Shown here piece by piece: positions 1-64,000 of a stretch of 64,000 nucleotides of DNA; the first letter of the stretch is position 1, and each line of letters begins with the position of its first letter. The stretch lies in NCBI GenBank assembly GCA_950097015.1, contig CATNEN010000002.1, positions 1,426,001 to 1,490,000 of the forward strand, read 5' to 3'. Under the pieces are notes generated by a model. That model saw only the letters and a program-made list of their open reading frames with translations, made no database searches and was not told where the DNA came from. The DNA comes from Macrostomum hystrix (taxonomy: Eukaryota; Animalia; Platyhelminthes). Both the position numbers and the translations under genes were made by a program.

Positions 1-109
1 AATTGCTTGACAAACTTCCATATCGTCTGTTTCTTAGTACTTTAGGGTAGAATTTTATGTTCTACTGAGGCACCATCGATCTTATTGTCTATGGAAAATC
101 TTCTCTCTG

Positions 110-313
110 GCTTTTCAGATAAGGCAGAATCTTAGCAAATCTTTGGCGAGGATGCACCTTCGAAACAAACTGTGTCAAAGTGGTTGCGGCGCTTTGAGGA
201 CGGCTGGGAGACAGTTGATGATGCTCCCCGCCCAGGTGCACCGCGGTCATCCACTTCCAGTGATCGACAACATCCAGCGTGTGCAGTTACGCTCTGGACA
301 TCACTTGAGTCCT
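110..313 (+). mobile_element. Decayed mariner-type transposase N-terminal (HTH) fragment
   Basis: Translation QIFGEDAPSKQTVSKWLRRFEDGWETVDDAPRPGAPRSST, then frameshifted IDNIQRV, matches the mariner HTH pattern (FGE.A.S..TV..W..RF..G...V.D.PR.GRP). In-frame TAG just upstream. Confidence 0.75.
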
Positions 314-457
314 CGCAATAGAAGCCTGGGTCTGCCAGCCTAGTCGATGGTCCGATCAAATGGCGATTAGCGGCGGCGATGACTGCCTTTTGAAGCTGTG
401 GGATCGGCGGAGGCAACATGCCAGCCACTCTCTAAGGTGAGCTTTTGCCGAGCCAGT
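314..457 (+). pseudogene. 5'-truncated duplicate of the DPH7-like exon plus its donor site
   Basis: 144 bp matching 2273-2416 with two substitutions seen; includes the ag|gtgag donor but lacks the acceptor; abuts the mariner relic. Confidence 0.8.
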
Positions 458-458
458 A

Positions 459-1620
459 AATCCCTTATAAATCCCTGAATCTTCAACTGTAATCCCTGAA
501 TCTTCAACTGTAATCCCTGAATCTTCAACTGTAATGCCTGAATCTTCAACTGTAATCCCTGAATCTTCAACTGTAATCCCTGAATCTTCAACTGTAATCC
601 TTGAATATTCAACTGTAATCCCTGAATATTCAACTGTAATTCCTGAATCTTCAACTGTAATGCCTGAATCTTCAACTGTAATCCCTGAATCTTCAACTGT
701 AATCCCTGAATCTTCAACTGTAATGCCTGAATCTTCAACTGTAATCCCTGAATCTTCAACTGTAATCCCTGAATCTTCAACTGTAATCCCTGAATCTTCC
801 AGTGTAAATCCCTGAATCTTCAACTGTAATCCCTGAATCTTCAACTGTAATGCCTGAATCTTCAACTGTAATCCCTGAATCTTCAACTGTAATCCCTGAA
901 TCTTCAACTGTAATCCCTGAATCTTCAACTGTAATCCCTGAATCTTCAACTGTAATCCCTGAATCTTCAACTGTAATCCCTGAATCTTCAACTGTAATCC
1001 CTGAATCTTCAACTGTAATCCCTGAATCTTCAACTGTAATGCCTGAATCTTCAACTGTAATCCCTGAATCTTCAACTGTAATCCCTGAATCTTCAACTGT
1101 AATCCCTGAATCTTCAACTGTAATCCCTGAATCTTCAACTGTAATCCCTGAATCTTCAACTGTAATGCCTGAATCTTCAACTGTAATCCCTGAATCTTCA
1201 ACTGTAATGCCTGAATCTTCAACTGTAATCCCTGAATCTTCAACTGTAATCCCTGAATCTTCAACTGTAATGCCTGAATCTTCAACTGTAATCCCTGAAT
1301 CTTCAACTGTAATCCCTGAATCTTCAACTGTAATCCCTGAATCTTCAACTGTAATCCCTGAATCTTCAACTGTAATCCCTGAATCTTCAACTGTAATCCC
1401 TGAATCTTCAACTGTAATCCCTGAATCTTCAACTGTAATGCCTGAATCTTCAACTGTAACCCCTGAATCTTCAACTGTAATCCCTGAATCTTCAACTGTA
1501 ATCCCTGAATCTTCAACTGTAATCCCTGAATCTTCAACTGTAATGCCTGAATCTTCAACTGTAATCCCTGAATATTCAACTGTAATCCCTGAATATTCAA
1601 CTGCAATCCCTGAATCTTCA
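459..1620 (+). repeat. 21-bp minisatellite (CCCTGAATCTTCAACTGTAAT)n
   Basis: About 55 near-identical tandem units read directly; explains the ORFs KIQGLQL / PESSTVI. Confidence 0.97.
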
Positions 1621-2108
1621 TTGTGAGCCCTGAATCTTCAGTGTGAGCCCTGAATCTTCAGTGTTATTCTTGAATCTGTTGATCCCTGAATCTTCAGTGT
1701 GAGCCCTGAATCTTCAGTGTGAGCCCTGAATCTTCAGTGTGAGCCCTGAATCTTCAGTGTTATTCTTGAATCTGTTGATCCCTGAATCTTCAGTGTGAGC
1801 CCTGAATCTTCAGTGTGAGCCCTGAATCTTCAGTGTTATTCTTGAATCTGTTGATCCCTGAATCTTCAGTGTTAGCCCTGAATCTTCCAGTGTGATCCCT
1901 GAATCTTCCGTGTGAGCCCTGAATCTTCAGTGTGAGCCCTGAATCTTCAGTGTGAGCCCTGAATCTTCAACTGTAATCCCTGAATCTTAAGTGTTATTCT
2001 TGAATCTGTTTATCCCCGAATCTGTTGATCCCTGAATCTTCAGTGTGAGCCCTGAATCTTCAGTGTGAGCCCTGAATCTTCAGTGTGAGCCCTGAATCTT
2101 CAGTGTGA
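1621..2108 (+). repeat. 20-bp variant array (CCCTGAATCTTCAGTGTGAG)n with interspersed longer units
   Basis: Shares the CCCTGAATCTTC core with the preceding array; ends about 50 nt before the acceptor at 2158. Confidence 0.9.
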
Positions 2109-2158
2109 CAGTCTTCTAAATACCTAATATCCTTGCCTTCTACGTTTACCTATGGCAG

Positions 2159-2566
2159 ACTGGCTGCAAGCTACTCCAACGGTATGTGCGCTCTGATCGA
2201 CTCAGCTGTGTTGCAGAAGATGAAGAAGAAGAATTTGCATAAGTTCTTAAGCGGTAGATTCTGGTGCGCACACGCAATAGAAGCCTGGGTCTGCCAGCCT
2301 AGTCGATGGTCCGATCAAATGGCGCTTAGCGGCGGAGATGACTGCCTTTTGAAGCTGTGGGATCGGCGGAGGCAACATGCCAGCCACTCTCTAAGGTGAG
2401 CTTTTGCCGAGCCAGTCACGTGACTCGAATACAGCGTTAATGAGCTGTTTACAATGTGCCTGTGTTTTTTTCATAACTAACTATTCTAAAACTATTCCAG
2501 GCACGACGCGGGTGTTACCATAGTTACTGAACATCCTAAAATGTGTAATATATTTCTGTCCGGAAG
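2159..2566 (+). CDS. DPH7: Diphthine methyltransferase (WDR85)-like WD40 protein, two internal exons only
   Basis: Exons 2159-2395 and 2501-2566 join in frame: AH.IEAW...SGGDDCLLKLWD.R...RHDAGVT...HP....FLSGS, matching DPH7 AH.FEAW...SGGDDGLLRGWD.R...RH.MGV....P...LATGS. Upstream and downstream exons not found. Confidence 0.75.
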
Positions 2567-3199
2567 GTAAATTAAAATATCTACCTGACCCGCCCTAACC
2601 TACCCTTTCTACCCTAACATACCCTATCCAACAGAACCTACCCAATTTATGTAGCTACTTTTACATAAAAAGTAGATCGAGTAGTGTTGAGATAAGATTG
2701 GGTAGCTGGTCTCCTTGATTTTCAGTACCTTCCCAAGAAAATGTTTTCTTCTAGCCAGGGTGAGATTTAGCATTCGTAACTTGTATTTGATCTTTAAAGT
2801 ATAACAAAACAAACATAAAAAACACTTTTAGTTAACAATTCTGGTCTCACTGAATATGACAATATGTTTTGTAAAACTGCTTTTCATTTCGCAGTATTTG
2901 TTTTTTACTAGTATTAAAAAATAAAAATTGAAATAAACTTCAATTTACTGACAATCTACTTATGAATTGGCGAAATACATGTAAGTAGTATCGAGAGAAA
3001 TTGCTTATAAAAATATATGTCTGTTATCCTGTCAGCATTTTTATTATACATGAATAATAAATTCTGAAATTCTTAAATATCAGTTTGTACAAAGTATATT
3101 TTCGTGGCAACTTGGCAAATAGTTCTTTATTAGATTCAGTGACATGCTGTCAGTCTTAAGAAAAATATTTAGTTTTTTTCCGATCAAATCAAACATGCC

Positions 3200-6100
3200 T
3201 CAGTTGTTCTCCCGTCCTGACCTCTCGAAGTACATGAAATCCTGCGTGGGGATTGAAAAAAAGACACAAAAGTACTTTTAGCATAGAATATTTAAGCTTA
3301 GCTGTATTCCAAAGGGCTAGGAAATCTCATCACATTAGCCTTCGAGATAATCTTTAGGAAATCCCTAAAAATGAATCATCTCAATAGTCTTTGGGAAATC
3401 CCTAAAAATGAATCATCAGGATAATCTTTAGGAAATCCCTAAAAATGTATCGTCAGGATAATCTTTAGGAAATCCCTAAAAATGAATCATAGGGATAATC
3501 TTTAGGAAATTTCTAAAAGTGAATCATAGGGATAATCTTTAGGAAATGCCTAAAAATGAATCATCAGGACAATCTTTAGGAAATCCCTACGAATGTAACG
3601 TCAGGATAATCCTTGGAAAATCCCTAAAAGTGAATCATCAGGATAATATTTGGGAAATCCTCAAAAATGAATCATCAGGATAATATTTGGGAAATCCTCA
3701 AAAATTAATCATCTGGATAATTTTAAGGAAATCCCCTGCCATGGGAAAATTCTGTGGAAAATCATTAAAAATTTCCATCAGGAAAATGTTGGGGAATTCC
3801 CATTGCTCTTTCAAACAGGGATTGACTTTCGGAGCTCCGGTCGCTTTATCCAACGTGGATATTCTCAAATAATTCCCATTTCTCTAGCAGAGCAATCAGT
3901 TTCATGGTGCGAGCGTACTTATAGTAAAAATGCATTTTAACTCACAATCAGGAAGCAGGCTCCAATGACGGTTGCCTTGATGTCCACGTGCAGATCCATC
4001 GGAAATGTGATGCCGAAATTGTCAGCGTCCGTGAAATACTCCTGCAAGAGGTTGGACCACTGCTTGGACACCCGACCAATCTCGTGGTCTCCGTCCTTCG
4101 TGAACAGCTGCAGTGAGCGATTCGAGTTGAGTGAGGATTACACTGTATTCTATTGGGATGCAGGCAGCTGGACGTCGAGGATTATTGTAAATTGGGGTCA
4201 AAAAGTACGTGCGATCTCTGATTAAGCTATAAGATATCATCTCGATCAGATGGGTGGGATCTTATTGGGGATCAGATGGGTGTTATTTCGGATGGGGATT
4301 AGATTTGTAGGATCTCGGATGGGATTTAGTTGACTGGGATCTCGGTTGGGGATCAGATGGGTGGGATTTTATTGGGGATCAGATGGGTGTTATTTCGCAT
4401 GGGGATTAGATGGGTGGGATCTCGGATGGGATTTAGTTGACTGGGATCTCAGATGGGGATCCGATGGGTGGGATCTCGGTTGGGGATCAGATGGGTGGGA
4501 TCTCGGTAGGGGATCAGATGGGTGGGACCTTATTGGGGATCAGATGAGTGGGATCTCGGATGGGATTTAGTTGACGGGGATCTCAGATGGGGATCAGATA
4601 GGTGCGATCCTGTTTGGGGTTCCGATGGGTGGGATCTCGGATGGGATTTAGTTGACTGGGATCTCAGATGGGGATCCGATGGGTGGGATCTCGGTTGGGG
4701 ATCAGATGGGTGGGATCTCGGTAGGGGATCAGATGGGTGGGACCTTATTGGGGATCAGATGAGGTGTTATTTCGGATGGGGATTAGATGGGTGGGATCTC
4801 GGATGGGATTTAGTTGACTGGGATCTCAGATGGGGATCCGATCGGTGGGATTTCGGTTGGGGATCAGATGGGTGGGATCTCGGTTGGGGATCAGATGGGT
4901 GGGATCTCGGATGGGATCTACCATGCCTCACCACAAACGGTATGTCGTCTCCAGGGCAGTTGCAGCGGAAGTAGCTCGGACCCCTAATGAGCAGAACAGT
5001 GTTGCCCTGGCTATCCTCAATCGAGTAGTTGGCCGAGCAGCCGTCGTACACCTGCTTCACCTGACCGACCACTCGACCTGGCGGAGCCTCCACCGTGACC
5101 TTGTCCTGGCAGCACTTTGAGCAGGAGAAGCACTGGCCGTAGCACATGCACTTGTAGGGCCGGCTGATGTGGATGACCTCTTGGTTTGTGTTGTCCAACA
5201 CCGACATCTCGAATTTCCGCTGGGCGCCGCAACACTGACGCTGGAATGTACTGGAGTCTGCGATGTGGGGGAGTGAGGATGAGACAGGGTGAGACTGAGA
5301 TAGGGTGAGATTGACACAGGGTGAGACTAAGACTGGGTGAGATTGACACAGAGTGACACTGAGATAGGGTGAGACTGAGTCAAGCTGAGATTGATTTAAG
5401 GTGAGACTGAGACAGGGTGACACTGAGATAGGGTGAGATTGACACATGGTGAGATTGACACAGGGTGAGACTGAGACGGGGTGAGATTGGGACAGAGTGA
5501 GACTGAGACGGAGCGGCTGATACAAACGGGGAGAGACTCAGTTAAGGTGGGATTGACACCATGTCAGATTGAGACTGACACCATGAGATTGAGACTGACA
5601 CCATGAGATTGAGACTGACACCATGAGATTGAGACTGACACTGTGTCAGATTGAGACTGACACCATGTCAGATTGAGACTGACACCATGTCAGATTGAGA
5701 CTGACACCATATGAGATTGAGACTGACACCATGAGATTGAGACTGACACTGTGTCAGATTGAGACTGACACCATGGCAGATTGAGACTGACACCATGAGA
5801 TTGAGAATGACACCATGAGATTAAGACTGACACCATGAGATTGAGACTGACACCATGAGATTGAGACTGACACCATGAGATTGAGACTGACACCATGAGA
5901 TTAAGACTGACACCATGAGATTGAGACTGACACCATGAGATTGAGACTGACACCATGAGATTGAGACTGACACAGTGTGAGATGTTAAGCTAGAACGAGC
6001 TTGTGTTCATGTCGTATTCTTTTTATATATTTTGAGACTGAGACAGTGTGAGATCGGATGTAAGAATAGATTGTGTGAGAGACTGAGAGAGGGAATAAAT

Positions 6101-6423
6101 TTAGTTGGAATGCTTCGAAGCGTTTTCGCTTCATTTCTAAATTCTTACCCTCTTTAGCAAAGAAGATCTTTTGGCCGACATTGTTGAGCACTACATACTT
6201 GTTGGCAGTCTCCCATCCTGTGAGAACTATAAATCGGAGGGGATGGTAGTACGGGACACTGTTCCAGTATGGCTGGAGTGATAAGCTACTAAAACACTAT
6301 GCAAATTGAGTTCGTTTCAACTCACTTTCCAGCATCTCCTTCTGCTGCTTGATTAGTATCTGATCCAGTGAGGCCAAGTACTGCAAACTCGGCGGCAGCT
6401 GCAGCTGCTGCATCTGAAGATGC

Positions 6424-6464
<41 letters not shown>

Positions 6465-6506
6465 AGCATTATAGGCGTAAGCATTTGGAACAGCTTCTTG
6501 TTGCAT
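3200..6506 (-). CDS. PLSCR: Phospholipid scramblase (PLSCR family), 5 exons
   Basis: Exons 6506-6326, 6226-6149, 5257-4932, 4107-3946, 3241-3200, all GT-AG and phase-consistent. Motifs YLASLDQILIKQQ, ILTGWETANKY, RQCCG, IGRVSKQWS, TDADNFGITFP, KATVIGACFLIDFMYFE. Confidence 0.93.
3340..3725. repeat. 37-bp minisatellite in scramblase intron 4
   Basis: GGATAATCTTTAGGAAATCCCTAAAAATGAATCATCA recurs at 37-bp spacing (3419, 3456, 3493...). Confidence 0.9.
4230..4920. repeat. 27-bp G-rich minisatellite with higher-order variants, scramblase intron 3
   Basis: GGGGATCAGATGGGTGGGATCTCGGTT units; 9-aa periodic ORFs (WGSDGWDLG). Confidence 0.92.
5275..5975. repeat. Two 20-bp minisatellites in scramblase intron 2
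   Basis: About 5275-5510 GAGATAGGGTGAGATTGACA-like; about 5555-5975 GAGATTGAGACTGACACCAT. Confidence 0.9.
6420..6466 (-). repeat. Coding CAG/CAA tract (polyQ) in scramblase exon 1
   Basis: AQQQQQQQQQQQQQQH in the exon-1 frame. Confidence 0.85.
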
Positions 6507-6930
6507 GATGCTGTTATACTGTTGTATATTGTGAAAAGTTATCTAAGTTTGAGCTACAAAAATAAGTCGGACGCTCAAAAGGTGCAGACTTCGAATGTCT
6601 ATCAAGTTATATTGTGCTCGCTCTAACTCTCAGAGACTCGAATTTGTGTGCTCAATGCTGTACAAAAGGCGTAAGGAAATGTTTGCTTATGAGTTCTGCT
6701 CGAAAACTATCGCACGCGGCACAATGGAATTGCTTGACCTGTAGGGCGTGGCGCAGTGTGCTGAGGTCATCTGCAGCTAATTTAACTCCAAGACTTCAAG
6801 TTAGTAAGTATGGAAAGAAGCTATCTATGAGATGAACACAAGCTCGCTCTTGGAAATTCGCTGACAAACTTGCATAGCGTATGTTTCTTTTGTACTTTAG
6901 GCAGAATTTTTGGTTACACGTACACTAAGG

Positions 6931-6992
6931 CAGTGGTTCTCAACCTGTGGGTCGCTGTGGGAACGGGGCCGATCAAGAAATCGGCCCCGTTC
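6931..6992 (+). mobile_element. hAT/Charlie-like terminal repeat followed by a 13-bp perfect hairpin
   Basis: CAGTGGTTCTCAACCTGTGGGTCGC resembles a hAT TIR; GAACGGGGCCGAT-caagaa-ATCGGCCCCGTTC at 6961-6992. No partner TIR found. Confidence 0.45.
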
Positions 6993-7812
6993 ATTTGTGC
7001 TTAAAATGGAGGAGAAATTGAAAGGCAAAGAGGAAGGTTCTTAAGGTGTTTAAGTGTTATTATTCAGAGAGAGAGAGAAAAGCAAGCTGGGTGATTCCAT
7101 ATAAGTCAGTGAATATTCGTAAGAATTAAAGAAAAGATAATTTATTATAAGCAGTTTTGTTAAAGAAATAAAGAAATAAAGGTATATCCCGTGGGTAAAA
7201 TAGTACTGTGTGCAAAGTTGGTTGCAAACAGCGCAAATTAACAACTTCGGTCCATTTTGGAGCCTTAAAAAGACTGGGAAAACTGAACTGAAAGCCATTA
7301 TCGTCATCAGTGAATAGCTAAGGGAAGAAGTGTCTTGCCGCTCGGACACTCGTGCGAACGCTACCAAATTTGGAAGGAAGACAGCCTACCTGTCAAAATA
7401 AGTAAGATATACATATGAAGTGAGTGCCAGTCTATAAAGTAGGTGTCGGACGATATCTCGATCTCGATCATCGAGATCTCGGCACTTTTTTAAATCTCGA
7501 TCTTGGTTTCGAGAATGTCGAGATTTAGTTTTTTAATTTAATTTAGTCTACAGTTGTTCTTTTTATGTTTTTTCTTTTTTGTTACAAATGTTTTTGTTTT
7601 AATTTATTCGAAACAAAGTGCTTTTTTAAATTATATCCTGGCCCTGATTTAGTTTCGATCAGGCAGTCAGGGATCATAGATAAGGCAGGGATCATAGCGC
7701 GACGTATTCCGACTTAGTCTGTAAGAGTTACCTAGAAAGCGAAGGGTTACCCCTATTATTAAAAGACTTCATTTGTAGACCAATAATTATCTTCATACCG
7801 GACGTAAGAATG

Positions 7813-8554
7813 TCCAATGATCTAGTTATACTTATACTTCATACAATGAAGTATGAAGTATACTATACGATGATACTAGGGTAATGTATCATCAACCGAA
7901 CAGTGTATCTTCAAAACCGAACAAGAATTTTGACTTCTTCCTTGGTCTCGTGCAAAACAGAAACAAGCTATTGTGTTTCACAGAACAACTAATTTGAAAG
8001 TTGAAGAAATTATCTACAAGCTGAGGCATGATGTGCAATAAAACATTAAGAGGAAAGAAAGATGTTGATGTTTCAGTAGAATTTTTTATTGCAAAAGCAT
8101 ACTTTTTAACAACATTTTTTCAGTATATACTTTAGACAAAGATTGTATGTGGTTGCTTGCCAATTAAATGACCATAAATGTATAATAGTTATTTATAGAG
8201 CATGAAAAATGCTTTCAAATTACATCATTCATGATAGTTCACTCCTTAAAATAAGATTAAACCACTCACTCAAATTGTAAAACCAAACATCAAATTCTCT
8301 GTTTGGTTTGAAGATACATGAAAATCATTGTTCGGTTTTAGATAAAAAGCAGGAATAGGCCTAACTTTTTTTCTATTTGATAAAATAGCAAAAGCTGATA
8401 CTTTTTAGAAAGATGTAACTGTTTTCTATAACTTGGCTTTTGATTTATCATCATATCTTAAATAGAAAATCTGTAGCTTAGGTTTGATGTTAAAAAATAC
8501 ACATTGTTTGGTTGATGATACATTACCCTATAAAGTATAACTTAAGTCATTGGA
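7813..8554. mobile_element. Degenerate inverted-repeat (MITE/foldback-like) element
   Basis: 7877-7911 TAGGGTAATGTATCATCAACCGAACAGTGTATCTT is the imperfect inverse of 8497-8530; 7813-7832 pairs with 8533-8554; an inner arm at about 7903-7932 pairs with 8290-8319. Confidence 0.55.
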
Positions 8555-10459
8555 AAAAAGTGAGTTGAGAATTATTTCTAAAGTCAATCTAAGGTATGAT
8601 AAAGTGAGATTTAATATTTAATAAAGATCTCTACAACAAATGTAAGCAGGCTGACTTTTTAATGAAATTGAAAATAAGTTTCTTTCATTGTCAATAATTG
8701 AAAAAAATATTTTGACTGTAAATTAAAGAAAATAAAAATTTGTTATAAATGGTTTTAAAACTAATTTACAGAAATAGGGCCCACTAAAGGCTAGGCCTAT
8801 TTTAGCAAGGATGATGGTTGAAAGGACAATTTAAAGTTCTGAGGTTTTAAACTTTACAAAGTACAGTTTTGTCACAAATTCAAACTGAAAAAATTGAACT
8901 AACAAATGTACATTGGTGCCCAAAAATAAATATACCTTACTAGGAACTTAGGATGGAAACTCTGTCCTTATGTTATGAAAGCCTCACTAAGCATTAACAA
9001 GGCTTACAAGGGTGGAAATTTAGGTGTTTTTGATTATCTTTGACTTTGACTTTGGCCTAGCCAAAGCAAAGGACTAGGGCCTAGGCCTATTGCTAAATGT
9101 TTCTATGTAGCCTTTGAAACTACTATACCAGCAGATCTGCTGTTATATGGTTGTATTATTATCTGCATGGGTATAGGAATATAGATTTATGGATGCATGG
9201 CTCCATGGAAGCTAGGCCAAACCAAAAGCAAGCCTGTACATAGTATAGAAAGCAAGGTACAGTGACTACACTTGCATAGCATATTATGATGTGTCCTGTT
9301 TAGCTTCACTACACTAAATTGCATTGTGCTGTCCCACTCTCCCATATCACTCATTTTGTACTAAACCTTATGTTGTGCCATGCTACAGCACTAGCTACAA
9401 AATAAGCCACCACAAATATAGTCATGAAATTAGGCCAATAGTTGTATCCCCTTTGTTAACTTATTCCAATAGTTTAGGCCCCTAATCCCCATTAAATTAG
9501 CTTTCTTTTTGTCTATAGTCCTTATGAATATAGCCACAGACCAATCCATATGACAATTGTTATATTTGCTGGACTTTATCTTTATGTTTACATTGCCATT
9601 GCCAGTGATAAGCTATAAATATAACAAAGTGTGTTGTGTAATTTTGTGTATTTTATGGTGCAAATCATGTCATGCATAATATAATATTCTGGTATGCATT
9701 TGCTTTAGGTTGGAGTATAAGGCATAGTGCAGTGTATATTTGAAGGAATTGTTGTGCACCTTTGCAAGTATAGTGCATAGTCAAAAATGTATCAAACATT
9801 TTATTAATACCCAATATTAATAATTGTAAATTGTACCATTAATTAGCAATAACAATAAAAAATGAACTTGTGCAATCTATAATTGTCCTATATAATTAAT
9901 ATATTTGATATATCTTTATGTTCCAGGCTGTTGTATTAACCTAAGCAGATTTTGTAAATAAAAAAAACTAAAAATAATTTTTTACTAGTCTGTAATTTCT
10001 GTTTTCCTGAGTTAGATTAATTATACAAAAATCAGTTTTTAAGTAGAAAAATTCTATAATTCACATTTGCCATGCCTATACAATGGGCATATTTCTGTAC
10101 ACAATACTTTAGTGCATTCCCTTATTGGAATAAGTTTCAAAAACCCTAAGACATGTGACACAGACTCTGGAGAAAATAATTATGGATGCCCATCTACAAT
10201 GTTCTAAAAAATCCTGAAATGAAATCTACAATGAAATTCTCATTTGTCTCATTTGTGAGCACTAAGGTTAGGATTTTAGGATCTACAAAAAAGTGCACTT
10301 TCTTTTTAAATAGACTTGCTTTTTTGCAAAAAGTTCTATCTAAAACTTACATTCCAGCTGAATATCTTAGTTTGCTAGCTAATTTTCTAATCACACTTCA
10401 ACAACCGCAGCCTTTGACAACTAAGTCTCAATCATCACTTTAAACTAGAAACTGTACAG

Positions 10460-11107
10460 ATGAGCAATTCGGCTAATTCGGACTCACCGCAGCAGCAGTG
10501 TGGCTATCGGGCCACAGCACTGGCCAATTCTTTGCATGGCTGGCGGGTGCCCATAGTTCGCCTTGATGCCATCATTCACTGGGAGCAGCCTCCGGCTCTG
10601 GGCGCCGTTATCGCCGTTATCACCCTGGCCTTCCTTCTGATTGGCTGGCTTCAGCCGCCTCTGGTTTCTATGGTTGCCATGGTTGGCCTGCTGCTTGTAT
10701 TGGGAGATTTCTTAGTCCCTCTGGCGGCTAATTGGCTAGTCTCTAGCGGCGTGGCCGGCATCGCCTGGACAGAGGCCGACAACCAGCGCTACCAGGACGC
10801 CTGCGGCCGCTTGCTGAACCTGTACGACACTGTCTATGGCCTGGCTAGTCAGCTAATCACATTGCGCCGCAATCGACCGCAGTTCTACCTGGCCATAGCT
10901 TTGCCAGCCCTGCTAAGCCTGCTAATTCTAGCCGAGAAGGTCAACAATCTGTTTCTAGCCTATTCGGCCATTGTTTCCTGCGTGCTCCTACCCGGACTGG
11001 TTAGCTCAGGCGTTGCCGCCAACGCTTTTCGCCAGCTATTCGATTTGGTGCGTGCCAAGGTGCAGTCTCTGCAAGGACAGGGCGCCGCTTTTAAGAAGGC
11101 TAATTGA
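10460..11107 (+). CDS. ARL6IP1: ARL6IP1 (ER-shaping reticulon-like protein), intronless CDS, 215 aa
   Basis: L.GWR..I..LD.I..WE...; GDFLVP.LA; WT....QRY...C..L; R..RP..Y; KVNNLFLAY..V...LLPGL all align with ARL6IP1. Confidence 0.9.
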   Translation: MSNSANSDSPQQQCGYRATALANSLHGWRVPIVRLDAIIHWEQPPALGAVIAVITLAFLLIGWLQPPLVSMVAMVGLLLVLGDFLVPLAANWLVSSGVAGIAWTEADNQRYQDACGRLLNLYDTVYGLASQLITLRRNRPQFYLAIALPALLSLLILAEKVNNLFLAYSAIVSCVLLPGLVSSGVAANAFRQLFDLVRAKVQSLQGQGAAFKKAN

Positions 11108-11197
11108 ATTTTCGAATTGACAGACGGTTGAAAAATGCCCACTGAGATTTGACTGGCTTGGCCAACTGATTGATCTTTTATGCTAGTAGGAGGAGTT

Positions 11198-11310
11198 GAG
11201 CCGCAGCCAGCAAGGAGGCAATTCTGCCAATATCGCTGACTCCTGAGCACACATGCACAGATAACGTACGCAGGCACACGCTCACACAGGTGAGTGAGTC
11301 TTCTCATCAA
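11198..11310 (+). repeat. Dispersed repeat family X, copy 1
   Basis: CCGCAGCCAGC..GGAG...GCTGACTCCTGAGCACAC..GCACAGAT...CACAGGTG shared with 13099-13301, 29575-29725, 39118-39296 and 40670-40775. Confidence 0.7.
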
Positions 11311-11914
11311 AAAGAATCAGTTGGATGTCGATCAGAATAGGATTGTGATGCAATTGGAAACTCTGAATCTCGTTTGATTGGCTCGAGTCGCTTTTATGTT
11401 TTTTTTAGTTTTTTTGTCGCAATAAAAGTGCAAACAGTTGTTTTAGTCGCTTCAAGCAGCTAGTCTAAGCAGTTTTTTTCGCTGCATATCTTTGTTTTAA
11501 AGCTGACCACTGTTGCTGCTACTGCAATATAGGTTTTCTGTGCAGTTCTTTCGCGCGCAATGGTAGTTTCGTCTGTTGCCATAAGTGTATTTTCTTGTCA
11601 CCCTTGGCTTTTCTAATCACAAGTCATTAATTAAAATATTTTCTATGCCAGCACATTGCTATCCAAGTCAAATTTGAAGTTTTTTATTCTGCCTTGTTAA
11701 TATTTTATTACTTTTTTACGTAATATGTTTTACCCCTTTACTTGTCCGTATATGAAAATTTATCCTCTCCCTATGTTGTGGTGAGATAATTTTTATATTT
11801 GGAAAAATATTAGGGAATTTTCTGCTTTTTGCAGCAAACAACAACGTGAAAATAATGTACTCATAATTGACAAAGATTTTGTCACATTTATCCTTCTGTA
11901 AGACATAGCATGGT

Positions 11915-13045
11915 ATGGGATTAATAAGGAATTCCTAGTTTAACGATGGGATTAATAAGGAATTCCTAGTTTAACGATGGGATTAATGAGGAATTCCTAG
12001 TTTAACGATGGGATTAATGAGGATTTCCTAGTTTAACGATGGGATTAATGAGGAATTACTAGTTTAACGATGGGATTTATGAGGAATTACTAGTTTAACG
12101 ATGTGATTAATGAGGAATTCCTAGTTTAACGATGGGATTAATGAGGAATTCCTAGTTCAACGATGAGATTAATGAGGAATTCCTAGTTTAACGATGGGAT
12201 TAATGAGGAATTACTAGTTTAACGATGGGATTTATGAGGAATTCCTAGTTTAACGATGGGATTAATAAGGAATTCCTAGTTTAACGATGGGATTAATGAG
12301 GAATTCCTAGTTTAACGATGGGATTAATGAGGAATTCCTAGTTCAACGATGAGATTAATGAGGAATTCCTAGTTTAACGATGGGATTAATGAGGAATTAC
12401 TAGTTTAACGATGGGATTAATGAGGAATTACTAGTTTAACGATGGGATTAATGAGGAATTCCTAGTTTAACGATGGGATTAATGAGGAATTCCTAGTTTA
12501 ACGATGGGATTAATGAGGAATTCCTAGTTTAACGATGGGATTAATGAGGAATTACTAGTTTAACGATGGGATTAATGAGGAATTCCTAGTTTAACGATGG
12601 GATTAATGAGGAATTACTAGTTTAACGATGGGATTAATGAGGAATTCCTAGTTTAACGATGGGATTAATGAGGAATTACTAGTTTAACGATGGGATTAAT
12701 GAGGAATTACTAGTTTAACGATGGGATTAATGAGGAATTCCTAGTTTAACGATGGGATTAATGAGGAATTCCTAGTTTAACGATGGGATTAATGAGGAAT
12801 TCCTAGTTTAACGATGGGATTTATGAGGAATTCCTAGTTTAACGATGGTAATGATGAGAAATTCCTATTTTAACGATGGGATTAATGAGGAATTCCTAGT
12901 TTAACGATGGGATTAATGAGGAATTCCTAGTTTAACGATGGGATTAATGAGGAATTCCTAGTTTAACGATGGGATTAATGAGGAATTCCTATTTTAACGA
13001 TGGGATTAATTAGAAATTACTAGTTTAACGATGGGATTAATGAGG
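11915..13045. repeat. 31-bp minisatellite (ATGGGATTAATGAGGAATTCCTAGTTTAACG)n
   Basis: About 36 tandem units; most contain the palindrome AGGAATTCCT. Confidence 0.97.
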
Positions 13046-13098
13046 ATTTTCCAGTTAAAATATGTTTTTATTGGGAAATTACCTGATAAATGATAATT

Positions 13099-13301
13099 GC
13101 AGGAAGTCTGCGGGCAATGGCGCATCATTTGGTGACACCAGACCCGCAGCCAGCGAGGAGTCGATTCTGCCCATTCCGCTGACTCCTGAGCATACACGCA
13201 CACAGATACAGTAAATACAGACATAAGCTGACAGGTGTGTACATCTGCCGACTTTCTCATCGTCAGGCAGTGTACACTGAACCTTGGAGGTTGGCCCTCA
13301 A
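13099..13301 (+). repeat. Dispersed repeat family X, copy 2
   Basis: GCGGGCAATGGCG.ATCATTTGGTGACAC..GACCCGCAGCCAGCG...TGTACACT...TTGGAGGTTGGCCCTCA also occurs reversed at 39118-39296. Confidence 0.8.
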
Positions 13302-14281
13302 TTGCGTACATTGCACGACAAGCCCCCAAGCCTTCTCTCCGCGGCTGCGCCCCAAATGAATGTGGCCTCGCCGCGGAATCGAACATGGGGACCTTGGTTA
13401 ACCGACGGAAATAGTGGGCAATCAATTGTCAAACAATAGCATTTAAGGGGAATCCCTAGTTCGACCAGTAGAATGATTCGTAATCGCCACTTTAATTTCT
13501 CTGACTGGTTAAATTATGGTATCTAAATGAAATCAAGTCTAAACTAGACAAAAATGATAAAAAGCTTACGAATATCATACGATTGTGTACTATTTTGTGT
13601 CCTGCAGTTAACGAAATAGTATTATTATATTATAATCACAGCTTGTCTTCTAGTTACAGTTTTAATTGAGTATGTAATTAATTTCTACTTATACCCATTT
13701 TCATGGGCTTAACAATCGCCGTTTAGGCTCCTCTCGCATGCGCGTGCGCTTGCCTTTTCAGTTCGTTTTGCTAATAGTTTTTTTAACCAAATTTATTTAA
13801 GTCGCGTTTTCAACGCTTTCGTCATCTAGTATTACCTAGTCTTTGTTAGGCTTATTTTCTTTACTCACTAACCCCTTAATGTAGCGACTTTTTAGTGTTT
13901 GATACAAGGTGCATTTTAAAAGTTCTTTTTGGCTGCTTAAAAGATTACCAAAAATCACGGAACTTGGGAGCATTAATAGCTATGTCTATGGCCTAAACCT
14001 TGACAATACTAAGGTAGTCAAGGTTTACCTTGACTTATAATAGCTTATAATAGCCAAGGTCTATGGCCTTGACTATAATAAGGATTATAGTCAAGAAATG
14101 TACTCTTTGGATCTAGGAATAAAGAATTTTATTTAGTATCTAAAATCACTTTTGATGTACAGGTTAAGGATTAGTCAATAAACTGCTTGTTCGGATCTAG
14201 AAATAAAAATACAATGATTGACCTACGGTTTTTTAACTCTTTGTGTTACTTAAAATTTCAGTCGATGCTATAATAGCTATA

Positions 14282-17200
14282 ATGCTGTGCGCTTGTCGTC
14301 CCGACAGCATCAATCAATTGCGTTTCGCCTCTGACACCTGTCTTGGCGTGCTGAAATTGTTCAGCGGCGTTGTAGACAGCTATGTTTCGGTGAGGTCACT
14401 GATCTAGTGAGTTTAGTGCTGATCTAGGATCCTCTGTGTGAGTTTATTGCTGATCTAGGATCCTCTGTGTGAGTTTATTGCTGATCTAGAATCCTCTGTT
14501 TGAGTTTATTGCTGATCTAGGATCCTCTGTGTGAGTTTATTGCTGATCTAGGATCCTCTGTGTGAGTTTATTGCTGATCTAGGATCCTCTGTGTGAGTTT
14601 ATTGCTGATCTAGAATCCTCTGTGTGTGTTTATTGCTGATCTAGGATCCTCTGTGTGTGTTTAGTGCTGATCTAGGATCCTCTGTGTGAGTTTATTGCTG
14701 ATCTAGGATCCTCTGTGTGAGTTTATTGCTGATCTAGGATCCTCTGTGTGAGTTTATTGCTGATCTAGAATCCTCTGTGTGAGTTTATTGCTGATCTAGA
14801 ATCCTCTGTGTGAGTTTATTGCTGATCTAGGATCCTCTGTGTGAGTTTATTGCTGATCTAGGATCCTCTGTGTGAGTTTATTGCTGATCTAGGATCCTCT
14901 GTGTGAGTTTATTGCTGATCTAGGATCCTCTGTGTGAGTTTATTGCTGATCTAGGATCCTCTGTGTGAGTTTATTGCTGATCTAGGATCCTCTGTGTGAG
15001 TTTAGTGCTGATCTAGGATCCTCTGTGTGAGTTTATTGCTGATCTAGGATCCTCTGTGTGAGTTTATTGCTGATCTAGGATCCTCTGTGAGTTTATTGCT
15101 GATCTAGGATCCTCTGTGTGAGTTTATTGCTGATCTAGAATCCTCTGTGTGTGTTTATTGCTGATCTAGGATCCTCTGTGTGTGTTTATTGCTGATCTAG
15201 GATCCTCTGTGTGAGTTTATTGCTGATCTAGGATCCTCTGTGTGAGTTCATTGCTGATCTAGGATCCTCTGTGTGAGTTCATTGCTGATCTAGGATCCTC
15301 TGTGTGAGTTTATTGCTGATCTAGGATCCTCTGTGAGTTTATTGCTGATCTAGGATCCTCTGTGTGAGTTTATTGCTGATCTAGGATCCTCTGTGTGAGT
15401 TTATTGCTGATCTAGGATCCTCTGTGTGAGTTCATTGCTGATCTAGGATCCTCTGTGTGAGTTCATTGCTGATCTAGGATCCTCTGTGTGAGTTTATTGC
15501 TGATCTAGGATCCTCTGTGTGAGTTTATTGCTGATCTAGGATCCTCTGTGTGTGTTTATTGCTGATCTAGGATCCTCTGTGTGAGTTTATTGCTGATCTA
15601 GAATCCTCTGTGTGAGTTCATTGCTGATCTAGGATCCTCTGTGTGTGTTTATTGCTGATCTAGGATCCTCTGTGTGAGTTCATTGCTGATCTAGAATCCT
15701 CTGTGTGAGTTTATTGCTGATCTAGGATCCTCTGTGTGTGTTTATTGCTGATCTAGGATCCTCTGTGTGAGTTTATTGCTGATCTAGAATCCTCTGTGTG
15801 AGTTTATTGCTGATCTAGGATCCTCTGTGTGAGTTTATTGCTGATCTAGGATCCTCTGTGTGAGTTTATTGCTGATCTAGGATCCTCTGTGTGAGTTTAT
15901 TGCTGATCTAGGATCCTCTGTGTGAGTTTATTGCTGATCTAGGATCCTCTGTGTGAGTTTATTGCTGATCTAGGATCCTCTGTGAGAGTTTATTGCTGAT
16001 CTAGGATCCTCTGTGTGAGTTTATTGCTGATCTAGAATCCTCTGTGTGAGTTTATTGCTGATCTAGGATCCTCTGTGTGAGTTTATTGCTGATCTAGGAT
16101 CCTCTGTGTGAGTTTATTGCTGATCTAGGATCCTCTGTGTGAGTTTAGTGCTGATCTAGAATCCTCTGTGTGAGTTTATTGCTGATCTAGGATCCTCTGT
16201 GTGTGTTTATTGCTGATCTAGGATCCTCTGTGTGAGTTTATTGCTGATCTAGGATCCTCTGTGTGAGTTTATTGCTGATCTAGAATCCTCTGTGTGAGTT
16301 TATTGCTGATCTAGGATCCTCTGTGTGTGTTTAGATAAAATATGTTTGATAAGTTTGATTCTTGAGTTCCTTTTAAAAGCGGCATTATCAAAGTGTTTTG
16401 CCAGATTAAAATTGCATTGCTTCTGTCCTCAGGATTATTTCGTCGCCGACTTGCAATCGTTAGTTAAGCCGTGTCTGTTTCGTCATCTAAACCTGAGCTG
16501 CCTAACATGCTTAAGTAATATTATTACGCCAACAGGTGTGTGTTAAATTTCGTGCTTTCGACCATGACATTCTTTATTATCCTGTTCTGGGCATTATTAT
16601 CTCTTGTGTTTTAATCATTTTAGGCAGTCTTCAGCTACCAAACTCAAAATGCTCGCGTACAGGGAGTGACAGGTGCGTACTGCATTTATTAAATTCTTTA
16701 TCATATCCACCAAATTCAGATCCCATGCTTAGCTTAAAGCATCCCAGATCCCATGCTCAGCTGGCAGCATCCCAGATCCCATGCTCAGCTGGCAGCATCC
16801 CAGATCCCCATGCTCAGCTGGCAGCATCCCAGATCCCCATGCTCAGCTTGCAGCATCCCAGATCCCCATGCTCAGCTGGCAGCATCCCAGATCCCCATGC
16901 TCAGCTTGCAGCATCCCAGATCCCCATGCTCAGCTGTCAGCATCCCAGATCCCATGCTCAGCTTGCAGCATCCCAGATCCCAATGCTCAGCTGGCAGCAT
17001 CCCAGATCCCCATGCTCAGCTGGCAGCATCCCAGATCCCCATGCTCAGCTTGCAGCATCCCAGATCCCCATGCTCAGCTGGCAGCATCCCAGATCCCCAT
17101 GCTCAGCTGGCAGCATCCCAGATCCCATACTCAGCTTGCAGCATCCCAGATCCCAATGCTCAGCTGGCAGCATCCCAGATCCCCATGCTCAGCTGGCAGC

Positions 17201-19803
17201 ATCCCAGATCCCCATGCTCAGCTTGCAGCATCCCAGACCCCATGCTCAGCTTGCAGCATCCCAGATCCCCATGCTCAGCTGGCAGCATCCCAGATCCCCA
17301 TGCTCAGCTTGCAGCATCCCAGATCCCCATGCTCAGCTGTCAGCATCCCAGATCCCCATGCTCAGCTGGCAGCATCCCAGATCCCCATGCTCAGCTTGCA
17401 GCATCCCAGACCCCATGCTCAGCTTGCAGCATCCCAGATCCCCATGCTCAGCTGGCAGCATCCCAGATCCCCATGCTCAGCTGGCAGCATCCCAGATCCC
17501 CATGCTCAGCTGGCAGCATCCCAGATCCCCATGCTCAGCTGGCAGCATCCCAGATCCCCATGCTCAGCTGGCAGCATCCCAGATCCCCATGCTCAGCTGG
17601 CAGCATCCCAGATCCCCATGCTCAGCTGGCAGCATCCAGATCCCCATGCTCAGCCTCCACCATTACTCCATCACTCTGCAGAGCTGTCTGCATAAACAAG
17701 ACAGTTCCGTCACCTCTGGTGCTACAATGCCTTCAAAGATTGAACCGGTTCTGTCAGTTGAATTGTCCACGGGATTCTGCTGATGGATCCATTCTGCCTA
17801 GGACTATTTGTGAGGCCTGTGAGCGGTTGCAGGGGCGCTGCAGTATCAGCAATTCGATACATTCCATCCGCGATCCACATAACGGCCATAAGCTGCAGAG
17901 TCAGCTCAATCCTGCGTTGCGTAAGAAGGTCAAGCTGAAAAAAGAGCAGGAAATCTGTGCGCTTGGAAACGTGAGAACCGAATAGTTTTTAATAATGGCT
18001 TGTACTTTAGCTTCTAGAAGATGCAATGCTCACTACAAATACTCGACCGCCAATGATTAGGTCATTCAGTTTCTCTCGGACGAGATCAGCTCAAATGTGG
18101 CTGGCGTCGAATCACCTTTGGTTATTGACGCTGGCTCGGGTTTGGGACATCTGTCTCGACACTTGACCATTAACTGCGGCTTTGGTGTCCTGGCTATTGA
18201 GTCAGCCAGCAGTCACGGACCTCTGGCTGCGGAACTCGATCGTCGGGCTCAGCGACTTCACCGTTTGACACCGGTCGGCGGCCCACCGGAGCATGTCTGC
18301 CGTCGGTTGAAATCTAGCCGGGACCTGCTGGACCAGTGTCCGCCTGATAGACCGCTTATTCTCGCTGGTCTGCACGCCTGCGGCGACCTCAGCTCCCTGC
18401 TGATTAGGGCCCTGGCTGAGCCTAACACGCCAGCCAGAGCCCTGGCCTCCGTTGGCTGCTGCTACATGCGCACCGGCTGGGGCGCCGACGACTGCTGCTA
18501 TCCGATGAGGTCGGGAGGAGGCGCCAAACTCAGCTACCAGGCCTTAGAGTTGGCCTGCCATTCTCTGCTGGCCTTTGTTAAACGACTGCGGCAGACGGAT
18601 AGCTTAGATAAGCTTCGCTCTCATGCTTACAGGGCTGGCTTGCAGCTGCTGCTTTTAGGGGACAGTGTCTGTGGCGCAACAGCAGCAGCAGCAACGGAGG
18701 AAATTATCTCTGGTGCAGCAGCAGTAGCAGTAGGGGACAATGTGTCTGGTGCAGCAGCAGTAGCAGTAGGGGACAATGTTTCTGGTGCAGCAGCAGTAGC
18801 AGTAGGGGACAATGTTTCTGGTGCAGCAGCAGTAGCAGTAGGGCACAATGTGTCTGGTGCAGCAGCAGTAGCAGTAGGGGACAATGTTTCTGGTGCAGCA
18901 GCAGCGGAGGACAATGTCCCTTGTGCAGCAGCAGCAGCAAAAGGGGACAATGTGTCTGGTGCAGCAGCAGCGGAGGACAATGTCTCTTGTGCAGCAGCAG
19001 CAGCAAAAGGGGACAATGTGTCTGGTGCAGCAGCAGCGGAGGACAATGTCTCTTGTGCAGCAGCAGCAGCAAAAGGGGACAATGTGTCTGGTGCAGCAGC
19101 AGCGGAGGACAATGTCTCTTGTGCAGCAGCAGCAGCAAAAGGGGACAATGTGTCTGGTGCAGCAGCAGCGGAGGAGGACAATGTCTCTTGTGCAGCAGCT
19201 GCAGCAGTAGGGGACAATGTGTCTAGTGCAGCAGCAGCGGAGGACAATGTCTCTAGTGCAGCAGCAGCAGCAGCAGTAGCGGAGGAGGACAATGTCTCTA
19301 GTGCAGCAGCAGCAGCTGAGGACAATGTCTCCGGTGCAGCAGCAGCAGCGGAGGACAATGTCTCTAGTGCTGCAGCAGCAGCGGAGGACAATGTCTCTAG
19401 TGCAGCAGCAGCAGCGGAGGACAATGTCTCTAGTGCAGCAGCAGCAGCAGCGGAGGAGGACAATGTCTCTGGTGCAGCAGCCCGTCGCATTCGCTACCCA
19501 GTCAAGAAGCGCTGCCATCAATCATTTCGCCAGTACGTCGCCGCAGTGTCGCCTAAGAGCGTAAACGCCAACGAGGCGACCTGGCTTCATGCCGAGCAAC
19601 TAGTGGATTCTCGTTGGCGCGAGGTTTTGACGTGGAACTGCCTTCGACAGCTGCTGGCTCCGATCGCCGAGTCGGCTGTGCTGCTAGATAGGCTTATTTG
19701 TCTAAGAGAATGCCGCCCTGAGTTGAGACAGTTGGCAATGCTGCCGCTGTTCGATCCTGAGCACAGTCCTAGAAATATTTGCATTGTTGCTATGCGGAAG
19801 TGA
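14282..19803 (+). CDS. METTL25B: Methyltransferase-like 25B (RRNAD1), 5 exons
   Basis: Exons 14282-14389, 16433-16535, 16624-16672, 17682-17970, 18061-19803, phase-consistent GT-AG. Motifs LRKKVKLKKEQEI, VIDAGSGLGHLSR (SAM motif I), GLHACGDLS, SVGCCYM, ELACH, AYRA, LLAPIAES.VLLDRL, LPLFDPEHSPRN. Confidence 0.9.
14390..16325 (+). repeat. 31-bp minisatellite (GCTGATCTAGGATCCTCTGTGTGAGTTTATT)n filling METTL25B intron 1
   Basis: About 62 units starting at the donor site. Confidence 0.97.
16715..17655 (+). repeat. 28/29-bp minisatellite (CCCAGATCCCCATGCTCAGCTGGCAGCAT)n in METTL25B intron 3
   Basis: About 32 units, ending about 25 nt before the acceptor at 17681. Confidence 0.95.
18700..19480 (+). 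repeat. In-frame GCA-rich minisatellite within the METTL25B terminal exon ORF
   Basis: Units of about 30-42 bp encoding SGAAAVAVGDNV / SGAAAAEDNV / SCAAAAAKGDNV; no stop in the gene frame. Confidence 0.85.
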
Positions 19804-20527
19804 TGCATTTGTCGGCGCATTTTTCATGACAGATGTATTTTAAACAGAGTGAAACTTGAAATTATACTGTGCGAAATACCGCTATTGTTGAATAAGGAAG
19901 TGCTGCTTTACATTCTTTCTCATTGCTTTACGGAAGTCCCTGCGATTGTCTCATTGTTCACCTTCTCTTTGGTAGATTGGCCATAATAGATAGGTGTTTT
20001 AGTGTTTACCTAACCCTCTTCTCCTTCTCATAACTTCAGAAGCAGACTAAAGTCTCCTACAATCGTTGAAACAGTAGGAGAAAATATCTTTGTGTCAGCA
20101 CCTGTTTTACAGCTGTGTAAAATTAAAGAGATCAATAATTCAGTGTCTGCTCAATTACTCAATTGCTACATTGGTATTGACCGTCCATTAACAATAGAAA
20201 AACCTCGCGGGTATTTCAAGTACCCTATAGTTTTATCATTTTTTTCTGTAAATCCAGAACACGGGCTAAGTTTTCCGCTGGATCCGACAAAACAACTTAC
20301 ACACATCGGCATCGTCGAAATATTCAACGATTATATTCTGTGTTTCTTGTGGCAAAAACCAACAATATAGGCATAATTTTTCTGCTAAAAAACTTCACCA
20401 AGGAGCCATGTCTATTCGGTTCGGTTCGAAATTCCCATTGGCTAACATTCCAATGTATAAGGAAAGTACTTTTGTATTTCGTACTTCAGATAGTTTAAAT
20501 TGCGCCATTTCGTGCCCCGCAGCAGCC

Positions 20528-23500
20528 ATGTTTAAGTCCAAGCAGACTCTGTTAGCTGGCGCTGCCGGCTTCACATTTGGCTGCGTGCTCAGCTTCCTAC
20601 TGCTCAAAAACTGTACGCGCTCTTTCGGCCATGGGGAGCTGCAGGACGCTGCCAGAGAATGCCACGATTCCAGTCAGGTAAGCTCAACCTGAGACTCAAT
20701 ACCCATTCAGCTGTATTTCAAAATTAATTCGCTCTTATTTTTAGAACCCATTCACATTATTCTAAAATATATACTCATTCACGATCATTCTAAACTCATT
20801 CACCCTCATTATAAACTCATTCACCCTCATTCTAAACTCATTCACCCTCATTATAAACTCATTCACCCTCATTATAAACTCATTCACTCCCATTCAAAGC
20901 CTATTCACCCTCATTCTAAACTCATTCACCCTCATTATAAACTCATTCACCCTCATTATAAACTCATTCACCCCCATTCTAAACTCATTCACCCTCATTC
21001 TAAAGCCATTCACCCTCATTCTAAACCCATTCACCCTCATTCTAAAGCCATTCACCCTCATTCTAAAGCCATTCACCCTCATTCTAAACCCATTCACCCT
21101 CATTCTAAAGCCATTCACCCTCATTCTAAAGCCATTCACCCTCATTCTAAACCCATTCACCCTCATTCTAAAGCCGCTCACCCTCATTCTAAACCTATTC
21201 GCCCTCATTCTAAAGCCATTCACCCTCATTCTAAAGCCCTTCACCTCATTCTAAACTCATTCACCCTCATAATAAACTCATTCACCCTCATTATAAACTC
21301 ATTCACCCCCATTCAAAGCCTATTCACCCTCATTATAAACTCATTCACCCCCATTCAAAACCTGTTCACCCTTCCCCAAAAACCCACAAGGCTGCCGCAC
21401 AGAATAAGTTGCTCCTGGCCAGTGATTCGCAGTTTATACCGCGCCAGCCCCACGATCACGCCGCCTGGGACGCCATCCTTCGCCGTCTGGGCCCGGTCGG
21501 CCAGTCGGCCCAGTGGAATGACTCGGCATCGCATTCGCATCTGAATGAGAATGTACTAGCCGACAGACTCAAAGCTAAAGTGAGAGTGTTCTGTTGGATC
21601 CTCACAGCGCCGGGTAATCACAAGTCTAAAGCGGTGCATTTGAAAGCCACGTGGGTGAAGCGGTGCAACAATTATGTGTTTATGAGCACTCAAGCTGATC
21701 CTGCCCTACCTTCGATCGGTGAGTTGGGCCTATCCGAGTTCGAAGAGATTCAAACTTACATTCATCAGTTAGTTTGTAAGCCGCTGGGTTTTCCGAAAAT
21801 TGTCAGTCCCTGAATAATAGTAGACGAATTGTCACTCCCTGAATAATAGTAGACGAATTGTCACTCCCTGAATAATAGTAGACGAATTGTCACTCCCTGA
21901 ATAATAGTAGACGAATTGTCACTCCCTGAATAATAGTAGACGAATTGTCACTCCCTGAATAATAGTAGACGAATTGTCACTCCCTGAATAATAGTAGACG
22001 AATTGTCACTCCCTGAATAATAGTAGACGAATTTTCACTCCCTGAATAATAGTAGACGAATTGTCACTCCCTGAATAATAGTAGACGAATTGTCACTCCC
22101 TGAATAATTGTAGACGAATTGTCACTCCCTGAATAGTAGAGGAAATGTCACTCCCTGAATAATAATTGACGAATTGTCACTCCCTGAATAATAGTAGACG
22201 AATTGTCACTCCCTGAATAGTAGAGGAAATGTCACTCCCTGAATAATAATTGACGAATTGTCACTCCCTGAATAACAGTAGACAAATTGTCACTCTCTGA
22301 ATAATAGTAGACGAATTGTCACTCCCTGAATAATAGAGGGAATGCCACTCCTTGAATAATAGTAACATTCTCACTCCCTGAATTGTGAGCCATTCTCACT
22401 CCCTGAATTGTGAGCCATTCTCACTCCCTGAGTTGTGAGGCCATTCTCACTCCCTGAATTGTGAGGCCATTCTCACTCCCTGAACTATCCCAAAATACAA
22501 ATCAATCGCAGATCTGAAGGTGAGCGAAGGCCGGGACTACCTATGGGCCAAGACCAAGGCTGCATTCAAATACCTATACGATCATCACCTAAAAGACTAT
22601 GACTTCTTTCTCAAAGCTGACGACGACACGTTCGTTGTGATGGAAAACCTGAGGTACATGCTGCGTAACAGTGACCCGGACACCGGCCTGTACGCTGGTC
22701 GCAGGTTTAAGCCGTTTGTGAAGCAGGGCTACATGTCGGGCGGTGCCGGCTATGTACTGTCGCGAGAAGCTGTCCGACTATTCATTGAGCGAGCCCTGCC
22801 CAGCAAAACTGACTCCTGTCGACAGGATCATGGCGGCGCCGAGGATGTCAATATTGGTGAGCGATTCGGGCGAAATATCCATAGATTGTGAGCTGTTAAT
22901 GTTCCATGGTTACTATCAACTGTCTCCCAGGCTCCTGTCTGCAGTCTGTGGGCGTCACAGTCTTGGACTCGATCGACAGCCTGGGCAGGGAGCGATTTCA
23001 TCCGTTTCCACCCGAGAGCCACCTGCTGCCAAACTCTATTCCCAAGGATAACTGGCTGTGGCACTACAATTATCATCCACTGAAATTGGTGAGTATTGTC
23101 CTAATAAGACTCACTAGCTTGCCAATTTCTTGCTCTACTAAAGCAATGCTTTCAAATTCAAAATTACAAGATGAGACATTAAGATCCCAAAGTCGACCGG
23201 TGAAATCCCAACATGAGTTACATAAATTCCCTAAATTGAGGTACTCAATTCACAACTCACGTTACTGAATTCCCAACTTCCGTCACTGAATTCCCAACTT
23301 CCGTTACTGAATTCGCAACTCCCGTTACTGAATTCCCAACTTCCGTTACAGAATTCCCAACTTCCGTCACTGAATTCCCAACTTCCGTCACTGAATTCCC
23401 AACTTGAATTACTGAAATCCCAACCTCCGTTACTAAAATCCCAACCTCCGTTACTGAAATTCCAACCTCCGTTACTAAAATCCCAGCCTCCGTTACTAAA

Positions 23501-24827
23501 ATCCCAACCTCCGTTACTGATATCCCAACCTCCGTTACTGATATCCCAACCTCCGTTACTGAAATTCCAACCTCCGTTACTGATATCCCAACCTCCGTTA
23601 CTGAAATCCCAACCTCCGTAACTGATATCCCAACCTCCGTTACTGATATCCCAACCTCCGTAACTGATATCCCAACCTCCGTTACTGAAATCCCAACCTC
23701 CGTAACTGATATCCTAACCTCCGTTACTGAAATCCCAACCTCCGTTACTGATATCCCAACCTCCGTTACTGAAATCCCAACCTCCGTAACTGATATCCCA
23801 ACCTCCGTAACTGATATCCCAACCTCCGTTACTGAAATCCCAACCTCCGTAACTGATATCCCAACCTCCGTTACTGATATCCCAACCTCCGTATCTGATA
23901 TCCCAACCTCCGTTACTGAAATCCCAACCTCCGTAACTGATATCCTAACCTCCGTTACTGAAATCCCAACCTCCGTTACTGAAATCCCAACATCCGTTAC
24001 TGATATCCCAACCTCCGTAACTGATATCCCAACCTCCGTTACTGATATCCCAACCTCCGTTACTGAAATCCCAACCTCCGTAACTGATATCCTAACCTCC
24101 GTTACTGAAATCCCAACCTCCGTTACTGATATCCCAACCTCCGTTACTGAAATTCCAACCTCCGTTACTTAAACTCCAACCTCCGTTACTGAAATTCCAA
24201 CCTCCGTTACTTAAATCTCAACCTCCGTCACTGAAATCCCAACCTCCGTTAATTAAATCTTAACCTCCGTTACTTAAATCTCAACCTCCGTTACCTAAAT
24301 CCCAACCTCCGTTACTTAAATCTCAACCTCCGTTACTGAAATCCCAACCTCCGTTACTGAAATTCCAACCTCCGTTACTGAAATTCCAACCTCCGTTACT
24401 GAAATTCAAACCTCCGTTACTGAAATTCCTACCTCCGTTACTGAAATTCCAACCTCCGTTACTGAAATTCCAACCTCCGTTACTGAAATTCCAACCTCCG
24501 TTACTGAAATTCCAACATGAGTCACTAAATGTGACTCAACTATAGCGCCGAGATTAGCATATTTTGAGAGAAATTGACAAACTCAGTCGCCGTAAGATTG
24601 AGAAGCCTCTGCGACTGCACCCTCAGGGACCGGACTGCTGCAGTGACACAACAGTTTCATTTCACTACGTCAGCCCATCACTGATGTACGCCCTCGAGTT
24701 TTTTGTGTACCACCTGAAGCCCTACGGCGTTGTGCATGACTATGACACTGTCAAAGCCTTCATTGTCAGCGAATTGAAAGCTCAACTATCAGCAAATCAC
24801 CCTGGAATTCATGGTAAAACTAAATAA
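20528..24827 (+). CDS. C1GALT1: Core 1 beta-1,3-galactosyltransferase (T-synthase), 5 exons
   Basis: Exons 20528-20677, 21391-21718, 22512-22856, 22931-23088, 24627-24827. Motifs [77 protein letters not shown]; N-terminal TM anchor. Confidence 0.96.
20770..21370 (+). repeat. 21-bp minisatellite (ATTCACCCTCATTCTAAAGCC-like), C1GALT1 intron 1
   Basis: Tandem units read directly. Confidence 0.93.
21800..22485 (+). repeat. 29-bp minisatellite (GAATAATAGTAGACGAATTGTCACTCCCT)n, C1GALT1 intron 2
   Basis: Tandem units, degenerating toward the acceptor. Confidence 0.93.
23265..24517 (+). repeat. 21-bp minisatellite (CCCAACCTCCGTTACTGAAAT)n, C1GALT1 intron 4
   Basis: About 59 tandem units. Confidence 0.95.
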
Positions 24828-25001
24828 ACTCGCCTGTTTTGTTAATCAAATGTTCTAATTTGGCTGTGTTTTGTTAATATCGTCAGGTTATTCTGCGGCT
24901 AAAATTTTGATTCCTTATTAAAGATGTCTTTTTTGTCTGACCAGCTAAACAAAATAAAAACATTTTTATTAATAAGTCAAATTCAAATCAAATTGTTCCA
25001 G

Positions 25002-25071
25002 TAGAGTCGGGAATCGAACCCCCGACCTTCAAGTCGTTAGTCCGACGCCCTAACCACTAAGCTACAACCCC
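25002..25071 (-). tRNA. tRNA-like sequence (AAC in the anticodon position); pseudo-tRNA or tRNA-derived SINE head
   Basis: GGGGTTGTAGCTTAGTGGTTAGGGCGTCGGACTAACGACTTGAAGGTCGGGGGTTCGATTCCCGACTCTA carries box A and box B, but stems have several mismatches. A related 3' half occurs at about 39960-39990. Confidence 0.45.
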
Positions 25072-25583
25072 TTTTTGTAGCTGGCTGGATGGCTATTCTA
25101 TTCAGACTTGATTAAGTGAGTCTAGGATATTACAAATTATACGAAATTATTATTCTTGTATATCCGAAAATATATTTTCTATTTAATAGAAAAACTGTCT
25201 GCAATGTTTTTTACGCCGTTTTGATACGTGATGACAATTTCTCTTTTAGTCTGTTCTAAGTGCGATTTCTTACAAATTCATGATCCGAATATTAAGTAGA
25301 AAAATGTCTTGATTTCTTGATCTCTCAACGCAATTTATAATTTATATTAAATTTTTAGAATTGGCCGTTGGTACATCTGTCCAAAAATAGTAATTATCAA
25401 GGTGCTTTGCGTTTCGCCTATCTGTTCTCCAACTGCAGAATGTTCTCCATTATTTGTTCTTTAATTATTTTTCTATCTATGATAGTAACATCTGCACTAT
25501 TGTTTCATGGTTAAACATTTATTTCTGTATTTGTATTCCAAAATTGCCAATCTGTGATTGATTTTCATTCAGATTTTTTCTGT

Positions 25584-26228
25584 CCGACATCCAGCCTGTC
25601 ACTCCGTCTGACATCCAGCCTGTCACTCCGTCTGACATCCAGCCTGTCACTCCGTCTGACATCCAGCCTGTCACTTTATCTGACACCCAGCCTGTCACTT
25701 TGCCTGACATCCAGCCTGTCACTCTGTCTGACATCCAGCCTGTCACTTTACCTGACACACAGCCTGTCACTTTGCCTGACATCCAGCCTGTCACTCCGTC
25801 TGACATCCAGCCTGTCACTTTACCTGACACTCAGCCTGTCACTTTGCCTGACATCCAGCCTGTCACTCCGTCTGACATCCAGCCTGTCACTTTACCTGAC
25901 ACCCAGCCTGTCACTTTGCCTGACATCCAGCCTGTAACTCCGTCTGACCTCCAGCCTGTCACTCCGTCTGACATCCAGCCTGTCACTTTACCTGACACCC
26001 AGCCTGTCACTTTGCCTGACATCCAGCCTGTAACTCCGTCTGACCTCCAGCCTGTCACTCCGTCTGACATCCAGCCTGTCACTCCGTCTGACATCCAGCC
26101 TGTCACTCCGTCTGACATCCAGCCTGTCACTCCGTCTGACATCCAGCCTGTCACTTTGCCTGACACCCAGCCTGTCACTCCGTCTGACACCCAGCCTGTC
26201 ACTCCGTCTCACATCCAGCCTGTCACTC
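25584..26228. repeat. 24-bp minisatellite (GACATCCAGCCTGTCACTCCGTCT)n
   Basis: About 27 units; 8-aa periodic ORFs (PSDIQPVT). Confidence 0.95.
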
Positions 26229-26441
26229 GTAGCGACAGTAACTGTCACAGTTAAAATCCGAAAGAAATGTGGGCGAAGTCAAAGTGCAGAATTGCCATAG
26301 ACGTTCGAAACCGGTCTCACTAAATACTTGTACTTCCGAAGCCGACTTAGTAAATCACTGGCTATTAGTTATCTAATCCAGAAGAATTCTAAAATAATCT
26401 ATCGCAAAATTAACCTAATTTGTTCCAACCGGGCCCTGTAG

Positions 26442-26666
26442 ATTGTATTGTGGCCATCGACAGTGGCTCACCAGCCAACGCTCAGGAATTAGAGAAACTC
26501 AAATATGTTGCCAAGGAAATCACCACCAGTATTTTTCTGTCTCCGAACTTGAGCCGAAATCTGCGACTATTTCATCCAAGCTGACCTTGTAATTCTGTTG
26601 GACAACACTGCAAACAAAAACTACTTCACGGACATGACAAACGCTGTCAAGACCATATTAGTTTGA
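26442..26666 (+). pseudogene. VWA-domain-like coding fragment with frameshift and stop
   Basis: After a tag acceptor: CIVAIDSGSPANAQELEKLKYVAKEI, then in another frame CDYFIQADLVILLDNTANKNYFTDMTNAVKTILV*. Both resemble the VWA beta1-alpha1 pattern (DLVFLLD.S.S...F...K.FVK.IV). Confidence 0.4.
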
Positions 26667-27006
26667 TGAGCAAGTTAAGGGCCAGATCACCATGTAGAAA
26701 CCTAATTGTAAGCAGTTCCTTCTCCGAGCTAGCGAATGCTACAAGACAGTCAACCTCAGCCATGTGTCTTCAAACGAAAACGAGCAACATTTTGCTTCTT
26801 AAATACACTCGATATTTAATAAGAGACATAATAGAACTTTCAATTTTTATTAAGTGTTCATACACCAGCAGCGAGTTCACTGAACCTAACATTAAAAAAA
26901 ATCCTTTGAGCTGCCATTCAAAGCACTTGTTTTTGCAACTGTGTGACGAAATAAATTGACAGGCAGATTCGGCGTACTCTCAATCCAATTGTAGTTTAGT
27001 AATCAG

Positions 27007-27445
27007 TGTAGTATTGTAGTATAATGTAGCGTTAGCACTCTTAATTTCTTCTTTATTATTATTACGACAACCACTGGGACACGCGACAAGCAATATAGTT
27101 AATTGTAGGACAGGTACAGGAGCTCGATGAGGACAAACAATATGAGTGGTGCTGAGAATAGGCAAATGAGCATCCAGAGGCGGCAGCAGCAAGGCAGAAT
27201 AACTAACGACAGTGGAAAGGTACTGACAGTATAAGTGATAACAGTGGCCGGGACAAAGGCAGTGACGCGAACGGAATAGGACAGACAGGCCGGAACACGC
27301 AGGACACGATAGGACAGGACAAGAACAAATGGACAGTGAGGCGCGAGCAGGACCAGGGGCCCTAGCTAAATAAGCTAGCCAGTCTAAAGAACAGGCGATC
27401 GATAACTCTAGCCAGACAGAGCTCGCACGCTCATTGGCTGGGGAC
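27007..27445 (-). mobile_element. Possible solo LTR
   Basis: On the minus strand it begins TGT, ends ...ACTACA and has AATAAA near its 3' end; no TSD found. Confidence 0.3.
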
Positions 27446-27967
27446 ATTGAACCACGCGTAGGAAATAAACTAGAATGGCGCGATGTGCGTTAACGGTTAC
27501 TTACAGTAGTGCCCTAACCATTTGAATTAATTATATGATAGAGCAGAAGTGGATGAAATTACATTATGAGTTAAAACGGCCCAAGTTAGTACATTCGCAG
27601 CTTAAGCTTGTAAATCAATACGTAGAGTAAATTCGCAGGGGCGCCTACAGCAAGTGACAACGTCACAAACTGCTTAACTGAAATAAATCAGGATTCAATT
27701 ATTCCTAGAATCTTAGCTAGAACTGCATCAGCTACGGTCATTAAAAACCGAGTTTTAAAAGTGCTTTCAATTAGTCAAGCTGTGTCCTAATTATAGCCTT
27801 GAGAATGGATGCTATCATTCGGACTCCTTTACTGATTTATTGTTTTGCTTTAAACATAGACATAGGATTAGCTAATTCATGTCAGCAGCTAAAGTAGCTA
27901 AATTTTGTTGCCTTACTTTAACAAAACGAAATGCACAAAGCTAAGCTAATATTTTTTGGTATCAGAA

Positions 27968-29206
27968 ATGTCTCAAGCGAGCAATCAGTGTTGGGAATTC
28001 GATAGACTGTCCGCAACTGGACGAAATTTCCTGCTAGAGCCACAGAGCCGCAATGACATCGTCCGAGAGCTGCAGCAGCGCTTGCTGCACGAACAGCAGA
28101 GGCGAAACGAGCAACGGCAGCTTCTGCAACCTGACAGCAATGCGGTTGAGACCAATGTCAAAGAAGCTGCAGAGTCTCAGATGCCGTTCTTGCAGAGCGA
28201 TACGAGGATATCAGAACAAACGCTTTCTCCCCGACACATTCAACCAACGCCGCCGCCGCCTGATCCTCCTCCGCCTTGCGAAGCACCTAGCCCGAAAACT
28301 TCAGTTCCACTCGCCCATCAGCCCCAGACTCTAGACGATTCTCTGGATGCGACACCTCAAAGAGCTGCCATCGAAGGTTTTGTAGGAGCACAAAATATGC
28401 AAGCAAATATGGAGCATAAAAATGAACCAGTATTATCAGATAAGATTAATCAGCAACACCCAACAGTTTTATCTGATAATAATATAATGACAGTAAATAA
28501 AGCTGCGACCAATAATTTAACCGCCTCTGTTGGTCTAACTGCGACTGATGATAAAAAAATCCTGGAATCGGAAGAGACCAAGGAGCAGCGAGATGCGAAG
28601 TCTTTGTCCAAGCTTGCCAATGCGGTCCGCACAATTCAAAATTTCTCTTCTGAGCAATATTATAACGTGTGTTCTATCAAGGACTCGGCTAGAGTCTTTC
28701 GCCAGGCTGCTGAACGGCAGGAGGCAACGATTGAGAAACTGCATCACAGATGCGATTCGAATATAGGCAATCGGTGCTTAAGAAAACCAGAAGTCACGGG
28801 GTTATGGAACGCCACTTCGTCTATTAAGCCTGCTGCGCCCCCATCAGGAACCGGCTCGATGTCTGTGCAAGGATGCAATCAAGTTTTAGTCACGCCATGC
28901 CTGATGTGCCTGATGCGCAGTCTGCAGGACAGCGGCCTGCTAGGCAGCTCCTGGAGCTCGGCCATTCTCCAGCTGCAGGAGGCGTTCACCATTAAAACTT
29001 TGGCCGACGCTGCTTTTGGTCAAGCGCCGCTAGAGTCGAATTCTAATCAGGTCTTACTGCAGCAGCCTCAATTAAGGCAAGTGCAAGCTCCTGCAGGTAG
29101 CTCGCCTTCGCCGTCAATAGTAACAGAGCCTATTAGCAAATGGCAAGCTTTGGAGAGGCTGTGTTTTATAAGAAACAGCCTCAAAGCTTGCACGCACACG
29201 AACTGA
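27968..29206 (+). CDS. Uncharacterised 413-aa protein, single ORF
   Basis: 1.2-kb non-repetitive ORF, ATG 2 nt after a TCAG acceptor-like site, Q-rich coiled-coil-like segment, poly-Pro stretch, ATTAAA downstream (about 29267). No family recognised. Confidence 0.65.
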   Translation: MSQASNQCWEFDRLSATGRNFLLEPQSRNDIVRELQQRLLHEQQRRNEQRQLLQPDSNAVETNVKEAAESQMPFLQSDTRISEQTLSPRHIQPTPPPPDPPPPCEAPSPKTSVPLAHQPQTLDDSLDATPQRAAIEGFVGAQNMQANMEHKNEPVLSDKINQQHPTVLSDNNIMTVNKAATNNLTASVGLTATDDKKILESEETKEQRDAKSLSKLANAVRTIQNFSSEQYYNVCSIKDSARVFRQAAERQEATIEKLHHRCDSNIGNRCLRKPEVTGLWNATSSIKPAAPPSGTGSMSVQGCNQVLVTPCLMCLMRSLQDSGLLGSSWSSAILQLQEAFTIKTLADAAFGQAPLESNSNQVLLQQPQLRQVQAPAGSSPSPSIVTEPISKWQALERLCFIRNSLKACTHTN

Positions 29207-29574
29207 GTCACAACACCGTGATGTACATCATCTGCTGATGTCTTGTTTTGTTTGTCTTGTTTTGTCTATTAAATTTGTGCAATTTCACGTAAAAAAACAC
29301 TTTTCATTTATTGCCGTCCGTATAGAATCTTTCACTAATGATGGAGACAATTTGGCTTTTTTAATTAAAAACTACGTTTGGTAGTAGTAGAAGTAAGGGA
29401 CACTAAGGCTCATAGGCCCATATTTGTAGGGTTGCTATCAGGAAAAATAGTGTAGATTTTTATCCATAATTCTACCCTGATTTCAGTCTCTTTCATCTGC
29501 ATGCACTATTTAATTCATTTGGGCGCAGCCGCCGAGTGAAGGCTTTGGGGGGCTTGTCGTGCAATTTACGACCT

Positions 29575-29725
29575 TATAAGGGCCAGCCTTATAAATGGCA
29601 CAGTGAAAGTGTAGTGCAATGTCTGATAATGAGAAAGTCAGGCTAGATGTAAACACCTGTGTGAGCTTGTGCCTGCGTAAGGATCTGTGTATGTGTGTAC
29701 TCAGGAGCCAGCGAAATGGGCAGAT
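29575..29725 (-). repeat. Dispersed repeat family X, copy 3
   Basis: Reverse complement reads GCTGGCTCCTGAGTACACACATACACAGATCCTTACGCAGGCACAAGCTCACACAGGTG. Confidence 0.7.
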
Positions 29726-29799
29726 GGGCCGCTTCGCAATATGCAGTTAGAATCGCAATGCTTAATACCGCGTGTGGGATCCCCTCGTACGCCAGAAGA

Positions 29800-30870
29800 G
29801 CGGCGACTCCGCGGGGCATCCCCAAAATAAGCTGGCGCAGATCAAGTCCTGGGGAAGTTGCTGCCAAGCGTTTGCAATGGCGTGACGCAGCTCCGCAACA
29901 TTCTCTGTGGTGCATTCTCTTTTCGAATGCTGCGCTTTAGAAAGTCCCAGACAGGCTCGATTGGATTCATGTCTGGGGACCGGGAAGGCCTGCGCAGAGT
30001 GCGGATCTGTAGCTGCTCTTTCACTTGACCAACAGCATCGGCTCGGTGTGGCGGCGCGTTATCATCCTGTTGCCAATGCAGTTACCAACTCCTCCGAAAG
30101 CAGCGTCGGCAAACGGTAGGAACCGTCGAGTCTGCAGAAGATCTGCGTAGCTACTAGCGTTCACGTTGGCATCCAGGAAGACGATATCCATCCTTGATTG
30201 TAGCGAGATGCCGGCCCAAACGTGCACTGAGGCAGCCCTGGCTCTCAGCGCACTGTACATGCTACTGCAGCACCTCCTGCGGCGTTCTCGTCAAACGCGG
30301 GTGCGACCGTCTGCTTGGAAAAGTCGGAACCGGCTCTCGTCAGTGAAAACAACGCGTCGCCACTGCTGCTGCCTCCAGTGGACGCGCTGCATCGCCCACT
30401 GCTCTCGGCTGGCGATGTGGGCAGGACTGAGTCGAGGCCGCTTGCGCATCTTGCGAGAGAGTAGGCCGCGGCCTCCCGAATTTCGACTGTCTGGGCGCTC
30501 ATGATGTTTCCTGCTCTGCTTCTCTCACCCCACATCAGACGGAGCAGGGTGGCTCGCAGTGTGGGAGTTCGCCATACTATTCGCAGCAGACGGCGATTTG
30601 CTCTGGCTGTTGAGCCACGGAGATCAAGGCGCGCTCACTGCCTTTTGCAGCCTCACGGGACTTTGTCAGCAGTTTTCGAATTGCCGCTCGCGATCTTCCA
30701 AATCTGCGAGCAACTTTGCTGATAGACACACTGACTTCCAGCATTACAACAGCACGCCATCGTTCAGCATTAGTCCTTTGCCGGACCATTTTTGAAATTT
30801 TGTGTGTGTGGATTAGACTGAAATTGTGTCCTCTTAAAGTTACGCAGTTTTGTTCCTTTACACAGACCCA
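29800..30870 (-). mobile_element. Decayed Tc1-family transposon
   Basis: ATG at 30789 MVRQRT..ERWRAVVMLE..VSISKVARRFG.SR (HTH), W.RVVFTDESRF, SVHVWAGIS, SPDMNPIEPVW; several frameshifts and stops. Confidence 0.9.
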
Positions 30871-32417
30871 CCCAAGCCCCCCAATTAGTGACAATAAGCA
30901 TCGCTGCGTGCTGCAAGTTGCGTCACTCACAATAAGTGAGAAAAATTCCATCTCGCTTGGATCGGGTGGAACTTTTGACTGTTGCTGAGTATATGATGCA
31001 CGATACGGAATTTATCATAATTGTTTTTCTACAGGTCGTGTGTTTTAGAATCTCCCATCTGCCCAGAGTATTTTCAGGACAGCCAGTCAATAAACTGGTC
31101 ATGAAATTGGGAGTTTGGTGGGGAGTTATCTCTCCAGTTTCTAGATTCAGCACTGCATGAAGTGATTCTAATTGTTTCACAAGTTAAGATAAAAACACGA
31201 CCGGACCGAGATAAAATCAATGGAAGGGAGGCCTGGTCCCTGCACAATCAAATATGCCAACTGTGATTGAAAATGGAGACGTACAAAACGATTAGATTGT
31301 TGTATGATGGTTCTTTTTAAATACCATGAAAATAATTGGCAGGCGAACTGTAGGCAATCTGCATTATAGTAGACCTAACATCTCGCTTGGTTGGTTATAC
31401 TATTAAAGCGACCTATGAAATTTGCAGTACATGTATTTTACGTTCCTTGAGTTCCAGTCTTTACTTAAGCTAAATAATTTCAGAGCGAGAATATAGAAAG
31501 TGAGAAAGAAATAGTGTCTTAATTTGTAGAAATTAAAAGTAAGTTTTATTTTCAACAGGTTCTAGGTATTCGCTAAACATTGCTGTAATTCTTCAAATTA
31601 GGACAGCTCGAACTCCGTAGGCCCGTAACCGCACCAACGCACGCATGCTCAATGCGCTTTCCCAGAAATCATACTCGAGGAAAAGTCGGCGATCACTGAT
31701 CAGAGAAGTCTCCAGTGCTATCTAGAACACCTAACACCAGACGTGTTAGGGGAAATTGTCTGCATGCTTTCATAGACCTATACGACAATTGAGATACATG
31801 TTAATTAACTTTCTATCAGTCAAAAGCGTATGTCTATACATTTTGGTTATAGGCCTATTTATAATAATATTGTTATAGGCCTATGGTTTATTTCTTTTAA
31901 GCCCCTATAACTTGGTTATGTACACATTGCAGCCATAAACTTGCATCTAACAGTTATAGCAAAATTTAAATTATCCAAAATATCAAGGCCCTAGGCCTAG
32001 CATTTTATTGTAGGCCTATTAGTATTACATCTCTATTTTTTATAAATAGATCTAGCTCTCAAGCAACAACAAAAACACATTTATACTCAACTCAATAATG
32101 CCCTTTTCAGGATTGTTAACTGATCTTTACTGTTAACTTTAAGTAGATCCCACCTTCCATACTTAAGTCAAGTCAATAGGCTACAAATTTATCTTCTTTG
32201 TCCTCACAATTTCAAGCTTGTATTGTAGGCTATAGGCCTAGCTTTCAATTAATTTATTCTTTGAAATAGAAAATTGTCTCCTTTAAGCTCTCATACATAT
32301 ATTCATAAATTGGGGTTGCCTAGGCCCCTACTTGTTGCATTAAAAAGTATAAGTTTCTTAGTTTCTCAATAAGAGTGCCAATTTAAAAACATCACCATAT
32401 AATATTTTAGTGCCTAC

Positions 32418-34378
32418 CACAGATAATATATAACTAGATTGGTCACTCAGTTAATTTTCTCTCACACTACTCTTAGGACCAGCCATCAGTAGTAAAAATA
32501 GCCAAAAAATAAAATCAAGTTAGAAAATTTTGTAAAATAGTTTTTTGATAGCAAGAAACTTGATATGCATGAGCACACTATTCATTTTATTTCTGACATC
32601 AATGTTTATTGTATTATTGTAGTAATTGTAGTATTGTAGTAATTATTGTAGTATGTTCTAATGTTTTTATGCAAAACAGAAGCAAAATTAGCAGTACAGT
32701 TAAAAATACAATTATAGCAAGTTTACATAGCAAAGTTAATGAGACAATTACAGGAAAAATTACATTCAAAAGGCTACAAGTCATATGACTTGGGCACTCG
32801 AGCTAGAAGTTCATATGATAAGTTCACATTAATTTATACATATATATTGCATACATAAAAACGTTAGAAACAATGCATGTCAGAAAATTGCCACGTTTCA
32901 GTCTCAAAAAATGCAATTTTGTTAATTTTTTTGCCGCACTGTTCTTTGCTCTTTCGGCTCGCAAATTGCGCATTTGTTCTTTGCACCACTTTCAAAGGCA
33001 AAGGCAGGCGAATCCGGCATACATTTTTTGCTGCACAACAGACTCGTGCAATTTGCACGCTTGCAGCTGAACAGCACTGTCATGAAAATGTGCAACAATT
33101 CTTGTTTTAATTTTCTCTTGCAGCAACGTCTCTAAGGGAAGGCTTGAAAAAATCACCTCCATTTTTCGGAAAGCTTGCAGGACATTGTTTGAGGGGGTGA
33201 TCAACCCTCTTGCTGCATGCTCAAAAGCTTTAAAGCCAATGTGCACTCCTGCAGGAGTGCTCGCCGTCAGTTTTGAGAGGCAATCAGCACAATTTAGGAC
33301 ATGGTTTTTGGCGAGAACAAAGCCAGCTACGTACTTCAGAGGCTCTTCCAGTTCGGCTCTCGGGTGAACTCGAAGCTTGGCCCTTGCTATAATTGAAGCC
33401 ACTGACGAGCTGCAGCGATGGGTTGGGGGCTCCTGCACCTTGTCAGCAGAGGCACTTGCATTCACAGAAACTAGGAGCTGGCTCACGTTTCCTTCGTTGA
33501 TTGCAGCTGTGCACTCTGGGGTGAAATCGCAGTCGCAGCGCTCCATCCTTGTTTATGCATGCAGCTGCCACATCAGGTGCCTGCTTCGAAGTATTTGGAG
33601 CAGCTGCAGTGTCCTCAGCATCCCTCCTTGTTAGTATAGGCGGATATAGTTCGTCAGCATCGGCATCAGTCCTTGTTACCTCTAGCTCGCTTTCAGGCTT
33701 TAACCGGGGCAGTACTAGCAACTTGTCTGGTACTGCATTCCATAGCAAGCAAGTAGATGCCTCATGACACAATGCGGGGCAGCTGTAAGCCGAATTGTTG
33801 AAATGTGCACTGCAGACTTTCAACTCGCGCTGTCAAATCGCTGTAAGCTCTAAATCCAGCTCCAGAATTCCTTTCCATTGAGTAGCCACCGCGTCATCTG
33901 CTGGGAATCTGTGCATTCGCACTGGAGTTCTGGTATCGCCAGTGTATGCGTGAGCTGTATTTGTGCAGGTGGCTGCACAGCACCTTTTTGAGCTGAATGT
34001 AAAATTATGCGTCGACATGGCCCAGGACAAAGGAAGGACAAGAAATTGGGCTTGGTCAAATACTCTTAAAACAATTAAGAGAAATGCTACGCTTATATTG
34101 AGATTGGTTCACAAGACGCATAGTGCATACGGCAATGTTGAAGTTTCCTTCGCAATATTATTTTTCAAATGGATTTGAATTCGCGCGTCCACAGAGATGT
34201 TTAATATGACATGGCAAGTGCCATAGAATGAAGCTGACGTGGCTGAAATAGCCACTGATATTTAGTCACTGATATTTTTTTGTTGTAATTTGCATTTACA
34301 CTACCGTCCTAAGAGTAGTATCCATTTTGCACCCACAGCGAGATGGAGAGTGACCAATCTAGTTATATATTATCTGTG
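32418..34378 (-). mobile_element. Internally deleted P-element-like (THAP) DNA transposon, 1961 bp
   Basis: Perfect 31-bp TIRs CACAGATAATATATAACTAGATTGGTCACTC (32418-32448 / 34348-34378) and 8-bp TSD GTGCCTAC (32410-32417 / 34379-34386). THAP motif CCAATC..HRFP..W..VCSAHF..AVP with a premature TGA at 33833; P-type C-terminal motif YVAGFV..C.DC..RGL..PS; no RNase H core. Confidence 0.92.
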
Positions 34379-34769
34379 GTGCCTACATAGTAGTGTTATT
34401 CAAAAGTGAGTTTCAGATCTCAAACTGACAGAATTTTTTGAATCAAACTGACTGGCTTATTGTACTATTTTATTGATAGTATATACATCTTGGCTAAAGA
34501 AGAGCAGGTGGGTGGACAATGCCACTGCACATCAAAAGACTAGAGATAAAATTGAGTTATTGGTATGAAACTTTACAATCAATAAGTTAGATGAAAGAAA
34601 GTATGTGGCTTCAAAATAGATTTTCTTGATATTCTTGTAGAGGCTAGTAGCCTTCTAGAAAATAAAGCAAGCACTAGTAATAGTACTAGCTAGGTAACTT
34701 GTACAAGTTACTAGTAATAAAGAAGCAATAGACATATCAGAAGCAATAACAAAGAAAAACTGAGTTCTC

Positions 34770-35025
34770 TGCTTGGGAATTAGTTCTCTGCTACTGGGGG
34801 GAGAATTAGTTCTTTGCTGCTGGGGGGATTAGTTCTCTGCTACTGGGGGGGGAATTAGTTCTTTGCTGTTGAATCGCAATCACGTATATTCGAAATCAGG
34901 GAAATTAATACTAATGAAATGAGTTTTCGCTTTTGTTTGCTTTCAGGTGTGTTTTGTCCTTCTGCATTACACAATATTTTTTTGTCTGAACAGTTGTGCC
35001 CCCCAAGGGGGGCTTACTGTGCTAG
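34770..35025 (+). mobile_element. Non-autonomous Helitron-like 3' end with about 4 minisatellite units
   Basis: GCCCCCC-AA-GGGGGGC hairpin (34998-35013), 8-nt spacer, CTAG then T; about 160 bp homologous to 43120-43278. Confidence 0.7.
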
Positions 35026-35029
35026 TAGT

Positions 35030-35745
35030 ATACTAAGTGTGATCTACTTAGTCTGCTTAGTCTGATCTACTTAGTCCACTCAGTCTGATCTACTTTGTCT
35101 ACTCAGTCTGATCTACTCAGTCTACTCTGTCTCATCTACTTTGTCTATTCAGTCTGATATACTTAGTCTACTCAGTCTGATCTACTTAGTCTACTCTGTC
35201 TGATCTACTTCGTCTACATATTCTGATCTACTTAGTCTACTTTGTGTGATCTACTCAAATCTACTCAATCCGATCTACCCAAATCTACTTAGTGTGATCT
35301 ACCCAAATCTACTCAGTTTGATCTACTTAGTCTACTCAGCCTGATCTACTTAGTCTACTCTGTCTGATCTACTTAGTCTACTCAGCCTGATCTACTTAGT
35401 CTACTCAGTCTGATATACTTAGTCTACTTAGTCGGATCTACTTAGTCTACTTAGTCGGATCTACTTAGTCTACTCAGTCTGATCAACTTAGTCTACTCAG
35501 TCTGATCTACTTAGTCCACTCTGTCTGATCTACTTCGTCTACATATTCTGATCTACTTAGTCTACTTTGTGTGATTTACTCAAATCTACTCAATCCGATC
35601 TACCCAAATCTACTCAGTGTGATCTACCCAAATCTGCTTTGTGTGATCTTTCTAAATCTACTCAGTGCGATCCACCAAAATCTACTCAGTGTAATCTTCT
35701 CAAATCTACTCAGTGTGATCCACCCAAATCTACTCAGTGTGATCT
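35030..35745. repeat. ~23-bp minisatellite (GTCTACTCAGTCTGATCTACTTA-like) with a duplicated higher-order block
   Basis: Tandem units; the segment at about 35200-35310 is repeated at about 35525-35620. Confidence 0.9.
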
Positions 35746-36041
35746 ACAAAATCTACCCCATTCAATGTACCCCACCCAGCCAGTCGAATCTATTCTCTAT
35801 ACAAAATAATCCAAACTCAGAGAGAAAATTTAAGTTACTCTGGTCTACAGCAATGCTTAAAATATTTTATTTAATGAAGTGAAAGTTTTAGAAGCGTAAC
35901 ATTATCTCATAAAAGTACATTTGGTTATTAGGTTAATATCATTTAGGCTACTAGTTACTGTATCTAATGTGTCAAAGTGTCTAATAAGAAAATTTTTGAA
36001 TAATAACAAGCTTTGAAAAATAAACATTTCATCCAATCTTG

Positions 36042-36269
36042 TCATCCACGGTGTTTGACTTCAATCGCCAGTTTATCTTCATCTGCAGCATTAGAAGATT
36101 CGGCCTCTTCAGCTTCGTTTTGTAGGTTGGCGTCGTCGAAATTCTCATTGCTGACAGGATCTTTTTCCGCGAAGTCGGCCCTATCTTCTACGTCGTCGGT
36201 ATCTTTGCAGGATTTCACAGCCACAGTCAGGATCAGTAGGCAAAGGGTTAGTTTGAGCAGATAGGCCAT
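36042..36269 (-). CDS. Small secreted acidic protein, 75 aa
   Basis: Signal-peptide-like MAYLLKLTLCLLILTVAVKS followed by a D/E/N-rich region ending KLAIEVKHRG*; non-repetitive and GC-richer than its flanks. Confidence 0.55.
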   Translation of the reverse strand: MAYLLKLTLCLLILTVAVKSCKDTDDVEDRADFAEKDPVSNENFDDANLQNEAEEAESSNAADEDKLAIEVKHRG

Positions 36270-36876
36270 TTTTAGTCCAACTGTACTCTAAACAGTAGCA
36301 AGCTAGCGAAACGGAACCAACAAAATCTATGAGAGTCGAAGGAAAATATAGAATCTTCTGCTTTTAAATACTTTAAAAAACTATCATCTCTTTATTAGTA
36401 TCTGCGACGTATGCCGCACGAGGCAAAACAACCCCCAAAAGCCTTTATTGTTGGTGAGAAGAAATTTTCCTTAGAGAAGGCTTGCTTCGCAGTAAACTCG
36501 AGAGATGGTTGAGTCACGAATTTGAGTCGGTCACGTGTCTCCATGCGCCCGTCCCCATCCAGCTTCTTATTCATTCAGATAGGTATTGTCTTCTACGCTA
36601 ACAAGCGCGGTAGAAAAATTAAATGTTCAAATAGCCAACCTTAGTTAGTTTGCAGCTAAGCAATTTACCAACAATGATACTCGGGTCAATATACAACAAT
36701 GAAATCTAAGAGAATTTTATTGTTGGTTTATTCCACAGCACTTAATTATCATTTGAAATGCAAGACTGTATGGAATATGCATCTGGATGCTCAACATTGC
36801 ACAATACTAGAACTAAAATAATGAAAGAGCAAAGAAGGATAATTGCAGATGGCCCATGCATTTATAGCGTAGGCTA

Positions 36877-37310
36877 CTTAGTCTGATCTACTTAGTCTAC
36901 TCAGTCTGATCTACTTAGTCTACTCAGTCTGATCTACTTAGTCTACTCAATCTTATCTACTTTGTCTACTCAGTCTGATCTACTTAGTCTACTCAATCTT
37001 ATCTACTTTGTCTACTCAGTCTGATCTACTTAGTCCACTCAGTCTGATATACTTAGTCTACTTAGTCTACTCAGTCTGATCTACTTAGTCTACTCAGTCT
37101 GATCTACTTAGTCTACTCAGTCTGATCTACTTAGTCTACTCAGTCTGATCTACTTAGTCTACTCAGTCTGATCTACTTAGTCTACTCAGTCTGATCTACT
37201 TAGTCTACTCAGTCTGATCTACTTAGTCTACTTTGTCTGATCTGCTTGGTCTACTTAGTCAACTTAGTCTGATCTACTCCGTTTACACAGTCTGATCTAC
37301 TTAGTCTACT
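36877..37310. repeat. 23-bp minisatellite, same family and orientation as 35030-35745
   Basis: GTCTACTCAGTCTGATCTACTTA units. Confidence 0.92.
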
Positions 37311-38488
37311 ATGCGGTGGTGCCTGAGCATCGTGAACCGCTCCACCGGTTGCAACGCTTTGGAGACGGCTGTTTCTGCTCAGAAATATAGCTTAGCCAGC
37401 TGGCTGCTGCTGGATACGCCCTGTTACCAGACTGAGACTAAAACTCTGACTGGCACCCAACTGATGCAGGTTGAGCTTGACGACTATTGTCTATGGCGCG
37501 GATCGAGAGTTGGAAAGCATCCGCTCAACACCCTGTCGCTTGACCTGTTCTCAAGCGACAGACTCACGGACTCGATGCGCGCGTTCTGGGACTCGCAGCT
37601 GGTGTCGTTGGTCAACGCGGCTGCTGCAGAGGCGCCATCGTGTGTTCCTCTTCAAAGCCTGCCTTGCTAGCGTTGTCAAGGTGCTGATCATGGTGGCAGC
37701 CGACGCAGATTTCTATGTCGATTTTAATGTGAAATTGTTTAGAAATCAAAGTGACAAATGTGGCGGATATGCAATGCAATGCCAGCTTCAAGGCATGCTA
37801 GACAGCCGAGTCGGTCGCTTCTTTAATTGGTTGGCTCTTGTAGCCTACCTGGTAGAGTGCGTGACCGTGATTGCCTTTTTTTCACGCCTACATGTCCGAG
37901 ACAAAAACACAAGGTGAGCTATGCTAAGGTCAAGCTCTAATTCATAAGGTTGAATTTCTAAGAATCACACTTGTTCTTCTCGTAATGAAGTCGATAATTT
38001 TTCATAATTCAATGGTATATCCTTTCCGGTGGCACTAATTAGACACTTCAGGTCCAGAGCTATCATTATATTGCCGCACGCAAATGATGGCGACATGTCT
38101 AAGCATGTTTCTCAAACAGAAACTAGTCGACTCGGCTAAGCCGGATAAGTTTTTTACCGTCTACCAGTCGGAATTTCGACTCCTGGATTTACTGATCTGT
38201 TTGATATTTATAATGTGCGGAACGGGTTTCCTGTTCGATTTGTTGATGCTAACCGATCCGCTAATGGTGGTCTGGTGCTCTTTGGGCAGTGTGCTGTCGT
38301 TCGCTCTAACTGTGACAATCATTGCTCTGCCTTGCTCCTGGCTCCTGGCACTCTTAGTGCCCTGCGACTCAATATTTTCTGATCAGATGGGGCCTCTAAG
38401 CCTCATGCTGAGCTTCTATCGCGTAATCAATACTTTGTCATTCTCCGACGCATCAGTGCAACGTCTCGGCATAGTGTTGCTAGTATAG
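37311..38488 (+). pseudogene. Ankyrin-like plus multipass membrane (TRP-channel-like) fragment, frame-disrupted
   Basis: Ankyrin-like TGCNALETAVSAQKYSLASWLL; frameshift near 37615; hydrophobic helices; S4-S5-linker-like FSDQMGPLSLML; one GT-AG intron about 37915-38050 whose phases do not join. Confidence 0.4.
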
Positions 38489-39117
38489 CATAGCATAGTA
38501 TAGCATGTTCTAAGCTTAGAAGATGCACAATATTCTATCAAAAATAGTTCCAAAATGAAGTCACAACCAGCTAAGATTTTGGAGGTTATGCATGTAGCAA
38601 TATAAGTAAAAAGGCAATCAACTAAATGTAAAACAACAAAACTTACATTTTAAAGCTTCAAACTTTTCACTTTTCCTTTGTTATTTGAAAATGAGTCAGG
38701 CCTATGCCACAATTTCAATCACGATTTATAACGATTTTTCTGTTCTTGGGCACAGGAGAGACCAATCCCTAGCCTGAATAAAGTGTAATCTGTGCAGCTT
38801 ATGTGATGTTTACATAAAATATATCAAGGCTTGATTTGGGTTCTTGTTTAAATGATCTTAGCCCCTCTATAAAGTGTCTTTCAATTAAAAACTACTCATA
38901 AATTATGTGAGAAGGTTAGCCCAGCTTTGGTTAGTTCAGAACTACAATTTGAAGGTCGGGGATTTGATTAGCCCTTTAGCTTGATAATGGGGGTTAAGAG
39001 TCAGAGCAGTCTGATTCATAATTGGGTACGCCTCCCTCACCAAGGTCCGTGAGCTCAACTTAGCAGTGAGGCGACTTTGATTTGGTGTGCAGTGCAATTA
39101 TAGTATAATTTTCGCCT

Positions 39118-39296
39118 TTGAGGGCCAACCTCCAAAGTACAGTGAGAGTGTACATTGCCTGATGATAATAAAGTCAGGGCAAATGTACACCTGCGTACAG
39201 TATCTGTGTGCGTGTGTGCTGAGGACTGCGAAATGTCTCCCCGCTGGCTGCGGGTCCAGTGTCACCAAATGATTCGCCATTGCCCGCAGTCCTGCA
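39118..39296 (-). repeat. Dispersed repeat family X, copy 4
   Basis: Reverse-complement homology to 13099-13301. Confidence 0.8.
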
Positions 39297-39412
39297 ATTA
39301 TTATTATTAGTATGATATAAAAAAACTGTGCATTGCTTCAGTTCACCCAGCTGTTAAATGAGTAGCAGTTTTATCATTTCTATTGCGACTTTTTGTTGCA
39401 GCTAAACTTGCA

Positions 39413-39733
39413 ATGTCCTCTAGTATCGGCAGCAGCGGTGGCATCGGTGGCATTCTCCGCGATCCTCAGATGCAGCGCCAGCTGATGGCTATGAAGCAGC
39501 AGCAGGAGTTCCAGGCCAATGTGGCTAAATTCACAGAGCACTGCTGGGATCGCTGTGACGTGAAGGCCACGGCCAAGATGGAGGCCAAGACAAGCCGCTG
39601 CATCGCCAACTGCGTCGAGCGCTACCTGGATGCCAGCAGTCGGCTGTCTGCCGACCTGCCCAATGTTCTGTCGCGACTAACTAGCGAAGCTGAACAATCG
39701 AAAAGCTCTTCCACTAAAACTATTTGGGGATGA
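39413..39733 (+). CDS. TIMM8: Mitochondrial small Tim chaperone Tim8, intronless CDS
   Basis: Twin CX3C motifs CWDRC and CIANC followed by VERYLD; Q..F...V..FTE.CW pattern typical of Tim8. Confidence 0.88.
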   Translation: MSSSIGSSGGIGGILRDPQMQRQLMAMKQQQEFQANVAKFTEHCWDRCDVKATAKMEAKTSRCIANCVERYLDASSRLSADLPNVLSRLTSEAEQSKSSSTKTIWG

Positions 39734-40378
39734 GACTATTGTTTAACAGTTTGCTCAATTCTAGTGTTTCGCATCAACAAATTTTGCATTGTGCTAAACT
39801 GAAAGAGCCTTAAATAAAATTTCGATCATGAAAATTAAAAATCATTCATATGCGTTTATTAGTATTTGAGCTGTTCCTCATAGCATGCTCTTGTAAATTA
39901 ATGCATTTTCTTAACGATTAAATGTTTGTTTTTTAATGGGTCAGGACTCACCTCTAGAGGTCAGGAGTTCGATTCCCGACTCCACTGTCATAATTTGTGT
40001 CCATTTAACTCTGTTTACCTGACAGTTAATTGAGTACCAGCATTAGCTGGGGTAATTAAGTGTGGGTGTCGCATAGCCCAACCATATCAGGTGTAATCTG
40101 CCCTTTAAATATTTGAGTTATATTAGAGTTTAAGACCGTTTTTATTAGTAGCTCGTATTCCATATAAAATAATTGGTGTCCTTGTCCTTGATCTGGCCCA
40201 GATCTGATCTGGATCTATTCACCCTTAGTTCATAAAGAATTAAGAAATGGCTATTAAAACGATGTTTAACTATAATCAGATGCTTTCAAGTAGTTCAAAA
40301 ATCCTAAATACTCGTCTATTTAGTTTGCATTTTAAGCACTCTCAACCAACATTTGCTGGCGTGCTAGCAGAGCTAGTT

Positions 40379-43300
40379 CTAGGAGAACTCCTGGCACTTA
40401 ATCATCACCTTGATTGCGTTGTCAGCGGCCGTTCTCGAAGTCTCAAACGCTGCTTCGCTGCGGCTAAGAGGATACCTGCGACAGAATTAATAAATTGAAA
40501 TGAAATAAGAGTAATTAATATAATCCAGCTGTTTACATTCAGTGATATCCAAGCGGTCTGTGTCCTAGGACTCGTGTAGGTGGGGGGTCACAGACACGTC
40601 AACTTTAAACCCAGACAATGCTGGTACCCCATCAGGGAGTGCGTTAACGCGTTCGTCTCTCGCGCCGTGGTCTATGAGCCAACCGCCAAGGCACAATGAG
40701 AGCGTACACTGCCTGACGATGAAAAATTCATGACACACCTGGTGTGAGTGTCTGCCTGTGTACAGTCAAAGGGCCAGGTGTGCAGCCGCAGCTATTGCGC
40801 GGCGCATCTGAAAGCTGCGTATGGCTGTTCAGTCCATGGACTGTGCATGGTGACGCGACACTCACCCTCAGTTACCCCAGCTAATACTGGAACTCTTGAA
40901 ATTTTAGGAGATTACAGAAAAATGAAAAGTGTGGGTTGTTGAAACACTTGCAATGGTCTTTCTGCTGTTAACTTTAATTAGTTCAAATATTATCGTCCTC
41001 ACCGATGCGTGACAAGCCGTTTGACGTCAACAGCGCCGCTAGCAACTAGCGACAGCGCGTCAGCGTAGCAGTTTGCGTAGCGAAACACGCCCCGAATGTC
41101 CACCTCGCGAGCGATGGCCGTCTGCGATAGCGGCAGCGGCATCTCGCGGATACGGCCGCGGCCGACCGTCACCAGACAGCCGCCCGGCCGGCATGACAGC
41201 AGAGCCAGGCGAATGGCCTCCACTGAACCTGTGCACTCGATGGCCGCGTCCGGTTGATGGCCACCGAATAGCTGCGTAACCATGGCAACCTGAGCTTCTG
41301 CAGCTGTATTTGAAGGATCTGGGTTCTTAAGCTGGTTTGAAAATTATAAAAAATAGCATGTATAGCATATTGGCTAAATTGCTGCTGGGGCGGAATTAGT
41401 TCTTTGCTGCTGAGGGGATTAGTTCTCTCCTGCTGGGGGGATTAGTTCTTTGCTGCTGAGGGGATTAGTTCTCTGCTGCTGAGGGGATTAGTTCTTTGCT
41501 GCTGAGGGGATTAGTTCTCTCCTGCTGGGGGGGATTAGTTCTCTGCTGCTGGGGGGATTAGTTCTCTCCTGCTGGGGGGGATTAGTTCTCTGCTGCTGGG
41601 GGAATTAGTTCTCTGCTGCTGAGGGGATTAGTTCTTTGCTGCTGAGGGGATTAGTTCTCTGCTGCTGAGGGGATTAGTTCTCTGCTGCTGGGGGAATTAG
41701 TTCTCTGCTGCTGAGGGGATTAGTTCTTTGCTGCTGAGGGGATTAGTTCTCTGCTGCTGGGGGAATTAGTTCTCTGCTGCTGGGGGGGAATTAGTTCTTT
41801 GCTGCTGGGGGAATTAGTTCTCTGCTGCTGGGGCGGAATTAGTTCTTTGCTGCTGGGGCGGAATTAGTTCTCTGCTGCTGGGGCGGAATTAGTTCTTTGC
41901 TGCTGGGGGAATTAGTTCTCTGCTGCTGGGGGGGGGATTAGTTCTCTGCTGCTGGGGGGGGATTAGTTCTCTGCTGCTGGGGGAGGAATTAGTTCTTTGC
42001 TGCTGAGGGGGATTAGTTCTCTGCTGCTGGGGGGGAATTAGTTCTCTCCTGCTGGGGGGAATTAGTTCTCTGCTGCTGGGGGGGATTTAGTTCTCTGCTG
42101 CTGAGGGGGGAATTAGTTCTCTGCTGCTGAGGGGGGAATTAGTTCTCTCCTGCTGAGGGGGGAATTAGTTCTCTCCTGCTGAGGGGGGAATTAGTTCTCT
42201 GCTGCTGGGGGGGAATTAGTTCTCTCCTGCTGGGGGGAATTAGTTCTCTGCTGCTGGGGGGGATTTAGTTCTCTGCTGCTGAGGGGGGAATTAGTTCTCT
42301 GCTGCTGGGGGGGAATTAGTTCTCTGCTGCTGAGGGGGGAATTAGTTCTCTGCTGCTGGGGGGGATTTAGTTCTCTGCTGCTGAGGGGGGAATTAGTTCT
42401 CTGCTGCTGAGGGGGGAATTAGTTCTCTCCTGCTGAGGGGGGAATTAGTTCTCTCCTGCTGAGGGGGGAATTAGTTCTCTGCTGCTGGGGGGAATTAGTT
42501 CTCTGCTGCTGAGGGGGGAATTAGTTCTCTCCTGCTGAGGGGGGAATTAGTTCTCTGCTGCTGGGGGGGAATTAGTTCTCTCCTGCTGGGGGGAATTAGT
42601 TCTCTGCTGCTGGGGGGGATTTAGTTCTCTGCTGCTGGGGGGGATTTAGTTCTCTGCTGCTGAGGGGGGAATTAGTTCTCTGCTGCTGAGGGGGGAATTA
42701 GTTCTCTGCTGCTGGGGGGAATTAGGCGGGAATTAGTTCTCTCCTGCTGAGGGGGGAATTAGTTCTCTGCTGAGGGAGGAATTAGTTCTCTGCTGTTGAG
42801 GGGGGAATTAGTTCTCTGCTGCTGGGGGGAAATTAGTTCTCTGCTGCTTGGGGGACATTGGTTATTTGCTACTGAGGGGACATTAGTTCTCTGCTCCTTG
42901 GGGGACATTGGTTATTTACTGCCGGGTGGACATCCTGGTTTTTTACTGCTGAGGGGATAGTATTCACATGTACCTAAGTAGCATTAAGCTGAGTTGTATC
43001 AAACGCAAGCAACTTGTGTAATTTTGCCCCAATGGGGCTCTTGGTGTACAGACCGGATGTCTCAGAATGTATTCCAGCTCAGACTGACTATTTTTGTATT
43101 TAGTGAGAATTCTAATTCTCGTTGAATCGCAATCACGTATATTCGCAATCAGGGAAATTATTACTGACGAAATTAGTTTTCGTTTTTGTTTGCTTTCAGG
43201 TGTGTTTTGTCCTTCTGCATTACACAATATTTTTTGTCTAAACAGTAGTGCTCCCCGAAGGGGGGCAAAACTTGCTAGTATTGGCTAAATGTCAGAGGAC

Positions 43301-45528
43301 TGAACAGCTGTACATGGTTGCGAATATAATTTCTAAGTATTATTATTTATTTATACGTAGAAGACGTAGAGAAAATATTCACTTTACTTATTAACAATGC
43401 TACTGACATTAGTATCCGTCGTGTTTTGTAATATCGTAATAATATTGCTCGCCGATCGTTTTAACAAATTCGCTGTTTCTTTTAACTCGTCAAATTTTCG
43501 TTTTCTATTTTCGCACCAATTTAAACCGGCTTGATCGTATAATTAAAATAAATATATATTAACCAAATACGCTGCTCATTATCCGCCGCACAAAAGGTTT
43601 CTGGCCTGAACTAAATCTACTATTACTACTACTAAATACACAATCCTGTACAAAATATCAGATTATTAGTACTTTTCTTAATAACAAAAGTAACGCAAGG
43701 CCGTCCGTTCTTATCACTTGCGCTGTTGGGTGACCTAGAGTACCAGCAAATTACGAGTACGATAAGCACGCGTATAAGCAGAAAAGACACCCAGTGCTTG
43801 CGACTTCAAAAAATTACATACTAACAAAGTAGTTAGACATTTCTTGTTAACCCTTCCTTATACTGGACCTCATATCTCATAACGAAAAAAGCACAACTGA
43901 CTCCACTGTGTGTTTGTGACAAATTACTGGGCTTGCATGTAACTTCTAAAGATTAACAAAGGTTTTTATAATGTATTATATTGCATTGCTTTGGCTAAAC
44001 TATTTTATCAAGAACCTTGAAAATGTGCACCGGCGTATAAACTTACATGCTAGTCTTAGAGGGGGGCATGGGGTGCCGGGTCCCCCCTAATCGGCTGACG
44101 AAAATATGTGGCGCCCCATAGTACGAGTAGTGGCGTCCCATAGTACGAGCAGTGGCGTCCCATAGTACGAGTAAGGGCACCCCATAGTACGAGTAGTGAC
44201 GCCTCCTTGGTAGTGACGGCCCAGTGGTAGTGACGCCCCCGTGGTAGTGACGCCCCCGTGGTAGTGGCGCCCCCGTGGTAGTGACGCCCCCGTGGTAGTG
44301 ACGCCTCCGTGGTAGTGACGCCCCCGTGGTAGCGGCGCCCCCGTGGTAGTGACGCCCCCGTGGTAGTGACGCCCCCGTGGTAGTGGCGCCCCAGTGGTAG
44401 TGACGCCCCCGTGGTAGTGGCGCCCCCGTGGTAGTGACGCCCCCGTGGTAGTGACGCCCCCGTGGTAGTGGCGCCCCAGTGGTAGTGACGCCCCCGTGGT
44501 AGTGGCGCCCCCGTGGTAGTGACGCCCCCGTGGTACGGGCGCCACATACTTCGAGTAGTGGTATAGTACTAGTGTGATCAGTAAAATCTAACCACCAGTG
44601 GTTCTTGGTGGTAGTGGTGCTCCGGTGGTTGTGCCCCAAGCAGTGGCGCCCCCACAAAAGACTAAAATCCTGGCTACGCCACTGATGCGAATAATACAAC
44701 TGTCTGTGCTCATGACTCGCTTAAGCAAATGCCCCGACCCCAGACAAGACCCCTTACTCTCGGATTCCGTCACCAGAAGCGTGGCGTCAGCGCCCATCTC
44801 CTTGGCAACGGCCAGTCGGTGCGGGTTGATGTCGGTCAAGACGACAGCATCGGCGCCCATGGCCCTGGCCGTCAGCAGGTTGACGAGGCCGATTGGCCCG
44901 GCGCCGCAGACCAGCACTCGGCTGCCGAGGGTCACGCCGCCTCTCCGACAGGCGTGAACTCCCACGCTGAGCGGCTCGAGCAGGGCGCCCTCCTCCAGAG
45001 AGACGTGCTCCGGGAGGCGAAAGCAAAAGTCCGCGTCGTGCACGTGCCACCCGCTCAGGCTGCCATCGACTGGCGGGGTGGCCAGGAACTTCACGTCCGG
45101 GCACAGGTTGTAGCGGCCTGACCGGCAGTGCTGGCAGAAGCGGCAAGGAACTCCCGGCTCAATGGCCACTCGATCGCCCGGCTGGAGGCTCGTCACCTCG
45201 TCGCCGACCGCGGCAACCACGCCGGCCGACTCGTGACCGAGCACCATGGGCTGACGGACCACGAAGTTGCCGATTGCTCCGTGAGTCCAATAGTGCACGT
45301 CCGAGCCGCAGATGCCCACTGAGTCCATTCGGAGCAGGACTTGGCGCGGCCCGGGCACCGGGATCGGCCTCTCCTCCTGCGTAAACAATGATGGCACATG
45401 GACCATTGTGCGTCACAAGGAATCAAGTCGGTAGTAAATAACGTAAGAGAGCTGTACTGAGAATGCTTCCTTACCAGCACAATTTCATTGGCTCGTCGGA
45501 GTACAACGGCGATATTCTTCTCTGACAT
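40379..45528 (-). CDS. SORD: Sorbitol dehydrogenase paralog A, 4 exons
   Basis: Exons 45528-45475, 45376-44758, 41318-41003, 40475-40379, phase-consistent. Motifs [11 protein letters not shown], four-Cys [48 protein letters not shown]. Confidence 0.92.
40670..40775 (-). repeat. Dispersed repeat family X, diverged copy 5 (SORD-A intron 3)
   Basis: Reverse complement CAGGTGTGTCATGAATTTTTCATCGTCAGGCAGTGTACGCTCTCATTGTGCCTTGGCGGTTGG. Confidence 0.6.
41380..43278 (+). mobile_element. Helitron-like element carrying an expanded ~24-26 bp minisatellite (GGGGGGAATTAGTTCTCTGCTGCTG)n, about 41380-42900
   Basis: Ends in a GC hairpin (43250-43266), 8-nt spacer, CTAG then T; homology with 34865-35025 stops at the CTAG. 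Confidence 0.7.
44028..44684 (-). mobile_element. hAT-like MITE containing a 17-bp minisatellite (GTAGTGACGCCCCCGTG)n
   Basis: Right end ...AAATCCTGGCTACGCCACTG (reverse CAGTGGCGTAGCCAGG); imperfect left end CACCGGCGTA; no clear TSD. Confidence 0.55.
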
Positions 45529-46001
45529 CTGAAATTTTTTATACTTATGTTCAATTTGAAATTTAAAAAGACTAACAGAAAACTGGAGTAGGCTTAATTC
45601 TATTGCGCTTAAACCTCATCACCTCATCAATAAAATAATAGACAAAAAAATTTTATATTTAAAATTTTTATCTACGAATTTGTTGCTTGATTTAATAGTT
45701 GATTTTTTTTATTTCTTAGCAACATTTATTGAACTCACGCATTTACGAGTATTGTTGAGCCAAACATTTTGAAAATGTGCCCATGAAGAAAGTTACATTT
45801 TATGTAATTAAGATAAAAATTATGAAAAGTAAATAAAACCAAGACCATGATTTTAGTTTTAGGATTACTAAGCACAAGCCTAGTAAGAATAAACATCTTA
45901 TTTAATGGCATTATTTTCGTGTCTACTCAAAGTGTGATCCATTTATAAGTTCTCATAGCCGTGTAGCGGTAGTGTCTTGTCCATGGCCAGCTGTGGCTAA
46001 A

Positions 46002-48218
46002 TCACGGCTCCTGACACTTGATCATCACTTTGATGGCATTGCCGGCTCCCGTTTTGGCCGTCTCGAAGGCCTCGACACTCTTTGATAGCGGAAAGCTGCG
46101 ATCGAAAATGTCAAGTAGATGGTTTATTGACTTAATTATATTGGCTCGGATTAATTTTATTTAGTTTATTAACTTAGCCTTGTCACTTTTGCAGCCAAGT
46201 GTCATCAACATTTTAATCTACGCCCAACACAGACTAGGGACGTTTTTGTCCGCTCCCAGTTTTTTGTCACTATTTTATTGTCTTGCATCTGCACTTTGAT
46301 CCGCGCCGGGGACACACTCTCTCTCACCCTGCATGGTGGGGATCAGGGCCTTTTGTGTATGCCTGTGTGTGTGATTCTGCCGGTTTATTGATAGGGTTGC
46401 TTGTCTCACGTGATCTTCAGAGGACTGTCTGTTTATTGTTCTAATGACTCATGCCTATTTTTAGTAACAAGTCTGCCCGTCCGATGAGTTTTCTCCGACG
46501 TATTCTGACGTCAGTTTCTATTTTTAGTAACAGATCCTTGGTTATAGGCCTGCTGCCTTATTTATCTGACGTCCGTTTCTATTAATAGAAACCACGTGAT
46601 GCGTCGGCTACCCATACCTTGTCTGCCCCAGTTAGGCCAAGTAATTTAGTTTTTTGTTGGTATTTTATTATTCTTCCTGTTTTCTTTTTTTATTGATTGA
46701 TAATTAATATTTCCGATTTTAATTAACTCTAATCCCCTCTAACTACCAAGATCCAGTTGAGGTTGGCCAGTGATCTTCGGCACTGTGCTGAACATAATTT
46801 TGCGAGAGCCTCATTCCGACTCTGACTAATTTATTTTTTAGTGTGGGCTAGTGAACGCAGTGCGCTGTCTACATTTGTCTGGAAATTCAACGCAACTACA
46901 GATTGGAGCCGCCTGTCTCGTGAGTTGGCTGATCTCATCATTGTTGACGGGCAGACACTTCACTTGTTAACTATAACTTTCTCTCGTTAAGGAAGCTTTA
47001 CAATTTTAAGCGTCACTGAATGGCAAACTCACCGATGAGTGATCAACGGTTTGACGTTGACACGGCCTTGCGCCACCATTGACAGCGCGTCCTGGTAGCA
47101 ATTGGCGTAGCGGAACACTCCGCGAATGTCCACCTCGCGCACGCTGGCCTGCACAATCGGCAGCGAGATCTCCGCCTTGCCGAGGCCCACCAGAACGACG
47201 CAGCCACCGGAGCGACAGGTGAATACAGCCAGGCGAATCGACTGCTCTGCGCCGGTGCACTCGATCACAACATCTGGCTGATAACCGTTGAATAGTGATG
47301 ATGCTTGGGCGACTAGCGACTCTGCGTCTGCAATAAATAGTGGACTACATACTTTATTTAGGTCCATTGATTTAAACAGCTTAAAATCAACGCTTATGGC
47401 CCGTTCTTTACCTCCCGTCGACAAAAGCGTGGCGTCAGCGCCCATCTCCTTGGCAACGGCCAGTCGGTGCGGGTTGATGTCGGTCAAGACGACAGCATCG
47501 GCGCCCATGGCCCTGGCCGTCAGCAGGTTGACGAGGCCGATTGGCCCGGCGCCGCAGACCAGCACTCGGCTGCCGAGGGTCACGCCGCCTCTCCGACAGG
47601 CGTGAACTCCCACGCTGAGCGGCTCGAGCAGGGCGCCCTCCTCCAGAGAGACGTGCTCCGGGAGGCGAAAGCAAAAGTCCGCGTCGTGCACGTGCCACCC
47701 GCTCAGGCTGCCATCGACTGGCGGGGTGGCCAGGAACTTCATGTCCGGGCACAGGTTGTAGCGGCCTGACCGGCAGTGCTGGCAGAAGCGGCAGGGAACT
47801 CCCGGCTCGATGGCCACTCGATCGCCCGGCTGGAGGCTCGTCACCTCGTCGCCGACCGCGGCAACCACGCCGGCCGACTCGTGACCGAGCACCATGGGCT
47901 GACGGACCACGAAGTTGCCGATTGCTCCGTGAGTCCAATAGTGCACGTCCGAGCCGCAGATGCCCACTGAGTCCATTCGGAGCAGGACTTGGCGCGGCCC
48001 GGGCACCGGGATCGGCCTCTCCTCCTGCGTAAACAATGATGGCACATGGACCATTGTGCGTCACAAGGAATCAAGTTGGTAGTAAATAACGTATGCATTT
48101 TTGTAATTCGGCAGCTATCTGGTTTTAAATTTTTTATGAAAAAGACAAACTGCCAACCCACAAAAATGATTTTGTTGACACTCTGCAGCACCACAGAAGT
48201 ATTCCTCTTGTCAGACAT
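46002..48218 (-). CDS. SORD: Sorbitol dehydrogenase paralog B, 4 exons
   Basis: Exons 48218-48162, 48024-47412, 47327-47033, 46095-46002. Canonical LVGLG...[11 protein letters not shown] and [19 protein letters not shown]. Confidence 0.95.
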
Positions 48219-50597
48219 GCTTGTGCTGGTACGCCTGGCTAGAATGCAGTTAGCTGCATCGAATAAAACGGAAGTGAGTCAGTTTGTTTTATGTAATGTT
48301 TAATTTAGATTTCTAAACCAAATATAAACATTTGTACAAATTGTGATTCACAGAAAAAGTATTTGCCAGTAGTTGATGCAGTTGCTATTAAATTCTTCTT
48401 AAATACTTAATTCGGTTGGTTTTAGGGTTCTGGAACTAACTTTATAAGTATCCAGGTAAACTACTGCTTCAGTTTATAAATGAGGACATTATGATCATAT
48501 TTTACAGATTGTTTGCAGTAAAGTAGCGCTAAGTTAATGAAATTTAAGTTAAAAAATAGCATTTATTGAAAAAAATTGATATTCCACGTGGTTGAGATAA
48601 AAAAATAAAATTCTTACTAGATTTAACAGATAATAAACATGCCATTAGAGCTTCATTAACTTGTAACTAAAACTGATAATTTACTGAAAACTATATCTAA
48701 CTGCTTTACTAGTTGATTAGATTTTCTATGTTGTTTTCAACTTTATAATTATAACGACTTTTTATTTCTTAGTTGTAATAAATGATACGTGATTACCTTA
48801 ACTTGACTATACCTCAAAAGAGTATATTAAGTGACAAATAAAAGCTATACTTATACTTATTTGTGAATATGTATATTGTATTAGCTGGTTATTAAATACT
48901 AGCAAACACTTTTACAAGCATATAAGGGAGAGATCACATAGCCAGACTACTATATTTTGGTAAGTATTAGGAGGTGCATATAATAAGTACAAGTTATTAT
49001 GACTTATGCATCCATTCTTAAGTGATAACATAGGGAAAAGCTAATGATAGTACAGGTAGAAATGAAGTATATTTTTGTCTAGATTTTAATATTACCAAGT
49101 CTATATAAAATATAGTTAAATAATTTTTGAATCACTTAGATCACTAATTACTGATTTGCGTAATTTTAGTTTTTAATAATACAAACTACTAATTTAATAT
49201 ATAGTTGATTGATTATGTTGGTTGATGGTGGCGTACAAAAATTGACAAGAGAGGAGCCATAATGCAAATAGTTTCGATTTCACATAAAGGTATTGATGCT
49301 TCAGAAAAACAAATGTTAAAAATTATGTGATTTCAATCGGACCTTTTATGTATCGCATGAATAAAAGTGAATTTTTTTATTTTGCACCTGCCCACCGGAG
49401 CTTTTATCAGAAAGGTGACATTTCAAAGTGCGGTAAGAATATAATTATCGCAGAAAGAGACTGATTGTCTAGGAAAAGTTGTTATTTTTTAGAGTTTATC
49501 TTTAAACTTAAAACATAAATATTGTTTTAAAATACGAGGTATTAAACTTTTTATCTTGTTTATTTACAATTTATTATTTTACTAGAATTATTATTCCGGT
49601 GTTTGAATATCTAACACGCCTAAGCTACTTTTAGAATAATTGACGATCAATAGCAACGGCAGAGAATTTCTAAGGAAATAATAATATAACGTCAGTAAAA
49701 AAAATACGAGCTGGTTTTCTTCTGAGAACGCCAGAATTTTTTTTAAGCTTTTGGTGGCTAGCGTCCGGCCAGCGTCAGTACAGCCGCAACTCAAAACCCC
49801 TCAGCCTCAGTCAAGTAGAGGTTAGCTGACTCGCTAAGCCAGGGGAGGGGTTGGCGAAAATTGTCACGATAAATTTTCGCACCTCCCCTAGGCCCCTTAG
49901 TTTTTATCCTGCGCTGTTATCTTAATATAAATCTAAGCGCAATTCAGCGCATAAAGTCTTCGCTGCCATTCCACTCTTAAACAAAAAGACCTTCCGCCTT
50001 AGGGACTTCAATTCGGTCATGGCCATGCACCACTGGCCCTCCACACCACACTGTTCAGGTAACTCAAGGACCACTTATAGTATTTAGCAGTACAGTCCTT
50101 TAATTGGTGTTAATTTGTGGCCATGCATGGTAGTGATTAACTTAGTATAGTGACGGACTGACGACTTGAGTATCGGGTGATCTATTCCCAACTCCACTGG
50201 AACATGCAACTAGTGAAGTTAGCTTACAAAAAATTAACATGGTGTTGCAAGAACGTACATAATTCTGTTTTGCTGCTAACTAATTAATCACTAATTCAAA
50301 TTATCAAATAAGTCTTTATCTCAATGAAAATAGAAAAGCTACAGCTAGATGACCTTAATTAGTATGTGTAAGTCGATCTTTTTCCGCAATTTTTAGGCGA
50401 TCGAATATATATTTTAGTAGCATATATAGTGATGTCGCCCCAGCTCACTCTAACGAAAAGAAAAAAATTATGAGGCTTCAACAAATTAAAATTATATGCA
50501 TAAAAATGTACAGCAATAGCCAACCACATTGTGAATATTTTTGAAAAAAAAATCATGTTAGAAAGTAAACAATTTATGTGAATCGGCTTCTTCACAC

Positions 50598-52542
50598 TCA
50601 ATCGTCGTCATCATCATTTCTCTGCTTCTTCTTCGTGCCGAATACCATCTTCTTCCAGGTCTCCGCTGACTTTCGCTCGGCCTTGGTGATGCCGCTAAAG
50701 TCCAGTGTGTTGAGCGTCGGCACTAGGCCCAGAACGAAGTAAAAGTAGCCCTTGACAATGAATTAAGATTAAAGTGTGGAGACACATCTATTGGATTGTT
50801 AAGCATCTGTTATAAAGCTCACCTTCTGTTTCTCAACCGGATTCGCGTGAAGGCTGAGCTTCTTCAGCTGGCGCAGCAGGCCCAGCTTCTCTACCTGCTG
50901 AAGGTCGTCGATTCGATTCGCGTGCAGATTGAGAATCTGCAGGCTGGGGAAAGACAATAGAACCTGCAAATTGTAGGCAGGTAAGAAGGGGCGTCTATAA
51001 GGGGTGTCATTCAAATCTTAGATGCCAACAGGTAAAAATTAGAAGCAGCATGCTTCTCATTTTACTCGGATCGAGATAAAATCATAAAATGTAGGATGCA
51101 CACTTGCATAAAACATTTTAGTGAAGATATGTCTCATAAAATATGTGTACGAGCCTACAGCCTACTCGTAGTAGGCTGTTTATTTACTGTATGTTTATTC
51201 CTCAATTTTACGTACATTTAGTTTTTGAATTTACGCAAAATAATTTTAAAGCATCGGAAATTTATTTTTTGTTATAATGACGTTTTTGTTTTAATACACC
51301 GAAGTAAACGGTGTACAAGTGAGGCGATTTTTGGTAGTTGAATCAACTTGTTCGTTCCACCGAAAAGTTCAGAAGTAAAATAAGCATTTTGTGTTAGTTA
51401 TTTGATAAAGGCTGGAAAGCTACAAGCGTTATACATACAAGAGACATAAAGTGTTAGACTTGTTATACGAGTAGAAGTACACGAATTTGGGTTATTAGAG
51501 AAGAGCCCTGCAACCTATGTACAGTTCTATTCGAAGCAGGATCCCTAGTATAGATTGACTGCTGCACCTATATAAAAACACAACTTGATATCTGTAATAA
51601 AGTGATACATAAGCGCTCACATCTGGAATGGCAGTCAGACAATTGTGCGAAAGATCAAGCCAGGACAGGCTGCTTGGAGATGCAAACAGTTGCGAGACAA
51701 ATTCTGGCAGGGTTACTACAGACTCGATGCCGTTGTTGTTTAGCTGCAACCCGGTGGAAGTGTACTTTCCATTCTTGTCCTTCTTGTAGCCCTTCTTGCT
51801 GTTTGGAATAGGTCGCGGCTCCTGATCAACCATCTCTGTGTGCGAGATATTATTTTATTAACATTTTACAGAAATATTTTTTATTTCGAGTTGCTTGCTT
51901 ACGACTATGAACTAAATGTGCGACTTTTCAATTAGACCATTTAAAAAACCATCTGAAATATTTAACATGCTGCTTACCTTCGAGCTTGCTGATTTCCATA
52001 AAGCCATAGTTAACTGGGGGACTCGTCTCACCGCGACAGTCAATTCGACCTTTACTTCTGCAACATTGTTATTTAAGAATAATTATCCATTATTAGTGGC
52101 TTATCAGCAGTTTAGATAAGGTTATCAGTTTGTCTTACATTGTTCTTGATATAAGATTCAATAAAAAAACTGAAAAACCATAATTATAGAAGGTCTGAGT
52201 CCGACTCTGAGGCTTACATATGCTGACACAAACAAGTAAAGGTAAAAGGGCAAAGAATGATAATTGATGCCCATATTTTATCTTAGCCGTGATGACTTTT
52301 GTATGAAGTAAATTTTATATCTTGTTTCTACATGCAAACCATTATTTAGGAAAACATCTACGAACTGACAAGTCCTATGGCTGTGGGCATTCTTGCTCCC
52401 ACTCCTACAGACCATATCTGCTCCGAATTCATAGATAATTATATAAAGACGAATCAATATTTTATATTCGTATTGCACTTTCTTTCAAGTTTATATAATA
52501 TAAGCAAAAAATGAACAAATTAAGTTTAACTTACTCTGTCAT
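50598..52542 (-). CDS. LRRC51: Leucine-rich repeat protein 51, 5 exons
   Basis: Exons 52542-52535, 52057-51978, 51835-51621, 50963-50823, 50750-50598. Motifs PPVNYGF..I, EPR, L.LNNN, WLDLSHN, LNLHAN, LSLHANPVE..KGY, LDFSGITKAER..AETWK match LRRC51. Confidence 0.88.
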
Positions 52543-53760
52543 TGTTGATTCGTCGTTAGATGCTTTTTTTAGATGCAACAACGTCGTTATTTTCACACTA
52601 CCGACAAGAACCGATTTCTAAAAAAATTGAAAGTCTTTGACAAGTTAAAAATCATACCCTAGCGTTGTCTTAGATATTAAGTAGTATAACAAATTTCTAA
52701 ACTATAAAGATCAAAATTGCAAGCAATATTTAAACACTGTAACTTAAACTATAATAACAGTAAAAATTGGTATGTCTTATTCCTCTAGGTTACCGTATTA
52801 TTTTTCTTTTCTTGAAGTTTTTTGAGTTTCTTATAAAAGTTTCCAGGTGTTTATTTAGAAATCCAAATTCAGCAAATGCGGCGCCGGCACGCGCCACCTT
52901 CACAAGATATTATGTCGATGAGTTATTAAGAGAACAATCGAATCAGCTTGCAAACTTCAATGTTAGTCAAATATTTAGTTCCAAGTTGTTTCGGTATTTT
53001 ACACATTATACAGTTATACTGAAGTTTATGCTTACTAAAAGCTTAAGCTAATGTCGTCACCACATGGAAAAATTTGTTATTAGTTTTTATACTTCGTTTA
53101 TTACGAAAATAGTAATATATTTATTTTATTCGGGTAGATTTAAACTTTATAAATAAAGATTTAAATTACAAGCATGTTTTTTACCATTTATGAATTATGA
53201 CAGCCTCCAACTATTTTGCTATAGATAGGCCCCTATGCCGGCTATGGCTAGATGTCTAGATAAACTCTAGTCTAAGATCCTAAGACCAACATTTAATATT
53301 GACCTGCTTAATGCTTGATAATGTGCTTTAACATGACATGGTGACAGTTTATATTGTCAATATATAAAAGTCAGGATATTGACATACATTAGAAATTGGA
53401 CAACAGATTTGACAACACTTAATTGCTATTAGATATTATACTGCATTAAGCTTTGTTGAGTTAAAGTAAGTTATGAACCTACTTGCTTACCTATTGTTAT
53501 TTCTTTTATCAAGTTTAAACCATATATATATTTTATCTATAAAGTTGTGATACAATTAGACAATACAAACAAACAAACAATAAAAATATTAAGCTTTTAA
53601 TCAACTTAGCTAAGTATTGTGCTGAGTGTACTCAATATTTTTTTCTTATTGTATGGTTCAAGTAATCTATTAATATAATCATTTGACAAACAATTTGTTT
53701 ATATTAAGACACATTTAATTACCTAAGCAATTATCTTTGTCTCTATTCAACCCTCTAGCA

Positions 53761-56700
53761 ATGCATCATCAACAGCGTCCAATCAACATTGGTATTCTTG
53801 CCATAGAATTATACTTTCCGAATCAGTACTGCGACCAATCAGAGCTTGAGGAATTTGATGGTGTTTCCAAGGGCAAGTACACTATTGGACTGGGACAGTC
53901 CCAGATTGGCTTCTGTTATCCAGATGAAGACGTCAATTCTATGGCATTAACTGTCACACAGGCACTGTTTCAACGGCATCAAATTTCGCCAGATCAAATT
54001 GGTTTTCTAGAAGTTGGCACCGAGACACTGGTTGACAAATCTAAGAGTACAAAGACCTACTTAATGCAACTTTTTGGTGGAAATACTCAAGTTGAAGGAG
54101 TTGATGTCAAGAATGCCTGCTTTGGTGGTACTCAGGTGAGATAAAGTTTTCGAGTTATTTAGCTTTTAGTTAGTTAGCCAGTCGAACTTGTTTTAGTCTA
54201 AATCAGGCGTCGGCAAACTCCGGCCCGTGGGCCAGATGTGGCCCTCGAAGCTCCCAAATTGGGCCCGTTGCCCCTTCCAACACCTACAGCATCCTCTTTA
54301 TGTTTCCCAGGTCTCGTCTCTCCTCGGTCACGTATCTACTGTGTCTCATCTCTCCTGTGCCTCATCTCTCCTGTGCCTCATCTCTCCCGTGTCTCATCTC
54401 TCCTGTGCCTCATCTCTCCTGTGTCTCATCTCTCCTGTGTCTCATCTCTCCTGTGTCTCATCTCTCCTGTGTCTCATCTCTCCTGTGTCTCATCTCTCCT
54501 GTGTCTCATCTCTCCTGTGCCTCATCACTCCTGCGCCTCATCTCTCCTGTGTCTCATTTCTCCTGTGTCTCATCTCTCCTGTGTCTCATCTCTCCTGTGT
54601 CTCATCTCTCCTGTGTCTCATCTCTCCTGTGTCTCATCTCTCATGTGTCTCATCTCTCCTGTGCCTCATCTCTCCCGTGTCTCATCTCTCCTGTGCCTCA
54701 TCTCTCCTGTGTCTCACCTCTCCCCTATCTCATATTTCTACAATCAATGGGGCCCGCTGTCGTCTTTTAGGTTTTCTTTTTGGCCCGCTAGCTAATAAGT
54801 TTGCCGACCCCTTGTCTAAATAAAGCTATCGCTGTCTCCATTCTGTCTCCAACATTGACTACTGACAGTAGCATCGTCAGTTTTTTATCAACTAAATTCA
54901 CAACTTTTCGATCCAGCTTATATCAGTAAAAAGACGATGCACTAGTTTTCACCCTAGGGAAAGACCATCGGGCAACTAAGAATTCTCAGTATTAACCTCT
55001 GGCGAATCCATATCATGGGTTTTAATAATATAGTAATTACAGGCACAACAATTACAGCACCCGGATCACCCTTCCGTGTATCCACCCATTGCTCAGGCCC
55101 TATTCCACGCCGTCAACTGGTTGGAGTCAAGCTACTGGGACGGCCGCCTAGCCCTTGTGGTTTGCTCAGACATTGCTGTGTACGCCCGCGGCCCAGCCAG
55201 GTGTACCGGCGGCGCTGGTGCCGTGGCCCTCCTGCTCGGCCCCGACGCTCCGCTGGTGTTTGACGCCGGCGTGCGAGCGCTGCACATGTCGCACGAGTTC
55301 GATTTTTACAAACCCGACCCGACTAGCGAATATGCCACTGTTGATGGCCAGGCTAGCCTTGCCTGCTATCTCACCGCGCTTGACTCCTGCTACAGCCTGT
55401 TTAGAGAGCAACTGGCTAGGGCCGGTGAGCTGCTTCTGTTCTCGCTGTTCTCTATGCTGTTCTAGATGTCCTGTTCTGTATCTTCTGTATGCTCTGTATG
55501 CTTTGTTCTGTTGGTTTATGTTCTGTATCCTCCGTTCTGTATGTTTTGTATGTTCTGTATGCTTTGTTCTGTTCTGTATCTTCTGTTCTGTATGTTCTGT
55601 GTGCTTTGTTCTGTAGGTTTCTGTTCTGTATCTTCTGTTCTGTATGTTTTGTATGTTCTGTATGCTTTGTTCTGTTCTGTATCTTCTGTTCTGTATGTTC
55701 TGTGTGCTTTGTTCTGTTGGTTTATGTTCTGTATCTTCTGTTCTGCATGTTCAGTGTGTTCTGTTCAATTAGTTTCTGTTCTGTATATTCTGTATGCTCT
55801 GTTCTGTATGTTCTATATGTTCTGTTCTACGAGTATATGTTCTGTGTGCTTTGTTCTGTAGGTTTCTGTTCTGTATCTTCTGTTCTGTATGTTTTGTATG
55901 TTCTGTATGCTTTGTTCTGTTGTGTATCTTCTGTTCTGTATGTTCTGATCTGTAACTTTTGTGTGTTCTATATGCTCTGTTCTGTATATTCTGCTTTGTC
56001 TGTCCGTCTGTCTGTGTCTCTTTTGCTACCTGTCTTTTTAATCTAAAGATTATAATATTATCCTGCTATTTCTGCCTGCAAGACATGTCTTCTGAAACCG
56101 AAAGCTAACGGAAACCACTCCACCCCACTTGCTACCAGATCAAACTGATATTCTGTCAGCCAAGCAGCCTCGCTATTTCTGTTTTCACACACCGTTCTGC
56201 CGTCTGGTGCAGAAGTCATTCGCCAGACTAGTCTATTTGGACTGCGTCCTGCGGCTCAAACACAATGGGCCGCAGAATTGCATTGATAAGCATTACGCAG
56301 GCTACGAGTGAGTTTGCAGACTCCTCAATTGAACTGTTCACAGTAGGTAGGTAAATGGGTGGTTCTAAAAAGGGCCGTTTTTTAATACTGAAATTCCAGA
56401 AAGCTTTCGCTGGAAGAGTCGCGGCTTAATAAAGAATTCGAATCGATTTGTTTGAAGGCGGCGCAGAGTCAGTTCGATAAACAGGCCAGTCCTAGTTTAA
56501 CGCTGGCAAGACGAGCTGGCAATATGTATACACCGTCTGTCTATGCCAGCCTTGTCTCCTGTCTGATTGGGTCAGTTTTTTTCTTGTTTTTTGTATCTCT
56601 ATGAATGTAGGACTACATTTGGTTTCTTTAAAATAAAGTGATGTTGTTTTTAAATCCTCAATTGACTGAAATCCATTTTCCTAATATCGTCATTTTACAG

Positions 56701-59700
56701 AACTCACATTTTTATATCCCCCGAATTAAAAAAATTCCATTTCTCTAGTATCCCAATTGACAAAAATTGCTATTTACTAATGTCATCGTCTAGCCGAAAT
56801 CCCATTTCTAAAATATCCCCTATAAAAAAATCTAATTTCTCTTATATCCTTGTGTAACGGAAATCATTTTTTTATATGTCCCTAATTTAAAAAAGTTCGA
56901 TTTCTCTGACATCCTCAATTCGCGAATCGCCTGACAGTTGAGGTTCAGCTCAACTCCAAAAAATCCTCAAAATGCCTTCAGATCCTCGCCCGCCGAGTTG
57001 GCTGGGCAGCGCATTGCTCTGTTCTCCTACGGCTCCGGCCTAGCCGCGGCGATGTTCTCCCTCACGTGTACAAGTGACCAGTCCCGATTGGCCGACCTAG
57101 TGGCCTCCCTGGGTCACGTGACTAGCTGGCTGGACGACCGGCGGCGAGTCAGTCCGGCCGAGTTTCATCGCACATTGCAGGAACGAGAAGAGGCCTACGC
57201 TAAAAGTGAGGCTAAATCTGCAATAAGTTTATTTAATCCCTTTAATTATTTTTATTATTTTTTATCTTCTTTCGTAAATTTGGGATCCCTTCTTTTTGAA
57301 ATTCCTTACTTAATCCTCCCCAATTTTAGATCCTCTCATCTTATCTCATTTTGAGATCCCCAACTTAGTATTCCCTAATTTTGATATCCCCTACTTAGTA
57401 TTCCCCAATTTTGATATCCCCTATTTAGTATTCCCCAATTTTGAGATCCCCTACTTAGTATTCCCCAATTTTGATATCCCCAATTTAGTATTCCCCAATT
57501 TTGATATCCCCTACTTAGTATTCCCCAATTTTGATATCCCCTACTTAGTATTCCCCAATTTTGATATCCCCTACTTAGTATTCCCCAATTTTGATATCCC
57601 CTACTTAGTATTCCCCAATTTTGATGTCCCCTATTTAGTATTCCCCAATTTTGAGATCCCCTACTTAGTATTCCCCAATTTTGAGATCCCCTATTTAGTA
57701 TTCCCCAATTTTGATATCCCCTACTTAGTATTCCCCAATTTTGATATCCCCAATTTAGTATTCCCCAATTTTGATATCCCCTACTTAGTATTCCCCAATT
57801 TTGATATCCCCTACTTAGTATTCCCCAATTTTGATATCCCCTACTTAGTATTCCCCAATTTTGATATCCCCTACTTAGTATTCCCCAATTTTGATGTCCC
57901 CTATTTAGTATTCCCCAATTTTGAGATCCCCTACTTAGTATTCCCCAATTTTGAGATCCCCTATTTAGTATTCCCCAATTTTGATATCCCCTACTTAGTA
58001 TTCCCTAATTTTGATATCCCCTACTTAGTATTCCCCAATTTTGATATCCCCTACTTAGTATTCCCCAATTTTGATATCCCCTACTTAGTATTCCCCAAAT
58101 TTGATATCCCCTACTTAGTATTCCCCTATTTAGTATTCCCTAATTTTGATATCCCTTACTTAGTATTCCCCAATTTTAGTATCCCCTACTTAGTATTCCC
58201 CAATTTTGATATCCCCTACTTAGTATTCCCCAATTTTGATATCCCTTACTTAGTATTCCCCAATTTTGATATCCCCTACTTAGTATTCCCCAATTTTGAT
58301 ATCACCTACTTAGTATTCCCCAATTTTGATATCCCCTATTTAGTATTCCCCTATTTAGTATTCCCTAATTTTGATATCCCCTACTTAGTATTCCCTAATT
58401 TTGATATCCCCTACTTAGTATTCCCCAATTTTGATATCCCCTACTTAGTATTCCCCAATTTTGAGATCCCCTACTTAGTATTCCCCAATTTTGATATCCC
58501 CTATTTAGTATTCCCCTATTTAGTATTCCCCAATTTTGATATCCCCTACTTAGTATTCCCTAATTTTGATATTCCCTACTTAGTATTCCCTAATTTTGAT
58601 ATCCCCTACTTAGTATTCCCCAATTTTAATATCCCCTACTTAGTATTCCCCAATTTTGATATCCCCTACTTAGTATTCCCCAATTTTAGTATCCCCTACT
58701 TAGTATTCCCCAATTTTGATATCCCCTACTTAGTATTCCCCAATTTTAGTATCCCCTACTTAGTATTCCCCAATTTTGATATCCCCTACTTAGTATTCCC
58801 TAATTTTGAGATCCCCTACTTAGTATTCCCCAATTTTAATATCCCCTACTTAGTATTCCCTAATTTTGAGATCCCCTACTCAGTATTCCCCAATGTTAAT
58901 ATCCCCTACTTAGTATTCCCCAATTTTAATATCCCCTACTTAGTATTCCCAAATTTTGATATCCCCTACTTAGTATTCCCAAATTTTGAGATCCCCTACT
59001 TAGTATTCCCAAGTTTTAATATCCCCTACTTAGTATTCCCAAATTTTGAGATCCCCTACTCAGTATTCCCCAATTTTAATATCCCCTACTTAGTATTCCC
59101 CAATTTTGAGATCCCCTACTTAGTATTCCCCAATTTAGATCCTCTCATATTATATAATTTTAAGATCCCCTTTATCTTTCCCAATTCTAAGATCATTACT
59201 TCGTCTTCCCCAATTTCGAGATCGTTTTATTAATCTTCCCTAATTTTGACATCCTCTACTTAGTCTTACTTGATTTAAAAATCTACTACTTTAGGTTCCT
59301 TAAACTTGAGCATTTTAATCTTCATTTAGGTGGAAACCCCTTCTTAAGCTTGCTTGAATCGGACATGCCATTGTTATAATCTTACTTAAATTTGGGATTC
59401 CATTGTAAATCACATTTATATCTTCTACGAGTATCCCGCTAAAAAATAGGGATGTTTCTTTGGGTGATTCCAGTTGGAATCTGCGGTGTTTCCAGAAAAA
59501 GAAACAGCCGAACGCTGGAAACATACCAATCGGATGATTCCATGCTTAGAATCTACCCAACTGGGCGTTTTCTCGGTGCTTCTTGGTGGCGAAATGGAAT
59601 CACCCAAAGAATCCTCCAGTTCGGAAGATTCCATACTCAGAAACCGCCGAGGAATCGCCCGTAAATAATTCTCTGGTTGTCCCATGGGCCACTGGTTGGG

Positions 59701-62510
59701 GTGATTCTTCGGCGTTTTCCGCACAATTTACGGTTACATGGGCTGCTTCCTGGGTGGTTTCTTTAACTCTTGCGAGATAGGGGGGATTTTGGTAGATTCC
59801 ACTTCTTTTTTGCACAAAAAAACCCGCCGAAGAAGCAGCCGAATTTTTTACAGGGATCTTTAATTGCTCCACTTGCAAAAATTAGATATTCTTAGTCTTG
59901 CACTTTTATCTTGCTAACGTAAATTTTAGTGTTAACAGTAGTGCATTGGTAACTGCAGTGAGCCGCTCTATCTTATCAGTTGCTTCGTCTTTTATTATAA
60001 AGGAGTGATTTTGCAGCCATGAATGACAAATTCAGTCACTTAAGTTGATCCTTATCGCTCTAAGTAACACGCATTAATATCAAGTTTACTAGCAGAATGC
60101 AGATCTGTGTCCCATAAGTTCTTAGCTTTTTGTGTCACAACCATTTTGGCTGAGCGCTCTCTAAATGTTCTATTGCATCTCTAATTACCTATGGTAGCTA
60201 TCGTAATTCGTTTTCAATCAGTTTTATTAGTTGCCAATTCTCTTCCTTACATTAGTGGGAATTATGCTCAGTATTTTCTACTCTTAGAATCTGTTGCAGC
60301 AAGTTCTGTTATTGCATAGGTAAAATTTGCATTTTATGTTTCACTGACAGGAAGTGGCATAAAATGACAGTCAGTGCTTCAGGTTAGTGTGACTGTCTAG
60401 TTGACTGGGAATCTTGTTTCTTTTTTCTGTTTTTTTTCTTCCTAAAAATGCCACACTTTAGTCTTGTTTGCATTTTCTAAACAAGCGCCTAGATGGCACA
60501 CAATGCACCTATTGGTCTTTAGTGTCAGAATCAAATAGATCTGACACAAATCGACTGAGAATCAAACAGATCTGACACAAATCGACTGAGAATCAAACAG
60601 ATCTGACACAAACAGCCTGTCAAAATCAAACAGATCTGACACAAATCGACTGAGAATCAAACAGATCTGACACAAATCGACTGAGAATCAAATAGATCTG
60701 ACACAAATCGACTGAGAATCAAACACATCTGACACAAATCGACTGAGAATCAAATAGATCTGACACAAATCGACTGAGAATCAAATAGATTTGACTGTGA
60801 GAATCAAATAGATCTGACACAAACAGACTGTGAGAATCAAAGAGATCTGACACAAACAGACTGTCAGAATCAAACAGATCTGACACAAACAGCCTGTCAG
60901 AATCAAACAGATCTGACACAAATCGACTGAGAATCAAACAGATCTGAAACAAATGGACTGCAAGAATCAAACAGATCTGACGCAAATCGACTGTGAGAAT
61001 CAAACAGATCTGACACAAACAGACTGTCAGAATCAAACAGATTTGACACAAACAGACTGTCCGAATCAAACAGATCTGAAACTAATGGACTGCAAGAATC
61101 AAAGAGATCTGACGCAAATCGACTGTGAGAATCAAAGAGATCTGACACAAACAGACTGTCAGAATCAAACAGATCTGACACAAACAGACTGTCAGAATCA
61201 AACAGATCTGACACAAACAGACTGTCAGAATCAAACAGATCTGACACAAAGGGAATGTTTTTGAAGAGATCTGACACAAACAGGCTGTCGTAATCAAAGC
61301 TATCTGACACAAAAAGTTAAATTAAAAATATAATTTTCTTACCTAAATAGTTTTTAGAAAATGTAAGATCTTATTACACATGCACCAAAAGTAATTAATG
61401 AAATCAAGGTCAACCCCCTTGCTTTTTTATTTAAAATGAAATTTAAGCTGGTTTGTGCGAGTATTTTATGAATTCAGAGTTAAGGCTTCACACTGTTACA
61501 CCTGTGTACTATTAATTAAGCTTGGCTCTAATTTTCTGCCGAATGTTGCGTTCCGTAAAACGGTAAAGTTTTAAATCAGTCACCTATTAATTTCTAATGT
61601 CGCAGCTCGCAGTACATGATACTATTGTTAATGTGTTAATTAAGTTGAGATTTGCTAAGCCTGTGTTTCCACTGCATGTCAACAGTTCTTTTTTTCTAAA
61701 TTAGCTTAAGAATTTCTTAGACATGCTGCTTTAGCTGTCTAATAACAGTCTTGTGATTTGATTACTGTTTAGCATATTCAATTTGCATTCGGATTTTTGT
61801 CCGGAACTTTTTATTGTACCTAAATTAGTATAGCTCACTGCTGCCTTCCTCTGCTTTCAGTTGGAGTTTAGATTTTCGGGTTTCTATTTCTACTTATTTG
61901 ACTGTCTTGCTGTCATTTACGATCGTATATTCTTCCCGAGCCAGTTAAACCACAGGCTAACACCAGCACCAAGACTGTCCCTCTATCACTCTCTCCTTCT
62001 CCCTCTCTTATTCTCCCTCTCTTATTCTCCCTCTCTTATTCTCCCTCTCTTATTCTCCCTCTCTTATTCTCCCTCTCTCTCCTTCTCTCCTTCTCCCCTC
62101 TCCTTCTCCCTCTCTCTCCCTCTCCTTCTCTCTCTCCTTCTCTCCTTCAATCTCTCTCTCCCTCTCCTTCTCTCTCTCCCTCTTTCCTTCTCCCTCTCTC
62201 CTTCTCCCTCTGTTCCTCTCTCCTTCTCCCTCTCTTGCTCTCTCCTAGGCAGGGAGAAGTGTTTTAGGTATATATTCTTCCTATACCGTCCCAGCCTATA
62301 TCCATCCCCAGTCGCATCGGCCTCAGCAACGTTGTCACCTGTCTCTCCCCGCCCCACTCTATATCCGCAGAGCCGGAGCCGTACTCGTACTCCGCGCCCA
62401 GGCACGGTCCACTCCGGCCCGGCACCCACTACCTGGCAGGTGTCGACTCAGCTTGGCGACGCGCCTACCGCGTCTGGCAGCCAACGGAAACTAATGTTCC
62501 AAAAGTGTGA
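53761..62510 (+). CDS. HMGCS: Hydroxymethylglutaryl-CoA synthase, 6 exons
   Basis: Exons 53761-54135, 55097-55424, 56139-56307, 56400-56570, 56982-57205, 62371-62510. Motifs [30 protein letters not shown] (catalytic Cys), [49 protein letters not shown]. Confidence 0.95.
54204..54813 (+). mobile_element. hAT/Charlie-type MITE containing a 16-bp minisatellite (GTCTCATCTCTCCTGT)n
   Basis: TIRs CAGGCGTCGGCAAACT / AGTTTGCCGACCCCTT (14/16 match); perfect 8-bp TSD GTCTAAAT at 54196-54203 and 54814-54821. Confidence 0.9.
55445..56000 (+). repeat. TG-rich low-complexity repeat (TGTTCTGTATG-like), HMGCS intron 2
   Basis: Degenerate short-period repeat read directly. Confidence 0.85.
57350..59135 (+). 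repeat. 30-bp minisatellite (CCCCAATTTTGATATCCCCTACTTAGTATT)n, HMGCS intron 5
   Basis: About 59 tandem units. Confidence 0.97.
60525..61310 (+). repeat. 32/33-bp minisatellite (GAATCAAACAGATCTGACACAAACAGACTGTCA-like), HMGCS intron 5
   Basis: About 24 tandem units. Confidence 0.93.
61985..62260 (+). repeat. CT-rich polypyrimidine tract upstream of the HMGCS final acceptor
   Basis: CTCTTATTCTCC and (CT)n-like runs. Confidence 0.85.
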
Positions 62511-63264
62511 ACTTCTCACACTGTGACGTAACTTGACGAGTCTTTAGACGGAGACATCAAAAATAGAAATAATATTGAAAGACAGTTGAATTTTAATTGG
62601 TTAATTACTATGTGACAGCGGCACTGTACACTGCCGTGTGGCCGTGTTTTATCGCCCAAACAGCCACCCCACGCCGTGCCAATACCGCACCTTATAAATT
62701 AACTCTAGCTAACAGGCAATGCCCCTTACTTACTCTCTCCTGGGTCCCCGGCAAGCTAGATAGTTGAAACAAAATTTTCTTTGTATTTTCTTTTGCAAAA
62801 ACTTTAGCCTAGGCAAAACACGGTAAGTGCGTCTGTTTTTCTTTGTTTAAAAACAATTTTTTAGCTATTTTGATTGAAAATAAAGTTTTGTCATATTTAC
62901 TGTGCATTTTGGTATGTGAAATTGTTATGTAATAGCCTTGTTTAGTTATAGTAAAACAGCAATAAGTATTAACTTGAACGCCTGTATGTGCCTAGCTTTC
63001 TAATTATTGTTTTTCATCTTTCTGACGCCAATGGAAATGAGAAATAAAAATCGGTTCATTTGAATTGCAATTATAAAATTAATTTAGTGATGCATTAGAA
63101 TTAGAAGTTACTTTTTGAACAATGAATTGCGATTGTAAGACAATTTGTCTTTGGATTGTATTTCTTAGAAAAAACTGACGAATTTGGCTGGCAAACTAAA
63201 AGACCAATTGGACCGTTTTTACTTCATATACTGCATACAAAAGGCTTTGGGTTTTGTGGAGTAA

Positions 63265-63960
63265 GGTTTGGTGGGGTAGATCTGGGTTTGGTTGGGGTAG
63301 ATGTGGATTTGGTGGGGTAGATGTGGATTTGATGGGGTAGATGTGGGTTTGGTGGGGTAGATGTGGATTTGGTGGGGTAGATGTGGATTTGGTGGGGTAG
63401 ATGTGGGTTTGGTGGGGTAGATGTGGGTTTGGTGTGGTAGATGTGGGTTTGGTGGGGTAGCTGTAGGTTTGGTGGGGTAGATGTGGGTTTGGTGGGGTAT
63501 ATGTGGGTTTGGTGGGGTAGCTGTAGGTTTGGTGGGGTATATGTGGGTTTGGTGGGGTAGATGTGGGTTTGGTGGGTTAGATGTGGGTATGGTGGGGTAG
63601 ATGTGGATTTGGTGGGGTAGATGTGGGTTTGGTGGGGTAGCTGTAGGTTTGGTGGGGTATATGTGGGTTTGGTGGGGTAGATGTGGATTTGGTGGGGTAG
63701 ATGTAGATTTGGTGGGGTAGATGTGGATTTGGTGGCGTAGATGTAGATTTGGTGGGGTAGATGTGGATTTGGTGGGGTATATGTGGGTTTGGTGGGGTAG
63801 ATGTGGGTTTGGTGGGGTAGATGTGGATTTGGTGGGGTACATGTGGATTTGGTGGGGTAGATGTGGATTTGGTGGGGTATATGTGGGTTTGGTGGGGTAG
63901 CTGTAGGTTTGGTGGGGTATATGTGGGTTTAGTGGGGTAGATGTGGGTTTGGAGGTAGAT
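63265..63960. repeat. 20-bp G-rich minisatellite (GGTGGGGTAGATGTGGGTTT)n
   Basis: About 34 units with GGGG/GGG tracts on the plus strand. Confidence 0.95.
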
Positions 63961-64000
63961 GTGTCTTACACGAGAGATATAAGACACGGGAGAGACGAGA

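Follow-up and report, generated by a model that had tools for sequence, protein, structure and literature searches.

A near-identical exon in two otherwise diverged tandem sorbitol dehydrogenase genes of Macrostomum hystrix, best explained by interlocus gene conversion

Two tandem sorbitol dehydrogenase genes

The window, a stretch of 64,000 nucleotides (nts) from the flatworm Macrostomum hystrix (contig CATNEN010000002.1, positions 1,426,001 to 1,490,000), harbors two genes arranged in tandem on the minus strand: gene B (48218-46002) upstream and gene A (45528-40379) downstream, the ATG of the latter sitting 473 nts downstream of the gene B stop codon. Each comprises four exons separated by GT-AG introns at equal positions and in equal phases, and each carries an intact open reading frame (ORF), with predicted products of 352 amino acids for gene B and 356 for gene A. 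Their exons, together with the second intron of gene A, are as follows.

48162..48218, minus strand: gene B exon 1, 19 codons, ATG at 48218, GT donor at 48161
47412..48024, minus strand: gene B exon 2, 613 nts, ADH_N domain, zinc ligands, GxGxxG
47033..47327, minus strand: gene B exon 3, 295 nts, remainder of the NAD-binding domain
46002..46095, minus strand: gene B exon 4, includes the stop codon
45475..45528, minus strand: gene A exon 1, 18 codons, ATG at 45528
44758..45376, minus strand: gene A exon 2, 619 nts
41304..44757, minus strand: gene A intron 2, 3454 nts, carries minisatellites
41003..41303, minus strand: gene A exon 3, 301 nts, 62% amino acid and 68.5% nucleotide identity to gene B exon 3
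40379..40475, minus strand: gene A exon 4, includes the stop codon

Exon 2, the longest of the exons, encodes the zinc ligands as well as the beginning of the NAD fold. The minisatellites of gene A intron 2 have units of 26 nts (61.5 copies, 41380-42904), 22 nts (4.4 copies, 44108-44203) and 17 nts (20 copies, 44193-44535). A model in which gene A is truncated at exon 2, its ORF entering the 17-nt minisatellite, was rejected because exons 3 and 4 follow in proper phase 3.45 kb further downstream. Protein searches and trees employed single-exon or uninterrupted-ORF queries, while joined exons were used only to check length, frame and stop codon.

As judged from their predicted products, both genes are sorbitol dehydrogenases (SORD, or L-iditol 2-dehydrogenase), zinc-containing MDR enzymes. 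Gene B bears the domains PF08240 (ADH_N, GroES-like; 2.9e-27) and PF00107 (ADH_zinc_N; 9.3e-26), and exons 2 and 3 of gene A match the ADH_N and ADH_zinc_N families as well. The best matches among solved structures are the animal sorbitol dehydrogenases of sheep (3QE3) and human (1PL6), with E ~1e-115. The zinc ligands (Cys, His-Glu, Glu), the GxGxxG motif and the NAD-specifying Asp of the TD motif are aligned with and identical to those of the sheep enzyme, and this holds for both genes because all of these elements lie within the shared exon 2. A four-Cys motif of exon 2 that is lacking in sheep SDH, entertained as an oddity, proved to be ordinary, as it is seen in 112 of 114 animal homologs. 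Compared with the animal sorbitol dehydrogenases found, the gene B product reaches at most ~65% identity. A word search for close orthologs, first with the gene B ORF and then with exon 3, brought up no Macrostomum sequence and nothing exceeding 65-70% identity, the best outside homologs standing at 63-70%. The nearest transcript lies in Logan run SRR13370223. In the 220-Mb genome, A and B are the only SORD genes, the next MDR relatives being 33-39% identical.

A near-identical tract within diverged genes

The principal feature of this gene pair is a tract of 669 nts that is 99.4% identical between the two genes. Re-alignment agrees exactly with the sequence-only reading, which had described the two segments as gap-free at a constant offset of 2648 with four substitutions, and the pair was recovered independently by a repeat search of the window. 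A search of the whole 220-Mb genome located two copies of the tract, those of genes A and B, and found no third copy or donor elsewhere.

44777..45445, minus strand: near-identical tract, gene A copy, 600 nts of exon 2 and 69 nts of intron 1 (pairwise alignment, genome search)
47425..48093, minus strand: near-identical tract, gene B copy (pairwise alignment, genome search)

The four mismatches (45094, 45146, 45161 and 45429 in gene A coordinates), all transitions, separate perfect runs of 317, 51, 14, 267 and 16 nts. Under the gene models, the difference at 45094 gives Val in gene A and Met in gene B, those at 45146 and 45161 are silent, and that at 45429 falls in intron 1, the same classes as first proposed. 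The clustering of three of these differences within 68 nts was considered as a sign of a discontinuous tract, an idea that was dropped (rough estimate ~0.1, not significant). The original description of the tract as almost all of exon 2 plus about 70 nts of intron 1 also stands, since it consists of the last 69 nts of intron 1 followed by 600 nts from the start of exon 2, ending 19 nts short of the exon end in gene A and 13 nts short in gene B. Its intronic part, with only 43% GC, is identical at 68 of the 69 bases.

On both sides of the tract, identity in 50-nt bins is 0.14-0.36, which is the background level. The two edges differ in character. The intron-1 edge is abrupt, with matches at 2 of the next 30 positions, and the remainder of intron 1 (29 nts in gene A, 68 nts in gene B) is unalignable. 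At the exon-side edge, 10 of the 13 positions past the tract end still match; the sequences being alignable there, the endpoint lies within homologous sequence. Colinearity is lost just beyond, where intron 2 measures 84 nts in gene B versus 3454 nts in gene A.

Outside the tract, the genes have diverged strongly, as the sequence-only reading held for exons 1, 3 and 4 and for the other introns. At the nucleotide level, exon 1 is 61% identical, exon 3 68.5% and exon 4 66%. By the Nei-Gojobori method, exon 3 has a dS of 1.10 and a dN of 0.30 (dN/dS ~0.27), with no exact run longer than 17 nts common to the two copies, and synonymous sites are saturated in exons 1 and 4. Within the tract, the same method yields a dS of 0.013, with 2 of ~154 synonymous sites differing, and a dN of 0.002. 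The homogenised exon is one of four, accounting for ~57% of the coding sequence. Chance is excluded as the origin of the identity: the binomial probability of 665 matches in 669 positions is ~1e-113 at a background identity of 0.657 (that of the aligned coding columns outside exon 2), and 10,000 permutations of the coding match vector yielded no perfect run longer than 84, versus the 317 observed.

Probable interlocus gene conversion and its alternatives

Gene conversion mends a break in one copy with the other copy as template. Interlocus (non-allelic) conversion is very probably the best explanation of the tract, and the original proposal of ectopic conversion or exon replacement between diverged SORD paralogs fits every test run. 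An old tandem, same-strand duplication within this flatworm lineage would have given rise to genes A and B, and the 669-nt segment was later homogenised, so far as this can be demonstrated from sequence, the template for repair being the other copy 2.6 kb away. Three features characteristic of conversion are found here. First, the near-identical segment is flanked on both sides by homologous, far more diverged sequence. Second, the identity reaches synonymous and noncoding sites. Third, the segments are colinear and indel-free, and occupy homologous positions with equal frame and equal splice acceptor. The length of the tract is within the range reported for conversion tracts. Repair templated by RNA or cDNA is rejected because the tract holds 69 nts of intron 1. 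The latest conversion event is recent, given the four differences and the contrast in dS between the tract and the sequence outside it, where it is at least 1.1. The process itself is well known, and no new mechanism is revealed.

A quite improbable alternative is that exon 2 of B was pasted into a fully diverged A, or the reverse, in a single recent replacement independent of homology along the tract, for example by template switching during replication or through an inserted partial duplicate. The sudden intron-1 edge and the unalignable sequence behind it resemble a junction rather than a fading heteroduplex, but older indels that had already ended homology would leave an edge of this kind just as readily. 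Moreover, the segment occupies precisely homologous positions in A and B, free of indels and of any duplicated or deleted flank, with frame and splice sites preserved, and its exon-side flank is still homologous, a typical conversion endpoint.

Very improbable, too, is an artefact of assembly or polishing, whereby the true, diverged exon 2 of one copy was overwritten by consensus or short-read polishing. The assembly was built by canu from PacBio long reads and processed with Purge Haplotigs, Arrow and Pilon (PMC10468722). The last step relied on Illumina reads mapped by bwa (PMC10468722), and within the perfect runs of 317 and 267 nts short reads have no unique placement. However, a 669-nt repeat at 2.6-kb spacing is far shorter than long reads, which find anchorage in the unique sequence on either side. 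Polishing may alter a handful of bases where copies are nearly identical, but raising ~66% identity to 99.4%, in frame and free of indels, is beyond it. Four differences persist between the copies, and the tract ends at homologous points in the two genes, both of them intact. The assembly has a Merqury QV of 42.8 and k-mers that are mostly single-copy (PMC10468722). Finally, the idea that extreme purifying selection preserved the catalytic domain without DNA transfer has next to no chance of being correct: exon 2 does encode the enzyme's best-conserved part (90 columns at least 95% conserved among homologs), but protein-level selection is refuted by identity that extends to synonymous sites (dS 0.013 vs. 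1.1 in exon 3) and to all but one of 69 intronic bases, and animal homologs are only ~70% identical at the protein level across exon 2.

Evolutionary rate, and probable recurrence and direction of conversion

Interlocus conversion raises the questions of how often and in which direction the exon was copied, and the unequal pace of the two genes bears on the second. An exon-3 tree pairs A and B as sisters (SH-aLRT 98), the branch of A measuring 0.94 and that of B 0.22; they are likewise sisters in the exon-2 tree. A relative-rate test counted a median of 15 A-unique versus 5 B-unique changes (p=0.025). By these measures, the C-terminal half of gene A evolves faster than that of gene B. A similar pattern appears at conserved columns, defined as those with at least 95% conservation across 114 animal SORDs (90 in exon 2, 41 in exon 3). 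Departures from these near-invariant residues number 3/90 in the shared exon 2 and 3/41 in exon 3 of B, versus 9/41 in exon 3 of A (p=0.0014 for the shared exon 2 against A exon 3). The shared exon 2 is no farther from its homologs than these are from each other (0.66 vs. 0.63), and in its conservation it looks B-like.

Exon 2 has probably been kept homogeneous by repeated conversion. In such a course of events, recurrent conversion would have maintained an island of homology of ~0.67 kb since the duplication, while the short exons (54-57, 295-301 and 94-97 nts), isolated by unalignable introns, would have dropped below the length and identity needs of recombination and then drifted. Recurrence is suggested because the shorter exons now have at most 17 identical bases in common, and recurrent homogenisation of the long exon is favored because a single conversion at flank-level divergence is unlikely. 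Efficient conversion is reported to need ~200 bp and mostly >80% identity, although rare instances at less than 80% are known (PMC3924818), which leaves a single event as an unlikely alternative. GC at third codon positions (GC3) is 0.83 in exon 2 versus 0.65-0.70 in exons 3-4 (Fisher p=1.5e-5), a difference expected from GC-biased conversion; local codon usage may be all that lies behind it, and the intronic bases of the tract reach only 43% GC.

The net direction of conversion was probably from gene B to gene A, such that the faster-evolving gene A would keep receiving a well-conserved catalytic domain. The argument for direction from the B-like character of exon 2 loses some weight, as greater conservation than in exon 3 is an intrinsic property of exons encoding the catalytic domain. 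Mosaic isoenzymes, the outcome foreseen for the pair, are plausible given the intact ORFs of both genes and the dN/dS of ~0.27 in exon 3.

Comparable systems and implications

A close parallel is the tandem collagen pair col-12/col-13 of Caenorhabditis elegans, for which, as for hsp16 and act-1/act-3, interlocus gene conversion has been inferred (PMC3966223). These old tandem duplicates are ~99.5% identical over the coding region and the intron sequence within it, with flanks that are almost unalignable, and conversion tracts extending into introns have been reported (PMC3966223). The SORD genes likewise form an old tandem pair combining near-identity, intron sequence included, with diverged flanks. 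Unlike col-12/col-13, in which the whole ORF is homogenised and comparisons with orthologs confirm it, the SORD pair is homogenised in one exon of four, as recognised from the comparison of paralogs alone. A study on the GOT1 paralogs of the copepod Tigriopus californicus describes mosaic genes produced by conversion, with islands of divergence beside converted stretches (PMC3728101). The two cases share metabolic-enzyme paralogs made mosaic by conversion, but they differ in enzyme and phylum.

One might extend the argument to a regime spanning the genome of this highly selfing flatworm, in which only exons longer than a threshold lying between ~300 and ~600 nts remain in concerted evolution and conversion passes a directional filter, with B as a conserved "master" that rewrites the catalytic module of A. 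Such a regime is doubtful; if true, the cofactor-binding half of A would explore new sequence without loss of catalysis.

On a practical level, the SORD pair misleads both the dating of duplications and the assignment of orthologs in Macrostomum, as exon 2 looks very recent and the other exons ancient. Likewise, short reads and primers cannot distinguish genes A and B over ~0.6 kb. The pair offers a tidy example in which exon length and intron divergence would set the bounds of concerted evolution, and in which a fast-evolving duplicate may retain an up-to-date catalytic domain.

Gene models and enzyme identity

Genes A and B, the two tandem sorbitol dehydrogenase (SORD) paralogs, lie in the same orientation: gene B is upstream, and 473 nt separate its stop codon from the start of gene A. 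Neither reading frame is interrupted, and all introns are GT-AG, with positions and phases matching between the genes. Intron 2 spans 84 nt in B versus 3454 nt in A, where it is filled with minisatellites; the 17-nt array begins ~220 nt past the end of gene A exon 2.

Exons of the SORD paralogs and minisatellites of gene A intron 2 (window positions)
48218-48162, minus strand, gene B exon 1
48024-47412, minus strand, gene B exon 2
47327-47033, minus strand, gene B exon 3
46095-46002, minus strand, gene B exon 4 (predicted product, 352 aa)
45528-45475, minus strand, gene A exon 1
45376-44758, minus strand, gene A exon 2
41303-41003, minus strand, gene A exon 3
40475-40379, minus strand, gene A exon 4 (predicted product, 356 aa)
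41380-42904, minisatellite, 26 nt x 61.5
44108-44203, minisatellite, 22 nt x 4.4
44193-44535, minisatellite, 17 nt x 20

Homology searches and trees used single-exon or uninterrupted-ORF sequences as queries, the exons being joined only by a local script for length and frame. The Pfam domains are ADH_N and ADH_zinc_N, and the top solved-structure matches are sheep and human sorbitol dehydrogenase (E ~1e-115). Alignment to solved structures places the Cys, His-Glu and Glu zinc ligands, the GxGxxG motif and the NAD-specifying Asp all in exon 2. No further SORD gene was found in the genome, the next relatives being 33-39% identical. The ATG of gene A (45528) is immediately preceded by tttcag, which resembles a splice acceptor (45528-46002 being the interval to the gene B stop). 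Together with the 473-nt spacing on one strand, this hexamer could mark an acceptor site for spliced-leader (SL) trans-splicing, or the two genes could form an operon-like pair; SL trans-splicing is reported for Macrostomum hystrix (PMC10468722).

A near-identical tract within diverged genes

The sequence-only reading had described an indel-free alignment of 44777-45445 with 47425-48093 carrying four substitutions in 669 bp and covering nearly all of exon 2 plus ~70 nt of intron 1. Position by position this is borne out: the offset is a constant 2648 nt, mismatches occur only at 45094, 45146, 45161 and 45429, and the tract combines 69 nt at the 3′ end of intron 1 with the first 600 nt of exon 2. 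A repeat search recovers the same pair independently, and searching the complete assembly (220,453,370 bases, 42 contigs) at the DNA level found these two copies only. The mismatches delimit runs of 317, 51, 14, 267 and 16 nt. All four are transitions; those at 45094, 45161 and 45429 (partners at +2648) are CpG to TpG/CpA changes. CpG sites make up 22% of tract sites, giving P = 0.036 for at least three of four differences falling in CpG, a possible sign, from a tiny sample, of CpG hypermutability in a flatworm.

The remaining exons are strongly diverged, as had also been proposed, and in the 50-nt bins just outside the tract identity drops to 0.14-0.36.

Divergence between genes A and B (Nei-Gojobori estimates of dS and dN)
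Tract: nt identity 99.4%, dS 0.013, dN 0.002
Exon 1: nt identity 61%, dS saturated, dN 0.27
Exon 3: nt identity 68.5%, dS 1.10, dN 0.30
Exon 4: nt identity 66%, dS saturated, dN 0.22

With an identity of 0.657 outside the tract, P is ~1e-113 for 665/669 matches, and still 9e-11 at an assumed 95% background; the longest mismatch-free run observed, 317 nt, compares with a maximum of 84 nt over 10,000 permutations.

Probable gene conversion and its alternatives

Interlocus gene conversion is very probably the cause of this pattern, which is its textbook signature in tandem paralogs that lie close together. The ectopic conversion first suggested is supported by the contrast in dS inside and outside the tract and by identity reaching into the intron; the tract length lies within the published range for conversion tracts. 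The exon-side edge lies 19 nt from the 3′ end of exon 2 in gene A and 13 nt in gene B, and beyond it the two still align (10/13 matches, a 6-nt indel), so that this endpoint falls inside homologous sequence. At the intron-side edge similarity ends abruptly; the part of intron 1 that lies beyond it, 29 nt long in A and 68 nt in B, is unalignable. Such an edge is compatible with a replacement independent of homology, which is nevertheless disfavoured by the exactly homologous, indel-free placement and by the conversion-like exon-side edge. An assembly or polishing artefact is unlikely: long reads anchored in the unique sequence on either side far exceed the repeat in length, the two copies still differ at four positions, and both ends of the tract sit at homologous, in-frame places in genes that are intact. 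PacBio long reads from a highly inbred line were assembled with canu, followed by haplotig purging and polishing with Arrow and Pilon (PMC10468722). Selection alone as the cause of exon 2 identity is refuted, since synonymous and intronic sites are identical too.

Efficient conversion is reported to require a near-perfectly matching stretch of ~200 bp and, in most cases, >80% identity (PMC3924818); the longest exact run shared by the two copies of exon 3 is 17 bases. Because a one-off conversion is improbable if exon 2 had already diverged as far as exon 3, repeated homogenisation of an exon 2 homology island is the favoured reading. Recurrent conversion would have kept this single long island (~0.67 kb) uniform, and the short exons, separated from it by introns that diverged quickly, would have stayed out of its reach. 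Exon 2 has a GC3 of 0.83, compared with 0.65-0.70 for exons 3-4 (p=1.5e-5) and 0.50-0.58 for exon 1; the tract's 69 intronic bases have a GC content of only 43%. The high exon 2 GC3 fits GC-biased conversion, though it is not specific to it.

Duplication history and probable direction of transfer

An exon 3 tree that includes 114 animal SORDs joins A and B as sister branches (SH-aLRT 98), which makes the duplication lineage-specific but old. Their branches differ fourfold (0.94 for A, 0.22 for B), and in a relative-rate test the median number of changes unique to A is 15, versus 5 unique to B (p=0.025). Of the near-invariant columns, those that at least 95% of homologs conserve, A exon 3 departs at 9/41, B exon 3 at 3/41 and the shared exon 2 at 3/90 (p=0.0014 for the last against A exon 3). 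The shared exon 2 is no more distant from other animals' SORDs than those are from one another. Gene B is the more likely net donor, because the shared exon 2 is well conserved while A exon 3 departs most; catalytic domains are more conserved in any case, which weakens the argument. As a speculation, a break-prone array beside the tract might favour gene A as recipient. Gene A exon 3 also carries two one-codon insertions relative to B. Exon 3 dN/dS is ~0.27 despite the gene A departures, and the gene A ORF is intact; the departures in this cofactor-domain exon could mean that the gene A enzyme handles its cofactor or substrate differently, or that constraint has relaxed.

Parallels and significance

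A literature search on Macrostomum turned up no paper about gene conversion. The SORD tract is a clean example of a phenomenon whose closely similar cases are long known. In C. elegans, col-12 and col-13 share 99.5% ORF identity, intron included, with unalignable flanks (PMC3966223). The tract is of consequence chiefly for annotating the SORD locus, dating the duplication and mapping reads there, and the pair is a data point toward a possible exon-length threshold.
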